Of a DNA stretch of 64,000 nucleotides, positions 1 through 64,000 are shown piece after piece (within the stretch, counting starts at the first letter, position 1; each line of letters starts with the position of its first letter). The stretch spans positions 480,001 to 544,000 of the forward strand of contig OY970176.1 in NCBI GenBank assembly GCA_963707955.1. Direction: 5' to 3'. The notes beneath the pieces are model-generated. The model ran no database searches, was not told where the DNA came from, and was given only the letters and a program-made list of their open reading frames with translations. The stretch comes from Candidatus Bathyarchaeota archaeon. GTDB taxonomy: Archaea > Thermoproteota > Bathyarchaeia > Bathyarchaeales > Bathycorpusculaceae. The position numbers and the translations under genes were made by a program.

Positions 1-1
1 C

Positions 2-547
2 TTGCGGTATTATGCTGAACTCTATTTGACCCAGTACGCCTGTACCGTTGAAGGTCCAAGCAGGCGTAGGTTGCGTGTACGAGGCACCCCACTGTACTTC
101 CTGATGATTAGCATCTACAGGTGCAATTACTGGCGAAGGCGCTATGAGGCTTCCACCAGCGGCTACTGCACCAGCAAATACGTGGTCAGCTGGGAACCAG
201 GCGTTTACGTACTGTAGGGTGGCGTTGTTGTATACGAGGCCGATGCCCCAACCGAAGAGGTTCGAAATGCCGCCTGCCTGCACAGGGTTTCCAACGGTAA
301 TGTTCAGGAAGAACGTGTTGCCCGCGCTTGTGTCCGTAGTGGTGAAAATGAAGTTGCTAGTGCCCTGGTTTGCTACATCTGGCCCTGCATTCCATCTTGA
401 AGGATATGATGCAGGTCCCGGGTTGACGATATCGATGTAATCGTTTGCCTCTGGCTGAGCCTTTACGAAGTGGACGCTTGCTAACATTGACATCATAAGT
501 ATGGCAAGAACTGCTGTAGTTAACACTTTTAATGCTGCTTTATTCAT
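2..547 (-). CDS. Secreted cohesin-like domain protein (runs off the window start)
   Basis: Manual translation from ATG at 547: MNKAALKVLTTAVLAILMMSMLASVHFVKA (signal peptide)...TFFLNITVGN...NLFGWGIGLVYNNATLQY...NGTGVLGQIEFSII. Open to position 1; absent from the ORF track because it has no stop in the window. Confidence 0.75.
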   Translation of the reverse strand, partial: MNKAALKVLTTAVLAILMMSMLASVHFVKAQPEANDYIDIVNPGPASYPSRWNAGPDVANQGTSNFIFTTTDTSAGNTFFLNITVGNPVQAGGISNLFGWGIGLVYNNATLQYVNAWFPADHVFAGAVAAGGSLIAPSPVIAPVDANHQEVQWGASYTQPTPAWTFNGTGVLGQIEFSIIPQ

Positions 548-1306
548 TTTTCTTCTCCCTTCTCCTTTTATCAGCAATACCTAGTTCTCGCCTTTGGATT
601 TAAGTATTACGGAATTATCTTCTATCCACAAAAAGAACGCGAAAGAGGCGGATCTTCTTCGTCTCCATCGACGAAATTTAACGTTGAGAGTGCAGAAGGC
701 GACATCTTCCAGCGTGTCAACTGTTTTTCATGATTCTTCTATAATCTCCGGTAGACTTTAAAATATGCACTTAGACGCAGTTTCTGCAGGATTCCATTCG
801 GCTAAGCCGCAAATTAAAGCATCAATTATCATCAATTCAAGCCCATGAACTGACAACGGATAGATCAAGTCGCCGATCAACTGAGCTAATCCTTTGAGTA
901 TTGCCTTAGGCGCTTCCTCTTTCCAGAAAGGATTACCAGAGTTTTCCGCAAAAAGAGGGGGGAACCCTGGTTCTCCGATATCAGCTATAGCAACATTGAG
1001 GGAGATAGCAAGGGCGCTGAAAACCGCAACATTATGTGCTCCAGATAGGCCCTTTGGGAAGGAGTAGTCGAACGCTGCACTTATGAAGGAACCCACGTCC
1101 AATAGTTGGTCGGCAACATCGCGTGGTTAAAATGCCTCCGTGACTTGCAGGGTTAACACAGTGCTCCTTCATGTCTGATAGCCCGTGTTTCGTCTAATGC
1201 AACATGTCGATCATAGAAATATAGAAGAATTCTCCATACCGCCTAAATAAGCCGCAATTTCTCTTGTTTAAGGGGATAAGGAGAAAGCGCGCTACATTGA
1301 AGAGCG

Positions 1307-2683
1307 ATGGGAAGCGCGCTGATCCACCACGTGGTGAGGATGAGAATTAGGCTTCGATGGGCGGCTGCCCGAGCGCGGGCGCAAGCTACGATTTTGTTAG
1401 TCTTGGCAGTGTCAATCATTTTGATTTGCTCGCAGTTTCCAAGCTTGGTGCATGGTTCTGCCGCCGCAGAAACTGGCGCAGCCATTGATCTCTACACGAA
1501 TAAGACGCCCTTCAACGGCATGGGCGCAAACCAGTCTAGTGACGCTTTTGAACCTCAAGAACTGGTAGTTTTCTATGCACTTGCAACATACAACGGTTAT
1601 CCTGTGCAGCAGAAAGGCGTAGCCTTTGAGGTTAGTGGTCCACCAAATCCTTTCATAAACATCACGATCATAGGCACAGGAACGACTGACGAAAATGGAA
1701 CAGCAACATACTCATTCAGAATACCTTGGCCCTCTGAAATTCCCGAGGATGCAATCTTTGGGGAATGGAGTGCCATAGCCACTGTCAGCATCGGAGACCA
1801 AGTTGCAGTGGATAGTTTGACCTTTCGGGTCGGCTGGATAATCCAAATAACTGCGATTGCAACCTTGAACTCTCTGCTGCAGCCTCAATCAGTGTTCGCG
1901 CCGGAGAACCCGATAGTGTTTAACCTGACGGTAGAAAACATCGCAATGACACCAAAATATGCAACGATAACGATCGATGTGCAAGACGCGGGGCACCATC
2001 CAATAGTTCACATAGAAGTGGAAGACATGCTTTTCCAACCAGGAAGAAATAACTTGCGAGCAGCCTCACAGATTCCGATTTCTGCAGACATTGGTCTCGC
2101 AAACGTTTCAGCTGCCCCGTTCACGGCGCCCCCAGAAAGCGGAGGAGAGCTTTACAGTCCAGCCATATACACAACGTTTCAAATCGCCGCTGTAGACATT
2201 GCTGTAACAGACATCAAGTTGTCTAGCACGTCGGTTTTCGTCGGCGATACGCTTGGAATCGATGTCACTGTGGTCAACGAGAGCAACGAGTCGGCAGCAT
2301 TTGATCTGAGCACATATTACAATTCATCCGTCATTGAAACACGCCATGGTATTGAGGTAGAACCTTTCGCGCAAGAGACGTTCGCTTTCACTTGGAACAC
2401 GACCCAAGCTAACCCAGGCTTCTACCAGATAAGTGCCTCCGCGCCTCTTCCCAAAGACCCGACGCCTTGGGACAACACTCTCGTCGATGGAACAGTGCAA
2501 GTCAAGGCAGTGATGCCTCCGCCACATTTCCCAACATCTCAATGGCTGGTTTTCTCGATAATAGTCGGATTAGCAGTGGTTGCAGGTCTGATTATGCTGT
2601 TCCTCATCGTCTGCCTAGACAGGACCAGCAGAAGAAAGCGTCCGCGCCCAACCTACACTGTCATAGTGCGCCCCCACATTTAG
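1307..2683 (+). CDS. Membrane-anchored surface protein with Ig-like/CARDB domain
   Basis: N-terminal hydrophobic segment; CARDB-like DIAVTDIKLS...IDVTVVNE...FTWNTT...DNTLVDGTV; C-terminal TM helix with basic tail. True start may be downstream (about 1340). Confidence 0.8.
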   Translation: MGSALIHHVVRMRIRLRWAAARARAQATILLVLAVSIILICSQFPSLVHGSAAAETGAAIDLYTNKTPFNGMGANQSSDAFEPQELVVFYALATYNGYPVQQKGVAFEVSGPPNPFINITIIGTGTTDENGTATYSFRIPWPSEIPEDAIFGEWSAIATVSIGDQVAVDSLTFRVGWIIQITAIATLNSLLQPQSVFAPENPIVFNLTVENIAMTPKYATITIDVQDAGHHPIVHIEVEDMLFQPGRNNLRAASQIPISADIGLANVSAAPFTAPPESGGELYSPAIYTTFQIAAVDIAVTDIKLSSTSVFVGDTLGIDVTVVNESNESAAFDLSTYYNSSVIETRHGIEVEPFAQETFAFTWNTTQANPGFYQISASAPLPKDPTPWDNTLVDGTVQVKAVMPPPHFPTSQWLVFSIIVGLAVVAGLIMLFLIVCLDRTSRRKRPRPTYTVIVRPHI

Positions 2684-2888
2684 ATGGTTTTGCCTGAAGG
2701 AGACCAAGCACAGATCTCATGATCTTTACAGATGAATTTTCAATCAGCGTAGCGAAATCTCAATTTGAAGAGTCGATAATCAAATGGCGGACTTCTTCAA
2801 ATTTGCATTAGAATATGAGTGTGCGTGTTTCCGCACTGTGTAAGCACGCTTGTCTTCGATTTTTCTAGCCGAAGTCGTGTGTAGAGAC

Positions 2889-3140
2889 TTATTCGATAAA
2901 CCTCATCGATACGATGTTGTTCCAGACGCCCGTCGTTTTCAAGTATTTTCCCACGTATTCCTGAATCTGATAATCCGTGACTCTTCTCCCAACGATTACC
3001 GAACTCAAGTCAGGTTTGGGTCGGCTTCTGAATTTGGGTTTTATCTCTTCGCTGGGCACGTTCGGCTTCTTGATTACTTTTATTCGAAACCTCTCGTAGC
3101 CATGCTGGGGGCAGTGCGTCTCTATAAGCAGGGATACCAT
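2889..3140 (-). CDS. Small basic hypothetical protein, CPxHG family (paralog of 17584..17838)
   Basis: Ungapped similarity to the 17584 ORF (CPxHGxERFxIKVIKK...PKFR...IVSMR). Confidence 0.8.
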   Translation of the reverse strand: MVSLLIETHCPQHGYERFRIKVIKKPNVPSEEIKPKFRSRPKPDLSSVIVGRRVTDYQIQEYVGKYLKTTGVWNNIVSMRFIE

Positions 3141-3230
3141 CAGACTTCCTTCCCCCTCGTAGTATTTGTTAGATTGTGACCAAAATAAAAGGTTGTTGGT
3201 GGAAAAGTCTAAATATAAATTAGTCGAGAC

Positions 3231-3458
3231 TTGTGTTGGGTGGCTGAAATAAGCATCAGTTTGAAAACAATTCTGCTTATGGCAGTGGCGCTTTTCTTGA
3301 TAATCACTCTGCCCTTCTTAATCGTTTTGGGACTGTTTCTTCTGCCTGTTCCGGTTGCGATTTTGGCGGTGGTTATCATCGTGGTTGTCTGGTTTTATAG
3401 AATGAGAAAACGCGCTTCCACACCTGAAAAAGCAGATGACGAATTGCCCAACGCATAA
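3231..3458 (+). CDS. Small membrane protein
   Basis: Long hydrophobic stretch followed by a basic tail; TATA-like TAAATATA upstream. Confidence 0.6.
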   Translation: MCWVAEISISLKTILLMAVALFLIITLPFLIVLGLFLLPVPVAILAVVIIVVVWFYRMRKRASTPEKADDELPNA

Positions 3459-3483
3459 ACTGCTCAGCAGACAGAAAGGATAA

Positions 3484-4200
3484 GTGCAGGTTTACGTACG
3501 TACTTTTCAGGTGAAGATGTTGAAAAAGACAGTAACCACCGCTGTCGTTGCCGTTGGTTTGATACTTATCATAGGTGCAATTGCCTTGCTCGCCGCTTCA
3601 CAGATTACCGTCTTGAAAAACACTCAAAGGAAATCCGTTTTCACGTGGGACATAAGTGAACCTTTCAAAGCGGGCGAAACGTTGATACTGGAAATCAAGG
3701 CTGGAGGTGACTGGGGAAGTTTTTTTGCACAAGGGGCAGGTGAAGTTTATCCTGTCCAGCTATATGCTACCCTTCAGGCGAGCAGCGGAGGAGAAGCGAC
3801 TTTCTCTTGTTGGTACTATTCTTCAACGCTAACTTCGACAGGAGCGTTGGGAAGTCCTATTTTATCTCCGATTAACGCAACCGTGACAGAAAATAACGCT
3901 TCAGAATCTCTGGAACCCGTGTCAAACGCCAATGGAGAAGTCACTTGTCTCGTGAAAACAGACGTGAATGTGACGGCAAGCTTGGACAAAACTTCAGTCT
4001 ACGATAATTTCGGTTCCTTAACCCAAAGGGGGTCCCCTATTTCCGCGCCACAATTGACATTGTTGACAGACGTTCCCGCGTATCCTTACCCTTACCTTTT
4101 TGTCCCTGGGCTTTTCTTGGTCTCGGCTGGTCTATTGGTGCTTGCCTATGGGGTTTATGCAACCTCCAGAGGCGGCAAAAGGAGAAAAGTCAGAAGATAG
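3484..4200 (+). CDS. Hypothetical membrane protein with extracellular domain
   Basis: N- and C-terminal TM helices, basic C-terminus. Confidence 0.75.
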   Translation: MQVYVRTFQVKMLKKTVTTAVVAVGLILIIGAIALLAASQITVLKNTQRKSVFTWDISEPFKAGETLILEIKAGGDWGSFFAQGAGEVYPVQLYATLQASSGGEATFSCWYYSSTLTSTGALGSPILSPINATVTENNASESLEPVSNANGEVTCLVKTDVNVTASLDKTSVYDNFGSLTQRGSPISAPQLTLLTDVPAYPYPYLFVPGLFLVSAGLLVLAYGVYATSRGGKRRKVRR

Positions 4201-4580
4201 GCGCGCGCTACTGGCAAACATCTCAAAGACCTACAGGCGGTGACGCTGAAAGAGGTCCACAAGTTGATCCTTTAGTATCAAGCCGAGAAACCGTAAGAGC
4301 GCGCGTTAGAAAAGGCGATTAAGGATTTGCGAAGGCAGCAGACTAGTGTTCATTCTCTTTTTTTCTCTGAAACGTGGCGTGCGCAACTCTGTGTCTGAGA
4401 AACTGCTGGAGATTCGATTGACTCACGCGTGCAAACGGAACTTGTTCGTTTGCACACGAGGAACGTGAATCGACGTAAAAACGTGAACGCCAGATTATAT
4501 TGGACGCAACTGGGTTCATTTGTCGTCCACTCAAAAATCTTTGCGCAAGCGTTTTATCGTATACTAAAGTATTATGAACT

Positions 4581-7239
4581 GTGAGATGGAAATTGTTCAG
4601 GGATTTGCCTTCAGCAATCCTGCTGACGCTCCTGCTGACGCAGGGGATGATTTGGGCCTCTGCGGCTGGAACGTTCAATCTTCAGGGCCAAGGTCCTGTG
4701 TCCGTGCTGATGATTAACCCTCTATCTGGTGACGGCAATTTTGATTTTAGCTCTGCCGATTATCCTGTTAGCAGCAATTTCACAGTGGAGTTCTACATAA
4801 CAGAAGTCATGAACCTTTCCGCATGGCAGATCTACGTTTCATGGAATAACAGTATAATCCATTTTGGCGCGGCTTGGATACCGGAGCAGAACGTGTTCCA
4901 AGAAGCAATTAACAATGGGGCAACGCCGCTTGAGGCACAAGATCTTGAAATCAACAAGAGCTCCAACGTTGGATATTTTCTCTATGGTATGACCACGCTT
5001 TACATGCCGGACGTTTCCCACACGTACCCGGTGAACGTTACAGGTCAGGGATTGTTAGGCAGCATAAACTTCACAGTCGCCGTTGCTCCAGAAGAAGCCG
5101 AAGACCTAACGACGAACCTCGAAATGATAGAACAAACAACCGACGCCCCGCTTGGTTACTTCATGTCGTTCATACAGCTTTGCGAGGATGGAGCCGTCAC
5201 TTCGCCTATCGGAGTATCAGCTCAGCCAGCAGATATAACGATATATGGACCCGCCCCGACCATCCACATAAGAGACTGCAGGAAACGTTGACCCAGAGAC
5301 AGCGCCTATAACGCGCAACGGAGGTACTTACACCTTTACTGGAAACATCTCAAACATAATCACCGTGGAAAGAGATGACATCGTCCTTGACGGAGCGGGT
5401 CACACTCTTCAGGGCACAGGAAATGAAACAGGAATAAGCCTGACATCTAGAAGCAACGTTACTATCAATAACCTGCAAATCACGGGATTCAGCATTGGCA
5501 TACTTCTAAATTCTTCCAACACTGTCATAATTTCAGAAAACAACATAACAAACAACGATGGAGGAGTTAATCTTTTCAACTCTTCCGATAACAGTCTATC
5601 CTTGAACACTTTGTCAAACAACGAATATGGCGCTATGCTCGATTCCTCCTCATGTAATAACACCGTATGCGAGAACAACATAGCAAGAAACGGCCAGTGG
5701 GGCGTAGGCCTATGGTCCCAGTCCAACTGTAACAGCCTGCTTCAGAACACCATCGCAGACAACGGGTACGGCATCTGGCTGTGGAGCTCCTCCGACAATA
5801 ATACCATATCCGGAAACAGCATAACAGCAAACGGCGAAGGAGGCATCTGGCTGTGGATCTCGTCAAGCTACAACATCATCGTTGGAAACGACATAACAGC
5901 AAACAACTGGTACGGAATAGGCTTATGGTCCCAGTCCAACTGTAACAGCCTGCTTCAGAACACCATCGCAGACAACGCGTACGGCATAGAATTTTGGGAC
6001 CAGTCCTCAAGCAACGCGGTCTACCACAATAACTTTGTAGCAAACCAGAAACAGGTTCAGATTTTTAACTCCAGTAACCTGTTCGACAACGGGTATCCAT
6101 CAGGGGGAAACTACTGGAGCGATTATGTGGGCAACGACAGCCAGTATGGACCGGCACAAAACATTAGCGGTAGTGATGGAATAGGGGACACGCCACACCT
6201 GATGAGCGAAAGCAACGCTGATCATTATCCCTTAATGGCTGAATTCTTGGCCTTCAGCACTTCATCGGGATGCGACGTGGAAGCAATTTCCAACTCGACA
6301 ATACTGGATTTTCAGTATTTTAGCAGAAATAGCACCATCAGCATTCAAGTCTCAAACGCGACCAATGATCAAACTTACGGCTTTTGCAGACTTGGAATTC
6401 CGCGTTCAGTCCTGGTCCCACCTTACACAGTAACTGTCAGCGACAGCCCAGTGCAGTACGCCACCTTGTTGCAGAACGAGTCTTTCAGCCTAATTTACTT
6501 CACTTACCAACAGACGACACACGAGATCACAATACAAGGACAGGACATCACGCCGCCGACGATACTGATCTTACAACCCGAAAACAAGACGTACTCGGTG
6601 AACAGTACATCCTTAACCTTCACGGTTGACAAGCCGACTTCATGGATAGGCTACAGCTTCGACGGCCGAGCAAACGTGACCATCAACGGAAACGCCACTC
6701 TCGCGGACGTTAAAGATGGATTCCATGATATAATTCTCTACGCGAACAGCACAGCGGGCATCACGGGCTGGTCAAACATCACGTGGTTCGCAGTGGATAC
6801 GACCCCTCCAACAATCACTGACGTATACCAAGATCCACCTTCAAACGACGTGTCACCCAAAGACACCGTAAGGATCAACGTAACAGTCAACGACGGCGTA
6901 AGCGGCGTAAAGCAGGTCATTTTGAGCTACGCTACAAACAGCGGAACATGGGTTTCAGTCAACGCCACAAACCTGGGACAAAACATCTTCAACGCAGCCT
7001 TACCGCCATTCCCATCCGGCACGAATGTCACGTACATGGTGACAGCCATCGACAACGTCAACAACACAATCTCAACCCAGCAAATGGGTTACGAATATCA
7101 ATATCACGTAATCCCAGAACTTCCAACAATGCTGACTCTGTTCCTCCTCATGGCTTCAACCCTGTTTGCAACAATAGTCTACAAAAGAACAAGAATCAGA
7201 CAAATCAAAAAACACTGTCTCGTCCTCATCAGAGAGTGA
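4581..7239 (+). CDS. Cohesin-like + NosD/CASH right-handed beta-helix + Ig-like surface protein with PEF-like C-terminal anchor; +1 frameshift near 5274
   Basis: The two track ORFs (4581..5291, 5365..7239) join as TIHIR|TAGNVDPETAPITRNGGTYTFTGNI...VERDDIVLDG if one base near 5274 is removed. PbH1 repeats, GGNYWSDY...DGIGDTP, and VIPEL+TM+basic C-terminus. Confidence 0.8.
5711..5987 (+). repeat. In-frame internal direct repeat (about 64 bp, 213 bp apart) in the beta-helix coding region
   Basis: TATGGTCCCAGTCCAACTGTAACAGCCTGCTTCAGAACACCATCGCAGACAACG(G/C)GTACGGCAT starts at both 5711 and 5924. Confidence 0.9.
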
Positions 7240-7507
7240 AAAGGGCCTCGCTCAGTTGCCAACAGCGTAAAGATGCGCTTTGTCCATAAATGACTCTGAA
7301 AAGCGCGCGCCTCTACGTCTTTAACCGCAATTTGCCATCCGAGCCTTGGAACCGATTCATCTAACCGCCAACAGCACAAACCATTTTAGGAATCGAGGTC
7401 AGAACCGAAAATTCGGTCCACTTTTCTTCCAGCATCTTCAAAGCAAAATGAGAGTTGAGTAAAACCAAAAAAGTTTTTCATGCACTTCCAAGAGCGCTTC
7501 ACGTCAT

Positions 7508-7531
7508 AGCTTCAGGAACAAGCATGCGCGC
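7508..7531 (-). repeat. Copy of the dispersed GCGCGC-N6-GTTCCT intergenic element
   Basis: Minus strand reads GCGCGCATGCTTGTTCCTGAA; its first 18 nt are identical to the copy at 52698. Confidence 0.75.
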
Positions 7532-7588
7532 TCTGGTTTCCGCAAGGGTTATTTTAGAGTAAGGCATCTACAATTGTGAGAGAGAAAA

Positions 7589-8362
7589 TTGCTTAAGAAG
7601 ACAAGCTTTGGATTGTCGTCGGTGATGCTGTTAGCGATCGTGTCAGCAATGGTGCTTTCGGCTGCTTTCCATGCTGTGCCGGTGGAGGCACAAACATCGG
7701 CTGTTACTGGAGAAATTGTGAATCCACTCCTTGAAACCAATGATTTTGCTTTCAATTCGAGTGTTTATCCTTTTAACAGCACTTTTACTGTGGATTTCTA
7801 CGTTGCCAACGTGAGCAACATGGTGGCTTGGCAGATTTACATATCTTGGAACAACACCATGATCAATTATGACACAATTTGGATACCGGGGGTAAACTCT
7901 CCTGGAACCAACGTGTTCACACAAGCGTTTAATAACGGTGCAACGCCCATTCCGGCAGGTCCCAACGTTGCATTTGACACCACTACGAACACTGGGTACC
8001 TGTTTTATGGCCTAGCGAACTACTACCAGCCAGCTAATAATCACATGGTTGCTGTGAACGTAGAGGGCTTAGGGTTGTTATGCAGCGTGAACTTCACGAT
8101 TCAAGTAAATGTTGCAAGGGCCAACATTTTGCATGGGACGATAAATAATTTGGACTCAAGTTCGGGGCTGTCGACCTATTCTGCAGTATTTAATGCGAGC
8201 GATTATGAAACACAGATTTCAGCGGAGCCAGCGACATTGGAAATCTACGGGTCGGAGGCCTTAATCCTTGAATTTACACCTTGGATGGTCATGCCCTTTT
8301 TCATTGTGGCAACGCTGTTGGCAGTGTTGCTTCACCGAAGAAAGAATAGGTGGCCAAAATAA
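7589..8362 (+). CDS. Membrane-anchored cohesin-like domain protein
   Basis: Signal peptide; FTVDFYVANVSNMVAWQIYISWNNTMI...GLGLLCSVNFTI, paralogous to the N-terminal domain of 4581; ILEF+TM+basic tail. Confidence 0.8.
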   Translation: MLKKTSFGLSSVMLLAIVSAMVLSAAFHAVPVEAQTSAVTGEIVNPLLETNDFAFNSSVYPFNSTFTVDFYVANVSNMVAWQIYISWNNTMINYDTIWIPGVNSPGTNVFTQAFNNGATPIPAGPNVAFDTTTNTGYLFYGLANYYQPANNHMVAVNVEGLGLLCSVNFTIQVNVARANILHGTINNLDSSSGLSTYSAVFNASDYETQISAEPATLEIYGSEALILEFTPWMVMPFFIVATLLAVLLHRRKNRWPK

Positions 8363-8632
8363 AACCGTATGTGACCGCGCGGTCAGTTCCTACGTATTTT
8401 TTTCTTGTACGTGCCCAGTGCTTTTTCCAAGGCGTTCAGGGTATGCAAATTAGTCGCATTTGACTTTCCTACTCGGTTACTGGCGCACTGTACCTCCAAC
8501 TGTTTTGAGGAGAGGACTAGTTTTCCGAGAGTTTTTACGCAGTCTTCTTTCGTTTGCGTTTTGAATTTTGCAATGAATGCGTCTGCGATGGATTCTATCA
8601 ACCGTCAAGAAAAAGACGGTTTTGAAGCTTAA

Positions 8633-8667
8633 GAGCGCATCCCCGTTCCTAAATTCTTCTTTCTAGC
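8633..8667 (+). repeat. Degenerate copy of the dispersed intergenic element
   Basis: GAGCGCATCCCCGTTCCTAAATTCTTCTTTCTAGC versus GCGCGCTAGCGGGTTCCCAAATTCCCTTTTTCTAGC (copy at 45305). Confidence 0.65.
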
Positions 8668-8878
8668 TGCATCAGGTTCGAACACATCCTCAAAATGGCC
8701 CTGCCATCTCCAGACGCGCCCTCACTTTGGTGAAAACTTTTATACATTCACTCAACATGGCTTCCCGTATCCTGCATTGGTAATCATCCAAAACACCGCA
8801 GAGCTGGAGCGCAAACCAAGCGGAAACGAATTTAAGAACAAGCCAATGAGCTACAAGACTGTGGGTAGCTAGTAACCG

Positions 8879-9976
8879 TTAGGCCTTTCCAGTCACTGCA
8901 TAGCACGCCACGTAATGCCCTTTTCCGACGTCCACAAGCTGGGGCTCCTTGTGCGGGCACAGCCCGCTCATTGCACTCGGGCACCTCGGGTGGAAGCGGC
9001 ATCCGCTGGGGGGGTTTATTGGGCTTGGAACATCACCCTTCAAAGGAGCGCGTACTCTACGCTTCGTCGGGTCGGGCAGAGGTATTGAAGCCATCAAAGC
9101 CTGCGTGTACGGGTGTAAAGCGTTACGGAATATTTCATTGGTGTCCGCTAGCTCCACTATTTTTCCAAGGTACATGACGCCAACTCTGTTGCTTATTACC
9201 TCTACCACACTTAAATCGTGACTTACAAAAATGTAGGTGAGTCCTAGGTCTTTCTGCAATTTCACGAACATGTCAAGCAGTTGAGCTCTCACTGAAACAT
9301 CAACTGCCGACGTGGGCTCGTCCAGAACAACAAATTCTGGATGGGTCACAAGAGCCCTTGCCACAGCAACCCTCTGCCTCTGCCCGCCGCTGAATTCATG
9401 CGGGTAACGGAACAAGTGCCTCTCGCTCAGGCCCACTTCTTGCAACATTTCCAGCGTTCTGTTCCTGGCAAGTTGACCCTTCGCGACACCCTGCGCTATC
9501 AGCGGTTCAGAAACTATGTCTTTAATGAGCATTCTAGGGTCTAAAGAGGTGGTGGGGTCTTGATAGACTATCTGCATTTTTCTCCGCAACTGGCGCAACC
9601 TGTGACCCCTATACTTTGCCAAGTCTGTTTTAGACCGTAATATCCTCAAGCGATTCTTCATTCTTGAAAGTTCCTGTTTCTCTATGCCACTTGGGGGACC
9701 TGCGATTTTCTGCTCCAAATCGCCTATCTCTTTGAGCGTCGCCTGTGGGACATCAAGGTAGATTTGTCCAGAAGTTGCAGGGTAGAGCCTTATAATGGTC
9801 TTGCCCAACGTTGTCTTTCCGCAGCCCGATTCTCCCACGACCCCGAAGCATTCGCCCTTAAATATTTCAAGGTTCACGTCGTCCACGGCCCTCACATCCG
9901 CGACCCGTCTCCTAAAGACGCCGCCAAACACTGGAAAATATTTTTTAAGATGCCTAACTGTGAGCAGGGTGTCCAT
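8879..9976 (-). CDS. oppF: Oligopeptide/dipeptide ABC transporter ATP-binding subunit
   Basis: GESGCGKT, FSGGQRQR, LDEPT and C-terminal oligo_HPY region (HPYT...GCRFHPRC); GGAGG before ATG 9976. Confidence 0.93.
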   Translation of the reverse strand: MDTLLTVRHLKKYFPVFGGVFRRRVADVRAVDDVNLEIFKGECFGVVGESGCGKTTLGKTIIRLYPATSGQIYLDVPQATLKEIGDLEQKIAGPPSGIEKQELSRMKNRLRILRSKTDLAKYRGHRLRQLRRKMQIVYQDPTTSLDPRMLIKDIVSEPLIAQGVAKGQLARNRTLEMLQEVGLSERHLFRYPHEFSGGQRQRVAVARALVTHPEFVVLDEPTSAVDVSVRAQLLDMFVKLQKDLGLTYIFVSHDLSVVEVISNRVGVMYLGKIVELADTNEIFRNALHPYTQALMASIPLPDPTKRRVRAPLKGDVPSPINPPSGCRFHPRCPSAMSGLCPHKEPQLVDVGKGHYVACYAVTGKA

Positions 9977-9977
9977 T

Positions 9978-11175
9978 CTAGCTCCTCCGGTCATGGGACG
10001 TATAGAGGAAGCACGATGCGTAATGGTTTTCCTTCACTTCCACGAACGGCGGCTTCACCTCTCTACACACGTCCATTGCGTACCTGCAACGGTCATGGAA
10101 CCTGCAACCTGGAATAGGATTAATCAAGCTGGGAACAGTTCCGGGTATAGATTTCAACGGTTTTCCAGGGCTCGGTATTGATTCAAGCAACGCCTGCGTG
10201 TACGGGTGGATGGGCTCCGCAAAGATCTTGTGGACTTCGGCCATCTCAACTGCGTTGCCCGCGTACATTACGACGACACGGTCGCAAAGTTGAGCCACCA
10301 CGCCGAGGTCGTGAGTTATGTACAGGATGGAGGATTTTCTTCTCTCTTTGAGCGCTGACACGAGTTCAAGTATTTGGGCTTGCACGGTCACATCCAAGTT
10401 TGTTGTGGGCTCGTCGCAGATCAGCACCCTAGGATCACACGCAAGAGCCATGGCTATTACCATGCGCTGAGCCATGCCGCCGCTGAGCTCGTGGGGATAC
10501 ATGTGTGCCACTCTTTCTGGATCTGCAATCTGCATATCTTCGAGTAGTCCTATAACTTCCTTGTGAACTTCTTTCTTCAACAGCTTCCCAAATCTACGGA
10601 CAATTGGCACTTTAGACAGAAATCTCACGTAGCGATCGTTAGGGTTCTTTGCCATCCTCTTGTAAACGCTGATGTTGAACTTAAGGATCCTGTTCAAGAA
10701 TGGATCAGCTTGATAAAGCAGGCTTTCCCCTCTTCTTGCGTATTCCTCGGTCAGCTGATCCAGTACTCTCCGAGCAAATTCTTGTTTCCTGTGAACCATG
10801 ATCACTTCGGTGATCTGGTATTCCACGTTGTACACTGGATTGAGATAGGCCCTTGGCTCCTGAAAAACCATTGATATTTCATGGCCTCGGATTGTCCTCA
10901 GAAAGTCCTGCTTTTGATTGAGCAGATTGAGTTGCTTTCCTTTATAATCAAATAGTATTTGCCCGCCCTCTATTTTTCCCGGTGGCATGACGATGCCCAT
11001 CAGTGCCAGGGCCGTGACGCTCTTGCCGGCAGCCGGTCTCACCAACGACTCCTAGAACCTCGTCTTCTTTGAGGTATAGGCTCACGCCGTCCAGTGCTTC
11101 GACAACACCTGCGTACGTGTAGAAACGCAAAACCAAACCGTCAAACCTTACCACTTGCCCGCTTTCCAATTTCAT
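9978..11175 (-). CDS. oppD: Oligopeptide ABC transporter ATP-binding subunit; +1 frameshift inside Walker A
   Basis: GETGC|C|GKSVT with an extra base at about 11028; LSGGMAQR, CDEPT, HPYT; ATG overlaps the oppC stop (ATGA). Confidence 0.9.
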
Positions 11176-12332
11176 CTCCTCCTCAGCGTCGGGTCCAAGA
11201 TGTCCCTTACTGCGTCTCCAAGCAGGTTCCATCCGAGGCAAAATATGAATATGAAGGCACCGGGGATTATCCAGATGTACCAGTATAGACCTAGCGCGCC
11301 CGCCTGTCCTATGTAGTCTTGTGATTTCTGAACTAGCTGTCCCCAGTCTGCATAGTTTGTGGGAGCGCCTATTCCCAGAAAGCTCAGTGCTGCTGCGGTT
11401 AAAACTACTCCTCCGATGTCGAGTGAAGCCAAGATCAGTATTGGGTATATAGCGTTTGGGACGATGTGTCTGACCATGATTCTAATGTCTGAAGAACCCG
11501 AAGCTTTTGCAGCTTCAATATAATCCTCGTTTTTTGTTCTCAACACTTCCCCGCGTATGACCCTCGTGTACCCGGGCCACCCTACCAGTGTGAGCGCTAT
11601 CAGCACTTTGTCAAGCTTCCCGAGACTAAGGCCAAAGCCTATGTTTGGCAGATAGCTCGCAAGCACGGCAACGCTCAGGAGGATTGCCACCACCGCGGAT
11701 ATCAGCCATGCCATTGATCTTAGGCTTGTGATTCGCGCCCTTGAAAATGCCAGATTTGATATCGTTATTAAACTCAAGACAACCGCGATTATCGGTAGAA
11801 TATAGGCCACTCCAAGAATCAGGTTGTCCGGCAAGACTGCAACGAACACGATTGCTAAGACGAGGCCTGGAAAGGCGAAGATTATGTCAGTGAACCTCAT
11901 TAGCACTTCATCAATCAACCCACCGTAATATCCTGCAAGTATTCCGATGGTCAACCCTATCAACAACGACAATCCTACAACGATTATTCCCACACGGAAC
12001 GCGGTTATGCTTCCCCACACGCACGCATAATATATGTCATAATTATCCACGGTAAGACCAAACGGGCTGGTTGCGCTCGGCGGCGTCGGCACAGAAAACC
12101 ATGAGGAGCGGGGAATTGTAAAGGGATCGCGAACCTTCGTAATGTCCCAAGAAGGCTTCGGTGCGAGTATAGGAGCGGATGCGGCCATTATGACAAAGAA
12201 GACGATTATGAACACACCTACTAATGACAAAGGACTCCTTCTTATTCGGTAAAGCATGAATTTTAGCTCTGCCATCGTAGGCGATGCTGCCTTCTCGATT
12301 TTCTCCGGCTTTTTCTCTGATGTTTTAGCCAT
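11172..12332 (-). CDS. oppC: Oligopeptide ABC transporter permease
   Basis: EAA loop (YIEAAKASG), LSFLGIG...DWG, GDAVRDILDP. Confidence 0.93.
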   Translation of the reverse strand: MAKTSEKKPEKIEKAASPTMAELKFMLYRIRRSPLSLVGVFIIVFFVIMAASAPILAPKPSWDITKVRDPFTIPRSSWFSVPTPPSATSPFGLTVDNYDIYYACVWGSITAFRVGIIVVGLSLLIGLTIGILAGYYGGLIDEVLMRFTDIIFAFPGLVLAIVFVAVLPDNLILGVAYILPIIAVVLSLITISNLAFSRARITSLRSMAWLISAVVAILLSVAVLASYLPNIGFGLSLGKLDKVLIALTLVGWPGYTRVIRGEVLRTKNEDYIEAAKASGSSDIRIMVRHIVPNAIYPILILASLDIGGVVLTAAALSFLGIGAPTNYADWGQLVQKSQDYIGQAGALGLYWYIWIIPGAFIFIFCLGWNLLGDAVRDILDPTLRRR

Positions 12333-12335
12333 TTA

Positions 12336-13385
12336 TTATCCCAGTCTTATCCTTGGGTCGAGATATGCGTAGAGGACGTCAACTAGCAGGTTTGAGATGA
12401 TGTATATGAAGGCCGTAAACAGCGTAAATCCAACTACCATAGGTACGTCAGGAGCCATGCCTCCCCCTGCGCCTGCGGCCCGAGCGACCAAGTTACCTAC
12501 ACCGGGGATGTTAAAAACTGTCTCGGTGATAACTAATCCACCCATCATTCCTGCAACTATCAAGCCCGAGATGGTAACCACAGGTATGAGCGCGTTCCTC
12601 CTTGCATGCCTGTTTATCACCTCTCTTTCCTTCAAGCCTTTCGCCCTTGCAGTTATTACGTATGACTTATTCAACGCTTCAAGCATGCTTGACCGCGTAA
12701 TTCTGATTAAAGCAGCCACATTCACCACAACGAGGCATATCACTGGGAGCACCAAGTGTTCTAAAGCGTCCACTACTATGTCCCAGCTTCCGTTCAGTAT
12801 GCCGTCTATGACGTACATTCCAGTGTAACTGTGCCAGTTTGTGTTCGCCCACACCTGGATTTGATGAGGTAAACTTAATTGTCCATACGAAAAAAACCCG
12901 AAGAGACCGAACGCTAAAGCAATGAGAATTAGAGCTAACCAGAACAATGGAACGGAGTAACCGCTAATGCTTAGTAACCGCGTGAAATGGTCGATCGGTC
13001 CATCCTTGTGTACAGCAGAAACCACTCCCAAAAGAATCCCAAACAATATTATGAAAGGCGATGAAAAGAGAACGATTTCAATCGTGGCAGGCCATGCATG
13101 CAGCATCACTTGAAGCACCGGTCCCATTCCAACATAAGAATAACCCAAGTTTCCATGAATTAACGAGTTGAACCAATCTGCAAACTGCACCCAAACCGCG
13201 CTATTCAAATGGTGCTGCTCAATAATTAGAGGTAGATTTTGAAGCTGCTTTTCATTTCTCACGTAGAGCATTGCTCTTGCAGTTGGACTAAGAAGTTGAG
13301 TGGTGGCAAAAACAAGCAATACTGCGCCCAGAGCCACGGGAATCACAAGCAGCAACCTTCTAATGATGTATTCCCTCAGTCCCAT
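12336..13385 (-). CDS. oppB: Oligopeptide ABC transporter permease
   Basis: YIIRRLL, TARAKGL, RHARRNAL, ITETVF, YAYLDPRIR. Confidence 0.94.
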   Translation of the reverse strand: MGLREYIIRRLLLVIPVALGAVLLVFATTQLLSPTARAMLYVRNEKQLQNLPLIIEQHHLNSAVWVQFADWFNSLIHGNLGYSYVGMGPVLQVMLHAWPATIEIVLFSSPFIILFGILLGVVSAVHKDGPIDHFTRLLSISGYSVPLFWLALILIALAFGLFGFFSYGQLSLPHQIQVWANTNWHSYTGMYVIDGILNGSWDIVVDALEHLVLPVICLVVVNVAALIRITRSSMLEALNKSYVITARAKGLKEREVINRHARRNALIPVVTISGLIVAGMMGGLVITETVFNIPGVGNLVARAAGAGGGMAPDVPMVVGFTLFTAFIYIISNLLVDVLYAYLDPRIRLG

Positions 13386-13607
13386 CCAGATTCTTCCTTG
13401 GTTAGATGCTACTCAGGTTGAATTTATATTCTTGTCGAAAACAGCCTCGGAACAGACACCCATCACCGTCCCTGTTGAAGCCTCGAAGCCTTCTTCTACC
13501 CTCAACGCTAACGCTCAAACGACATCAGCACCCTCAAAATCTGCGAAAACAAAAAAAGGGGAAGTTGAGCTTTGCTGTTGTTCGTTTTGTCTGCTGTTTC
13601 TCGCGTG

Positions 13608-16103
13608 CTACGGAATACCGTACCACACGCCGTACTGCCAAGCACCGTTTCCGGTGCCGCTCACAGTGTCCACTTGGCCGAAGTGCGATAGGATCGTCAC
13701 TATGTCGCCCATGTTGATTACTCTGTCAGTCCATTCTAGACGTGGTGTGCCGATGATGTCACAGAAGAAGTTCCATCTTGCCTGCATGAGTGGCCAGAAA
13801 CCTCCTCCTGAGCCGAATTGGCCGTAGTAGGATCCGAAGGCTTTCAGTGCGTCGATTACGTCTGCCATGTTAACTGCGCCGCTGCGGTCCACGTCGCCCG
13901 GTATGCCGTTGTACTTCCACAGGTTGTAGGCGTAGAGTCCTGGGTAGAGTGGGTTGTAGTAGTGTCCCTGCACCCAGTCTCTATGGAAACCCGTGCCTAC
14001 CGGCGTCATCAGGGTGACGCTTGGCACGTCGTTGTAGTAGATTGATTCCACTTGGTAGTAGTCATTTTGTAACGTCGTCGGGTCGTTGGTGTACGCTGTT
14101 ACTTTCAAGAGCGCGTCCACTGTCGGGTTGCTGTATGATGTGAACGCGGCGTACTCGTTCCCGGTTTCCATGTATGGGACCAAGAAGTCTTGTAGACCAG
14201 AGTAGTCTGCGAGCCATCCAATCATGAATTCTGGTAGTTTTCCAAACGTCATGTCGGTGAGCTCAGTGCCCCAGACGCATCCTTGAGATGATGCGTGGAA
14301 GTTGGGGTTGAGACTGTTGATCATGACTGCCAAATTGTCCATCATGTTCTGCCTTGGACTGTTTCCAATGTTGTAGAGTAACTTTATTGTGAACCCGATT
14401 GAGGTCAGGTTAGTGTTCGCTAAAGCCATGTATGCTGCTGCCTGTGCAAGGTTGATGCTGTATGTTGCCTGCGCAGGGTTGATGTATGGAAAGCCGTTCG
14501 GTGCGCAGGTGATTGGCTCATAACCTCTGCCATAGAACTGGGTCTGTATGTAGTACGTCTCGTTTATGCAATAGGCGAACATCTTGCGGATGTTTACGTC
14601 GGCAAAGAAGTTGCTCGGAATACCGGTACCCGTCCAGACTCCCGCAGGATCTATCTCACCATACGCGCCAGTGACGTTCGTTTGTATGGCTTGGTTCATG
14701 AAGAACGATTCAGTCGCCACTGATGGAATCGGATAGTTGCATTGTATGCCGGGCTTTGTGGGGTCATTAACCACCCGCGGATCGCTTAGCGGGTACGGTG
14801 AACCTGTGAAAAGATTCTGCGAAGCAAGGGCCATCGGCGTGTAAGCAAAGTCAGCTGCTCCGGCGACTAAGGCGGCCAAGCCACCAGCTGTAGCGATCTG
14901 CGCGACTACAAATGTGTCCACCCAACCCTGTGGCTTAGTAGGTGGGCTGTTTGCGCTGTTTGGCGGCTGGTAAGGCGTGTTTGGCCATGATGCCGGCCAA
15001 CCTCCCCAGTAGCCTGGGTCGGCGCCGGTGAACCTCACCATGACGTATGCGCCGTCGAGTGCTGGGTTGTAGGATTGCAGTATGTAGGGGCCTGTTCCGC
15101 ATGTGACACCGCCCGCCACTTCGTCGTAGATTGCAATGCCTGGGCTATAATACATTGACCAGTTGTTCCAGTCGTCGAAGGTCCATTCAATCTCGTCGCC
15201 AGTCCCTCCAGTCAAAGCGTCGGTTACACCGTGTGCGTACAAGTATGGGATGAGGTAGCCGAGCGTCCATTGGTAGCTTACGATGCTTGCCCATTGTTGC
15301 GCCCACACTTGGAAGAACGTGTTCAACGGATAGTCTATGGGCAGAGCGCCTGTGGCAGTCCAGAAGTTGGGGTTAAAGCTTCCATCGGGCATGAACATGT
15401 TCACTGAATTAGAAAATGTTGCTGCCGCGACTGCGAAGCCTTGGTTTGGAATGTTGAACCAGCAGTCAGTGCTGTTGTACTGTACAGCTCCCATGAGATG
15501 CGTCTGGAAGGTGGAGTTTGTCAGGTCGGCCGTGGTTATTGAGTCTTGGAGCAGCAACGCGTCGTATATCAGCCAGTAACTGCCCTCGTTCGAGTAGGCG
15601 TGAACCAGGTTGCGGTCGAAGCTGTAGGCAACGTCCTCCGGCGTTAAGTAGTACTGAGCCCAGGTCAGGTTGCCCGCGTCAGCTCTGCTCCAGGTTTGGA
15701 ACGGAACGTTGGTGCGAATCTTGAAGTCAACCGTGAAGTTCGTGTATGCTGGAGATCCCGCGATTGGAGGTTGAACAGTCACCTGTGTAGCGAGCATTGC
15801 TAGGTACTCGTTGGAAACTCCACTGTTTGGTACGTTGCCGCTTTGTTCACCGTTGAAGAAGATGAGCGGATCGTACGCGTTCATTAACAGTTCTGCCGAG
15901 GCTGTGTCGTACTCCGCAGCGGGGTCAAGCGTAGCTGGGCCACCGCCTCGAAGCGTGTCTTCAACGAGCGTGTTCGGGTTCTGTACAGCGCCGCCTGCGC
16001 CTGTCGGTGCGGTCGGTACTGTAGCGATTACTGGGTACATGATCATCGGTAGTACCATTATGAAAGCCATAGCGATGCCTAACATCACATATATTTTATT
16101 CAT
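13608..16103 (-). CDS. oppA: Family 5 ABC substrate-binding protein with C-terminal dockerin-like module
   Basis: TLDPA, EDVAYSF, GTGPY, IGWLADY motifs; C-terminal GDVDRSGAVNMADVI...DRVINMGDIVTILSHFG. Confidence 0.9.
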   Translation of the reverse strand: MNKIYVMLGIAMAFIMVLPMIMYPVIATVPTAPTGAGGAVQNPNTLVEDTLRGGGPATLDPAAEYDTASAELLMNAYDPLIFFNGEQSGNVPNSGVSNEYLAMLATQVTVQPPIAGSPAYTNFTVDFKIRTNVPFQTWSRADAGNLTWAQYYLTPEDVAYSFDRNLVHAYSNEGSYWLIYDALLLQDSITTADLTNSTFQTHLMGAVQYNSTDCWFNIPNQGFAVAAATFSNSVNMFMPDGSFNPNFWTATGALPIDYPLNTFFQVWAQQWASIVSYQWTLGYLIPYLYAHGVTDALTGGTGDEIEWTFDDWNNWSMYYSPGIAIYDEVAGGVTCGTGPYILQSYNPALDGAYVMVRFTGADPGYWGGWPASWPNTPYQPPNSANSPPTKPQGWVDTFVVAQIATAGGLAALVAGAADFAYTPMALASQNLFTGSPYPLSDPRVVNDPTKPGIQCNYPIPSVATESFFMNQAIQTNVTGAYGEIDPAGVWTGTGIPSNFFADVNIRKMFAYCINETYYIQTQFYGRGYEPITCAPNGFPYINPAQATYSINLAQAAAYMALANTNLTSIGFTIKLLYNIGNSPRQNMMDNLAVMINSLNPNFHASSQGCVWGTELTDMTFGKLPEFMIGWLADYSGLQDFLVPYMETGNEYAAFTSYSNPTVDALLKVTAYTNDPTTLQNDYYQVESIYYNDVPSVTLMTPVGTGFHRDWVQGHYYNPLYPGLYAYNLWKYNGIPGDVDRSGAVNMADVIDALKAFGSYYGQFGSGGGFWPLMQARWNFFCDIIGTPRLEWTDRVINMGDIVTILSHFGQVDTVSGTGNGAWQYGVWYGIP

Positions 16104-16280
16104 TGTTTTCTCTCCTTTTCTCCTATAATTTTTCAGCAAATACTACTTCACGCCAGTGACATTTAACCTTTATGGAAGATTGTTTCATTGCAATAGTTCT
16201 GTCAAAACAGGCTTTTCGAAAGCTCTTAATAAACGAATATTTGACGAAAACAGAGTCCAGAATCGCCTGCTGTTTCACGC

Positions 16281-16976
16281 TCAGGCAGCGTAGGCGAAGA
16301 CGCTGCGAGAAAACCTGTTCTTCATCGCCCTAATCAGCAGAGTCAAGGCCGCGATGATCACTGTCCAGAGTATGGGCGTTGCGAACGGAGAAAAACCGAA
16401 AGCTGGGCCCGTTCGGAGCAGCGCCTCGCTCAGCCATGCGAAAGAGGTAAGGAACAAGGGAACCAGAGAGGACAACACTGAACCTAGAATCACGAACACA
16501 ACGGCCAAGCCAAAGTAGTAGTTGCTCAACCAGGACAGTGCGTTCTTCACTATTCGAAGCGCCTTCAAGTCGCCTTCGCCAAACCCTGTGTCTTTCGGAG
16601 TTTTCAAGAAAACGGTTGCGTTGTGATAGACCTCGAATGCACCGTCCACGAAAAGAAGGTTCAAGGAGATGACTGCCAGGACAGCGCTGAACAGTAAGCC
16701 ATTCACGAGGACCTCAACAAACACAAAAAAGGCCAAGCCCATACCGGCCAGCCCCATGAAAGGAACAGCCATCAGCAGACTATCGATCATCCTTCTACTC
16801 TCAGGAAAAGGATCGAAAATATTGAATGTGCGGTCGAACACGCTCACCGAAGGGTTTTCAACGACTCTTTTCAAACGTCGAAACCGACGACGGAAAAAAA
16901 CGGCCAAAACTACTGACAGGAAACCCGAACCAAACATGGTCAACGAAGAAGAGAAAAAGGCCGTTTCAGTTACCAT
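16281..16976 (-). CDS. Hypothetical multi-pass membrane protein
   Basis: About 5 hydrophobic helices in a 231-aa ORF. Confidence 0.7.
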   Translation of the reverse strand: MVTETAFFSSSLTMFGSGFLSVVLAVFFRRRFRRLKRVVENPSVSVFDRTFNIFDPFPESRRMIDSLLMAVPFMGLAGMGLAFFVFVEVLVNGLLFSAVLAVISLNLLFVDGAFEVYHNATVFLKTPKDTGFGEGDLKALRIVKNALSWLSNYYFGLAVVFVILGSVLSSLVPLFLTSFAWLSEALLRTGPAFGFSPFATPILWTVIIAALTLLIRAMKNRFSRSVFAYAA

Positions 16977-17115
16977 GCTCCAACGCCTTCAACCCGACTG
17001 GAACCTTCAACATCACAAAACGTTGTCAGCTCAACTAATATGCTTGTTGCCTGCACGCTCAAGGTTCACACAATAGAAAAAGAGGTCTTTAGCTTCTTCC
17101 GCGCTCGCCATGTTT

Positions 17116-17153
17116 GGCGCACCCAAGTTCATTAAATTCCCTTTTCTAAGCGT
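17116..17153 (+). repeat. Degenerate copy of the dispersed intergenic element
   Basis: GGCGCACCCAAGTTCATTAAATTCCCTTTTCTAAGCGT. Confidence 0.6.
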
Positions 17154-17356
17154 GATAGAGCCAAGCTGAAAGAGCCAGGTTGAAAAGACAGGCCACCTTT
17201 GTTAAATCATTCTAAATGTTCAGCAACACTGTCTGCTGATTCTTTTCAAAGAGTCACGAACCATTTGAACAGCTCAAGTTTGCTCGAACATCTGAGTTCG
17301 ACATAAGCCCACAGCATTCGCATGCCATAAAATAGGCAACAAAAAAGTGTCAGCAC

Positions 17357-17515
17357 CTAGCTTTCGCTAATCTTCTTCAACTGTTTTCTATAAATCTCTA
17401 CGATCTCGTTCACAGTAGTAGCATCCTCTGCGGCCTTGTCTAAACGGTAGTTTCCTGTGAAACGTGGAAACCGAATAGCGAGTCCGCTTCCCTTGGGAAT
17501 TACATCCATGGCACA
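17357..17515 (-). pseudogene. lig: Diverged duplicate of the last ~52 codons of ATP-dependent DNA ligase
   Basis: [34 protein letters not shown] versus [34 protein letters not shown] in the intact gene. Confidence 0.88.
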
Positions 17516-17583
17516 CCTTAGAAAAGCAAACAACAAGATTTTAAGTATAAAGTGCATCATCTATACTTACGGGGGAGGACAGG

Positions 17584-17838
17584 TTGCCGCCGGCTGTTTG
17601 GGTAGAGATGAATTGTCCCGACCACGGCTTGGAACGCTTCAAGATAAAAGTCATCAAGAAGTATAACGTCAAGAAAGAGTTGATCGAGCCGAAGTTCAGG
17701 ATGAAACTCAAGCATGAACTTGCCGGGGTAGTTGTTGGAAAAAACGTGAGCCACCTAGAAGTCAGGGATTACTTGGTGGAGTACTTCAGAGCAGCAGGAA
17801 TGACGGACAGAATCGTGAGCATGAGGTACCAGCTGTAA
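17584..17838 (+). CDS. Small basic hypothetical protein, CPxHG family
   Basis: Paralog of 2889..3140; TTTAAGTA TATA-like box and GGAGG upstream. Confidence 0.8.
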   Translation: MPPAVWVEMNCPDHGLERFKIKVIKKYNVKKELIEPKFRMKLKHELAGVVVGKNVSHLEVRDYLVEYFRAAGMTDRIVSMRYQL

Positions 17839-18009
17839 GATGCGTGTTTTTCAGCCTTTCAATGGGCAACTGAAGCCACGATTAGCCGGGTAGACTTTGA
17901 GATCGTAGTTCTAGTCAGAATCGTAAAGGAACTAAACCCACATAGGGAAATAGGAACAACGTCAGAAGAAGACGCAGGTGGATATGGGAAAGACTTGCAG
18001 ATGTGTCAA

Positions 18010-19773
18010 TCAGACTTCAGTTATTTTCTTGAGTTGATTGTGGTACATCTCTAGCACCTCGGCAGATGTCGTTGCATCTTCCGGTGCCTTGTCAACCCTG
18101 TAATTTCCTGTAAACCTTGGAAAACGAATGGCAAGCCCGCTGCCCTTGCGCACAGAATCCAAAGCGCACGTGTGAATCGGGCTCAGAGTGATCTCCGCAC
18201 CCAAGACTTCGACAACGACAACAGGTTCAAACCACACGTCCGCTTCAAGCAGCGAATCAACCCTAGGATGCCTGTGCTGAACAACATGCTTCTGCAACAT
18301 ACTAGGAAGCTTCGCCAAATCCTGGTCCGTGAAACCTGTCCCACACTTCGTAACGGTCTCAAAAGTGTCATCTTCAGCATCGTACGTTGCCAAAAGGAGG
18401 GCACCGTACTTTCCAGCCCTCTTTCCCCTACCATGAAAAGCCCCAACAACAACCAGGTCAACAGTGTCCTTCATCTCGCTCTTGTAGTCACGCTTGTACT
18501 TTATCCACAGCCATCCCCTAGCTCCGGTTTGGTACACGGAATCCCTCGCGATCGACTTGCACACTAAGCCCTCGCAACCGTTCTGAATAGCCTCTAAAAA
18601 GAACTTTTCAAGCTCAGCCGCGTTATCGGTTATCGTGCGGTCCGCGAGCTTCGCATGGTCGCTTTCTCTTATGGTTTTTTCGAGGATCTTCCTCCTTAAA
18701 GGGTATGGTTCCAGAGTCAGGTCTTTTCCGTTGACATAGAGGGCTTCAAACATGAAGAGCGAAACAGGATAGTCCTCAATGGCCTTGTCAATCTCGTACT
18801 TGCGTCTGCGATGCATAAGCTCCTGGAACGGCCTCATTTCGCCAGTGTCAGGGTCAACCGCAACGCATTCACACTCAAGAATAGCCTCCTTGGCCTTAAC
18901 ATGCTGCTTAAACAGCTTAACAGCGTCTGGATACTGACTTGATATGTTCTCCAGACGACGAGAAAAAAGCGTCACATCGTCCCCCCGTTTATGAGCCTGG
19001 AGACGCTCACCGTCATACTTGTACTCGGCTACGCATTTTCCTCCGAGTTTCTCAAGGATCTCCTCAGGGGACGAAAGCCGTTCAGCCAGCATCGGCCTAA
19101 TAGGCTCGCCGATTGAAACCTGAAAACTCTTGATGCCTTCGAGGCCCTTTTCAACGAGGGTCTTAGCGACTCTTCCGAGGTCAGAACAGATATTATAAGC
19201 ACGTTCAACGTGTTCTCGGGCTTCCTTGCCACCGCCGTAGGCTATAGCCAGAGCATCGAGAACCGTCATGTCTGCTATGCCTAGGCGCAGGTTCCCAGTT
19301 ACGGTCCTCAAAATGTACTTTGCTTCACTGGGAGACGCCGCAGCCAACAAGCCAGCCAAGAGGGCCATCTTCGTGTCAACGGCACCCGTCCCAGATGCTT
19401 TAGCCATTTTGTCAAGAGTTTCGTAGACTTTTTCAACCGTTAATGCTTGTTGAAAAAAGGTCACTTGCTTCTTGTTGGCTAAAAACTTTCGGCCTGTTTC
19501 ACCGACATCTCCACTCTTCTTCATGTCCTCTTCGATCTGGCTTTCCCTGCTCCCGGTAGCTCTCGCCAGAGCCTTCACTGCGAGCTTTTCAGCCACTCCG
19601 ATCTCTGTTCCCACAAAATCAGGGTATATCCTGCCCTGAGTGAGGTATGCAACCTTGTCTATGACCTGTCTCGGAGTGTTTTTGAGAAGGTCAACAAGCA
19701 GATCTGTCATCTCTAACCGTTTCTTCGTCCCCTCAATCTGTTCATAAGCCTCAGCAATCATGCTGTACTTCAA
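18010..19773 (-). CDS. lig: ATP-dependent DNA ligase
   Basis: Motif I EYKYDGER, EGLVCK, WIKYKRDY, RFPRF. Confidence 0.97.
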   Translation of the reverse strand: MKYSMIAEAYEQIEGTKKRLEMTDLLVDLLKNTPRQVIDKVAYLTQGRIYPDFVGTEIGVAEKLAVKALARATGSRESQIEEDMKKSGDVGETGRKFLANKKQVTFFQQALTVEKVYETLDKMAKASGTGAVDTKMALLAGLLAAASPSEAKYILRTVTGNLRLGIADMTVLDALAIAYGGGKEAREHVERAYNICSDLGRVAKTLVEKGLEGIKSFQVSIGEPIRPMLAERLSSPEEILEKLGGKCVAEYKYDGERLQAHKRGDDVTLFSRRLENISSQYPDAVKLFKQHVKAKEAILECECVAVDPDTGEMRPFQELMHRRRKYEIDKAIEDYPVSLFMFEALYVNGKDLTLEPYPLRRKILEKTIRESDHAKLADRTITDNAAELEKFFLEAIQNGCEGLVCKSIARDSVYQTGARGWLWIKYKRDYKSEMKDTVDLVVVGAFHGRGKRAGKYGALLLATYDAEDDTFETVTKCGTGFTDQDLAKLPSMLQKHVVQHRHPRVDSLLEADVWFEPVVVVEVLGAEITLSPIHTCALDSVRKGSGLAIRFPRFTGNYRVDKAPEDATTSAEVLEMYHNQLKKITEV

Positions 19774-19889
19774 TCTTGAAGCCCCACGTTAAGGTGCAAT
19801 CTGGAAGATATTAAGACTTCACCCAAACAGTTTAGTGGCAAATTTGCAGCATGTTTGACTGCGAGCTTGCAATTTAAAGGCTCTTTTCC

Positions 19890-20412
19890 CTAGAAGGTTT
19901 CTGGGTGAACGATCTGGTCCATCGGCCTCTTGCTTCTGGGTGAAGCGGACTCGGCGGCATAACCAACGGGGACTATGGCAACGGGCCTTATTCCTTGAGG
20001 AACGTTCAGTATCCTTCTCACCTCTTCTTCCCTGAACGCACCAACCCAGCACGTACCTAGACCGAGAGAGTAGGCGGCCAAGTGAATGTTCTGTACAGCC
20101 GCAGCCGTGTCTTGTATGCAATACAGCGATTTGCCCCGGTCACCGTAGCGTTGCGAAGAACGATTCTCGTTTGCACACACAACGATCACAACGGCAGCTT
20201 CCTTGATGAAAGACTGTTCCCAAGCTGCTTCCACAATTCCTCTTTTTAGCTCTGGCTTTCTGATGATCACGAATTCCCACGGTTGAATGTTTCCAGCAGA
20301 GGGGGCCCACATTGCCGCGTCAATGAGACTTCGCAACGTCCTCATCTGAAACGTCGCGTCTCTTGAACGCCCTTATGCTTCTCCTTCCTTTGATAGCTTC
20401 AAACACGTCCAT
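19890..20412 (-). CDS. Nitroreductase family protein; +1 frameshift near 20328
   Basis: MDVFEAIKGRRSIRAF... lies upstream in another frame and joins LIDAAMWAPSAGNIQPWEF; GLGTCWVG motif. Confidence 0.88.
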
Positions 20413-20494
20413 GATTTCAACTCTCCCTTCAGCGCTTGCAAACGTTCTCACAGTGCAAAAGCCTTAAGTCTTTTCATGCGTCACTTGCTTTTGG

Positions 20495-20553
20495 ATGATG
20501 AGTCTGAGAGTCAACAGAGCTCATGCTGTGATGTGACTCGACGGGCGAACTGA
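20495..20553 (+). ncRNA. Candidate box C/D guide sRNA (D guide matches 16S rRNA around C1402)
   Basis: C box ATGATGA 20495-20501, D' CAGA 20515-20518, C' GTGATGT 20528-20534, D box CTGA 20550-20553; guide CGACGGGCG is complementary to CGCCCGUCG; TTAAG TATA-like element about 30 nt upstream. Confidence 0.55.
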
Positions 20554-20650
20554 CACTTTCTTATAGAGAAAACTTATGAACGGAAACCACTGTTGAAAAA
20601 AGGAAAATTACGATGCACCGATGTGAGTCGCAACAGGGAAAAGGGGAAAT

Positions 20651-22321
20651 TTGTCGAGAAAGAGAATCATCGAAGTTCTAGACGCCGCATCATCTAGAAG
20701 AACAGTAAAATATGCAGTGTACTTGATTGCGATAATCCTGTTTTTTGGGTTGATTCTGCTTCCCCCAATACTTGGAATAGCCCTCAAATGGGGCGCAATC
20801 GGAGTGGTTCTCAACGATGCACCTCTCATGAATCGCGCTTTGAACGCGATAGCAAACAGCTTCACGATAGCCTTGTTCGTTGCGTCAATCGATCTCATAG
20901 CGGGAATTCCTATGGCATGGCTCATAGCCCGGAAAAGATCAAGAGGGTCAAACGTTCTTGACACGTTGTCTGATATCCCGTTTATTGTTCCAACTGCAGT
21001 GCTTGGTTACTCACTTCTGCTTTTCTGGAATGGACCCACGGGAATATCCGCACTTTTCACTGGACCGCTCATTTCAGAGGGATGGCTCCTCATAATACTG
21101 CTCCACTTCACTTTTTCGTTTCCTGTTGTCGTCAGAGTCATGGTCGGAGCATTGCTTGACTACAAGCGAGAGTTCGAGAACGCATCCAGAACACTGGGTG
21201 CTCCACCGTTTACTGCGTCAAGAACCGTTACGTTTCCTATAATAAAACCATCATTAATAGCCGCCTTCATACTTGCCTTTTCAAGGTCAGTCTCAGAAAC
21301 AGGCGCAACTTTCATCGTCGCAGGAGCTTTCGAGAACGGTTCAATCTTCCTGCAGAACATAAAAAACACGTTCGGACCCAAAGATCCTACGTACTACGGG
21401 GCGACCGTTTTTGCAAGTTTTGTTCTCATTGCAGTTTCTGTAGCAATCTTCATAATAATTCGCGCGGTAGGTCCAAGGTTGAAACTGCCTGTCAGACGAA
21501 TTTGGCCGTCTTTTGAAAGAAAACTCAGCTATTCAAAAGCGGAATCCTCAAGGAACGCTGTTACACTGGCTGTCTTTTTGGTCATCGTCCTAGTCCCGTC
21601 TCTTTTCGTTGCGCTTCCAGCGTTCCAAGCGGTGTTCACTAATACGCTAAGCGAGTCCATACGGGGGGCAGGCATCTGGGGAGACTATTGGCAGGGCTTG
21701 CTTCTTTCCTACGGCCTCGCTGCAATAGTCACTGTGCTTAACGTAGTCATAGGATTGCCTATGGCTATTTTTATCGCAAGGAGAAAAGTAGGCAAGTTTC
21801 AATCAGCGATTTTGGACATTCTCGTCAACATTCCCCTTGTAGTGCCCTCGATAGCACTAGGCTTTTCGCTGGGCATTTTTTGGACACATATTTTCACGTC
21901 CATACCGGAGTTTCTGCTGCTGATCTTTGCTCACCTTGCGATCACGTACCCATACTTCGTAAGATCAATGTCTGCCGCTGTTGAAAGGATCAGCATGGAC
22001 ATGGAAGAGGCTTCAAGAACTCTCGGAGCCAAACCCTTAGGAGTCTTCAGGACCATCGTTCTGCCTTTGACTAAGTACTCTATACTTTCAGGTGCGATAC
22101 TCGTCTTCACGAGAAGCGTAAGCGAAACCGGTGCGACTTTGGCAGTGGCGACTTCTCTCAAAACTGTGCCGGTGGTGCTCGTGAACTGGATAAGGCCTCC
22201 AGCTGGTGCGCCGCACCCCACGGCGTTGCAGATAGGGTTAGGAAGCGGTTTTCTAATACTGTTCTCATTCATCATTCTTCTAGCGTTGAGGCTTGTCGTG
22301 AAAGAGAAAGGAAGATACTAG
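20651..22321 (+). CDS. ABC transporter permease with two fused domains (FbpB/ThiP-like)
   Basis: Two EAA loops (FENASRTLGA, MEEASRTLGA) and two RSVSETGAT motifs. Confidence 0.9.
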   Translation: MSRKRIIEVLDAASSRRTVKYAVYLIAIILFFGLILLPPILGIALKWGAIGVVLNDAPLMNRALNAIANSFTIALFVASIDLIAGIPMAWLIARKRSRGSNVLDTLSDIPFIVPTAVLGYSLLLFWNGPTGISALFTGPLISEGWLLIILLHFTFSFPVVVRVMVGALLDYKREFENASRTLGAPPFTASRTVTFPIIKPSLIAAFILAFSRSVSETGATFIVAGAFENGSIFLQNIKNTFGPKDPTYYGATVFASFVLIAVSVAIFIIIRAVGPRLKLPVRRIWPSFERKLSYSKAESSRNAVTLAVFLVIVLVPSLFVALPAFQAVFTNTLSESIRGAGIWGDYWQGLLLSYGLAAIVTVLNVVIGLPMAIFIARRKVGKFQSAILDILVNIPLVVPSIALGFSLGIFWTHIFTSIPEFLLLIFAHLAITYPYFVRSMSAAVERISMDMEEASRTLGAKPLGVFRTIVLPLTKYSILSGAILVFTRSVSETGATLAVATSLKTVPVVLVNWIRPPAGAPHPTALQIGLGSGFLILFSFIILLALRLVVKEKGRY

Positions 22322-22397
22322 AATGCTTAATAGACAAACCTTAGCCTATCACGTTCACTCAGGCAATCGTACATCCAAAGGGGAGGTTACCTGACAA

Positions 22398-23501
22398 ATG
22401 CCGGATGTCCGCATAGAAAACGTCACTAAGAAATTTGGGAAACTCTTAGCGGTAGACGACGTGAGCCTTCACGTTCATGAAAAAGAATACTTCGCTCTGC
22501 TCGGACCAAGCGGATGTGGAAAAACAACGCTCCTAAGGCTTATTGCAGGACTGATTAAGCCGGACAGAGGAAAAATATACATCGGGGACAGACTCGTCAA
22601 CGATATCCCGCCGGAAGACCGAGACATAGGCTTCGTCTTTCAAACGTTCGCTCTGTTCCCCCATATGGACGCTTGGAACAACGTGACCTACGGCCCAAAA
22701 GTGAAGGGCTTCGACATGAAGAAAGCAAATACAATTGGACATGAAGTGCTTGAAATGGTCAGGCTGCATGAAAGACTAGATGCTTTCCCAAGCGAGCTGA
22801 GCGGAGGAATGATGCAGAGAATAGCCGTTGCGAGGGCGCTGGCAGCAGGCGCCAAACTGCTGCTTCTGGATGAACCGCTCGGGCAGTTGGATGCAAAGGT
22901 GAGGAACGACCTCAGATACGAGATCAGAAAGATGACCAAGGATTTGGGGTTGACGGCTATTCACGTGACGCATGATCAGTCTGAGGCCATGGCGATCTCC
23001 GACAGAATTGCCGTCATGAAGAAGGGAAGCATCAAACAGGTGGGAACGCCGAGTGAGCTCTACATGTCCCCGGAAAACCTGTTCGTGGCCAACTTCATAG
23101 GAGAATCAGACTTCCTGGAAGGATACGTGGCTGAGTCTGAAAACAAACAAACGTTAATAGAGCTTCGTGGCGGTATAAGGGTTCAAGCCGTCAACAACGA
23201 AGTGAAAAAGGGTGAGAGAGTGGTTCTGGCGATAAGACCTGAAGCCTTCAGCCTCGAAGAAGGAAGAAGAAACGACACAAACTCGATGATGGGCAAGGTT
23301 GACAGAGTGACTTTTGAGGGAACAAACATACGGTACGACATCATGCTTGAGAATGAGGACCACATAGTAATAGTCAAGCCTTCAATGATGGGACAATGGT
23401 TCAAGGTTGATGAAGAAGTGACCGTCAGCTTCCCCCCCGAGAAGTCTCACATGTTCCAGTACCCAGAAACGGGACTCAAGGAGGAATTGGCTGTTGAGTG
23501 A
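22398..23501 (+). CDS. ABC transporter ATP-binding protein (PotA/FbpC-like, TOBE domain)
   Basis: GPSGCGKT, LSGGMMQR, LDEP, VTHDQ. Confidence 0.93.
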   Translation: MPDVRIENVTKKFGKLLAVDDVSLHVHEKEYFALLGPSGCGKTTLLRLIAGLIKPDRGKIYIGDRLVNDIPPEDRDIGFVFQTFALFPHMDAWNNVTYGPKVKGFDMKKANTIGHEVLEMVRLHERLDAFPSELSGGMMQRIAVARALAAGAKLLLLDEPLGQLDAKVRNDLRYEIRKMTKDLGLTAIHVTHDQSEAMAISDRIAVMKKGSIKQVGTPSELYMSPENLFVANFIGESDFLEGYVAESENKQTLIELRGGIRVQAVNNEVKKGERVVLAIRPEAFSLEEGRRNDTNSMMGKVDRVTFEGTNIRYDIMLENEDHIVIVKPSMMGQWFKVDEEVTVSFPPEKSHMFQYPETGLKEELAVE

Positions 23502-24153
23502 CCTAATAAAGTGGTTCGCGAAGCGACAGGAAACAAAGGCTCTGTCCGCAGTTCAGCGTCATCTAGCGTTGACAACGGGCATAGTGGAAGACTTGGAGAA
23601 GGCGATAAGAGCGGCCATCAAGGCCGATTTGAAGGAGATGAAGACATGCATCGACAGAGTGGTGAGCAGTGAAAAAGAAGCGGACGCGCTGCGCAGAAAG
23701 ATTATGTCCGAAATATCAACGGGGGAGCTCTCACCCAATGATCGAGAGGACTTGATGGACCTCGTGAAGAGAGTGGACATGGTCGCCGACTGGAGCAGAG
23801 AATCAACGCGCATCCTCGGTGCTATACCGATGGAACATGTTCCAGCATCGATTAAAGATGAGTTAATAGAGATGGTTCTAAGCGTAGAACAGTGTGCTGT
23901 TTCCCTTCAGACATGCGTGAACAGGATGATGAAGAAAACAGAGGAAGCTCTTCAAGCTGCGGACGCGGTGGAAAGGGAAGAGGAAAAAGTCGACGACATA
24001 CACGAGAAAGCCCGAATCCTCCTTGGAAAAGAAGACTTGCCGAGGGCCGGCGTAGCCGTGCTAGTAAGCCAGCTTTTTGAAGCCTTGGAGATGATCGCCG
24101 ACTCATGCGAGGACGCATGTGACCAAGTCAGAGTGATAATAGTCAGAAAATAG
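23494..24153 (+). CDS. DUF47/PhoU-like phosphate transport regulator
   Basis: EKEADALRR...DREDL...EEEKVDDI...LEMIADSCED helical repeat. Confidence 0.85.
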   Translation: MSDLIKWFAKRQETKALSAVQRHLALTTGIVEDLEKAIRAAIKADLKEMKTCIDRVVSSEKEADALRRKIMSEISTGELSPNDREDLMDLVKRVDMVADWSRESTRILGAIPMEHVPASIKDELIEMVLSVEQCAVSLQTCVNRMMKKTEEALQAADAVEREEEKVDDIHEKARILLGKEDLPRAGVAVLVSQLFEALEMIADSCEDACDQVRVIIVRK

Positions 24154-24175
24154 TCAGAAAATGAGGTGAAAACAC

Positions 24176-24460
24176 ATGTCAGAAACAAGAATAAACATAA
24201 ATGAACTCAAAAGCGAAGGAAGCGACCTGATAAAAGAACTGACCACATTCCTGAAAGAAAAAACCAACGCTAAAGTTGAAGCCGAAACAGACGAACTCGT
24301 CGTCAAAGGGGAAGAAACAAACGTCTCAAGAACATACCTGCGAGTTCTACTGAAAAAGTTCCTACACAAGAAAGAGCTGAAAGACTCTTTCAGAGTGATA
24401 GGCGGCAAAGAAAACACGCTGATCGTCAAGGGCAAGAAGGCATATGAAGAGGAAGAGTAG
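24176..24460 (+). CDS. rpl22e: Ribosomal protein eL22-like
   Basis: SRTYLRVLLKKFLHKKELKDSFRVI resembles the eL22 signature SKRYLKYLTKKYLKK..LRDWLRVV; acidic tail. Confidence 0.75.
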   Translation: MSETRININELKSEGSDLIKELTTFLKEKTNAKVEAETDELVVKGEETNVSRTYLRVLLKKFLHKKELKDSFRVIGGKENTLIVKGKKAYEEEE

Positions 24461-24730
24461 CTCCTCATCCCCTGAAAACCTCACCCTTTTCTTCGCACGT
24501 TCTTCTCAAGTAACCAAGCAGGAAACCGACAAGCCAACGTTAAAACAGGCCTCTAAGCATAATCTAAGCAGGACACACAAAAAACAGAAAACGGAGCGAA
24601 GACAGAAAACATTAAAAAGTCACGACCCTTGCCCAGACTCTCGGCCCAGCCCTCGATACGCACTTGGCCTCAAGCCCACACAAATCCAGTAGGGCCTTCA
24701 TCAGCGCCCACGTGCAGTGCTAGCACCCTA

Positions 24731-24766
24731 GGGGGGAGGGTAAAATAGACGAGGCCAAAACGCGAA
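24731..24766 (-). repeat. Intergenic repeat shared with 34021-34060
   Basis: Minus strand TTCGCGTTTTGGCCTCGTCTA-TTT-TACCCTCCCCCC versus TTCGCGTTTTGCCTCGTCTA-ACACACC-TACCCCCTCCCCC. Confidence 0.75.
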
Positions 24767-24857
24767 TACAGGGATGTAGCGTTTCCCGCATGGTTCTAAG
24801 GAGTGCACGTCAGTCATATTTCCCCGACCCTATCAACCTCTCTAGAACATACGCCGG

Positions 24858-25817
24858 CTAACGCTGGCTGTTCCTGATAACGAAGAATATGCCGGCCAGA
24901 ACCATGGCAGCACCTAATGCGAAAACTGGAGCAGGCACCTCCCGAAAAGCAGCTATACCTAGAAGCGTTGCACCCACGGGCTCCAATAAAGCAAGAGAGG
25001 CCGCCTCAAACGATTTAAGGTTCGACAAAGAAGAAAAATAAAGCGTATGAGCGATCGCCGTCGGAAGCAATCCAAGCCCGACCAGCAGAAGAGCGGTTTC
25101 TGCAACAAGCGGAAACGGTGAAATCAAGTTTCCAGCGGGCACGCTCAACACGGCCACGATAACCGCTGAAAAAGCGTAAATAGGCAGCATCGCCGACAAC
25201 AGACCCATCTCCTTCCTGACCCTCCCACCATAGTTGAGGTAGAAAGCCTCAAGCGCACCCGCAACCACGCCCTCCAAGTCGCCCTTCAACGTTGGAGAAA
25301 CACTCTGACCAACCGTCTTCACAGCCGCCGTCTCACCGAAGGCAATGACGCACACGCCTATGAAAGAGACCATTATGCCCACGAGCGCAAAGCGGGATGG
25401 TTTAACCCTGAAAACATAGCTCGAAACAAACATCGAAAAAATCGGCGCAGTGCTCACCAGAACGGTCGCGTTCAAGATCGTCGTATCCCGCACAGAAAAA
25501 GTGAAAAAAACGAAGTGAAGACCCAAGAAAAGACCAAGAACCAAGAGCTCTTTCAAGTTCTCCCTCACAAGCTTAAACTGAAACACTCGACGACACACCA
25601 CCAGCACCGCAACCAATGCAGCGCAGGCTATAACGAGACGCCAGAACACGATAGAGAAGGAATCCAGACCCTGCACAAACCTAATGAAGACAACCGCCGT
25701 TCCGAAGAAAACGCCGGCAGTCACCCCCTCTGCCAAAGCTTGCCTTCTCGTCCTGCCCTGCAAACAGACACCCTCAAACAGTAGACTCGAACAAGCGTCT
25801 ACCCGACGAATCCACAA
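24858..25817 (-). CDS. DMT/EamA family transporter
   Basis: About 10 TM helices, ATVLVSTAPIF and LLEPVGAT motifs; start uncertain. Confidence 0.88.
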   Translation of the reverse strand: MWIRRVDACSSLLFEGVCLQGRTRRQALAEGVTAGVFFGTAVVFIRFVQGLDSFSIVFWRLVIACAALVAVLVVCRRVFQFKLVRENLKELLVLGLFLGLHFVFFTFSVRDTTILNATVLVSTAPIFSMFVSSYVFRVKPSRFALVGIMVSFIGVCVIAFGETAAVKTVGQSVSPTLKGDLEGVVAGALEAFYLNYGGRVRKEMGLLSAMLPIYAFSAVIVAVLSVPAGNLISPFPLVAETALLLVGLGLLPTAIAHTLYFSSLSNLKSFEAASLALLEPVGATLLGIAAFREVPAPVFALGAAMVLAGIFFVIRNSQR

Positions 25818-25910
25818 ACCTCGCGAAGAACAAAAACGAACAAACAGGCGCTCTCATTTCTCAGCCACGATCAAATGTGTTTCAAGAAAAATGTTACGCT
25901 TGTTCCCGCG

Positions 25911-26219
25911 CTAGAGAAGCTCTATGGTCACATGAACTTCTTCGGGAACACGTATGCGCATGATTCGACGCATGACCCGTTCTTCTGCGTCTATGTCAAT
26001 GAGCCGCTTATGAATTCTCATTTCCCACTTGTCCCAAGTAGAGGTCCCCTCACCGCAGGGTGACTTGAGAACGGGAACTCTCAGTCGCTTAGTGGGCAAA
26101 GGAACGGGTCCATTGATCTTAACTCCTGTTTTCTGGGCGATGACCTTCAGCTCCTCACATACTTCTTCTAGTTTCCCGTAGTCCGTGCTTGTCAAGCGTA
26201 TGCGCGCTTTCCTAACCAT
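25911..26219 (-). CDS. rps10: 30S ribosomal protein S10 (uS10)
   Basis: KARIRLTS...GPVPLPT...KSPCGEG...[10 protein letters not shown]. Confidence 0.97.
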
Positions 26220-26345
26220 TGCCCATCAATCCTGGAACTCTTCTACCAAACAGATTTATCGCGTATCTACCTTAGACAATTAGCCGCAAATAAAAACTTA
26301 TCGAAGCAAAAAAAGGTAGCAGAGCCAGCCTAAATCAGGTAGACC

Positions 26346-27005
26346 ATGAAAAACATGAAGCTTCACGTTAAAGGAATAATTTTAGATTTGGACGGCACGC
26401 TGGTAGATTCAAGACAAGCTTACTTAGAGGCGGCAAGAATAGCTTTTTCAGCAGTGGGACAGCAAACAGTCAGCATCAAAATGGTCATAGAAATCCCCAG
26501 AAGGTTTGAACAGGGCATTCCACTCGATGATTTGTTGCCGGGGGTTGACGTGAAGAAGTTCCGACGAATATACCTAAAGTCGTTTTACCAGGCAGTTGCC
26601 GTTATGGCGAAACCATTACCTGACATTGCAAACAGCCTCAAGAAGCTTTCAGAAAAGGCGAAACTTGCACTAACCACAAGACGCAAAGTCCCTAACAAAG
26701 TCGTTATTGAACAGCTAAAAGAATTTGGTTTAGAACGATATTTCCAAGCTGTGGTAACTGCATGCGATAAGTTCAGTCCAAAACCTTCTCCCGACGCCCT
26801 TATAGAATGTTCAAGAAAACTGGGCGTAAAAACAAGTGAATGTGCAGTCGTTGGAGACTCGATCGTTGACCTAGAGGCTGGAAGGCGTGCCGGAGCTAAG
26901 ACAGTCGCAGTCTTGTCTGGAATTTTCTCTTGCTACGAGCTGAAGAAAGAAAAACCAGACCTGATCCTGGCAAGTGTCAGAGAATTGCCAGATTTCCTGG
27001 AATAG
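26346..27005 (+). CDS. HAD superfamily hydrolase (phosphoglycolate phosphatase-like)
   Basis: DLDGTLVDS, PKPSP, VGDSIVD. Confidence 0.9.
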   Translation: MKNMKLHVKGIILDLDGTLVDSRQAYLEAARIAFSAVGQQTVSIKMVIEIPRRFEQGIPLDDLLPGVDVKKFRRIYLKSFYQAVAVMAKPLPDIANSLKKLSEKAKLALTTRRKVPNKVVIEQLKEFGLERYFQAVVTACDKFSPKPSPDALIECSRKLGVKTSECAVVGDSIVDLEAGRRAGAKTVAVLSGIFSCYELKKEKPDLILASVRELPDFLE

Positions 27006-27122
27006 TGCCAAAATGAACCTTTAGAATATTTCTAGAGAGGAAATATAGCTGAAAATTAGTGAACAGAGTTATAGAAGCGATCACGAATAAAGCTTATTAA
27101 AAGGCCAAAGGTCTAGTTTTAG

Positions 27123-27764
27123 ATGTGGAGAAGGCTTCGAGAAGGAGTACCTGTGAACTTCATCGAAACATTGTTATCAGAAAAACTGTTAGAGAAGAAC
27201 CCCCTCATCGACGTGTTAGTTGCGGATCGCAAGGTACTCCAAATAGCGTGCGAAGACCTGACGAACTTCCTCAAAGTCCATTGGGATCTCATTGGAAAGG
27301 AAGCAAGTCAATGTGACGTTGCAGAAGAGCTCGAGAGGACCTTCGAAGAGAACTCGAAAGAGCTGGAAGAATTCTTGAGTGTTTGGACGGGCATGTGGTT
27401 CAAGAAGTGGAAAGAACGAGTCAAACTTCTCATCGGCAATGACAACTCGAAGAGATGGAACAACGCCACAAGAATCCTCAACAACGCCGAACCAATATGG
27501 CAAGGGCTCTCTTGTCACCAAGAAATGGAAGATATCGTGATCTCCACGTTGATCAAGAACGGGGAGATATGTGGAACCTCAATCCTTGCAGAAAACCTCT
27601 TGAAGATGGAGTTAGGCAGTGAAAAGAAAACATACACGAACGACAAAGAGCAAGTGGTGAACGTTGTTAACAACGTTTTGACAAAGGCGAGGGAACTGAC
27701 ACAGAGCAAGGGCCCGTTGATCTTTGTCAAGGTCGATAAGGGGTACTATCAATCAACGCAGTAG
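27123..27764 (+). CDS. Conserved hypothetical protein
   Basis: 213-aa ORF with typical codon usage and a TATA box upstream; start may be GTG 27153. Confidence 0.75.
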   Translation: MWRRLREGVPVNFIETLLSEKLLEKNPLIDVLVADRKVLQIACEDLTNFLKVHWDLIGKEASQCDVAEELERTFEENSKELEEFLSVWTGMWFKKWKERVKLLIGNDNSKRWNNATRILNNAEPIWQGLSCHQEMEDIVISTLIKNGEICGTSILAENLLKMELGSEKKTYTNDKEQVVNVVNNVLTKARELTQSKGPLIFVKVDKGYYQSTQ

Positions 27765-27777
27765 AACGAGACAATTC

Positions 27778-27975
27778 TTAGCGAGTCCTTTCTCTATGGA
27801 GGCTCTTAGTCCGCCACGAATACGTTTTCATGACCGCTGTTACTCCATAACCGCAGGCAGCACATCGTTTCTTAGTCACGTTGTATGACCTTCTTCCACA
27901 CCGTCTGCATTTTATGTGAACCGTTTTTCCTTGGCGCTTGCCAAATGAGGGTGTCCCCTTTCCCAAAGACGTCAC
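27778..27975 (-). CDS. rpl37e: 50S ribosomal protein L37e
   Basis: GKGTPSFGKR...HIKCRRCGRRSY...CAACGYG. Confidence 0.96.
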   Translation of the reverse strand: MTSLGKGTPSFGKRQGKTVHIKCRRCGRRSYNVTKKRCAACGYGVTAVMKTYSWRTKSLHRERTR

Positions 27976-28199
27976 CTAGGAGGTGGAGATATCAGAACGA
28001 CGTTGTCTCCTCGGACGATTATGATCCCGAGTTTCCTGACGTTTTCTGAAGAGGTGGTGTCTTCTGTTTCCTCTAGAACCAAGTTCAGATGCTGGTCAAA
28101 CCCTTTGAGCCTTCCACGTAGGCTTTTTCCACCTTTCAACCTTACAAGCACGATTTTCCCAAGGTTTTGCTCAAGGATTTCAGTGGTCATTTCGCTCAT
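27972..28199 (-). CDS. lsm: Sm-like archaeal protein (SmAP1/Lsm)
   Basis: GFDQHLNLVL and IVRGDNV motifs; canonical Lsm-L37e linkage. Confidence 0.95.
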   Translation of the reverse strand: MSEMTTEILEQNLGKIVLVRLKGGKSLRGRLKGFDQHLNLVLEETEDTTSSENVRKLGIIIVRGDNVVLISPPPR

Positions 28200-28268
28200 T
28201 TTTGACCCTCGGACCCAAATTGTTATGCCTTTTATACTTAAGCTTACACATTTAAACCTATCTAAGAG

Positions 28269-28808
28269 ATGGGCAGAATGCCCGAAAAAAACAGGCGGTA
28301 TTTCTTAAAGACGAAAGAATCTAAAGCCCTTCTTGCAAAGGCTTCGGAAAAGCTCAAGACTGACCTGGGGCTACTCTTCAAAGACAAGGTTAACGTTGAG
28401 GTCTTTGAAACAGAATCAGCTGAAATCTTTCTCATCAACGCAAAGCCGCTGCTGGTCAAAGCTGACGAAAACATTTATCCAACGCTAAGGTTCGATGAAT
28501 ATCTCCAAACAGCTCCCAAAGTTGTCGTGGACATGGGGGCCGTTCCCTATGTATGCAATGGCGCGAACGTTATGGCACCAGGAATCAGACGCTTTGAGGG
28601 TCAATTCGACGAGAATGACATTGTCATTGTGGTTGATGAGAAGCATAACAGACCTATCGCCATAGGGGAAATCCTTTACGATGCTGAAAAGGCAAAGAGT
28701 GTCAGCCAGGGCACTGTTGTCAGAAACGTGTACTACGTCGGAGACAAAACGTGGAATCTCCTTAAAGAAATAGCCCCTAGCGGGGGGAAAATTCGATCTG
28801 AACTTTGA
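28269..28808 (+). CDS. PUA-domain RNA-binding protein (DUF1947/Tma20-like)
   Basis: VVVDMGAVPYVCNGANVMAPGI...YYVGDK. Confidence 0.9.
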   Translation: MGRMPEKNRRYFLKTKESKALLAKASEKLKTDLGLLFKDKVNVEVFETESAEIFLINAKPLLVKADENIYPTLRFDEYLQTAPKVVVDMGAVPYVCNGANVMAPGIRRFEGQFDENDIVIVVDEKHNRPIAIGEILYDAEKAKSVSQGTVVRNVYYVGDKTWNLLKEIAPSGGKIRSEL

Positions 28809-28914
28809 ATTCATAAAACCTTCCAAGCATGCAATTCATACCATGAATCCAAACGTGAAATTAAGAAAAACTTAAACTCTTGAAAAGCAAATAAACATGT
28901 AAGAGAGGACAAGT

Positions 28915-29262
28915 TTGCCGGGATTGGGTATACTCCGCAAATCAAAGAAGGAGGTTAAGATTAAAGGTGATTCTGGCAAGACCTATTTGAAAGCAATGCC
29001 TCTTCGGGACTTGTCTGATTTGGACTCTGTAAAGGCAGAAGTCAAATCTGGAAACATCCTGATTCTAAGGATAACGCCCCTTGCGAATAAGAGTGTTGAC
29101 GACGTTAAGCGTGCCGTGAACGAACTGTGCGAATTTGCTGAATCCGTCGGAGGAGATATCGCAAGGTTGGGTGAAGAGAGAGTGGTTGTATGCCCTCCGA
29201 ACGTGAAGATTTGGCGAGAGAAAGTTCCGGTTTCGAATGAGCCGATACCTACAGCAGCCTAA
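28915..29262 (+). CDS. sepF: Cell division protein SepF
   Basis: EVKSGNILIL...GGDIARLGEERVVVCP. Confidence 0.85.
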   Translation: MPGLGILRKSKKEVKIKGDSGKTYLKAMPLRDLSDLDSVKAEVKSGNILILRITPLANKSVDDVKRAVNELCEFAESVGGDIARLGEERVVVCPPNVKIWREKVPVSNEPIPTAA

Positions 29263-31168
29263 AGGTCTCCATCAAAACTGGTGCGAAGGAGCGAACTTCA
29301 CATCTTCTTTCTATGAAGTTGGCCATGCTGAGACACTTTGCTCTTTCACCATGGCACACGACGACTCTTTCAGGCTTAGGCCTTAGGTGAGTTATGTAGT
29401 TGAATATCTGTCGTCTATCCGAATGCCCAGAGAAGCCCTCTATCGACTCCACGCGCATTCTAGCTTTAACGACATCCATTTTGCCTTCTGAAGTCATGAG
29501 TGTAACCTCGTTCAGACCTTTCTGGACTCTTCTTCCCATGGTGCCTTCGATCTGGTAGCTAACAAAAATAATCGTGTTGTTCTCGTTCTCCGCCAAGCTT
29601 TTGAAGTACTCTATTACTGGGCCACCTTCAAGCATTCCTGAAGTCGCCATGATAATGCACGGTTCGCCCTCAACTATTTCCTGGCGCACGCTTGGATGCT
29701 CAACAATCGTGAAGTAGTCTGACTGAAAGGGATTCACTCCATCATGAAGTATGCTGTTGCGGACTTCTCGGCCTAAGTACTCAGGATATGCGGTGTGAAT
29801 TGCCGTGGCCTCTGAAATCATTCCCTCGATGAAGACAGGAGCCTCCTTCATCATTCCGCGCCTCATGTAACCGTCCAGCACGAGCATTATCTCCTGAGCC
29901 CTGCCAACAGCTGGAACTGGAATCAGAACCTTGCCTTTACGTTCCAACGTTTCATTCACAACTGCTGTCAACCGTTCCTCAGCTTCCACACGCGAGGGCA
30001 TGACGTCATCCGGCCCTCCATACGTGCTTTCAGTTATGACGGTCTCAACCCTTGGAAACTCTGTCGTCGCTGCTTCCAGAAGCATCGTCCTTGAATACTT
30101 GTAGTCACCGGTGTAAACAATGTTGTGGAGACCCTCACCGATGTGAAGGTGAACCATTGAAGACCCTAGAATGTGCCCAGCGTTGTGGAGAGTCAAACGC
30201 ACGTCAGGAGCTATGTCAGTGACGACTCCATACCGTGAGGGAATCGTGTGCAAAACACATTCACGAACATCTTTCTGATCATAAAACGGAGTTGTGCCCT
30301 GCTTGCCAGCAACATCCAAATAGTCAAGCTGAAGCAACGTCATCATGTTTGAAGTAGGAGCGGAGCAGTAGACTGGCCCGTCGTATCCATACTTGTAAAG
30401 GAAAGGTACAAGACCACAATGGTCAAGATGAGCATGACTTATGATGACAGCGTCCAAAGATTCAAGCTCAAACGCTGGGTTGTCCAGCCTAGGAAAGGCC
30501 TCAAATGGCCTCGAGGAACCTGGGTTCACACCACAGTCCAGCAGTACGCTGCTTTCTCGGGTTTGAACGAGAAAAGCAGATCTTCCGACTTCCTGAACCC
30601 CTCCGAGCGCCGTGATCCTAACGTCCCCAACCTCGAAGGCTTTAGGTCTGAAGATCCTTTCCCCTATTGTGCGAAGTATTCGTTCTCTTTCTTTGCTCTC
30701 AGAATGAAGATAATGCCGCATGTGAGTTACTATCTTCGACCGCAATGGGGGGCTTCTTAAGACGTGTGGACGCCACTTTGTCTGTCTGATTATCTCTTGC
30801 AGGACTGTTCCGTTCTTTCCGATCACAAGCCCAGGCTTTTTTGCGTCAATTGTTATTTCGCCCAGACTTGGGTCGAAATTTATGTCTGTCACTTCTGCGT
30901 CAGCTGGAATTATGTCCCTCGCAATCTTCTCGGCCTCAACTTCGTGAAGCCTCACCGAAGGGTCAGAGCGAATAACGATTCGTTTTCTTATGACGTTGAC
31001 TATGTTGGCTATGACGCTGCTCTGGTCGACCAAGACTTCGGGTCTCTTGGTGTACACCGCCAGTGTTGAACCTTCATACTCTATCCTAGTTACTTCAGCT
31101 TCTTTCGGGACATGCTGTAGAATGTATTGACTGATTTCGACCTTTTCCTTGTCAGAATTTGAAGGCAC
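29249..31168 (-). CDS. fttA: KH/beta-CASP ribonuclease aCPSF1 (FttA)
   Basis: N-terminal KH domains, HAHLDH, AGHILGS, GFSGHSD; canonical psmB linkage. Confidence 0.96.
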   Translation of the reverse strand: MPSNSDKEKVEISQYILQHVPKEAEVTRIEYEGSTLAVYTKRPEVLVDQSSVIANIVNVIRKRIVIRSDPSVRLHEVEAEKIARDIIPADAEVTDINFDPSLGEITIDAKKPGLVIGKNGTVLQEIIRQTKWRPHVLRSPPLRSKIVTHMRHYLHSESKERERILRTIGERIFRPKAFEVGDVRITALGGVQEVGRSAFLVQTRESSVLLDCGVNPGSSRPFEAFPRLDNPAFELESLDAVIISHAHLDHCGLVPFLYKYGYDGPVYCSAPTSNMMTLLQLDYLDVAGKQGTTPFYDQKDVRECVLHTIPSRYGVVTDIAPDVRLTLHNAGHILGSSMVHLHIGEGLHNIVYTGDYKYSRTMLLEAATTEFPRVETVITESTYGGPDDVMPSRVEAEERLTAVVNETLERKGKVLIPVPAVGRAQEIMLVLDGYMRRGMMKEAPVFIEGMISEATAIHTAYPEYLGREVRNSILHDGVNPFQSDYFTIVEHPSVRQEIVEGEPCIIMATSGMLEGGPVIEYFKSLAENENNTIIFVSYQIEGTMGRRVQKGLNEVTLMTSEGKMDVVKARMRVESIEGFSGHSDRRQIFNYITHLRPKPERVVVCHGERAKCLSMANFIERRCEVRSFAPVLMETFRLL

Positions 31169-31181
31169 TCTTTTAACTTCC

Positions 31182-31820
31182 TCAATCTGCCAAAAGTTGC
31201 TTTTTCTCTTTGTCGGTCAGGTCTCTGTAGCCCTTGACATCTATGACCGCAACGTTGAAACTGTCTCCACTTGCGGAGTCGCGTTTCATCGCAGCGTCAA
31301 CCGCTTTGACTATCACTGGTAGCATCTCTCTAACAGGAACATCGTCCTTGTACTTCTCCTCTAGAATGCCATACGCGACGGGTGAACCCGAACCTGTGGA
31401 CACGTATTTCTCCTCCGTCAGACTGCCAAACGGGTCTATTGAAAATATGTGAGGACCTGTATCATCTAAGCCGCCGACGAGAACCTGAGCCAGCAAAGGC
31501 ACGTATCTAGCTGAGAAAAGAAGGTTCGAAAGCAATCTTGCCGCTGAGCTGATTGGCAAAGGCCTGCCAAGTTCGATCTTATAAAGCTTGGCATTGGTCG
31601 TTAGTATGTCGACAGCTTTTTGAGCATCAGCTAAACTTCCGGCAATAGTCATCGCTAAGTGATCGTCTATCTGGTACACCTTCTTCCCATGCTTGTGTGC
31701 CACGTAAAATCCCATGGTGACACGTGTATCCGAGGCCATTATTACTCCGTCCTTACAGACAACGCCTACGGTCGTTGTTCCTTTTAGTGTTAGTCGATTT
31801 ACCTCATCGTTATTTGTCAT
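31182..31820 (-). CDS. psmB: Proteasome subunit beta
   Basis: Propeptide followed by G|TTTVG; TGSGS. Confidence 0.97.
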   Translation of the reverse strand: MTNNDEVNRLTLKGTTTVGVVCKDGVIMASDTRVTMGFYVAHKHGKKVYQIDDHLAMTIAGSLADAQKAVDILTTNAKLYKIELGRPLPISSAARLLSNLLFSARYVPLLAQVLVGGLDDTGPHIFSIDPFGSLTEEKYVSTGSGSPVAYGILEEKYKDDVPVREMLPVIVKAVDAAMKRDSASGDSFNVAVIDVKGYRDLTDKEKKQLLAD

Positions 31821-32137
31821 TTTGTTTCTCTCCTAAAACCCAATGATATCGGCAAATTACTTCGCGAGGAAGCAGCATCATGTTATCATTGCTAGGGTGT
31901 TTATTAACATTGCGCCTCGAAATTTCGGGAAAGGGGTGTGCAATTGCCCCCTAATTCATAAGTCAAATGGAAGGAATAGTAGTCTTAATCAACGGAAGAA
32001 CATCTTCCACCTGTTTCAGGGACATTTTCCTCAAGCAGATACGCATTGAACGAGTTGCCCTTCGACGCTTGGCTGAAGTCTTTCAATCGCAAGGATTATT
32101 AGACAAGGTCAATGAATAATAAAAAGGGGGGTGTCAG

Positions 32138-32635
32138 GTGAGTGAGAAAGAAAAAGAGAGGATGAAACTCCTGTTCGAATTGATAAAGGGTGCAAGAAGA
32201 AGCGACAGAGAGCTTGCGAAGGCTCTGAAAATCTCCCAGCCAACAGTAACGCGGAAGAGAACACGTTTAGAAATGGAAGGACTCATAGAAGAGTACACGA
32301 TTGTGCCAAACCTTGCAAGAATTGGTTTTGAAATCATTGCGTTCACCTTTCTTGCCTTCACGGAATCGACCCCAGAACTACTGGAAAGGGCACGTGAATG
32401 GTGCAGGAAGCAGCCAAACGTCATTTTTGCATCAGATGGCGAAGGCTTGGGAATGAACAGCATTATTGTCTCTGTACACAAGAACTATGCTAGCTTTTCG
32501 AAGTTGATCACCACTCTCAGGCAAGATTGGCAGCCTAATCTTAAAGACGCACAGAGCTTCATCCTAAGCATGAACAGGCCAGAGCTGACTGTCAAGCCGT
32601 TCTCCTTCAGGTATCTCGAACGAGCGAATGTTTAG
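32138..32635 (+). CDS. Lrp/AsnC family transcriptional regulator
   Basis: RRSDRELAKALKISQPTVTR HTH. Confidence 0.88.
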   Translation: MSEKEKERMKLLFELIKGARRSDRELAKALKISQPTVTRKRTRLEMEGLIEEYTIVPNLARIGFEIIAFTFLAFTESTPELLERAREWCRKQPNVIFASDGEGLGMNSIIVSVHKNYASFSKLITTLRQDWQPNLKDAQSFILSMNRPELTVKPFSFRYLERANV

Positions 32636-32881
32636 AGCCGCCGACTCCTCAGCGTGAACCTGACAATGCTTTGGACCGTTCACAGCCTTAGATCTGTTTG
32701 AACCCACAAAAATTGGCAAATGCCGAGGCGATTTCGCTTCTTCTTTCCGCGAGGCTTCTTTTCAATGTGCATCCTTAAAGAAGTTCATTGAAGGATTCAG
32801 AAAGCGTCCGCAACTTGGAAAGGCAACTCTTTTTAAGGCTTGACTACAAATCGCTATGAAAGAAAAAAATAGAACCCAACC

Positions 32882-33946
32882 GTGGTTTGTGTGCACTTGA
32901 GACATCATCGGATGCAGCTTCCTAGAGAGGTGATTGTTGGAAACGGCGCAGTGGAACGGGTTGCTGAAGTCACTAGAAGATTGGGGTTCAACCTGTCGGC
33001 GCTCGTGATAGCAGGTTCAAAAACGAACGATATTGCGGGAAAGAGAGTGAGAGAGCTTCTGGAGCAAGCAGGGATGGTAGTCGAGACCATGCTTGTTGAA
33101 GCTGCTACGATCAAAGATGTCGACCGCGTTGAAGAGAGTATAAGGGCTTTTAAGCCTCAGGTTGTCCTCGGAGTAGGCGGCGGAACTAAAATAGACGTCG
33201 CCAAATGTAGCTCCGCGCGGTCAGAGGTTCCGTTCATCAGCGTTCCAACGACAGCATCGCATGACGGAATAGCCAGTCCCTTGTCTTCGATCAAGGGCTC
33301 GGAAAAACCGTATTCAGTGATGGCTCAGGCACCCTTGGCCATAATAGCGGACACGAAAATCATAATGCAGGCTCCTTGGCGACTCGCAGTAAGCGGCTAT
33401 GAAGATGTTGTTGCAAAGTTCACGGCGGTCAAGGATTGGAAGCTTGCCCACATGGAAAGGAACGAGTATTTCGGCGGGTACGCTGCAAGTCTGGCCCTGA
33501 TGAGCGCAAAGCACGTCATGTTCAACGTGCAACTGGTGAAGGAGAAGAGCGAGGAGGGTTTGCGAGTTCTGCTAGAGGCTTTGATAAGCTGCGGTGTTTC
33601 TATGAGCATCGCTGGAAGTAGCCGCCCTTGCAGCGGCTCAGAGCATCTTTTCAGCCACGCGCTTGAGATTATCAGCCCCAACTGCGCCTTGCACGGTGAA
33701 CGTTGCGGAGTCGGGACCGTGATGATGGCCTACCTGCACGGTACTAATTGGAAGCGCATTAGAGAGGTGCTAAGGAAGTTGGGGGCCCCGACGAGTGCTG
33801 AAGAGCTTGGTGTGGAGCGGAACGACGTTTTGAATGCCCTAGAGTTGGCTGCTTCATTGAGACCTGAAAGGTTTACGATTTTGAACAAGCTGAGTTTGAA
33901 CAGGGACGCCTATGAGCACCTTGCGAAAGTGACAGAAGTAATATAA
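32882..33946 (+). CDS. egsA: Glycerol-1-phosphate dehydrogenase
   Basis: GGGTKIDVAK, PTTASHDG, SRPCSGSEHLFSHAL, LHGE. Confidence 0.95.
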   Translation: MVCVHLRHHRMQLPREVIVGNGAVERVAEVTRRLGFNLSALVIAGSKTNDIAGKRVRELLEQAGMVVETMLVEAATIKDVDRVEESIRAFKPQVVLGVGGGTKIDVAKCSSARSEVPFISVPTTASHDGIASPLSSIKGSEKPYSVMAQAPLAIIADTKIIMQAPWRLAVSGYEDVVAKFTAVKDWKLAHMERNEYFGGYAASLALMSAKHVMFNVQLVKEKSEEGLRVLLEALISCGVSMSIAGSSRPCSGSEHLFSHALEIISPNCALHGERCGVGTVMMAYLHGTNWKRIREVLRKLGAPTSAEELGVERNDVLNALELAASLRPERFTILNKLSLNRDAYEHLAKVTEVI

Positions 33947-33948
33947 TA

Positions 33949-34060
33949 TCGCGCACGTCGAATTTTCGCTGTTTCTGCGTTCTCACACATTTATCATGAT
34001 GGCGGCTTAAAATTCCCCGTTTCGCGTTTTGCCTCGTCTAACACACCTACCCCCTCCCCC
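33949..34060 (+). repeat. Degenerate dispersed element copy plus GCCTCGTCTA/C-tract module
   Basis: TCGCGCAC directly after the egsA stop; TAAAATTCCCCGTTTCGCGTTTTGCCTCGTCTA...TACCCCCTCCCCC. Confidence 0.6.
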
Positions 34061-34160
34061 TCGGTTTTCCGTGCGAAGAGTCCTTTGAACAGGCTTTTCA
34101 TAGTTACTTAGACAGTCGGCCGAGTGGGCCCGGCCGGTTGTCAAGACTAGCGCTGTTGGT

Positions 34161-34913
34161 TTATGTCGTCGATTTCGCTTCAGTTTTGGGTCTTGTTTCT
34201 TTCTCAGGTTTTGCTTCAGCTTTCTTAGGTTCGACCTTGAAGGTTTCAGTGAACTTAACGGCGGTTATTTCTGGGAAGAATCTTTGTATGTCGTTGGCTG
34301 TGCCTCTTTTGGCCACTTGAACGCCTTCGAGGTAAAATGCTTCCTCAGGCATTTCAACGCTGACCGCATTCGTCTTCAGTATGAACCCAAACTTGTTCTC
34401 TTCCACAGCGAGTACTCTTCTGTGAATTAGCGCGGCGATTTTTTCTTTCTTTGTCTCGAGCTTCTTCTTCAGCGTTACCTCGTAGACCAAGGTTTTTCCT
34501 GCCAGTGGAGGGTTAAAATCAAGCAGAACTCGCCCAGCTCCAATGGCTCGAACGGTGGCACTCTTGCCGCCGTATTCAATTCGCATTCCAACGCTTGGAG
34601 TGATGTCTCTTGCTAGTAATTGTTTCAGCGCGACGCGTTTGACTTTCTCTGGGTCTCTTTGTCCGAACGCTTTTTCAGGCGGTATTTCAACAGTAGCGGG
34701 TTTGCCAACCTCCATTGTCGTTAGGCTGTCATCCAGTGTTTTTAGGACCCATCCTTCGCCTATAACCACAAGTTTGGACTCATATATGTCGCCTTCTTTG
34801 TACAGATGCTCCTTTTTAGCTGTCTCTTCAATCGTTGTGTCAAAGATCTCCCCTGTCTCCTTCACCTTTGCAACATATTCCATTAGTATGAAGTCACCCT
34901 TCTGCAAACTCAT
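34161..34913 (-). CDS. slyD: FKBP-type peptidyl-prolyl isomerase (long archaeal SlyD type)
   Basis: IPPEKAFG, LDFNPPLAGKTL. Confidence 0.92.
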   Translation of the reverse strand: MSLQKGDFILMEYVAKVKETGEIFDTTIEETAKKEHLYKEGDIYESKLVVIGEGWVLKTLDDSLTTMEVGKPATVEIPPEKAFGQRDPEKVKRVALKQLLARDITPSVGMRIEYGGKSATVRAIGAGRVLLDFNPPLAGKTLVYEVTLKKKLETKKEKIAALIHRRVLAVEENKFGFILKTNAVSVEMPEEAFYLEGVQVAKRGTANDIQRFFPEITAVKFTETFKVEPKKAEAKPEKETRPKTEAKSTT

Positions 34914-35199
34914 TGTGCATCATCCTTTCCAAAGCATTGGCAAACTAGGTTTTAAACCGCAATAAAGCTTTCGCCCTTAGAACTCTCGTTCTTGATCAGC
35001 TGATGGGCAATTCAGACATTCTTTCTTTATTGCTCTGCCTGACGTGCGGTCTGATGTCTGCAACAACCAGACTGAGGCATCGGGGAGCTCGAGGCGGCGC
35101 GCCCAACATGCCAGAATTTGATAGAAGGAATGAGTAAGGCTGTTTTGGAGTTCTACACTTCATTAAAAAGGTTTATTAAGTCTTAATATACCTTAATAC

Positions 35200-35394
35200 T
35201 TGTCTGCTTCGGCAGGTGAGTCCAAGACGAAGAAAACAAGCCTTGCCCGAAAAGAACCATCTTCTCTTTTGAGTCAGAAGAACAAGCAAAAGGAGGAACC
35301 CGACTTGGAAGTAACTGTTTTGCTAACAGATTCGCCTCTTGAAATGAGGAAGCGAGAGGCAAGTAAGCCGCTCTATCTCACTCGATACGAGTAG
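35200..35394 (+). CDS. Small hypothetical protein
   Basis: Strong TATA (TTTATTAA) upstream; 64-aa ORF with no recognisable motif. Confidence 0.4.
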   Translation: MSASAGESKTKKTSLARKEPSSLLSQKNKQKEEPDLEVTVLLTDSPLEMRKREASKPLYLTRYE

Positions 35395-35612
35395 AAAACG
35401 TTTGTGAAACAGCCTGAAGACGTGAGCTTCAGGTAAATTCTCAGTTATTTTTTCCTACCGTCTGACCTGAAATTCGTTGCGTCTGATTCAATTTCTCCGA
35501 AGACGTTTACGATCGACCTTTTCCTTCTTCAGTTACATGATAACAAGAATTAAATAGTATCTTCTAGTAGTGCTTACTTCTTTAACTTGAAATGTAATCG
35601 AGGTGATAACAA

Positions 35613-35825
35613 ATGGTCAGTGAAGGAAAAGGTCGCCTTTTCAGAAGGAAAGACGGAAAGTACCTGCTATACATACCGGTGGACCTGGCTGAGGACAGTA
35701 TGTTTCCATTCAAAGAGTACAAGAAGACTAAAAGGGGAACTGACGCCATTCCTGTTAAAGTTGCTTTCAAGCAGGGAGAGAAGAGGCTCCTGATAGAAAG
35801 ATGGAATGAACCTGCTGAAGAGTAG
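35613..35825 (+). CDS. Small AbrB/SpoVT-like DNA-binding protein
   Basis: GRLFRRKDGKYLLYIPVDLAED..FPFK swapped-hairpin pattern; GAGGTGA RBS. Confidence 0.6.
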   Translation: MVSEGKGRLFRRKDGKYLLYIPVDLAEDSMFPFKEYKKTKRGTDAIPVKVAFKQGEKRLLIERWNEPAEE

Positions 35826-35924
35826 AAGCAAGCATATCACCTTGCACAGATGCCACGACCAAACCTAAAAAGGCTTGCCAGTTTGGCAACAACCGTGGCT
35901 CCCCAAACTCTAACTTCTTTCCTT

Positions 35925-36289
35925 CTACTCAGTTAGTCCTTCAAGGATTTCATTCGCTGTTCTGATGCTGATTTTCCTGCTCTTTAGTTTCGTTGATTTT
36001 TCGATTTGACTCAGGGCCAAGACCTCTGTCTGTCGTAATGTATGACCAGAATGAACCCTGCCGACAGTATGGAAAAACCAAAAAAAGTCAGGATCAGTCC
36101 CAGTGTACCGGATTGACTTAGGGGTTGTTGAAGCATGAATGGAAAAAGATTCAGCTGCCCCACAGCCATAATCGTGACGATGAGGCCCCCTATCAGCAGG
36201 TTCATGCCAAGGGTCATCATCAAGAACGCTAGGATTTCGCTATGGGCGTTCTGCTAAGCCTTTCTGTACAGAAAGTCTTCATAAGACAA
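35925..36289 (-). pseudogene. Small two-TM membrane protein with an in-frame TAG and a frameshift
   Basis: MSYEDFLYRKA*QNAHSEILAFLMMTLG... (TAG at 36254-36256); after RQRSW a shifted frame continues LSQIEKSTKLKSRKISIRTANEILEGLTE*. Confidence 0.6.
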
Positions 36290-36569
36290 TTGTTACCATT
36301 CAACGCTCTGGAACTCACGCAGAACGTGTTGGACAAAAATAGTAAGGTTTGTGATTTTCTGATTAGGATTCAAAATACAATTTTGCACCGTTGAGATCAT
36401 TGCCTACAAATTGGAACGCGTTTGGCAGACAAGTCCTGCGAGATGTCGAGTTACAATGGTTCAGCAACCAAGTTGAGATGCGTCAGAGGGGTCATCGGCG
36501 CTGATGTTGAGATTCCCATAAAATGCGCGTGTTAAAATAAGGTGAGGATCGAAATCTTACTGTCTAGGC

Positions 36570-36803
36570 TCAACTGTTGATGGTTCTGGAAGTATGAGAC
36601 GCGCCAGTCTTCGAATCCTCTGCCACCTTATCAGACGTCAAACACGATCTCTTTGGAAGGTCATGAGGATGTCGTTTTAATCGCACTCGATTGTGACAGT
36701 AAGGGCACATTTCACGACTTGAACTGTCAAATGCCAAAGCTGTTCTCGCAATCCAGCGCTCGCAATGGCCACAGTAGGCACTGTGTTCATATTTCCTGTT
36801 CAT
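36570..36803 (-). CDS. Small zinc-ribbon protein
   Basis: CGHC...CPYC; directly downstream of htrA. Confidence 0.6.
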   Translation of the reverse strand: MNRKYEHSAYCGHCERWIARTALAFDSSSREMCPYCHNRVRLKRHPHDLPKRSCLTSDKVAEDSKTGASHTSRTINS

Positions 36804-36823
36804 CGTGATCGCTCGCTTGGCAC

Positions 36824-38080
36824 TTATGTTGGTGGCGGTCGCGTTCCTAGCGTCAGCGACAAAGTTAGATTCTCGTCGTTTCTTACCACCACTATACTGA
36901 TCGTTTGGCCTGGTGAAGTTGACTCTTCCAAGTAAGTTGAGAGATCGTCCGTGGTCGTGATTCTTGTGTTGTTGATTGCTATTACGATGTCTCCTCCTAT
37001 TGTCACCGACGTTCCAGAAGCAGTGTCCTGGAATCGGGTTGCGCCGGTTCGGAGACCAGCTTTGTCCGCTGGTCCTCCGCTTGTGACCTGAGTGATTAGC
37101 ACACCGTAGGTTACGTTTGTGCTCATCGCTTGTGCAATCGCATAATCCATGCTATAGCCGGATGTTCCTAACCAAGGATGACTGTCATATGAACCCGTTG
37201 TGATCAAAGATTCCGCTTCTCGCAGTATCATGCTCGAAGGGATTGCCAGCCCCAACCCTTGAGCAGCCACTCCTTCGTAAGTTGCAGTGTAGGAGGTTAT
37301 GCCGACGACTTCACCTTGATAGTTCAAGAGTGGCCCTCCTGAGTTACCCGGGTTTATTGGCGCCGTCATCTGTATGCAATCTGCTATGTCATAGCTGGAC
37401 CAGGACACCGAGACTGTCCTACCCAAGGCGCTGACTATTCCCGAAGTCATTGATCCTGTGTATCCCAAGGGATTGCCGACGGCGAACACGGGGTCGCCAA
37501 CCTTTAAGGTTGATGAACTCGTGATTCCAAGGGGCTTGTACTCGTACTGTGGCGCCTTTGCTGAAAGCACCGCAAGATCCGCGTAAGGATCTGTACCGGT
37601 CACGTTAGCTGCGTAAGTGTCTCCGTCAGCGAACGTTACGGTAACGTTGATTGCGCTTTCGACAACGTGGTAGTTTGTGATGATGACAAATTGCCCGGTC
37701 AAGTTGGAGACAAAGCCTGAGCCCTCAACCCCTGAGTAGTAGGGATTACCGAAAAAGTCGTATTCTACTAATATTCCTTGAACCATGACGACAGAGTCTT
37801 TGACCTGCTTGTACAATTGAGACAGCGAAACATTGTCTTCTAGAAGATAAGTGTTGTTCTCGTAAGTGACGTTGTCGGAGGATGAGCCTTGTGTCGACTT
37901 GAGACCTGTAACCTGTTTGTTAAGAGTTGACACTTCGCTTTGGAGGCTGCTGATTTGGCTTGAAGTGGCCAAGCTGCTCATGCCATACCCGAATATTCCT
38001 CCAATCAACAAACTTATGATGACTGTCGCGATCAAAACCGCGGATAGATGCCGGGCTTTTGGTCTTTCAGGCAATTCCAA
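36824..38080 (-). CDS. htrA: HtrA/DegP serine protease with PDZ domain
   Basis: TNYHVV, DLAVL, NPGNSGGPL; N-terminal TM helix plus coiled coil. Confidence 0.95.
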   Translation of the reverse strand: MELPERPKARHLSAVLIATVIISLLIGGIFGYGMSSLATSSQISSLQSEVSTLNKQVTGLKSTQGSSSDNVTYENNTYLLEDNVSLSQLYKQVKDSVVMVQGILVEYDFFGNPYYSGVEGSGFVSNLTGQFVIITNYHVVESAINVTVTFADGDTYAANVTGTDPYADLAVLSAKAPQYEYKPLGITSSSTLKVGDPVFAVGNPLGYTGSMTSGIVSALGRTVSVSWSSYDIADCIQMTAPINPGNSGGPLLNYQGEVVGITSYTATYEGVAAQGLGLAIPSSMILREAESLITTGSYDSHPWLGTSGYSMDYAIAQAMSTNVTYGVLITQVTSGGPADKAGLRTGATRFQDTASGTSVTIGGDIVIAINNTRITTTDDLSTYLEESTSPGQTISIVVVRNDENLTLSLTLGTRPPPT

Positions 38081-38099
38081 TTACAATCCTCCTTAATCA

Positions 38100-38882
38100 T
38101 TATAGTCTTTTTCTGCAATTGGGACATCTTTCGTCGCTGGGCTGAATCTTGCTCCCACAGTGTGGACACATGAGCTTCTTCCTTACTAGATGAAGCCCCT
38201 GCTTTTCCTTCGTGATTTTTCCATCCTGTAGAAGGAGCATTCTCTCAGTATGTGACGCTACTTGACTATCGTGTGTTACCATTATGATCGTGGTTCCTCG
38301 ATCAATGTTCAAGTTTGCGAGTAATCTAACAATTTCATACTTGTTTTTCGTGTCCAGATTTCCAGTAGGTTCATCAGCCAGAATTATGGCTGGATCATTT
38401 GCCAGAGCACGTGCTATCGCCACCCTTTGCTGCTCACCAGCGCTCAACCGCTGTGGCCTGTGTTCTTCTCTTCCTCCCAGCCCTACTAGTTCCAGTAATT
38501 TGCGAGCTTTTTCTTTTCTTTCGGTTTTAGATTTTCTAGTGGATTCCATGGGTAGTTCCACGTTTTCGGCAGCGTTTAGGTATGGCAGAAGGTTGAAAGT
38601 CTGGAAGATAAACCCAATTTTGTTCCTTCTAATTTTGCAGAGTTGTTTGTCGGGCAGTTTTGCGACATCGACTTGGTCCAGGACCATTTTTCCACTTGTT
38701 GGTTTGTCAAGACAGCCTAAAACATTTAGCAGTGTTGTCTTGCCTGAACCAGAAGGCCCCATGATCGCAACAAACTCGCCTTTGTTCACTTGAAGGTTCA
38801 CGCCGGAAAGGGCAGGGATCTTGCGCTTGTTCAAGGTGTAGATTTTCGACAGGCCTTCTGCTTTAAGAATGACTTCACTCAT
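38100..38882 (-). CDS. LolD/MacB-type ABC ATPase with C-terminal zinc ribbon
   Basis: GPSGSGKT, LSAGEQQR, ADEPTGNLD; CPHC...CPNC tail. Confidence 0.92.
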   Translation of the reverse strand: MSEVILKAEGLSKIYTLNKRKIPALSGVNLQVNKGEFVAIMGPSGSGKTTLLNVLGCLDKPTSGKMVLDQVDVAKLPDKQLCKIRRNKIGFIFQTFNLLPYLNAAENVELPMESTRKSKTERKEKARKLLELVGLGGREEHRPQRLSAGEQQRVAIARALANDPAIILADEPTGNLDTKNKYEIVRLLANLNIDRGTTIIMVTHDSQVASHTERMLLLQDGKITKEKQGLHLVRKKLMCPHCGSKIQPSDERCPNCRKRL

Positions 38883-40273
38883 ACCTCATCGCCTCTGCAG
38901 GTCTTGTTCTTGACGCTCTCCAAGCCGGGTACAGACTGCCTACGGCTCCCAGCAACACAGACCGCCCCGATCGCGATCATCATTGTCTGAAGAGAAGGCG
39001 TCACCGTGACGGTCGATGCGCCCAATACTCCAAAGCTAGCAAAGTTGCCGCCGTTCGAAGTTCCTGGACGGAACTGAGAGTTGCCGCTTGAACCGGTTAT
39101 TTGGGGAAGCAGAATCCCCGACAGAAAAGGCGCTCCAACGTAGCCTATCGCTATGCCCACGACGCCGGCTGCGAGACTCAGCAGCATTCCTTCGAGCATA
39201 AACTGGCTCATCACGTTCCAGTTGCCGAAGCCTATCGCCTTGAGCGTACCGATCTCCTTGGTCCTCTCACGCACAGTATACAACATGACAAACAGGACTA
39301 TCAGGCAAGTTGCCACGACTGCAATCATGATTTCTTGAGTTGCGACCGTCTCCGTGTTGCTGAGGGTTGCCTGAGCATTCGTCAACGTCTGGTTGTACAT
39401 AGTCTGCATGTTGTCGAGCTGGCTCAGGCGGTCCTTGTACGTCGTGACCTGAAGACTTGTGTACGCCGCTCCTATCGCCGTGGCTATATCATCCACATCG
39501 GAAACATCGTCCGCGTACACGTCGAGCCTAGTCAAGTTCCCTGTAAGGCCCGTTGCCGTCTGTGCATCAGTGATGTTCATGTACGCACTTCTTGTTTCCG
39601 TGCTTCCCTGGCCCGACGCGTTATAGACCCCGACCACCGTAAAGGACTTGCCGTAGATTGTCACCTTGCCACCGACTCCTACTCCAAAATAGGCCGTGAG
39701 GTTCGAGCTCAAAAGAACGACCCCGCTGTCCCCCTCGCGCAGGTTCCTCCCCGCCGTTATGTTCGTTGGCAAAATGGAATAGTCTTCGATGAAAGAGGAA
39801 TTCAGGGTAATACCCGTAATCGTATAGACAGGCCTAGAAATCGTGAAGCTTCTTCCCTCAGGTCCGCTTATGGTTTCCGAAGTCGTCTCACTGGACGACG
39901 CCGTGAGGAATTCCACAACGTTCTTGACACCGCTAATAGTGCGAATTCCATTGGCAACGGATTCGTTCACATAGGTTTGAGTTTGATTTTGCTGCGACCC
40001 TCCGAACGGAAATCCGGATGATCCACCGGGGAACGTGCCTTGTCCAGAAGTCTGACATTCTATCAGCGTAGCAGTCTTGTTGATTTGTTGTTGCATAGTG
40101 GTCATCGTACTGTTGAAATTCGTGGTCATGGATTGCGCGGCTTCCTGATTTGCCATGATGCCCGCAGGAATCGAAACCATGATTGCCAAAGAAAAGCCCA
40201 AGGCAACGATCACCAATAACGCTCTCATTTTCCTTCTCGACAAGTTCCTAATTGCTCTAGTCAAGGCACCCAT
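38875..40273 (-). CDS. MacB/FtsX-like ABC permease; +1 frameshift near 38959
   Basis: VRERTKEIGTLKAIG motif; removing one base restores the canonical end LLGAVGSLYPAWRASRTRPAEAMRYE*. Confidence 0.9.
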
Positions 40274-40434
40274 ATGGTTCACCGCCACAAAAACGCCGTG
40301 TCTGATCCAAAAAAGAGGGATGGCAAACAGTCAATTTTGGCATCGTTCCACCCAGACGGGGATTAAGGTTTTGAGACTGTTTCACTGCTGCCATCTCCTC
40401 GCTTTGGTTGCAATGTTTCTTCAAGTACAGTGGG

Positions 40435-40483
40435 TTATTAAACCGTTTTTCAGAATTATACCATAATCCGCCCCTAATTTGAA
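40435..40483 (-). promoter_or_regulatory. Promoter with shared operator motif (copy 1), upstream of the ABC-htrA operon
   Basis: Plus strand TTATTAAAC-CGTTTTTCAGAATT; on the minus strand this reads AATTCT-GAAAAAC (BRE)-TTTAATAA (TATA). Confidence 0.7.
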
Positions 40484-41341
40484 TGTGCACTGTTGTCGGC
40501 CATCACAGGCAGAACCTGAAGGACGTAGTCGTTATCGAAGTTCTTTATACCGTTGGATTTGGTGGCTTTAGAACTCAGGTGTTGCTTCCATCTGGCCTCG
40601 TTTAAGCTAATAGCAACATTGTTGAAATCACACACTGGCTAGAATCCTAACTCACCCTATGATGCCTGTTTGACATGAGCAACTTGTGTTATGGCGCAAC
40701 GATGCCAAGCTGCATTGTTTGCACAGAGCCATAAACCATAATTCAAGCAATAATAACTCCTGCCAATCGATAGCATTCATCACATGAATCTGAGGCATCA
40801 TCCTTTCATCAAGAAAGTGACTCGCCTTTTGGCGCCGTCTTTCATTCAGTCCTCCGAGTTCTCGATTCCATACAGTTTAAGGGCGGATGGAAAATCCTTG
40901 GCGGAATGCAGAAAAATCATGACTCTGAGCACATGAACTGCGTCTTGCCCAACCCTTGCAACTTCCTTGCTAACTTTCCGAATAAAGCCTTTCTCAGCAT
41001 CAATTGTGCTTTTGAATTTCTTGGTCACGGATTCCATCCTAATCAACACCCTTTCCTCCGGCGCTTGTCCTCAAGAAAGTCGAATGAAATATTGCGACTT
41101 CCGTCATTGTCTCCACCAACAACGAGGCAAATATCCCATATTTGTCCAATCTAGCCCTCTCCCTTCTTGGTTCTTTCGTCTGTTCTTCTTCTTCGGTTCT
41201 CGCTAAGGTCCAGAGAGACTGAAAGGAGAAAGGAGAGAAGGGAAAAATGATATTCAGCTTTTCTGGGCCTTCACGAGTCCTTCTCGAAGAATGGTTTTTG
41301 CAGACTTGTTCTCAACCTCCAAACTGGTCATGGTCTTCGAA

Positions 41342-41390
41342 TTATTAAGGCGTTTTTCAGAATTTTACCCAATTCCAGCCCTAATCTGAC
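41342..41390 (-). promoter_or_regulatory. Promoter with shared operator motif (copy 2), divergent from the wHTH gene
   Basis: TTATTAAGG-CGTTTTTCAGAATT-TTACCCAATTCCAGCCCTAATCTGA. Confidence 0.7.
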
Positions 41391-41494
41391 CTTAAGCTCC
41401 CGCAGATCTGACGACAAGGACTTGGGGACATATTTATTACCTTAGTTCAAATAGGTTTAGCTAAAAACTCCTTGATGTGTACGGAGCGGTGTGG

Positions 41495-41797
41495 ATGTCT
41501 GCTAGTGCGCGCCCGTTCAAGTATTTACTCGGATGGCTAATCGCAGGCACCAGAGGCGGGGTGACCCGCGCTAGAATAATCCAGACCTTGAAGGAGACTC
41601 CGCAAAATGCAAATCAGTTGGCAAACAAGCTTGGAATGGATTATAGGACAATAAGGCATCATCTCGGAGTGCTTGAGAAGAACAGAATAATCACATCGGC
41701 TGGAGAGGGGTATGGCATCACATATTTCTTGTCTCCAGCGATGGAAGAGAATTACGCCTTGTTTGAGGAGATTTTGAAGAAAATCTGGAAAAAGTAG
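41495..41797 (+). CDS. ArsR-like winged-helix transcriptional regulator
   Basis: WLIAGTRGGVTRARII...NANQLA...DYRTIRHHL. Confidence 0.88.
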   Translation: MSASARPFKYLLGWLIAGTRGGVTRARIIQTLKETPQNANQLANKLGMDYRTIRHHLGVLEKNRIITSAGEGYGITYFLSPAMEENYALFEEILKKIWKK

Positions 41798-41814
41798 AAA
41801 AGGGAGCAAAACAA

Positions 41815-42267
41815 ATGAAGAATCGGATGAACAAAAACGTTAGAAATGGGTTAATACTGACAACGTTGATAGTGGTAGTGGTAGCTGTATGGGCAGCACT
41901 ATGGGCTGCATCCGTCTCTTGGTTTCCGCGTTATCCTTTTGAACTTCGGCCGCCGCCTCCTGGCACCAATCGTTACGACATACAGCTTTTCTATACTGTA
42001 GAAACAGTAGTTTCCGCGGTCAATGTGACGCTTTCAACCATTCTATTGCTCATGTACGTTAGCATATACAGGAGGACGCGGTCGGAGTTTACAATAGGGC
42101 TAATGATATTTTCAGCAGTCCTTCTTCTACATGCTTTCGTCTCCTTTCCTTTGCTAGGCCGAGCTTTTGGTTTCTATCCTTATGGTCTCGGCCCGTTTGC
42201 CATGCTGCCCGACTTGTTCACATGCCTTGCACTAGTAGTTCTTCTATACCTCACCTTCGAATACTAA
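41815..42267 (+). CDS. Four-TM membrane protein co-transcribed with the regulator
   Basis: Hydrophobic helices; YRRTRSEFTIGL motif. Confidence 0.8.
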   Translation: MKNRMNKNVRNGLILTTLIVVVVAVWAALWAASVSWFPRYPFELRPPPPGTNRYDIQLFYTVETVVSAVNVTLSTILLLMYVSIYRRTRSEFTIGLMIFSAVLLLHAFVSFPLLGRAFGFYPYGLGPFAMLPDLFTCLALVVLLYLTFEY

Positions 42268-42579
42268 GAGTGCAATTCATAATATGATTCCATCGCTCTA
42301 GTGGAATCAAGGTAATCAAAGAATTGTTGCCTTTTCATCAAGAAATAGCAGATCCCCCGGAGAAATCGCTGTTGTCACAATGGTCTTGGAAGTTCTCACA
42401 AAATCAAAGCTCAATTTAATAACTCCCTCCTCCGGCTCTTAGTAAGCGCGGATCAAGATGTTTTTGATTTCACGCCACATTAGAGCAACGAATAGCGCGC
42501 GCTGCAAATATGATGAAGCCAGAATAATGGACTCTTATTCCAGCTGTAGAGAACTGATGCCACTTTCAAGGTTCACAAA

Positions 42580-43494
42580 TCACGAAGGGCCTTCGGGTTT
42601 GAGAACCTTTGCTCCTTTACGAACACGCTGCATGAAAAGGGGAATAAGCTTCTCAGCGATCAAAAAAGCGCACGTGCCATAGATGACGCCGCCGATCACG
42701 TCTATTACATAATGCTCGCCAAGATAGACTGCACTGAACCAAACCCCAATGGGAAACACGATTATGGGTAGGGCTTTCGCTTTCTTTATCTTAAATGCGA
42801 AAAGTGAAATCAGCCAAGGATACATTGCGTGAAGACTAGGAAATGCCGCATTTGGGTTAGCTGAAACGAAATCGATGAGGGTGCGATAGAAAGGGATACC
42901 GATGTTTTTATCCACTTGCAACAAAATTCGAGTTACTCCAGTCACCGCGGACCATGGAGGCGCAACCGGATATATCAGAAATGTTACCAGGGCGCTGTAG
43001 GTGCCGATCGCAAGGACTAGGACGTATTTCCCAAAGTTTTCGGGACGGTACTTCCACAGCAAAAAGCCGAAAACTGCTGGAGCTATAAAATGCAAAGAAT
43101 AAAAAAAGGCACAAAGATAGTCCAAAAAGGGAGTTCTACAAAACTGTTGAAGCACAAGAGTCGGGATCGAACCGAACAGTCGCAACTCAAGATTTATAGG
43201 CTCGCTAACGTGCACAGTCAGTGCAAGGCTGCCAACCAAGCCATTCATGGCTTCATAACTTAAGAACAACGACACAAACGGAAACCAGTCTTTTACGAAA
43301 CGGCGAGTCCACTTGTTATACGCAGCGTAAACGAAGAAACATAGCGCTATCAACTCAGGCCCTGGAAGAACGCCATATGCTAGACAGAAAGCACTTAATA
43401 CCAACAAATAAACAGCAGGCAACGCAACCCCTAGGATGCGCGAAGAACGATAGTCGGACTTCGCCTCAAGCTTTGATCCAACTTCGTCTACCAT
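42580..43494 (-). CDS. PAP2/AUR1-like membrane phosphatase or phosphotransferase
   Basis: YPVAPPW, AAFPSLH, YLGEHYVID. Confidence 0.9.
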   Translation of the reverse strand: MVDEVGSKLEAKSDYRSSRILGVALPAVYLLVLSAFCLAYGVLPGPELIALCFFVYAAYNKWTRRFVKDWFPFVSLFLSYEAMNGLVGSLALTVHVSEPINLELRLFGSIPTLVLQQFCRTPFLDYLCAFFYSLHFIAPAVFGFLLWKYRPENFGKYVLVLAIGTYSALVTFLIYPVAPPWSAVTGVTRILLQVDKNIGIPFYRTLIDFVSANPNAAFPSLHAMYPWLISLFAFKIKKAKALPIIVFPIGVWFSAVYLGEHYVIDVIGGVIYGTCAFLIAEKLIPLFMQRVRKGAKVLKPEGPS

Positions 43495-43553
43495 AGGTAT
43501 TCCCTTACCCTGCTGTAGCGCACGGGTTATAATGCGTCCTCAAGAACTGTGTA

Positions 43554-43600
43554 TTATTTAACGTTTTTCAGAATTAAAGCCAATTCTATTTCTAGTCTAT
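43554..43600 (-). promoter_or_regulatory. Promoter with shared operator motif (copy 3), upstream of PAP2
   Basis: TTATTTAA-CGTTTTTCAGAATT-AAAGCCAATTC. Confidence 0.7.
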
Positions 43601-44172
43601 CCATCGCCGAGACGATTGATGCGTACGAAGTCCGCAAAAATCAACCCGTGAGTGCTTATTTGCATGGCGATGGTAACGCCAGAGACCCATGCGAGGACAT
43701 GAAGAAGTGGTCTTCAGAGATGAGGAGGCGACATTCTATTGTTATCGATCCAAATGGAGCAAGCTTTAAGGATGAAAGACTCGATATTTTTCTGATGGAA
43801 ACGGATATCCTGTGAGAGACTTGAGGGTTGATGACGCCGAGAGTCGCCATGCAAACGCATGATGTAACCAAGATATTCAAGTCGAAGGTCAGAAGTCTGG
43901 AGCATCGAAGTTCCATCTTTGAGCGCAGAACGCGCGTCTATTCAGATGGTTCTGCCTGAAATCTTAACATTAGCCCTCACGTGTGCCATATTGTAGCCGT
44001 TAGGTTATTTCATCTATTCATGGTGCCTAAGAACTGCCAGAAAGAATGGAACATTATCATGGTTCTAAGCCTTTTCTGCAGATCTGATCAATGCCGCCTT
44101 ATGGCATGGTGGCTTGCGCTTAGAGAAATCCGTGAAAATGACGCAAAAAAGTAGGAATTCGCATCTTGGAAA

Positions 44173-44272
44173 TGGTAGCCCGGGAGAGATTCGAACTCTC
44201 GTCGGCGGGTCCAAAGCCCGCTATGCTTGTCCACTACAATCGGCGGAAAGGTGTTCTTCCCTCCACCGGGCT
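44173..44272 (-). tRNA. tRNA-Gln(TTG) with 24-nt intron (44239-44262) at position 10/11; encoded CCA
   Basis: Spliced 76-nt sequence AGCCCGG TG GTGT AGTGGACAA GCAT A GCGGG CTTTGGA CCCGC CGAC GAGAG TTCGAAT CTCTC CCGGGCT ACCA folds as a cloverleaf. Confidence 0.92.
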
Positions 44273-44433
44273 TCTCCGGGCCACTCAGATAGACATTTTA
44301 CCCTCCTAATAAGTCTCCCATTAACTTTTTCGGAGGTTTTCTCAACTATAGCGGAGAAAATGGAAGACCCCAGCATGTCATGATCAAAAGATGAAACTGG
44401 CATCAACCCTTAGACCTGAACGGAAACTAATAT

Positions 44434-45305
44434 GCGCGCTAGCGGGTTCCTAAATTCGCTTTTTCAGGCGTGACGAGTTGGTTCATGTCCTACAGACGAT
44501 ACTTCGCGCTTTAATAGTCACACAGTCATCCACGGATCAACATAGCCCTATATAAAACGTGTTCGCGAATGAATTTGGGAACGAGGTCCTGTGAATGGCT
44601 TCCTACGCCGCGTTGCTGACGGCACTCATTTTTTAAAGGTTAAGCGTGCGAAAAATCCAAAATTGCATTAGAAGTGAATGATACCTAGACTGGTCATCGA
44701 GCGGGTTTGGGTCTGTATCTGTTTCTTTCGGAGAAGAAGTCGATCACTCTGGATTCTGTCAAGAACTTTGCATAGTGTTTTGCTTGGGCAGGAATGACGT
44801 ATTCATCGCCTTTCTCGCAGATTCTGGGCTTGCCTTCGATGATCAATTCCATTTTTCCTTCTATCATGATTCCCCATTGAGAATAGTCATGAGTGTGCTC
44901 TGGCACTTTTGCGGATGATTCCATTTCGAAGAAGACCAGCTGCTGCTTCTCCCCCTGCAGGATCCATGCTCTGACTCCTTTGAGTTGAATGTCTGCTTCT
45001 GGTAGACGCGTTATGACCTCAGGAAAACCTTGCCCACGTCTACCCTTAGCATCGTCCAAACGTTCCACCCGCAGGCTGAACAAACACAGGAAGAAGTATT
45101 AATGTTTGCGCTCCTGAGCGCCATCTAGATCGTGAGATTCTATCTTCTAAAATGCGTTGTCGCTACAGCGAGCGGTGCGCGCTTTTGCTTGCATTACCTG
45201 GTTCAAGGGTGATAGCGTGAACTATGACGGTGGCAACTTCATGTGGATCGCAAAACCTAACTCTAAGACGCTAGAAAAAGGGAATTTGGGAACCCGCTAG
45301 CGCGC
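44434..45305. mobile_element. Putative cassette/MITE-like unit: 38-bp terminal inverted repeats (34/38 identical) enclosing a cupin gene
   Basis: 44434-44471 GCGCGCTAGCGGGTTCCTAAATTCGCTTTTTCAGGCGT versus reverse complement of 45268-45305 GCGCGCTAGCGGGTTCCCAAATTCCCTTTTTCTAGCGT. No transposase in the window and no clear target-site duplication. Confidence 0.55.
44694..45083 (-). CDS. Cupin domain protein
   Basis: PEHTH...QWG...GDEYVIPAQAKH. Confidence 0.85.
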   Translation of the reverse strand: MFSLRVERLDDAKGRRGQGFPEVITRLPEADIQLKGVRAWILQGEKQQLVFFEMESSAKVPEHTHDYSQWGIMIEGKMELIIEGKPRICEKGDEYVIPAQAKHYAKFLTESRVIDFFSERNRYRPKPAR

Positions 45306-45481
45306 TAGATGCAATAACACTAAAGGTATTGATAGAAGTTCCATTCATTTTTTTGAATCAATAGCTTCTGTAGAGATTCGAGATCTGTGGACAGAATATT
45401 CTTGAGAGGACCACAAAGCTTATATATTAAAACATGTCACGTGGATAGCTACGCGGAACCGAACGTTCTGTTTTCTGAACA

Positions 45482-46471
45482 ATGATGAAGAATCACGACG
45501 GTTCTACGGAAAAATGTTCGAGGCGAAATGGATTGAGTAAGAAAGAAGGCGCAATTCGCCAACGCCTAATCGACAAGTGCCCGGAATGTGGTAGCTCAAA
45601 CCTTGTCCATGATTATGACACTGGTGAAACAGTTTGTGGTGATTGTGGACTCGTTTTGTACGAGCAGATGATGGACAAGGGACCAGAATGGCGTGCCTTC
45701 ACTCAGGAAGAGAAGGCATCTAGAAGCCGCGTTGGAGTGCCAACGTCCTATTCTGTTCATGATAAGGGCTTGTCAACGGCCATAAGCCAGGTTGACCGAG
45801 ACGCCTTTGGGAGAAAACTTCCGCTTTCAACGCGCCTGCAGATGTGGCGTCTCAGAAAATGGCAGATAAGGTCAAGAGTACACTCCTCGATCGATAGAAA
45901 CTTGGCCCAAGCAATGGCAGAACTTGACCGACTGTCAGACAAGGTGTACATTCCGCCGCCGACAAAGGAGAAGGCAGCGGTAACCTACCGTAAGGCCCTC
46001 GATAAAGGCTTGGTCCGTGGCAGGTCAATCGCAGCCATCGCTGCAGCCGCGCTCTACGCGGCGTGCCGTGGAAGCGGAACACCAAGAACCCTCCGTGAAA
46101 TCGCGGAGGCGAGCCTAGTCGACAAGAAAGACGTTGCGCGATGTTACCGGTTGCTGCTGCGCGAGCTTGAAGTGCACATGCCAATCGCGGATCCCCTTAC
46201 GTACGTTTCAAAGATAGCTGAGAGAACCGGAATAAGCGGCAAGACCCAGGGAATCGCCATACAGATCCTGCGGGAAGCCAGGAAGAGAAGAGCTGCTGCG
46301 GGAAAAGACCCCATGGGGTTAGCAGCTGCGTCACTGTACATTGCATGCTTGAAAAACAACGAAAAGAAGACACAGAAAGACATAGCTGAGGCGGCAGGCG
46401 TCACCGAAGTCACGGTTAGAAACCGTTACAAAAGCCTGAAGAAACAGCTAAACTTAGAGGTACCAGACTAA
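45482..46471 (+). CDS. tfb: Transcription initiation factor IIB
   Basis: CPECGS zinc ribbon, GPEWRAF, cyclin repeats, VTEVTVRNRY; probable start TTG 45533. Confidence 0.97.
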   Translation: MMKNHDGSTEKCSRRNGLSKKEGAIRQRLIDKCPECGSSNLVHDYDTGETVCGDCGLVLYEQMMDKGPEWRAFTQEEKASRSRVGVPTSYSVHDKGLSTAISQVDRDAFGRKLPLSTRLQMWRLRKWQIRSRVHSSIDRNLAQAMAELDRLSDKVYIPPPTKEKAAVTYRKALDKGLVRGRSIAAIAAAALYAACRGSGTPRTLREIAEASLVDKKDVARCYRLLLRELEVHMPIADPLTYVSKIAERTGISGKTQGIAIQILREARKRRAAAGKDPMGLAAASLYIACLKNNEKKTQKDIAEAAGVTEVTVRNRYKSLKKQLNLEVPD

Positions 46472-46491
46472 CCGAAAGCACACGGGCTCGG

Positions 46492-46695
46492 CTAGCTTTC
46501 CTCTTTTTCAAGTTCCATGATCAACAGGCCATAGTATCCGCATTTGTTACAAACATATTTTTTCGGCGTCAGCCAGTAATCTGTGCTGCTGGACAGGTGG
46601 ATCTCGGGACTTCCGCATCTCGGGCAGTATATCTTTGACGGCCGTCGACGCTTCATAGTCTTAAATAGTTCACCTATGTCTCGCAGCTTTCCCAT
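46492..46695 (-). CDS. Small zinc-ribbon protein
   Basis: CPRCGS...YVCNKCGY. Confidence 0.75.
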   Translation of the reverse strand: MGKLRDIGELFKTMKRRRPSKIYCPRCGSPEIHLSSSTDYWLTPKKYVCNKCGYYGLLIMELEKEES

Positions 46696-46722
46696 GTTGC
46701 GCCTGCATCCCTGACTGTGCTA

Positions 46723-47031
46723 TTATTGAAGCTCTATGTTCTCCTGTGGGTATCCCTTGCGTATCAAGAACTGGCGGACCCTTTCTCGATGGTCTCCTTG
46801 AAGCATAATCTGACCATTTTTCGCCGTTCCGCCGCATGCACAGAAGCCTTTCAACTCTTTGGCAATTTCCGGCAGGTTATTGTTTTTCTCGTCTATGCCG
46901 TCAACTATCGTCGTTGGTTTCCCGAACTTGCGTGTTTCGAGGCGTATACGGATTCGCAGTTGTTCCTTTTCGATTTCACCACAAGCGCATAAGTCCTTCG
47001 GCAGCCCGCATGTGGAACAAATTTCAGCCAT
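46723..47031 (-). CDS. sui1: Translation initiation factor aIF-1 (SUI1/YciH)
   Basis: CSTCGLPKDLC, CACGGT, LQGDHR. Confidence 0.93.
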   Translation of the reverse strand: MAEICSTCGLPKDLCACGEIEKEQLRIRIRLETRKFGKPTTIVDGIDEKNNNLPEIAKELKGFCACGGTAKNGQIMLQGDHRERVRQFLIRKGYPQENIELQ

Positions 47032-47223
47032 TTCGCTCAGCTGTACAATTGTTTTAGGGGTATATAAGAGTTTCAAATCATTGCTCTGTAAGCTAGCTCT
47101 ATGCGGCATAACGGTTTCGCCGAATAGAAACTCACCTTCCTTTCAAGAATGAATCATTTTGCAATAGAGCTTTAACGTTTGTTACGAAAGTCTTTAATCA
47201 AAAACTCCAGTGAAAGTACGCTC

Positions 47224-48372
47224 ATGAAGGTACTAGTTCTGGGTTCTGGAAACATCGGCTCAACGGCAGCAGGGGATATTGCCAAGAACATGAGTTCCTC
47301 CGACATCGTTATCGCTGACCAGGACGCAAGAAGAGCAAAGGATGTTGCTGATCAAATCGGCGAAAGCAACGTTTCATGGGTTCATCTGGACGCAGCAAAT
47401 CGTGGCCAGCTGCTTAACACACTGAAGGACTGTGACTTGGCCATGGGTTTTCTGCCTGGAAATCTTGGGTATAGTTTGATGAAAGCGTGCATCGAAGCAC
47501 GAAAGGATCTGGTTGACGTTTCTTATATGGCCGAGAACCCGTTAAGGCTTCATCAAGCCGCAACAAGTGCTGGCATTACGATCGTGCCAGACTGCGGATT
47601 GGCCCCTGGCATCAGCAATCTCATCGTGGGACACGCCTTTCAAAAGCTAGACAAAACGAACGCTGTTCACGTAATGGTGGGCGGTCTGCCAGAAAAACCA
47701 ATTCCGCCTCTGGGCTATATTGTCACTTGGTCTCCTGAAAGCCTAATCGACGAGTACACGAGAAAAGCGATAATAGTAAAGCGAGGCCGCAGGCTTCAGG
47801 TTGAAGCCTTGAGTGGGATGGAAAACATCGAGTTTCCAGAAGTCGGAAAGCTCGAAGCCTTTTTCACCGACGGACTCAGAACGCTTCTTTACACGATGGA
47901 TGGCGTAGGAGACATGTGGGAGAAAACACTAAGGTATCCTGGGCATGCTGAGAAGATAAAACTGCTTCAAGCCATAGGTTTGTTCAAAGAGGAGAAGATT
48001 AAAGTTGAAGGCATAGAGGTTTCGCCTAGAAAGCTCACGGTAAAGCTTCTTGAGCAGACACTGCGGAAGCCTGAGGTTAAAGATTTCGTGGCGCTGAAGG
48101 TCGAAGTCTATGGAGTCAAGAATGGCGAGGAAACGGGCTACACCTATCACATGTTGGACAATTGTGATAGAAAGCACGGGATAACTGCCATGGCCAGAAC
48201 AACGGCCTACCCGATGTCGATTGTTGCCCAGTTGATACTGGGCGGAGCCATCAAAGAGAAAGGCGTAGTTCCTCCTGAAAGGTTAGGCATGGACGACAGT
48301 GTCTTCAGAATCTTCTGGGACGGTTTAAAAAAGCGAAGAATACAGATTAGCGAAAAGAGGCTGAGTTGCTAA
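47224..48372 (+). CDS. Saccharopine dehydrogenase/lysine 6-dehydrogenase family protein
   Basis: GSGNIG Rossmann motif, DCGLAPG, EKTLRYPGH, AMARTT. Confidence 0.9.
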   Translation: MKVLVLGSGNIGSTAAGDIAKNMSSSDIVIADQDARRAKDVADQIGESNVSWVHLDAANRGQLLNTLKDCDLAMGFLPGNLGYSLMKACIEARKDLVDVSYMAENPLRLHQAATSAGITIVPDCGLAPGISNLIVGHAFQKLDKTNAVHVMVGGLPEKPIPPLGYIVTWSPESLIDEYTRKAIIVKRGRRLQVEALSGMENIEFPEVGKLEAFFTDGLRTLLYTMDGVGDMWEKTLRYPGHAEKIKLLQAIGLFKEEKIKVEGIEVSPRKLTVKLLEQTLRKPEVKDFVALKVEVYGVKNGEETGYTYHMLDNCDRKHGITAMARTTAYPMSIVAQLILGGAIKEKGVVPPERLGMDDSVFRIFWDGLKKRRIQISEKRLSC

Positions 48373-48496
48373 GCGTACATGTGTGACCTGATGACCGTCA
48401 AGGAACCAACTTGTCTGGGGCTTCTTGTAGACAAACGGTAAACTTAAAAGCCATCATGGAAAGGATATTTGCTAATTGACGACGAGGAGCATTGTA

Positions 48497-49699
48497 ATGC
48501 AAGACCGTCCAGCAATAGTTGCTGCTGGAAGAACACGATTCGGAGAACACTATGAGAAAGAGCCTGAAAAGCTGATTGAAGAAGCGTGGCTTAAGGCTTC
48601 GGCGGAAACAAACATAGAACGTAAAGACCTGGAAGCCTGCTATCTTTCAGACTACTTTCTCCCGATCACCAACAAGCTCGGTCTAGAGGAAGGCTTTCTG
48701 TCTGAACTAACCGAGCTCCATACTCCTATGGAAGTGACTCGATCCTTCAGCTCTGCCCTCTCAAATGCGTGCAACGCCATCCAAGCTGGAAAGCATGACA
48801 TGGTCTTGGTGGGCGGAATAGAAAAAATGACAGACCGCTGGGACAAGATACGCGACGACCTCATGCTCCTTGAAGACCCGTGGAGCTACTACGCGGGGTG
48901 TACGCCGGAAGCAAACCATGAACTGATGCTAAGAGCTTACATTAAAAAATACGGCTTCGCTGGAGACAACTTGGAGAAGCTCAACACCGCTTTGGCCCAG
49001 ATTTCAGTCAAGAACCACTTGCACGGCGCAAGAAACGAATACGCGCAATACCAAAGGGAGATATCCGTTGAACAAGTGTTGAACGCCAGAAAAGAGGCAC
49101 ACAAACCTTTAGGGCTTTATGACTATGCACCTATTTCTGACGGTGCAGCCATAATCGTCTTGGCCAGCGAAGAGGTTGCGAAGAAGTGTACCGACAAACC
49201 AGTCTACATCCTGGGATCTTCTTCAGCAACAGACTATCTAACCTACCCGGCAAGAGCGGATATGACCCACTTCTTAGTGACCCGAAATTCCATGAAGAAC
49301 GCTCTCAAAATGGCTGGAAGAGCCCTGTGGGACATCCAAGTTGCTGAACTCTACGATCAATCCACGGTCATGGAAATGGTTTCGCTTGAGGACCTAGGTT
49401 TCTGCGAGCCTGGAACGGCTTGGATGAACATATTCGAAAGCTGTTTGGACTACAAGGGCTACTACGAGATGGACGGTCACAAGCTTTTCGTGAACATGAA
49501 CGGCGGATTGAAAGCAGACGGAAACCCTTTAGGAGCAACGGGCGGCGCCCAAATCTTTGAGGTCGTAAAGCAGCTGAGAGGCGAGGCCTGTGAACGTCAA
49601 GTCAAAAGCGATGAAGAGCTGAAGTACGGCTGTGTGCTTGAGCTTGAGGGCTTCGGAACCAAAGGCTACGTCCACATTCTAGGGAGAGACTCGAAATGA
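48497..49699 (+). CDS. Thiolase-fold protein (archaeal acetyl-CoA acetyltransferase-like) with degenerate catalytic residues
   Basis: GGIEKM, ISDGAA, NGGLKADGNPLGATG; the Cys-containing EAACASG motif is absent. Confidence 0.85.
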   Translation: MQDRPAIVAAGRTRFGEHYEKEPEKLIEEAWLKASAETNIERKDLEACYLSDYFLPITNKLGLEEGFLSELTELHTPMEVTRSFSSALSNACNAIQAGKHDMVLVGGIEKMTDRWDKIRDDLMLLEDPWSYYAGCTPEANHELMLRAYIKKYGFAGDNLEKLNTALAQISVKNHLHGARNEYAQYQREISVEQVLNARKEAHKPLGLYDYAPISDGAAIIVLASEEVAKKCTDKPVYILGSSSATDYLTYPARADMTHFLVTRNSMKNALKMAGRALWDIQVAELYDQSTVMEMVSLEDLGFCEPGTAWMNIFESCLDYKGYYEMDGHKLFVNMNGGLKADGNPLGATGGAQIFEVVKQLRGEACERQVKSDEELKYGCVLELEGFGTKGYVHILGRDSK

Positions 49700-51204
49700 G
49701 CAGCGAACCGATAGAGAGAAGAGTTTCTTACCTTGGAGACAGGCTGAGGGGTAACCGTTGTCTAATATGTGGAAAGGAATATTTCGAGATCAGAGACTAC
49801 TGCGGAAACTGTGGAAGAAAAAGCTACGGCAAGATGGAGGAAAACGACCTCTTCTACGAAAAGGGCAAACTCGAAGTCTGCACACTCATCAACGAGCCAA
49901 CAAACAAGTTCTCTAAGCTCGGAAACTACATCTACGGCATAGTTTCATTCCACGATGGAAAGATACGCGTCCCAGGGCGCCTCACGGACCGAACGCCGAA
50001 ATGCAACGAGAACGTCGATTTTTCAACCCTTGAGGGACGGACCGTCGTCCCGAGGTTCCGCAGACGCTACTCGGTTGACAGAAACGATGTTGTTCCGACG
50101 ATCTCTCTGGCGTTCACGTTTGCCGACGAGTATTATCCACATCAAGAATACAAGGCGGCAAAGCCGAAGAAGGAATATGATTCGCCTGGCATCGTAGGCT
50201 ACGGCGTTTACACTTCAAAGTTCAGGATAAAGGAAGGAAACATCGAGCGCTCAGTCCCATTCATAGACGAGGACTCCATAACCGCTGCGGTCGAGGCTGG
50301 AAAGCTCGCGCTCATCCACGCCAGAGTCGGCAGCAACCATATCGGCAAGATCTACGTAGGCTCGGAGTCGAACCCCTACGCCGTCAAGCCCATAGCGTCA
50401 AAGGTTGCGCAGGTGTTGAAGCTAGGAGAGGAAGATGAGGACGTGCAGGGAGTTGACGCCGTGGACACGGAGTTCGCTTGCAAAGCGGCCACCAGCATGT
50501 TCAAGGATGCAGCTTCACTGGTCAATTATCCAAAGTCAAACATCGAGTACACCATGGTCACCGGCACCGATAACGCGCAAGCAGCGCCAAGAGACTGCGC
50601 TGGCGGAGAACTGGACCTATTCGTAGGGTATGGTGCAGCATCATTCATATTCGGAAAGTGTGACGTTATCGCCGAGATCGAAGGATGGTACTCTTGCACC
50701 TCAGACACTCCTGACTTCTGGCGAAGGGACGGTGAACCGTATCCGATGCATGGTGGAAGGTTCACAGGGGACCCAACCTACTTCAAGCACGTAAGAAAGT
50801 CGGCTAAGAAACTGATGGAACGGCTCAATCTGCAGGTTGCTGACGTAAACTATTTTGTCGCCCACCAGCCTAACGTTCAATTTCCAGTGCGGATAGCAAA
50901 AGAACTGGGCTTCAAGGAAGAACAGTATTTGCCCATGCTTCAAGTAGCGAAATTCGGCAACACGTATTCGGGCGCTTCGCCAGTCGGTCTCGCAGCCGTG
51001 CTTGACATCGCCAAGCCAGATGAACGAATCGTTATTGCAAGCTACGGTTCAGGAGCGGGAAGCGACGCTTACTCGTTCCTAGCGACAAGTCAGATACTTG
51101 AAAAAAGGCAGAACCAGAAGCTCACAGTCAGGTATCAAGCAGAAAACCCCTTCGTAGAGTACGTGGACTACACGACATACAGACGATTGAAAGCCGGAAT
51201 GTAG
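49696..51204 (+). CDS. DUF35 (Zn ribbon/OB-fold)-HMG-CoA synthase fusion
   Basis: N-terminal CLICG...CGNC and OB-fold region; HMGS motifs GSES, EFACKA, DFWRR, HQPN, GNTYSG, SYGSGAGSD. Confidence 0.9.
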   Translation: MSSEPIERRVSYLGDRLRGNRCLICGKEYFEIRDYCGNCGRKSYGKMEENDLFYEKGKLEVCTLINEPTNKFSKLGNYIYGIVSFHDGKIRVPGRLTDRTPKCNENVDFSTLEGRTVVPRFRRRYSVDRNDVVPTISLAFTFADEYYPHQEYKAAKPKKEYDSPGIVGYGVYTSKFRIKEGNIERSVPFIDEDSITAAVEAGKLALIHARVGSNHIGKIYVGSESNPYAVKPIASKVAQVLKLGEEDEDVQGVDAVDTEFACKAATSMFKDAASLVNYPKSNIEYTMVTGTDNAQAAPRDCAGGELDLFVGYGAASFIFGKCDVIAEIEGWYSCTSDTPDFWRRDGEPYPMHGGRFTGDPTYFKHVRKSAKKLMERLNLQVADVNYFVAHQPNVQFPVRIAKELGFKEEQYLPMLQVAKFGNTYSGASPVGLAAVLDIAKPDERIVIASYGSGAGSDAYSFLATSQILEKRQNQKLTVRYQAENPFVEYVDYTTYRRLKAGM

Positions 51205-51251
51205 AAAACCATTAATAAGCCTTCAGCAACTTAAGAGCGGAGCGCAAGGAA

Positions 51252-52427
51252 TTGCGGATTCCTAACTTACTCAAAGTCATTTACGCCCCGCACAAAGCAG
51301 TCAAAGAAATAGCTGCAAACCCGACGTACTGGGGTCCCCTCCTCATAGTGGTTCTTTTTGTCGCAGCAAACGTGGGGTTCGTTTACATAAGCTCATCAAA
51401 AACCTACTTTGAGCAGACATTGCCCAACGGTGTGAACCATGATGTATGGACTGAGAACGAGACGTTCTGGACATCGAATAATGCCACCGTCAGTGAGAGC
51501 AGTGATGTTATCCCTGTAAGCTACCCCGCCAACGTGCGCCAATACTATGGAACCAAGAGCATAGTTTTTTCGATAAACAGCAGTGAGATCTGGATGGAGT
51601 TGAGTAACATAGGGCCCATCAACTGCTCCAGTCCAGATGGCTACGACAAACTTGATTTCAGAGTGAAACAGCTCAGTCCACAGAACAGCACGGTCAACGC
51701 CACCATTGACCTCTTCTCAACAAGCCCTTCTGACTCTTTTTATTACGATCTGACTCAAAACTTCTCCAGCTCTACCTTTAATGAATGGAACAATCTGACG
51801 GACATCCAGCTCGGTTCAGGATGGAACAAAGTCAATGCCGGTGCAGACTGGAGCAACATCACTGGTTTGAAGCTGGACCTCACATGGCCAGCCGTTTCGA
51901 ACATATCCTTGGTGGTGTATGGTCTGTTTTTCCACGGTCCGTACGCATCTTCCCTAGAGAGCGCGGGCAGCTCTTACGTGTTTAGCGTTGCTTTTTCATA
52001 CGCTTTGCAGTTTGTCATCACATGGGTTATCCTCGGAGGAATACTCTACGTGCTTTCAAAGGCGCTAGGTGCAAAGCTCGTCTGGAAACCGTTGTTAATC
52101 GTGATCGGATGCGTCCTTATCACCATGGTCGTCCAAGCGGTTGTGAACGTTGCCGCTTGGGGAACTCTGTCTAACGTCTACGTTCCTTTTGCGCTGGAGG
52201 GTGGCGTCCCTAGCGAAGGTCAAGCTGCTTTAAACGCGATTTCAAATCAGACCTATTTTGTTTCTCTGACGGCAACGGTCATTCAGATAGCAACGTACGT
52301 CTGGACCATAGCACTAGCCGGACTCGCCGTTCACCAGCTCGGCAAGTTTGGTTGGACCAAGAGCTTTCTGGCAGCAACAGTGGCTTACTTCGTAACTCTG
52401 TTCATAGCAAGCTTCTTGTTCGCATAA
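51252..52427 (+). CDS. YIP1-like membrane protein with a large extracellular insert
   Basis: KVIYAPHKAVKEI YIP1-like start; about 190-aa Asn/Ser-rich insert; four C-terminal TM helices. Confidence 0.75.
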   Translation: MRIPNLLKVIYAPHKAVKEIAANPTYWGPLLIVVLFVAANVGFVYISSSKTYFEQTLPNGVNHDVWTENETFWTSNNATVSESSDVIPVSYPANVRQYYGTKSIVFSINSSEIWMELSNIGPINCSSPDGYDKLDFRVKQLSPQNSTVNATIDLFSTSPSDSFYYDLTQNFSSSTFNEWNNLTDIQLGSGWNKVNAGADWSNITGLKLDLTWPAVSNISLVVYGLFFHGPYASSLESAGSSYVFSVAFSYALQFVITWVILGGILYVLSKALGAKLVWKPLLIVIGCVLITMVVQAVVNVAAWGTLSNVYVPFALEGGVPSEGQAALNAISNQTYFVSLTATVIQIATYVWTIALAGLAVHQLGKFGWTKSFLAATVAYFVTLFIASFLFA

Positions 52428-52697
52428 GAACCGTGAAGCAGGCAACTTGAAAAAAAGAAGCCCCGCTTTTTGTTTCTTGTGGACTAGCCTACCATTAGTC
52501 AAGCTTCATTCAGCCGCAACGACAGGGCACTATTATCGGTAATCCCCAGACGCGTCCCATCACAATAACTCCAGTGTTTTCGATTGAAAAGACAATGGTT
52601 CCGATTGTTTTCGCAATGCCTGTCTGCTTAGTCTTCGGCCCTTGCCTCCAAGGAAGACTTCCAAGCTGAACGCTGCTGAAGCGGTGCGTTATGAATA

Positions 52698-52906
52698 GCG
52701 CGCATGCTTGTTCCTAAATTCCCAGATTCAGCTCAGGAGGAAGGCATGACGTTTTCAGATGTCTATGGTTGCCGTCACGGTTCAGCTGAGTGCTTTCGTG
52801 CTCACACCCTTCCCCCCGGGTATCCTATATGATCCAAATATGATTCAAGAGCAAAATGAGTAGCACAAGCCACTTCCCAAAAGAACGCAGGAACATGCTA
52901 GCGCGC
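52698..52906. repeat. Inverted pair of dispersed element copies enclosing a non-coding spacer (209-bp MITE-like unit)
   Basis: 52698 GCGCGCATGCTTGTTCCTAAATTCCC; minus strand from 52906 GCGCGCTAGCATGTTCCTGCGTTC; internal CACACCCTTCCCCCC at about 52804. Confidence 0.7.
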
Positions 52907-53041
52907 GAAGTTAGCAAAATTTATATGGCTGAAGGACTTTTCTGCATCTAACCGGCCTTAACCGAGGCTCAAGTGTCAGAGTTTGGCACGATGGGTTTTT
53001 GCGGACGGAGGCTGGTTCCGCGAATAGGACGAAAAACGAAG

Positions 53042-53326
53042 ATGCCAAGACGGCTACCAGAAAAAACCAAGAACGCCCCAAGGAAGCCTCGAAGGTTCGG
53101 AAGTCAAAGCAGGTATCGTCCGAGCAGACCGTTCTTGCAGTCGAGGCCAGTGAAGGAGAATCAGGAGATAGAAGTCGTCATCGACGACATTGGAAGCAGA
53201 GGTGATGGAGTAGCCAGAATAGAAGGCTACTTGATCTTTGTTCCCTGCAGCAAGATCGGAGAACGGGTCAGGGTCAAGATCAGGGCAGTGGGAGAGAAGT
53301 TTGCTCTCGCGGAAAAACTAGCATGA
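53042..53326 (+). CDS. TRAM domain protein
   Basis: IDDIGSRGDGVARIEGYLIFVP; Arg-rich N-terminus. Confidence 0.88.
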   Translation: MPRRLPEKTKNAPRKPRRFGSQSRYRPSRPFLQSRPVKENQEIEVVIDDIGSRGDGVARIEGYLIFVPCSKIGERVRVKIRAVGEKFALAEKLA

Positions 53327-53341
53327 ATAGAGTGGACAAGC

Positions 53342-53632
53342 TTGAAGATCAATGAACTTCACGACGGAATGAAACGCGTTAACGTTCAAGCTAGAGTCAC
53401 AGAAAAATCAGACCCCCGGGAAGTCGTTTCTCGCTTCAAGGACCAAACATACCGAGTCGCCACGGCCATGGTCGCAGACGAGACAGGCACAGTGAAGCTG
53501 ACACTTTGGAACGACCAGATCGAACTAGTGAACGTCAACGACACTATAAGAGTGGAAAACGGCTACGTCACAAGCTTCAGAGGCGAGATCCAACTCAACG
53601 TTGGAAAATACGGGACGCTAACTGTCGAGTAG
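53342..53632 (+). CDS. ssb: Single OB-fold single-stranded DNA-binding protein
   Basis: ADETGTVKLTLW...NGYVTSFRGEIQLNVGKYG. Confidence 0.9.
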   Translation: MKINELHDGMKRVNVQARVTEKSDPREVVSRFKDQTYRVATAMVADETGTVKLTLWNDQIELVNVNDTIRVENGYVTSFRGEIQLNVGKYGTLTVE

Positions 53633-53683
53633 TCTCATGATGGACGAGTCGGTTTCAACCAGCAATCGCGAGAGGTGAGGTGA

Positions 53684-53974
53684 ATGGAGGAAAGAAGAAG
53701 ATTCGAACCCAGAAGAGGAGGATTCGGAAGACGTGAAAGGGGCGGGTTTATCCCCAAACCAGTTGAGGTTGGCAAAGAATACGAGGTGAACATTGAAGAG
53801 CTTAGCAGCCGAGGAGAAGGAATAGCCAGAGTACAGGGCTTGGTGATATTCGTGCCAAACACTAAACAAGGCGAGCACGTCAAAATCAAAGTGACAAGGA
53901 TAAGCAGAAGGTTTGCAGAAGCCGAGGTTGTTGGAAAACCTCAGGTCGAAAGCGAGGAAAAAGAAGACGAATAG
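53684..53974 (+). CDS. TRAM domain protein
   Basis: PVEVGKEYEV...RGEGIARVQGLVIFVP; RGG-rich N-terminus. Confidence 0.9.
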   Translation: MEERRRFEPRRGGFGRRERGGFIPKPVEVGKEYEVNIEELSSRGEGIARVQGLVIFVPNTKQGEHVKIKVTRISRRFAEAEVVGKPQVESEEKEDE

Positions 53975-54316
53975 GCCAGCTGAGAAAAGAACAAAATGAT
54001 TCCTTCCACACTCATAGAATCATCCGCCAAGATCAACCATTCCGAAGCCATGCCACATAAAACAGATAGGTTCTTGCCCATCAAAAACCGCTGCTTAGAG
54101 TACAGCCTTGAAACAACGTCAGCGCATGTCCTGTAACGTATAAGATTCAAGCATGTCAGTGGCGTTTTCAGCATCATCACTGTCGAGAATGCAACTGTCT
54201 TGTCGATAGAAGTGTGAGGAAGAACTTTGGTTATTAGACAATGTTTCTATGCGCCCGGCATGATGAAGGGGGGGTATGGGTCCTACGACTGGCTTTTAGC
54301 GCGCGCCTGGACGCAA

Positions 54317-54757
54317 TCATTTTTTCTTAAAGAAGAGCCAATTCTGCTTGCCTTTCAGTCGTACGAGGACGTAGGACCCTCGTAGTTTTTCGCCGTTGAT
54401 TTCTACGATGAGTTTGTCCTCTTTTCTGTCTATCAACTTGTACGTTCCCTTGTCCCAGATCTCCACCGTTCCTGCGCCGTATTCGCCCTCAGGAATGGTT
54501 CCTTGAAAGGTCGCGTATGATATGGGGTGGTCATCAACTTGGACCGCGAGTCTTTTGACACCGAGCTCGATGGGCGGCTCTTTTGGGATTGCCCAGCTTT
54601 TCAGCGTGCCGTCCATCTCCAAACGCAGGTCGTAGTGCAGATGTGTCGCAGCGTGCTTCTGAACAACGTAGATGTTGCTCTGTCCTTCTCGTAGCTGACC
54701 CTTAGGCTCCGATGTTTTGTCGAAGTTTCTCTTGTTCTTATACTCCCTCAAGCTCAA
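54317..54757 (-). CDS. Stand-alone LigD 3'-phosphoesterase (PE) domain protein
   Basis: [17 protein letters not shown]...SWAIPK...[12 protein letters not shown]. Confidence 0.92.
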
Positions 54758-54977
54758 ACCGTAATTCTCCTCTCACACGAGCCTCTATCGACTAGGATGT
54801 TTTTAGCTCTTCGAGGAATTCTGTGAGGTCAGCGTTGTACGTACCCGCTTCGTCGCTGATCTTTCGTTTTGCAGCGGTTTGCGCCAGCGAAGCCCGCCTG
54901 CCATCCAGTTAGCTTCTTTCGTTGAAATCCCCTCTGCATAATTTACGAACAAGTCTCTTAGAGCAAAAGATCCGTTT

Positions 54978-55097
54978 TCAGCCGCCCGTCACTGCGTCTG
55001 TGCCTAGGCAGCACTCGCAACCGGAAGACTCGCCGCAGTACGGACACACGCACTTGCAGTCGTCAATCGGATACCCGCACCTTTCACATATAGGCAT
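54978..55097 (-). CDS. Cys-rich microprotein (39 aa, 9 Cys), metallothionein/Zn-finger-like
   Basis: MPICERCGYPIDDCKCVCPYCGESSGCECCLGTDAVTGG*; alternative start at 55115; below the ORF-track length cutoff. Confidence 0.75.
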   Translation of the reverse strand: MPICERCGYPIDDCKCVCPYCGESSGCECCLGTDAVTGG

Positions 55098-55409
55098 GTC
55101 ATCCTTGAGTTTCATTCTTCTCGCCTACGTCACTCTATTCAACATCTTGGGAATTAAACTTTCCCAAATTAGTGCATAAACAGGGGAACCGGCGCGCGCT
55201 GGTTCTGGGTATTGCCGAGCCCTATGTAAGCACCAAATATGAGGTTGTGTTTTTGTGTCGCCGGTATTACTGTACACGGTGAATTCCGTCGGATCTATTC
55301 CATTCCACTTAGGGACTATTACAGAAATCCATTCAAGAAGTTTAGCGCGCACGGGGTAAACTTTACCCCCAAACCCAAACAGTGACTACGACGGTGACGA
55401 CGACTAATA

Positions 55410-55425
55410 TTTAGCGCGCGCTAAA
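55410..55425. promoter_or_regulatory. Perfect 16-bp palindrome TTTAGCGCGCGCTAAA abutting the BRE/TATA of the ferritin-like gene
   Basis: Read directly; followed by AAATCTTATATC. Confidence 0.6.
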
Positions 55426-55477
55426 AAATCTTATATCTAAGTAATTGTTCCTTTCTGAGTAGAAGTTGTGATTATTC

Positions 55478-56458
55478 ATGGCTGTTAAAACAACAACGGG
55501 ATATATAGACTTGCTAAACAAAGCGGTTGAACGTGAAATTGCTGTTTCACTCCAGTATATACTTCAACATGCAAAAATGGAAAAGCTCGTGCGCAGAACA
55601 ATCCCTGAAAACATCCTTCTGGACAAAACCACCTATGACGCCGTTGGAAAATTCCTAAGAGAACTTGCCATCCAAGAAATGAAACATGCCGCAAGCATAA
55701 TAGCGCGTATTTACTATCTTGGAGGGAAAGCAACCACTAAATCCGGCAAACCTAACATTGGCGACAGCATAAGCGAATTCGCCAAACTAGGCGTAAAAGC
55801 TGAAGAAGAAGCGTTAACGCTTTACCGCCAAATCATCGAGACTTCTGGGAAAATGGGCGATTGGGAAACACGTGAACTCTTCGAGAAAATCTACGGTGAA
55901 GAAGAAGGACACTTATTCAAGTTCCAAGAATACACCAAATTCCAAGACGAGAAAGAAGAGCCAAGCAAAGTGCCTTTGCCTAAATGGCGCAAAATATACA
56001 CAGACGATTACTTTGCCCTCTTAAACAAGGCTGTTGCAGCGGAAATCACCGGAATAATCCAATACACAAATCAACATGAAAAAGCGGTTTTTCTTGAACT
56101 TCGAATGAAGAACGCACCGCTAGAAACCATAACTGAAACCAACAAAGCCAACGTCGTAAGCAAGATACTGAAAGAAATCTTCATGCAAGAAATGGATCAC
56201 TTAGAAAAAATCAGCGAAAGAATCTATTTGCTTGAAGGCGAAGCAACAACCAATCCAGATCCACTTCCAGTTGTCGGCAACACAGCTATGGATTTCCTAA
56301 CATTGGATCATGCATTGGAAAGTAGCGCAATATCACTGTACCGCCAAATCATCGCTGAAGCACTCAAATGCGGCGACACAACAACAAGGCGCATGTTCGA
56401 AGACATAATAATTCAAGAAGAAAATCACTTCTGGACATTCGATGACTTCGTTAGATAA
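55478..56458 (+). CDS. Tandem two-domain bacterioferritin/ferritin-like protein
   Basis: Two repeats of LNKAV..EI....QY...QEMxH...LYRQII...EExH. Confidence 0.88.
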   Translation: MAVKTTTGYIDLLNKAVEREIAVSLQYILQHAKMEKLVRRTIPENILLDKTTYDAVGKFLRELAIQEMKHAASIIARIYYLGGKATTKSGKPNIGDSISEFAKLGVKAEEEALTLYRQIIETSGKMGDWETRELFEKIYGEEEGHLFKFQEYTKFQDEKEEPSKVPLPKWRKIYTDDYFALLNKAVAAEITGIIQYTNQHEKAVFLELRMKNAPLETITETNKANVVSKILKEIFMQEMDHLEKISERIYLLEGEATTNPDPLPVVGNTAMDFLTLDHALESSAISLYRQIIAEALKCGDTTTRRMFEDIIIQEENHFWTFDDFVR

Positions 56459-56767
56459 AACTAATAATTCTTTTTTTATATCGAAAATTTTAGGCGCGCG
56501 CGTGCTACAGTTTCGACACTAGATTTTTAAGTCTCAGTAATTACGGTTATTCATGTTAGAAGGCATTAAATTGCCGAAAGAAAAGCGGAAATCATATTAA
56601 ACTTTCTTGTGGACCGCCTGTTATCGCAAGTTCAACTCCTTTTGCAGTGAACAAGTATGTTAAACAGACGGTAACTTCGTCTCAGCACGCGCTGACGATG
56701 ACAGTGAATCAAACAGCAGAGCTTATATGAAGTCATCCGAATAGTGAACATCAAGGTGAAAGGCCAA

Positions 56768-57271
56768 ATGGACAAGACCTTAGATAATTTGAAAGCAGCG
56801 TTTGCAGGCGAGTCTCAGGCAAACAGGCGCTACCTAGCATTTGCTCAGAAGGCCGAGGAAGAAGGCCGACCGCAGGTCGCGAAACTATTCAGGGCAGCTG
56901 CTGAGGCAGAAACCGTCCACGCGTTGAACCACATGAGAGTCATAGGAGAAGTTAGAACAACGGCTGAAAACCTGAACGCTGCTGTTGGGGGAGAAACCTT
57001 CGAGTTCAAACAAATGTACCCCGAATACCTCAAGATGGCGAAGGAAGAGAAGAATAGTCAAGCGACCTGGAGCTTCAACGTGGCAAACCAGGTTGAACAG
57101 GTCCACGCAAAACTCTTCACAAAAGCAGTCAACGCCTTGAAAACCGGGAAGGAACCGCCAAAAGCCGAATACTACGTTTGCAGCGTCTGCGGCAACACTG
57201 TCGAAAATGAACCGCCTGAAAAATGTCCTATCTGCGGAAACCCCAAGTCAAAGTTCTTTAAAGCAGCGTAG
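56768..57271 (+). CDS. rbr: Rubrerythrin
   Basis: AFAGESQANRRY, EAETVHA, EQVH, CSVCG...CPICG. Confidence 0.95.
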   Translation: MDKTLDNLKAAFAGESQANRRYLAFAQKAEEEGRPQVAKLFRAAAEAETVHALNHMRVIGEVRTTAENLNAAVGGETFEFKQMYPEYLKMAKEEKNSQATWSFNVANQVEQVHAKLFTKAVNALKTGKEPPKAEYYVCSVCGNTVENEPPEKCPICGNPKSKFFKAA

Positions 57272-57300
57272 AATCGCTCTTTCACACAGCTTTCTCTTGG

Positions 57301-57642
57301 ATGCCAGAACCCATGACCATCAAAACACCGAGGGAGTTCTTTGAGAAAGCCTTGCCGAGCAGGTTCGACCCAAGCAAGGCAGGAGGGCTTGAGGCGGTGA
57401 TCCAGATGAACATCACAGGGTCCAACGGAGGAGACTGGACGATAATTATCAAAGACGGAAAGATGGAAGTAAAGCAGGGAATCCACGCGTCTCCCGAAAT
57501 AGCGATCAAAATCGTTGACACGGACTTTGTTGACTTGATCAACCGCAAACAGAGCGCTCTGACAGCGTTCATGTCTGGAAAAATCCAATTCAAGGGAAGC
57601 CTGGCCCTCGGGCTGAGACTCATTGACGCTGGATTCATCTAA
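57301..57642 (+). CDS. SCP2 sterol/lipid carrier domain protein
   Basis: AFMSGKIQFKGSLALG. Confidence 0.88.
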   Translation: MPEPMTIKTPREFFEKALPSRFDPSKAGGLEAVIQMNITGSNGGDWTIIIKDGKMEVKQGIHASPEIAIKIVDTDFVDLINRKQSALTAFMSGKIQFKGSLALGLRLIDAGFI

Positions 57643-57692
57643 TACGCTCTAAGGCTTGTTCTTCCCTCGAGGTCTGATGCGAAAAGAATTGA

Positions 57693-58427
57693 TTGACGAT
57701 GAATCCTACATACAAGGGCTCCGTTGAGTCGCTCAGGGATTTCTGGGAGAGCAGAAGCGAATCTTTCGAAAGGGACTATGGCATACGCACGGAAGGAATC
57801 GTCAGGATAGTCAACGGAATTGCAGAGTTGATTAAGGGCAGGCTGGTCCTCGACATCGGGTGCGGTCCTGGAATCGCTGGAAAGCTTTTTCCAAGGAACA
57901 GCGACACCGTGGGTCTGGACTTCTCCATCTCAATGCTGAGAAGTGCAAAGAATCGCATCCGACAACTGGTTCTTGGAGACTCTCTTAACCTTCCATTCGG
58001 CAGTGAGACTTTTCAAATTGCAACCTGTTTCTTCGTGGCCTCAGACTACTCACAAAAGGAGCGTATCTTTTCAGAGGCCTTTCGAGTCCTCCAAGACAAG
58101 GGACTGCTACTGTTTGCCGACTACTCACCCAGGGACGAACATTGGAAGCTTAGGAGAAGAATTCGTCCAGTTATGGGCGAAAGCTTCTCAATTTACATAG
58201 AGGACGGGAAAACGCTTTCGAACAAGCTGGAGCAGACCGGGTTCAAGGTTCGAGAAGCCAAGCTCATCCGATTCGACGCCGCTTTTGAACTCAAACGGTA
58301 CGTAAGAACAGAAACGGAATTACAACTGTTGAAAGAAACCGATCCTGACCTTTTCACGCATGTTCAAGGCCTAACAGAACGCAAGAGAATCAGGCGAGAA
58401 TTCATCCTCCTAGTCGCCAGAAAATAG
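57693..58427 (+). CDS. Class I SAM-dependent methyltransferase
   Basis: VLDIGCGPG, GLDFS, GDSLNLPF. Confidence 0.9.
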   Translation: MTMNPTYKGSVESLRDFWESRSESFERDYGIRTEGIVRIVNGIAELIKGRLVLDIGCGPGIAGKLFPRNSDTVGLDFSISMLRSAKNRIRQLVLGDSLNLPFGSETFQIATCFFVASDYSQKERIFSEAFRVLQDKGLLLFADYSPRDEHWKLRRRIRPVMGESFSIYIEDGKTLSNKLEQTGFKVREAKLIRFDAAFELKRYVRTETELQLLKETDPDLFTHVQGLTERKRIRREFILLVARK

Positions 58428-58521
58428 CAAGCGCTCTCTTACTCACATCTTTGTGACGGAAGAAGCAATTCATGCAGTGTAAAAGGCTATTAAAGGAATA
58501 TAACAAATATCCAACGGATAT

Positions 58522-58974
58522 ATGATGGATTTCACAATTCCCCACACGATGGAGATAGAGCACGAGGAGCTGCACAAAGAGCTGAGAAAGGGGACAAGAG
58601 AGGGCGGCGAAACAGGAGAAGCGGCAAAGAAAGTGGCGAAGATTCTTCATCCACATTTTGTGAAAGAGGAAGATTTTGCCTTGCCGCCACTTGGGCTGTT
58701 GCCTCTGCTTTCAAAAGGCAGGGTAACGTCAGACATGAAGGACATCTTGCTTATGACCGACAAGCTGAAGACAGAGCTTAACCAGATGCTGAAGGAACAC
58801 AAACAAATAGTCACTGCCCTCAAAAAACTGGTCTCTGCCGCAAAGAAAGAAAGGAAACTGGAATACCTCCGATTTGCCGACAGACTTACCCTACACGCGC
58901 AGGCTGAAGAAGAATTGTACTATCCGGCTGCGATACTAGCAGGCGAATACGTGAAGGTTAAACTTAGAGAATAG
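58522..58974 (+). CDS. Hemerythrin-domain protein
   Basis: EHEELH, PHFVKEE, KEHKQI, LHAQAEE. Confidence 0.85.
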   Translation: MMDFTIPHTMEIEHEELHKELRKGTREGGETGEAAKKVAKILHPHFVKEEDFALPPLGLLPLLSKGRVTSDMKDILLMTDKLKTELNQMLKEHKQIVTALKKLVSAAKKERKLEYLRFADRLTLHAQAEEELYYPAAILAGEYVKVKLRE

Positions 58975-59531
58975 CTTGTCCGCCCAGAGCAGAGACTTAG
59001 AAGACTCGTTTGGCAACGATCCCCATTCTGACTTCGATGACGAGAGAGGCGCGCACTAGGTTTGCAGCACACGCGTAGTCAAGAGTGTAAATCTCTTCAA
59101 TTGAAAGAATATACAGGTACCTTATGTTTTCAAGGTCCTAGTTTTCTTCTTTTTGCAGCACAAACCCGTCTTTTTCAACGTTGTCAATTGAAAAAAGCAA
59201 AAAATACTTCAAACGGGCAAGTATCAATCGATGAGTGTGGTGGATGGTCTTTCTCCCTTCTCCTTTCATTCTACCATCCTCCTCATGAAACATGTTCTAT
59301 GCATACTAAGTCCCAAAGCATCTCCGAAAATGGAAAAGGGCAAGAAATGGATTCCAAGCAGTTCTACGGGTTCTAGCGCGTGCTTGCTTGTTAATGCTCG
59401 CGTTGGGCTCATTATGGATTTTCGAATCAAGACGAAGACTGAGAGTTGATGTTTTTGTCGCTTGTGGGTTGATGCTTCAGCTCTTGCCGTGGTTGAGCGC
59501 GTTCTGATCTGGTTCATGAGTTCAGCGGTGC

Positions 59532-61829
59532 TCAGGCTGGCAGTTTGGTTTGTCGCTGTCCTCTAACCTCATCATAAGTGGTCTTTACGGAATAGCCGAA
59601 AGGACTGAGCATGTTGGCGGCTGACGCGTATAGAAGGAGCAGGTACTTCTTAACATCTGAGCTCGTGTTCTTCTCTATCAATTCTTCAGCCGTAACCCTC
59701 CGGTCGTAGCGTTTGTTCTCGGCGCTGGTGAAGAGGAACTTCACGTTTTTTCCAGCGGCAACCTCGACGCCTTCTTTCATCAGTTGTTTGGCTGCGATGA
59801 CTTGACTGACCATCTGCTTGTACCTCTTCGGGTCTTTGGACAAGTGCTTCGTGATTATTAGGTCCCAGACAGAAACGTCTCCTGCAAGGAGCTTCTCTCT
59901 GAAGTCCCTTAAAACCTTCAGCGCGTTAGGGATCTTCTTAAGAAATTCCTTTGAGTTCTTGGCCTCTGCAAGCACTTCCAGCATTCTGGTCTGAGCATCA
60001 TGCACAAACGGAGGCGTGTCTCTTCTTCTAACCTCCAGACCTCTGACCTTGATTTTGCCACTCTCCATCACTCCGTAGTAGCGATTCAAAACGCCGACGT
60101 TTGGATGCATCCTAGACGGTAGAAATACGATCCAGTTGTAGCGGCCTTCAAAGCTCAGTGGGATCTTGGTCTCTTCAGCGATCTGTCTGCAGAGTTCGTG
60201 ATATTCCTCGTCTGTGGCCCCCTTCTTCTTCAGCCACAGAGAATCAACAATACCATGAATGACCCTGAACCCCTTTTGTTCGGCAATTCTTGACGCTTTC
60301 AAGAAAGCATCTCTGCCGAAAGCACAGACGCCGATGTGTCCGTCTACAGTCCCGAACCTTGCGTTTCTGTAGCCGAGATAGCCAAAACACGTGACGAGAA
60401 TCCATTTCAAAGCCGTCTGACGATTATCATAAACCATCCTGAGTCTCTCGTCGTCGGTTTCCGATTTCAGCTTCTTGTAGAGAAGCCTCTTCGCGATCAT
60501 CGGCTTCAGAGCCTTGGGAACGATTCCAACCTTTTTCTCGCAGATGTTATATTCAAGCTCGGGAATGCGGAGTTTCGAGTCGGGACAGCATTTGCAGAGA
60601 ACCGTTTCGGCAGAAATGTTGTTATTAACCATCATAGTCGGGTACATGGAGGCAAAGTCAACTTCGCCAACGTCATCGTGAACTCCAACCTCTGGCTCAT
60701 AAACGAAGCCTCCTCGGTCTCCGACTAGCAGCTCGAGAGTGGATTTGAAGGCTTCTGGGATGCTCTTGTTCCTAGGAACTAAAACGTCGTCTTTTATGGC
60801 TTGGTAGAACTGAATGGACGACATGCTTGAGCCGATTGACGAGCGCGCAGCAGTGTGCAACGATACCCTGCAAGTTCTGGCTATCTCATACAGTCCATCC
60901 AGTCCACACTCAGCCAAGATGAACGTGTTCTTCTCGTCGACATGGACTCTGCCGTACAATCGTCTCATCGGAGCGCGATAATACGTTCGTCCATAGGAAA
61001 AGAAGGTTCTGCCCCGAACGTTTCTTGCAACAAGAGGAACCCCGTCTCTGCTTAGAACAAGCTTATCCAAAACCCCATTGATGACTGACCTGCGCACGAG
61101 ATATGGGAAAAGATAGGAATCTCCACCTTTGGTAACGATGATGTCTGGGTCAAGTTCTGCGACGGTTCGTGCTAGCCGAAGCAGCATGTCTTTCTCATCA
61201 CCCGAATCAAAGATCACCTTGTCATCGCCCTGGCTCACAACCACCTTGCCAATCGGGTCAGTGATCTTGGCGATCTTGCCCTGTTTGGCAACCTCAACGT
61301 CGACTTTCGAGATGCGCAACGGCGGAACCGTGTAGTCCACGCTTTCAGCGGAATCCAGAAGACGGTACTTCAACTGGGAACCTTCAAACTCAACCTCGAC
61401 AAACGCCAGAGGAAAAACGTCGCGATTGTAGAAGTACAGCTGCTCGTGTTTCAAGTCGCAATTGAAAACGTGATACTGCAAGTATCTTCCGGCCTTGAGG
61501 ACTCTTTGAGTAAATGACGGTGAAGCTCGGCAGTCTTTCAGAGTCACTTCCAAGACTTTGGACTGTTTGGAGTCAGTTGTGTCTGCGTATCTTCGAACAA
61601 AATCCCAGGAGACAACGGCCCTATCGTAAATGAATTGACTAGCAAGTCTTTCCAGCCTGTCTTCATTCCCTGAAACGTAGATTTTGGGCTTGAAACTGTC
61701 CGTGAAGCGTAGGCGTTCTCCGTTTTCAGCTATTACCCAAACCGTGAACTCTCCAAACGCAGAAGGATATACGTCGAGTACCCAGCCTTTCACCCGGTCA
61801 GGGTTGGGCAAGCTTCTGCTTGATTGCAA
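59532..61829 (-). CDS. polB2: Family B DNA polymerase, PolB2 group
   Basis: DFASMYP, KWILVTCFGY, HGIVDSL (variant of YGDTDS), RGLEVRRRD; degenerate exonuclease motifs. Confidence 0.9.
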   Translation of the reverse strand: MQSSRSLPNPDRVKGWVLDVYPSAFGEFTVWVIAENGERLRFTDSFKPKIYVSGNEDRLERLASQFIYDRAVVSWDFVRRYADTTDSKQSKVLEVTLKDCRASPSFTQRVLKAGRYLQYHVFNCDLKHEQLYFYNRDVFPLAFVEVEFEGSQLKYRLLDSAESVDYTVPPLRISKVDVEVAKQGKIAKITDPIGKVVVSQGDDKVIFDSGDEKDMLLRLARTVAELDPDIIVTKGGDSYLFPYLVRRSVINGVLDKLVLSRDGVPLVARNVRGRTFFSYGRTYYRAPMRRLYGRVHVDEKNTFILAECGLDGLYEIARTCRVSLHTAARSSIGSSMSSIQFYQAIKDDVLVPRNKSIPEAFKSTLELLVGDRGGFVYEPEVGVHDDVGEVDFASMYPTMMVNNNISAETVLCKCCPDSKLRIPELEYNICEKKVGIVPKALKPMIAKRLLYKKLKSETDDERLRMVYDNRQTALKWILVTCFGYLGYRNARFGTVDGHIGVCAFGRDAFLKASRIAEQKGFRVIHGIVDSLWLKKKGATDEEYHELCRQIAEETKIPLSFEGRYNWIVFLPSRMHPNVGVLNRYYGVMESGKIKVRGLEVRRRDTPPFVHDAQTRMLEVLAEAKNSKEFLKKIPNALKVLRDFREKLLAGDVSVWDLIITKHLSKDPKRYKQMVSQVIAAKQLMKEGVEVAAGKNVKFLFTSAENKRYDRRVTAEELIEKNTSSDVKKYLLLLYASAANMLSPFGYSVKTTYDEVRGQRQTKLPA

Positions 61830-62070
61830 CGAGTCCCTTCTCCAGACGATTCAGTTTCTTTTGTTGTTCCAGCAGGATTGACATGACCATCGGCTCAAAA
61901 ATCTCAGGTCGTGTTGCATTGCTTCCTGCGGAGGCGTGGTTTCTGCACACGTCGGTCATCTGTTCAAACGCGCTTCTGTCATCAGCGCGCAGAGCCTTGA
62001 CAAACCCGCTCCAGCTCTGAATCTCCGTGTCTAAAGCAAGTCGATAAGACTCAACAGTCTTTCCCATCAT
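61798..62070 (-). CDS. Small PolB2-associated protein (PPB2-like)
   Basis: MGKTVESYR...W..F.KALR...FEPMVMSILL; lies between iRadA and polB2. Confidence 0.8.
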   Translation of the reverse strand: MMGKTVESYRLALDTEIQSWSGFVKALRADDRSAFEQMTDVCRNHASAGSNATRPEIFEPMVMSILLEQQKKLNRLEKGLVAIKQKLAQP

Positions 62071-62801
62071 TGAGCACCTCTCTCGAAATCTTTCAACGTC
62101 AAGTTTTCAGACTGGAAATCAACAGTCGCCAGCTTGAACACCGAGTGCTTTTGAAGAGTGAACTGCTTGTCGAAGGGGTACGTCGGTTTCTTGCCTATGG
62201 ATATCGTGACGTTGGACCTTGCGCACAAAACGGCATCGAAGAAAGCACTGCGCCTAGAATAGTAATGTGGTAGACACGTCGCTAATACGATGACGCTCTT
62301 GTCTTCAGCAAACTTCGAGAGGTATGCCGTTACTTGAGTGAAGACCTCTCTGCTTTCTTCTGGCGGGACGTCTTTGTCGAGGTATAGCCCCTGAAAATCC
62401 GAAATGATCACGAGTCCAGCATCGTATCTTGTGACAGCTTCTTCAAGTCTGTCAAGGATTATTGAGGTCATCTGGTGCGCTGTAAAAGCTCTTGAAATGA
62501 AGATTCGCTGCAAAACGTTCCTTGGTTTCAGATGATGGAGTCGGGCCAGTCGAGACACTTTGTAGAGCCTAAAAGTGTTCCCTCCGTCGACAAACACGAC
62601 ACTGGACTCCAGTCCTCCCAACTGGTATGGGAGTTGAGTTCTGACGGCAAGCAGCAACGAGAGCGTCAATATAGACGGCAGGCCATGAACGACGGCGAAG
62701 TCGCCTAACATGAACCCTGGGAATAGGGTGTCTATGTTTTCCATGTTGAATGATAGTAGCGCCTTAGATGAAATCGGCTTAACCACCGCATTCTGTGCCA
62801 A
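62067..62801 (-). CDS. Inactivated RadA/RecA-like protein (iRadA)
   Basis: VFVDGGNTF, ISRAFTAHQ; Walker A degenerate. Confidence 0.85.
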   Translation of the reverse strand: MAQNAVVKPISSKALLSFNMENIDTLFPGFMLGDFAVVHGLPSILTLSLLLAVRTQLPYQLGGLESSVVFVDGGNTFRLYKVSRLARLHHLKPRNVLQRIFISRAFTAHQMTSIILDRLEEAVTRYDAGLVIISDFQGLYLDKDVPPEESREVFTQVTAYLSKFAEDKSVIVLATCLPHYYSRRSAFFDAVLCARSNVTISIGKKPTYPFDKQFTLQKHSVFKLATVDFQSENLTLKDFERGAQ

Positions 62802-62999
62802 AATTGCTCACTTCCTCGAGTCAACAGGGATTAAAACATGCGATTCTTCGAGCTTTTAACAGTTAAGTTGAACAGTAAATCGCTGGGTGTGGAGAGTAAA
62901 GTTAAAGTGAAAACCATAATACCACGCAGCACGAACGTGCTTCACGAGTGCTAACAAAGTATAAGTTGCCAATTTGAAGCATAAGTTGTTGTGAAAAAA

Positions 63000-64000
63000 T
63001 TGCCTCAGACTTACGCTTGTCGCAAATGCGGTAAGATCTACTCTTCAGAAGAGTATGAGAACAGTCGATTCTGCACCGAATGCGGAACATACCTGATGTC
63101 CGAAAGCATGGCTTCTGAGCATTTCAGAGCGAGCCGTCAACGTGTGAAAAACAATATTCCGAAGAGAAGCATGCTTCCTGAAAACTATCAGATACGAAAG
63201 GAACAGATGGAGTTTGTCCAAGAGGCAGTGAAAGCGCTCAAAAGCAAAGAGGTTTTTGTGGGGAGTGCTCCATGTGGAGTAGGCAAATCTCTTGCGTCAT
63301 TGCTTGCTGTTTTGCCAGAGCTCGAAGAAAACAGACTGATGATCTGCTTCAGAACGAGAAGCCAGTTGCACATTTACCTTAAAGAGCTAAGAGCACTCTC
63401 AAGTGGCCTTTCCGCTGTCTCCTTCTTTAGCAAACAAGACATGTGTCCTTTGAAGACAAAGGGCGACCTCTCATACGTTGACTTTTTTGAAGAGTGCAAA
63501 AGACTGAAAGATAGCTGCGAATCTTCTACTAAGCCCTACTGCAAATTCTATATGAACATTTTAAGAGGGAAAAAGGAAGCCGAAGAATTGGCTCTAGATT
63601 GCGCCCAAAGAATTCTTGCGCCAGAAGAAACGGTTGAGATCATGGCTAGACGAGGATTCTGTGCTCACGAAGCCTTGAAGAGAATTCTCCCTAAGGCGAA
63701 CGTTTTTCTTGGAACATACCACTACACCTTCGACCCCAGAATCAGGGAATCAATACTGAAGAACTTCGGAGTCGGTCTCTCAAAGGTCTTCTTAATCGTG
63801 GACGAGGCTCACAATCTTCCAACCTTCGCCAGAGAATTGCTTTCTGATCAATTGACAGAGGGTACAGTAGAAAGAGCGCAAAAGGAGACTGAAAATTTCG
63901 AGCATGAGTCACTTGGATCGGTCAGAGAACATCTAAACGTTCTTTTGGAAGAGGTTTTTCAGCACGCTCAGCAGACTTTGAAAGACGAAGATCTCAGACG
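63000..64000 (+). CDS. XPD/Rad3/DinG-family FeS helicase with N-terminal zinc ribbon (runs off the window end)
   Basis: Manual translation: MPQTYACRKCG...FCTECG...QIRKEQ...SAPCGVGKS...KQDMCP...YCKFY...GFCAHE...IVDEAHNL. Confidence 0.88.
   Translation, partial: MPQTYACRKCGKIYSSEEYENSRFCTECGTYLMSESMASEHFRASRQRVKNNIPKRSMLPENYQIRKEQMEFVQEAVKALKSKEVFVGSAPCGVGKSLASLLAVLPELEENRLMICFRTRSQLHIYLKELRALSSGLSAVSFFSKQDMCPLKTKGDLSYVDFFEECKRLKDSCESSTKPYCKFYMNILRGKKEAEELALDCAQRILAPEETVEIMARRGFCAHEALKRILPKANVFLGTYHYTFDPRIRESILKNFGVGLSKVFLIVDEAHNLPTFARELLSDQLTEGTVERAQKETENFEHESLGSVREHLNVLLEEVFQHAQQTLKDEDLR

Follow-up and report, generated by a model that had tools for sequence, protein, structure and literature searches.

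Terminal inverted repeats of a probable IS5-like insertion sequence and its MITEs flanking a cupin gene in a Bathyarchaeota genome

In a 64,000-nucleotide stretch of a Candidatus Bathyarchaeota archaeon genome (contig OY970176.1; the whole stretch is called the window, and the source genome G000), a single cupin gene lies between two inward-facing copies of a dispersed repeat at 44434 to 45305. A sequence-only reading of this locus offered two alternatives, one that the repeats form the ends of a non-autonomous, MITE-like element and the other that they act as recombination sites by which single genes are captured and shuffled. The question is which of these accounts for the repeat, both around the cupin gene and elsewhere in the genome. 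It is very probable that the repeat is the terminal inverted repeat (TIR) of an IS5-like insertion sequence (IS) and of its non-autonomous MITE derivatives. The parent would be an element of 1.08-1.09 kb with one 328-aa transposase containing DUF772 and DDE_Tnp_1 domains, from which MITE-A, MITE-B and rarer subfamilies would derive. By analogy with DDE transposases and MITEs, the enzyme would bind both TIRs and move the intervening DNA, and the MITEs would be mobilised in trans, since they retain the TIRs but lack the gene.

The repeat family and its probable parent element

The TIR has the consensus (T)A-GCGCGC-WWGCNT-GTTCC-TAAATTC and a length of about 25-30 bp, with GTCCC or GTTGC cores in rarer MITE subfamilies. 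The consensus first proposed shares the GCGCGC and GTTCC blocks; its T-rich part ending in GCGT is confined to one end of MITE-B and is not a feature of the family. A scan of the genome with an ungapped matrix (cut-off at least 14 bits) gives 108 sites, compared with 1 in the reversed-sequence control, so the repeats are indeed commoner than chance. The proposal that extended copies are all intergenic holds genome-wide for 87 of the 108 sites, which lie outside ORFs by crude longest-ORF calls spanning 82.5% of the genome. Among neighbouring sites no more than 1300 bp apart, 35 pairs are inward-facing, compared with 2 outward-facing and 2 same-strand. Non-coding MITEs of 134-324 bp account for 32 of the inward-facing pairs, two pairs hold a transposase and one holds the cupin gene, which makes the last the only one of the 35 with a non-transposase gene inside. 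Across 11 congeners, the number of TIRs ranges from 0 to 107, a variation that points to mobility.

A transposase gene between the same ends, suggested beforehand as something to search for, is present twice in G000. The element at 389080-390159 of the genome is 1080 bp, has the same TIRs and includes two ORFs that match DUF772 and DDE_Tnp_1; the other has the same ends and is 1119 bp. Both of these elements (1.08-1.12 kb) have frameshifted DUF772 and DDE_Tnp_1 transposase genes, so the family is probably frozen in the source genome, and, since no intact transposase copy was found in G000, there is no sign of present-day activity here. An intact IS of 1093 bp with a 328-aa ORF is found in a congener, G003 (contig locus L102, TIRs at 1036 and 2128, ORF at 1121-2107), and another, G009, has a second intact transposase ORF with the same TIR ahead of it. 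Both ends of MITE-B match the IS past the TIR (E=2.2e-5 and 5e-10). The likeness between MITE-A and the 1.08-1.12-kb IS is limited to the TIR and points to no particular parent element. The first alternative of the sequence-only reading, ends of a non-autonomous element, is correct, the units being MITEs whose TIRs also bound a transposase-bearing IS elsewhere in G000.

The transposase matches Pfam DDE_Tnp_1 (PF01609) with 73.6 bits (cut-off 23) over residues 121-304 and model positions 5-198 of 200. The best 120 of its 706 database relatives share 82-100% identity with it and almost all have 328 aa, and some relatives are labelled "IS5 family transposase" by their sources. The best NCBIfam model for IS5, NF033581, gives 99.1 bits where the cut-off is 140, and the IS1182 model NF033551 gives 140.4 bits where the cut-off is 270. 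The possibility that the ends belong to a catalogued IS family, raised as an argument against a new system, is borne out in kind, as an IS5-like element. Features in common with the IS5 family are the size of about 1.09 kb, the single 328-aa ORF, TIRs of about 25-30 bp and the DUF772 and DDE_Tnp_1 domains that span the transposase. The IS5 group typically makes 4-bp duplications when it inserts at palindromic targets, and the 4 extra tract bases in the cleanest filled site would fit such a duplication. Unlike the IS5 family, however, the transposase falls under the NCBIfam curated cut-offs for all IS5 and IS1182 models and the target duplication is inconsistent across copies. We know of no IS5 member that has a GCGCGC-tipped TIR with a link to (GC)n tracts.

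Copies in the window and the cupin unit

MITE-A is about 206 bp and has 24 loci at E<=1e-30 in an nhmmer profile search of the genome. The full-length copy in the window (52696-52907, plus strand; E=5.9e-62, model 1-206) is a unit of 209-212 bp with TIRs at 52698(+) and 52906(-) scoring 43.0 and 32.0 bits. Its description as two repeats flanking a non-coding spacer is accurate, as the sole short frame is broken by indels among nine aligned copies and lacks the ATG in two. Clean empty sites with contiguous flanks are present in the sister species G001 and G007; on this sequence evidence, the insertion is specific to the source genome. The empty site reads GAATAGTTAGC and the filled site reads GAATA, then the element, then GAAGTTAGC, with no flanking direct repeat. 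Sequencing depth over this copy is 7-9 times that of its flanks in runs from the same study. A TATA-like box of the next gene, found by eye, lies about 10 nt downstream of the copy.

Elsewhere in the window, a solo TIR without a partner at 7510-7532 (minus strand, 28.2 bits) has a 22-nt match of 95% to 52697-52718, which agrees with the resemblance already seen between the copy at 7531(-) and that at 52698. Position 7303, taken to be its partner, is not confirmed as a copy: the sequence there is a (GC)4 tract on its own, with -14.3 bits. The degenerate copy reported at 8633 proves to be one end of a decayed TIR-bounded element of 219 bp (8633-8851, plus strand), with TIRs of 24.8 bits at 8633(+) and 14.7 bits at a previously unlisted partner, 8851(-); a weak match to the MITE-B profile (E=0.0086) covers 8751-8843. 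The degenerate copy reported at 17116 does not stand as an ungapped TIR (-5.5 bits), but a 27-nt match of 81% to 45261-45287 is retained there, and because the MITE-B subterminal match persists where the matrix fails, 17116-17160 (plus strand) is probably a decayed MITE-B end fragment with an indel. Two other regions listed as degenerate copies, 33949-34030 and 55186-55205, score -8.5 and -4.8 bits and are not retained. A solo GCGCGCGC tract at 42495-42502, identified from a listing of GCGCGC in the window and alignment with G001, corresponds to a site at which G001 has MITE-A plus about 490 bp. No transposase or integrase was found among 57 ORFs of the window, in line with what was first reported.

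MITE-B is about 135-167 bp, with 7 MITE-B-like loci at E<=1e-10 (nhmmer), including both copies beside the cupin gene. The left copy (44434-44595, plus strand) is matched by nhmmer over 44434-44582 (model 3-154 of 167, E=2.9e-22). It has an outer TIR at 44434-44471 with 36.4 bits and a decayed inner end with a core near 44572-44594 and -2.8 bits, which explains the partial core noticed at 44572. The right copy (45177-45306, minus strand; nhmmer 45306-45184, model 2-127, E=1.2e-10) is inverted relative to the left one and about 740 bp from it, with 37.6 bits for the outer TIR at 45268-45305 and -7.4 bits for the decayed inner end, marked by GCGCGC at 45177. The outer arms are 38 nt each and 34/38 (89%) complementary, with 796 nt between them, and the one gene enclosed (44694-45083, minus strand) encodes a 129-aa protein that matches Pfam Cupin_2 (E=3.4e-11); the arrangement originally described at 44434(+) and 45305(-) is thus correct in both respects.

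The cupin gene is single-copy in G000, and 4 of 30 other genera in the family have homologues. TIRs bracket 0 of 7 homologue loci in other genomes, and the homologues of G003, G004 and G008 are at other loci, each different. G001 and G007 have the complete unit of MITE-B, cupin gene and MITE-B at the orthologous site. A sign of mobility is that MITE-B copies of G001 share 95-97% identity with the G000 copy, compared with 86-91% in the flanks. An orthologous site without the cupin gene, which had been proposed as a check, exists in G003 and G004, with 85 and 145 bp separating tRNA-Gln from tfb, though with boundaries too diverged to be exact: the difference from the unit is not TIR-to-TIR, about 120 more bases differ and the spacers are unalignable. 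ARAGORN with introns allowed gave no tRNA in the window nor in 44150-44310, and Rfam alone gave a partial tRNA match. Contigs from a peat metagenome (X5) join 44339 to 44693, 44436 to 44677, 45150 to 45314, 45190 to 45353 and 45255 to 45358, skipping each MITE-B while the cupin gene stays at the locus; these contigs have at least 88% likeness with 39-65 letters on each side, and such joints can also be caused by other organisms or repeats. Only the joints are used here as evidence; sparse or absent coverage across the MITEs in X5 is left aside. Most likely, the cupin "cassette" is a resident accessory gene that has gained a MITE-B on either side.

Alternative explanations for the repeats

If the cupin gene is not a resident, then 44434-45305 could be a composite transposon that used both outer TIRs jointly and carried it as cargo into the spacer between tRNA-Gln and tfb. 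The two MITE copies are inverted with intact outer TIRs and decayed inner ends, as composite transposons typically show, the unit is missing from this spacer in G003 and G004 and orthologous in G001 and G007, the homologues of G003, G004 and G008 are at mutually different loci, and two of just 7 MITE-B-like copies in the genome are 740 bp apart. MITE-flanked cargo in bacteria is described in PMC10969869, for instance class 1 integrons of Acinetobacter that lie between identical MITEs. The window unit resembles these in that a gene is enclosed by two copies of the same MITE whose outer ends are intact, but differs in that the putative cargo is a cupin and that contigs from a related population are without either MITE. 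No second copy of the unit accompanies the single-copy cupin gene, however, none of the seven homologue loci is TIR-bracketed, the difference at G003 and G004 does not run from TIR to TIR, X5 contigs have the cupin gene here even where either MITE-B is skipped, and the pair is the sole one of 35 with non-transposase content. Cargo transport by a composite transposon is accordingly judged rather unlikely. A cassette system like attC or pdif, in which site-specific recombination captures and shuffles single genes, was the second alternative of the sequence-only reading and is very improbable. Exact bracketing of one gene favours such a system, as do the gene-sized indels among congeners, 25 of 71 having at the shorter allele's junction a (GC)n tract like that in the outer part of the repeat, but the same ends bound a DDE transposase, 32 of the 35 pairs hold 134-324 bp of non-coding DNA and there are no cassette arrays. 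Integrons and pdif modules have a dedicated tyrosine recombinase and arrays of site-bounded cassettes, whereas here no recombinase was found in 57 ORFs of the window, the 9 tyrosine-recombinase matches (PF00589) of the genome are all outside it, and one pair of 35 has a non-transposase gene. Because the cupin pair is alone among the 35 and contigs join across each MITE, a gene-capturing system is unsupported.

The remaining explanations do not involve gene capture. The units of about 206 bp could be structured small-RNA genes or promoter or terminator modules of the host rather than mobile DNA, and they are intergenic and near gene ends, with the window copy just upstream of the TATA-like box mentioned above. 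This has very little probability, given that 0 of 40 predicted pairs have a compensatory change in 24 MITE-A copies (covariation term -0.36 kcal/mol), that the MITE units have no Rfam match, that species differ in whether a copy occupies an orthologous site and that the TIRs are common to a transposase-bearing element. Palindromic units of the REP/BIME type, handled by a RAYT (Y1) transposase, would likewise form a short, GC-rich, intergenic and dispersed family, but the arms here are 134-324 bp apart with no short hairpin and the enclosed enzyme is a DDE transposase rather than Y1, so that this origin is extremely improbable. Other archaeal and bacterial MITEs are close parallels. PMC10969869 gives a size of 50-500 bp for MITEs and lists them for Sulfolobus, Halobacterium and Haloquadratum. 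Like these, the units here (134-324 bp) are non-coding, multicopy, TIR-bounded and intergenic, have ends in common with an autonomous IS and are polymorphic between related genomes; unlike them, they have a host in Bathyarchaeia and no clear target duplication. The literature search found no paper that names Bathyarchaeia together with MITEs or an IS5 family, in agreement with the statement that nothing of this kind is described for the lineage; tables that supplement MITE surveys, such as PMC11602168, may list the family.

Target sites, GC tracts and genome turnover

Further evidence of mobility comes from clean allele pairs. In addition to the window MITE-A, a 162-bp MITE of G001 has a clean empty site in both G000 and G007. 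For other G000 copies, no empty site running from TIR to TIR was found; larger indels, replacements and synteny breaks were seen instead, and at one such locus G007 has a gene-bearing segment of 2.25 kb where G000 has a MITE. No target-site duplication consistent across copies was found: inspected by eye, both flanks of 66 pairs are rich in TA, but the two sides are uncorrelated and no repeat extends beyond TA. Compared with its empty counterpart, the filled site of the cleanest allele pair has 4 additional tract bases. A general rule in which GCGCGC is purely a target duplication was dropped, because the empty site of the window MITE-A is clean and has no GC tract.

The GCGCGC tip of the TIR is the same palindrome as the motif A(GC)3-5T, which also occurs alone. 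Intergenic DNA is enriched about 4-fold in solo A(GC)nT tracts, which are genus-specific, and G000 has about 670 of them between genes. The short allele has a (GC)n tract at 25 of 71 indel junctions among congeners, compared with 3.8% of random intergenic windows, and where the long allele bears a TIR, the tract is in the empty allele in 8 of 12 cases. One clean, polarised MITE insertion has a pre-existing A(GC)4T as its target and a net increase of 4 bases. Of 65 small intergenic indels, 6 consist of (GC)n alone. That solo tracts are excision scars only is weakened by the counts in G004 (39 copies of AGCGCGCGCT and 0 TIRs) and G032 (11 TIRs and none of that 10-mer), and in polarised events the tract predates the insertion. 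A conserved functional motif is also unsupported: in aligned blocks 16/22 tracts are kept in G001 and 17/32 in G007, compared with 828/1731 and 770/1792 identical random intergenic 8-mers, a comparison that is rough because the criteria differ. Tentatively, the solo A(GC)3-5T tracts may serve an IS/MITE superfamily as docking sites, be scars of its excision, or both, and through them the element family may drive a large part of the gene-sized indels between species, although this is the less probable outcome.

The IS/MITE family is an ordinary kind of mobile DNA; the match between its GCGCGC tip and the motif at indel sites is puzzling. About 100 intergenic repeats of this genome, and further ones in congeners, can be annotated as IS or MITE ends rather than as unknown regulatory or cassette sites, and the cupin "cassette" should not count as evidence of an archaeal integron-like system. 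For the evolution of Bathyarchaeia genomes, the family marks breakpoints of rearrangements and indels between species. If the docking or scar reading of the tracts is true, a cassette-like flux of genes, near to what the sequence-only reading suggested, would be transposase-based and would pass through Z-DNA-prone tracts. If the connection to the tracts holds, a DDE element would here be linked to an alternating-GC target or scar, and a concrete, testable mechanism would be at hand for the turnover of accessory genes in an uncultured lineage.

The repeat family in the source genome

The source genome is a single contig of 2,346,764 bases (47.9% G+C), of which the window is 480001-544000, and a pattern search found 50 occurrences of GCGCGC-N6-GTTCC in it. 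A position matrix for the terminal inverted repeat (TIR), built from these 50 matches and run against the reversed, not complemented, genome as the control, gave 108 sites versus 1 at 14 bits or more and 104 versus 0 at 16 bits or more; the consensus is TTAGCGCGC-ATGCGT-GTTCC-TAAATTC. By crude longest-ORF gene calls covering 82.5% of the genome, 87 of the 108 sites are intergenic versus 19 expected (binomial p = 3e-46), and neighbouring sites no more than 1300 bp apart form 35 inward-facing, 2 outward-facing and 2 same-strand pairs, with 38 sites unpaired. The intergenic placement and inward orientation that a sequence-only reading described for the window prevail across the genome, and the copies it placed at 52698(+), 52906(-), 7531(-) and 8633(+) are real as well. 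Inward pairs span 134-324 bp in 32 instances; the remaining three span 872 bp (around a cupin gene), 1080 bp and 1119 bp. The repeats are real, and are the ends of an IS5-like family of transposase-bearing elements (IS) and non-coding MITEs.

Other repeats in the window have different settings. A 37-48-nt motif, CGTTTTTCAGAATT...CCTAAT.T, is present in three direct copies (40435-40482, 41342-41389 and 43562-43598) with 78-81% identity, all of them intergenic and near genes for an ArsR-type regulator and a PAP2 protein; it is a possible operator or promoter element. The tandem and dispersed repeats at 5629-5989 are inside a NosD/beta-helix gene (5365-7236) and are ordinary repeat-protein structure.

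Non-coding units and transposase-bearing elements

Two kinds of non-coding unit are bounded by these TIRs. MITE-A (~206 bp) has 24 loci in the source genome at E<=1e-30 with an nhmmer profile, including the window copy at 52696-52907; nine units of ~205 bp align over their full length, and their sole short frame is shifted by indels and has no ATG in two copies. There is no pointer to MITE-A being a structured RNA, as RNAalifold on 24 copies from three genomes gave no compensatory change in 40 predicted pairs. The window copy belongs to a sub-family with an 8-nt duplication adjoining the TIR (TAAATTCC + TAGATTCC; alignment columns 21-28), and sits ~10 nt upstream of a TATA-like GCAAAATTTATATGG, read by eye (52908-52972), that precedes a TRAM-domain gene at 52973 and is intact in the empty alleles of the congeners G001 and G007. 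MITE-B (~135-167 bp) has 7 loci at E<=1e-10, the IS end not counted, with a profile of 167 positions made from 4 source-genome and 6 G001 copies.

Transposases bounded by the same ends, which the sequence-only reading suggested looking for, are indeed present in the source genome, in damaged form. The 1080-bp pair (389080-390159) encloses ORFs of 194 and 127 aa matching DUF772 and DDE_Tnp_1, with a frameshift within the catalytic domain by three-frame translation; the 1119-bp pair (1671432-1672550; TIR core GTTGC) encloses a split transposase, 42-54% identical. With the query used, no further copy and no intact one of this kind was found in the source genome. The congener G003 (contig C204) has an intact element of 1093 bp, bounded by a TIR on either side and containing an ORF of 328 aa; in the congener G009, a 328-aa ORF follows the same TIR at an end of contig C18. 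The intact transposase matches DDE_Tnp_1 (73.6 bits, model positions 5-198 of 200) and DUF772 (41.5 bits), and falls below the NCBIfam cut-offs of its best models (IS1182, 140 vs 270 bits; IS5_4, 99 vs 140 bits). Of 2911 candidates in a protein collection, 706 are relatives at E<=0.001; the top 120 of these are 82-100% identical, nearly all 328 aa, with names including "IS5 family transposase" and "transposase [Candidatus Bathyarchaeota archaeon]". In G003, G006 and G029, elements of 1.0-1.1 kb have ends that belong to sub-families with GTCCC and GTTGC cores.

The similarity of MITE-B to the 1080-bp IS extends past the TIR at both ends (E=2.2e-5 and 5e-10), so on sequence likeness MITE-B looks like an internal-deletion derivative of that element; MITE-A has the TIR alone in common with it. 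A different insertion sequence of 1511 bp (TIR GGTACTGTTAAGTT, target duplication of 9 bp) lies outside the window at 2007252-2008764 and is absent from G001 and G007. MITEs are known in Sulfolobus, Halobacterium, Haloquadratum and other archaea, and MITE-flanked integrons in Acinetobacter, according to PMC10969869; a search of a literature library found no paper pairing Bathyarchaeia with MITEs or with the IS5 family.

Movement among congeners and the cupin unit

MITE-A has matches at E<=0.001 in 8 of 41 genomes searched, the source genome included; they are full-length in G001 and G007, partial in G010, and of TIR length in the remaining genomes. Allowing up to one mismatch, the TIR pattern occurs 70 times in the source genome, 107 in G001, 42 in G003 and 34 in G007 (controls 0-1), as well as 0 times in G004 and G005 and 11 in G032, a member of another family. 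Orthologues in other species exist for some copies, such as those at 1699343 (in G001) and 256991 (in G007). The window MITE-A has none: G001 and G007 are contiguous across the site, which reads TTATGAA(C/T)AGTT(A/C)GCAAAA when empty and TTATGAATA-(GCGCGC...GCGCGC)-GAAGTTAGCAAAA when filled, and comparison of these alleles gives no flanking direct repeat. MITE-B copies of G001 are 95-97% identical to the copy at 922415 in the source genome, with flanks at 86-91%. Many synteny blocks stop exactly at a MITE end, and at 597763 a MITE-A stands in place of a 2.25-kb gene-bearing segment of G007.

The repeat search returned inverted arms at 44434-44471 and 45268-45305 (38 nt, 89% complementary, 796 nt between), and, as had been claimed, exactly one gene lies between them, a 129-aa ORF at 44694-45083 on the minus strand (Cupin_2, E=3.4e-11). 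MITE-B matches occur on opposite strands either side, at 44434-44582 on the plus strand (E=2.9e-22 over model positions 3-154) and 45306-45184 on the minus strand (E=1.2e-10 over positions 2-127), so that an inverted pair of MITE-B copies surrounds the cupin gene. Each copy has an intact outer TIR (36.4 bits on the left, 37.6 on the right) and a decayed inner end (-2.8 and -7.4 bits); the sequence at 44572, previously taken as a partial core, is present and belongs to the left copy as its inner end. Next to the unit lie a tRNA gene (44184-44240, minus strand; Rfam RF00005, 32.2 bits) and tfb, encoding TFIIB (45482-46471, plus strand; ORF and Pfam). The tRNA gene, missed by ARAGORN and read by eye over 44175-44274(-), carries CTTTGGA as its anticodon loop (UUG, Gln); 26 additional nt directly past the 5' acceptor strand are absent from G004, which suggests a non-canonical intron.

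The whole unit could be a composite transposon, MITE-B/cupin/MITE-B, or a resident accessory gene next to which MITE-B inserted twice, separately. It stands at the same place in G001 and G007 (92% and 91% identity over the region), with partly decayed TIRs. A site without the cupin gene exists in G003 and G004, where 85 and 145 bp separate tRNA-Gln from the region upstream of tfb; ~120 further bases differ, and the spacers are too diverged to fix exact TIR-to-TIR boundaries. Logan contigs of four metagenome runs were compared with the unit at 88% likeness or more. In one run a single 1611-nt contig spans the whole unit, and in a peat metagenome contigs skip the left MITE-B (44339 to 44693, side 47; 44436 to 44677 with 26 other letters between, side 65) or the right one (45150 to 45314; 45190 to 45353, side 63; 45255 to 45358), although joints below 95% likeness can stem from other organisms or repeats. 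Since these contigs skip either MITE-B and keep the cupin gene, separate insertions are rated above the composite transposon, which is considered unlikely.

The gene is single-copy in the source genome, present in 4 of 30 other genera of the family, and found in 3 of 5 further congeners at a different locus each time. None of seven homologue loci is TIR-bracketed; one, in G043, has a single TIR ~450 bp away. The other proposal of the sequence-only reading, attC- or pdif-like sites that capture single genes, is not supported: no transposase or recombinase is among the 57 ORFs of the window, in line with that reading's own remark on transposases and integrases, all nine tyrosine-recombinase matches of the genome lie outside it, and only 1 of 35 TIR pairs encloses a non-transposase gene. 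Another dispersed repeat (38-50 nt, 90-97% identical) adjoins the G003 and G004 cupin homologues (L098:1-38, L100:420-468) and is found in the source genome five or six times (94557-94594, 1163999-1164042, 1277145-1277196, 1374377-1374425 and 1882663-1882722).

Alternating-GC tracts and indel junctions

GCGCGC occurs 1453 times in the source genome, 72% of them in the 17.5% called intergenic, versus 11-16% for other GC-rich palindromic hexamers; the window has 31 matches versus 13.9 expected. Of 989 alternating-GC tracts of at least 6 nt, 669 are intergenic, and the sole signal in their flanks is A at -1 (59%). Removing TIR sites leaves 610 of the 669, with a modal length of 8 nt (226 of 610); examples in the window are at 4201-4208, 7303-7310, 42495-42502, 54299-54306, 55192-55199, 55414-55421 and 56494-56501. 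The 8-nt non-TIR tracts have A at -1 in 69% and T at -2 in 38%, compared with 61% and 50% for TIR outer flanks. A tract lies within 200 nt past the stop codon in 292 of 1701 longer genes, and within 0-4 nt in 38. The palindrome AGCGCGCGCT occurs 114 times (control 3), and 7-92 times in each of 10 congeners versus 0-9 in 30 genomes of other genera; G004 has 39 copies without any TIR, and G032 has 11 TIRs and no copy. Solo A(GC)3-5T tracts, those outside TIRs, are strongly intergenic and genus-specific, and often stand immediately past a stop codon.

The source genome was compared with G001 (772 kb) and G007 (790 kb) for collinear indels (short side no more than 30 bp, long side at least 100 bp). 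A (GC)3+ tract stands at the short-allele junction of 25 of 71 indels, compared with 1 of 426 windows 150-350 nt off and 3.8% of random intergenic windows (753 of 20000). With a TIR at the end of the long allele, 8 of 12 short alleles have a tract; without one, 17 of 59 do. In the cleanest pair, TAGCGCGCGCTA in the source genome corresponds to TA-GCGCGC-(162-bp MITE body)-GCGCGC-TA in G001, a net gain of the MITE body and 4 bases; G007 has a decayed tract of the same length, so the tract predates the insertion in G001. By parsimony over three genomes, states could be assigned in 24 rows, some events counted twice; there is a tract in the empty allele of 5 of 11 insertion rows and in the derived short allele of 3 of 13 deletion rows. 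Among small (5-14 nt) intergenic indels, 6 of 65 are pure alternating GC, including exact 8-nt GCGCGCGC gained or lost in both directions; one is an insertion in G001 at window position 59488 (539488 in the genome), with the surrounding intergenic DNA aligned. No paper on GCGCGCGC in intergenic archaeal DNA was found in the literature library searched.

The tracts may be targets with a 4-bp duplication, or excision scars; neither reading covers every case, the window MITE-A having inserted where no tract was present. As an association, the link between the GCGCGC tips of the elements, the genus-wide A(GC)nT tracts and the indel junctions is statistically solid.
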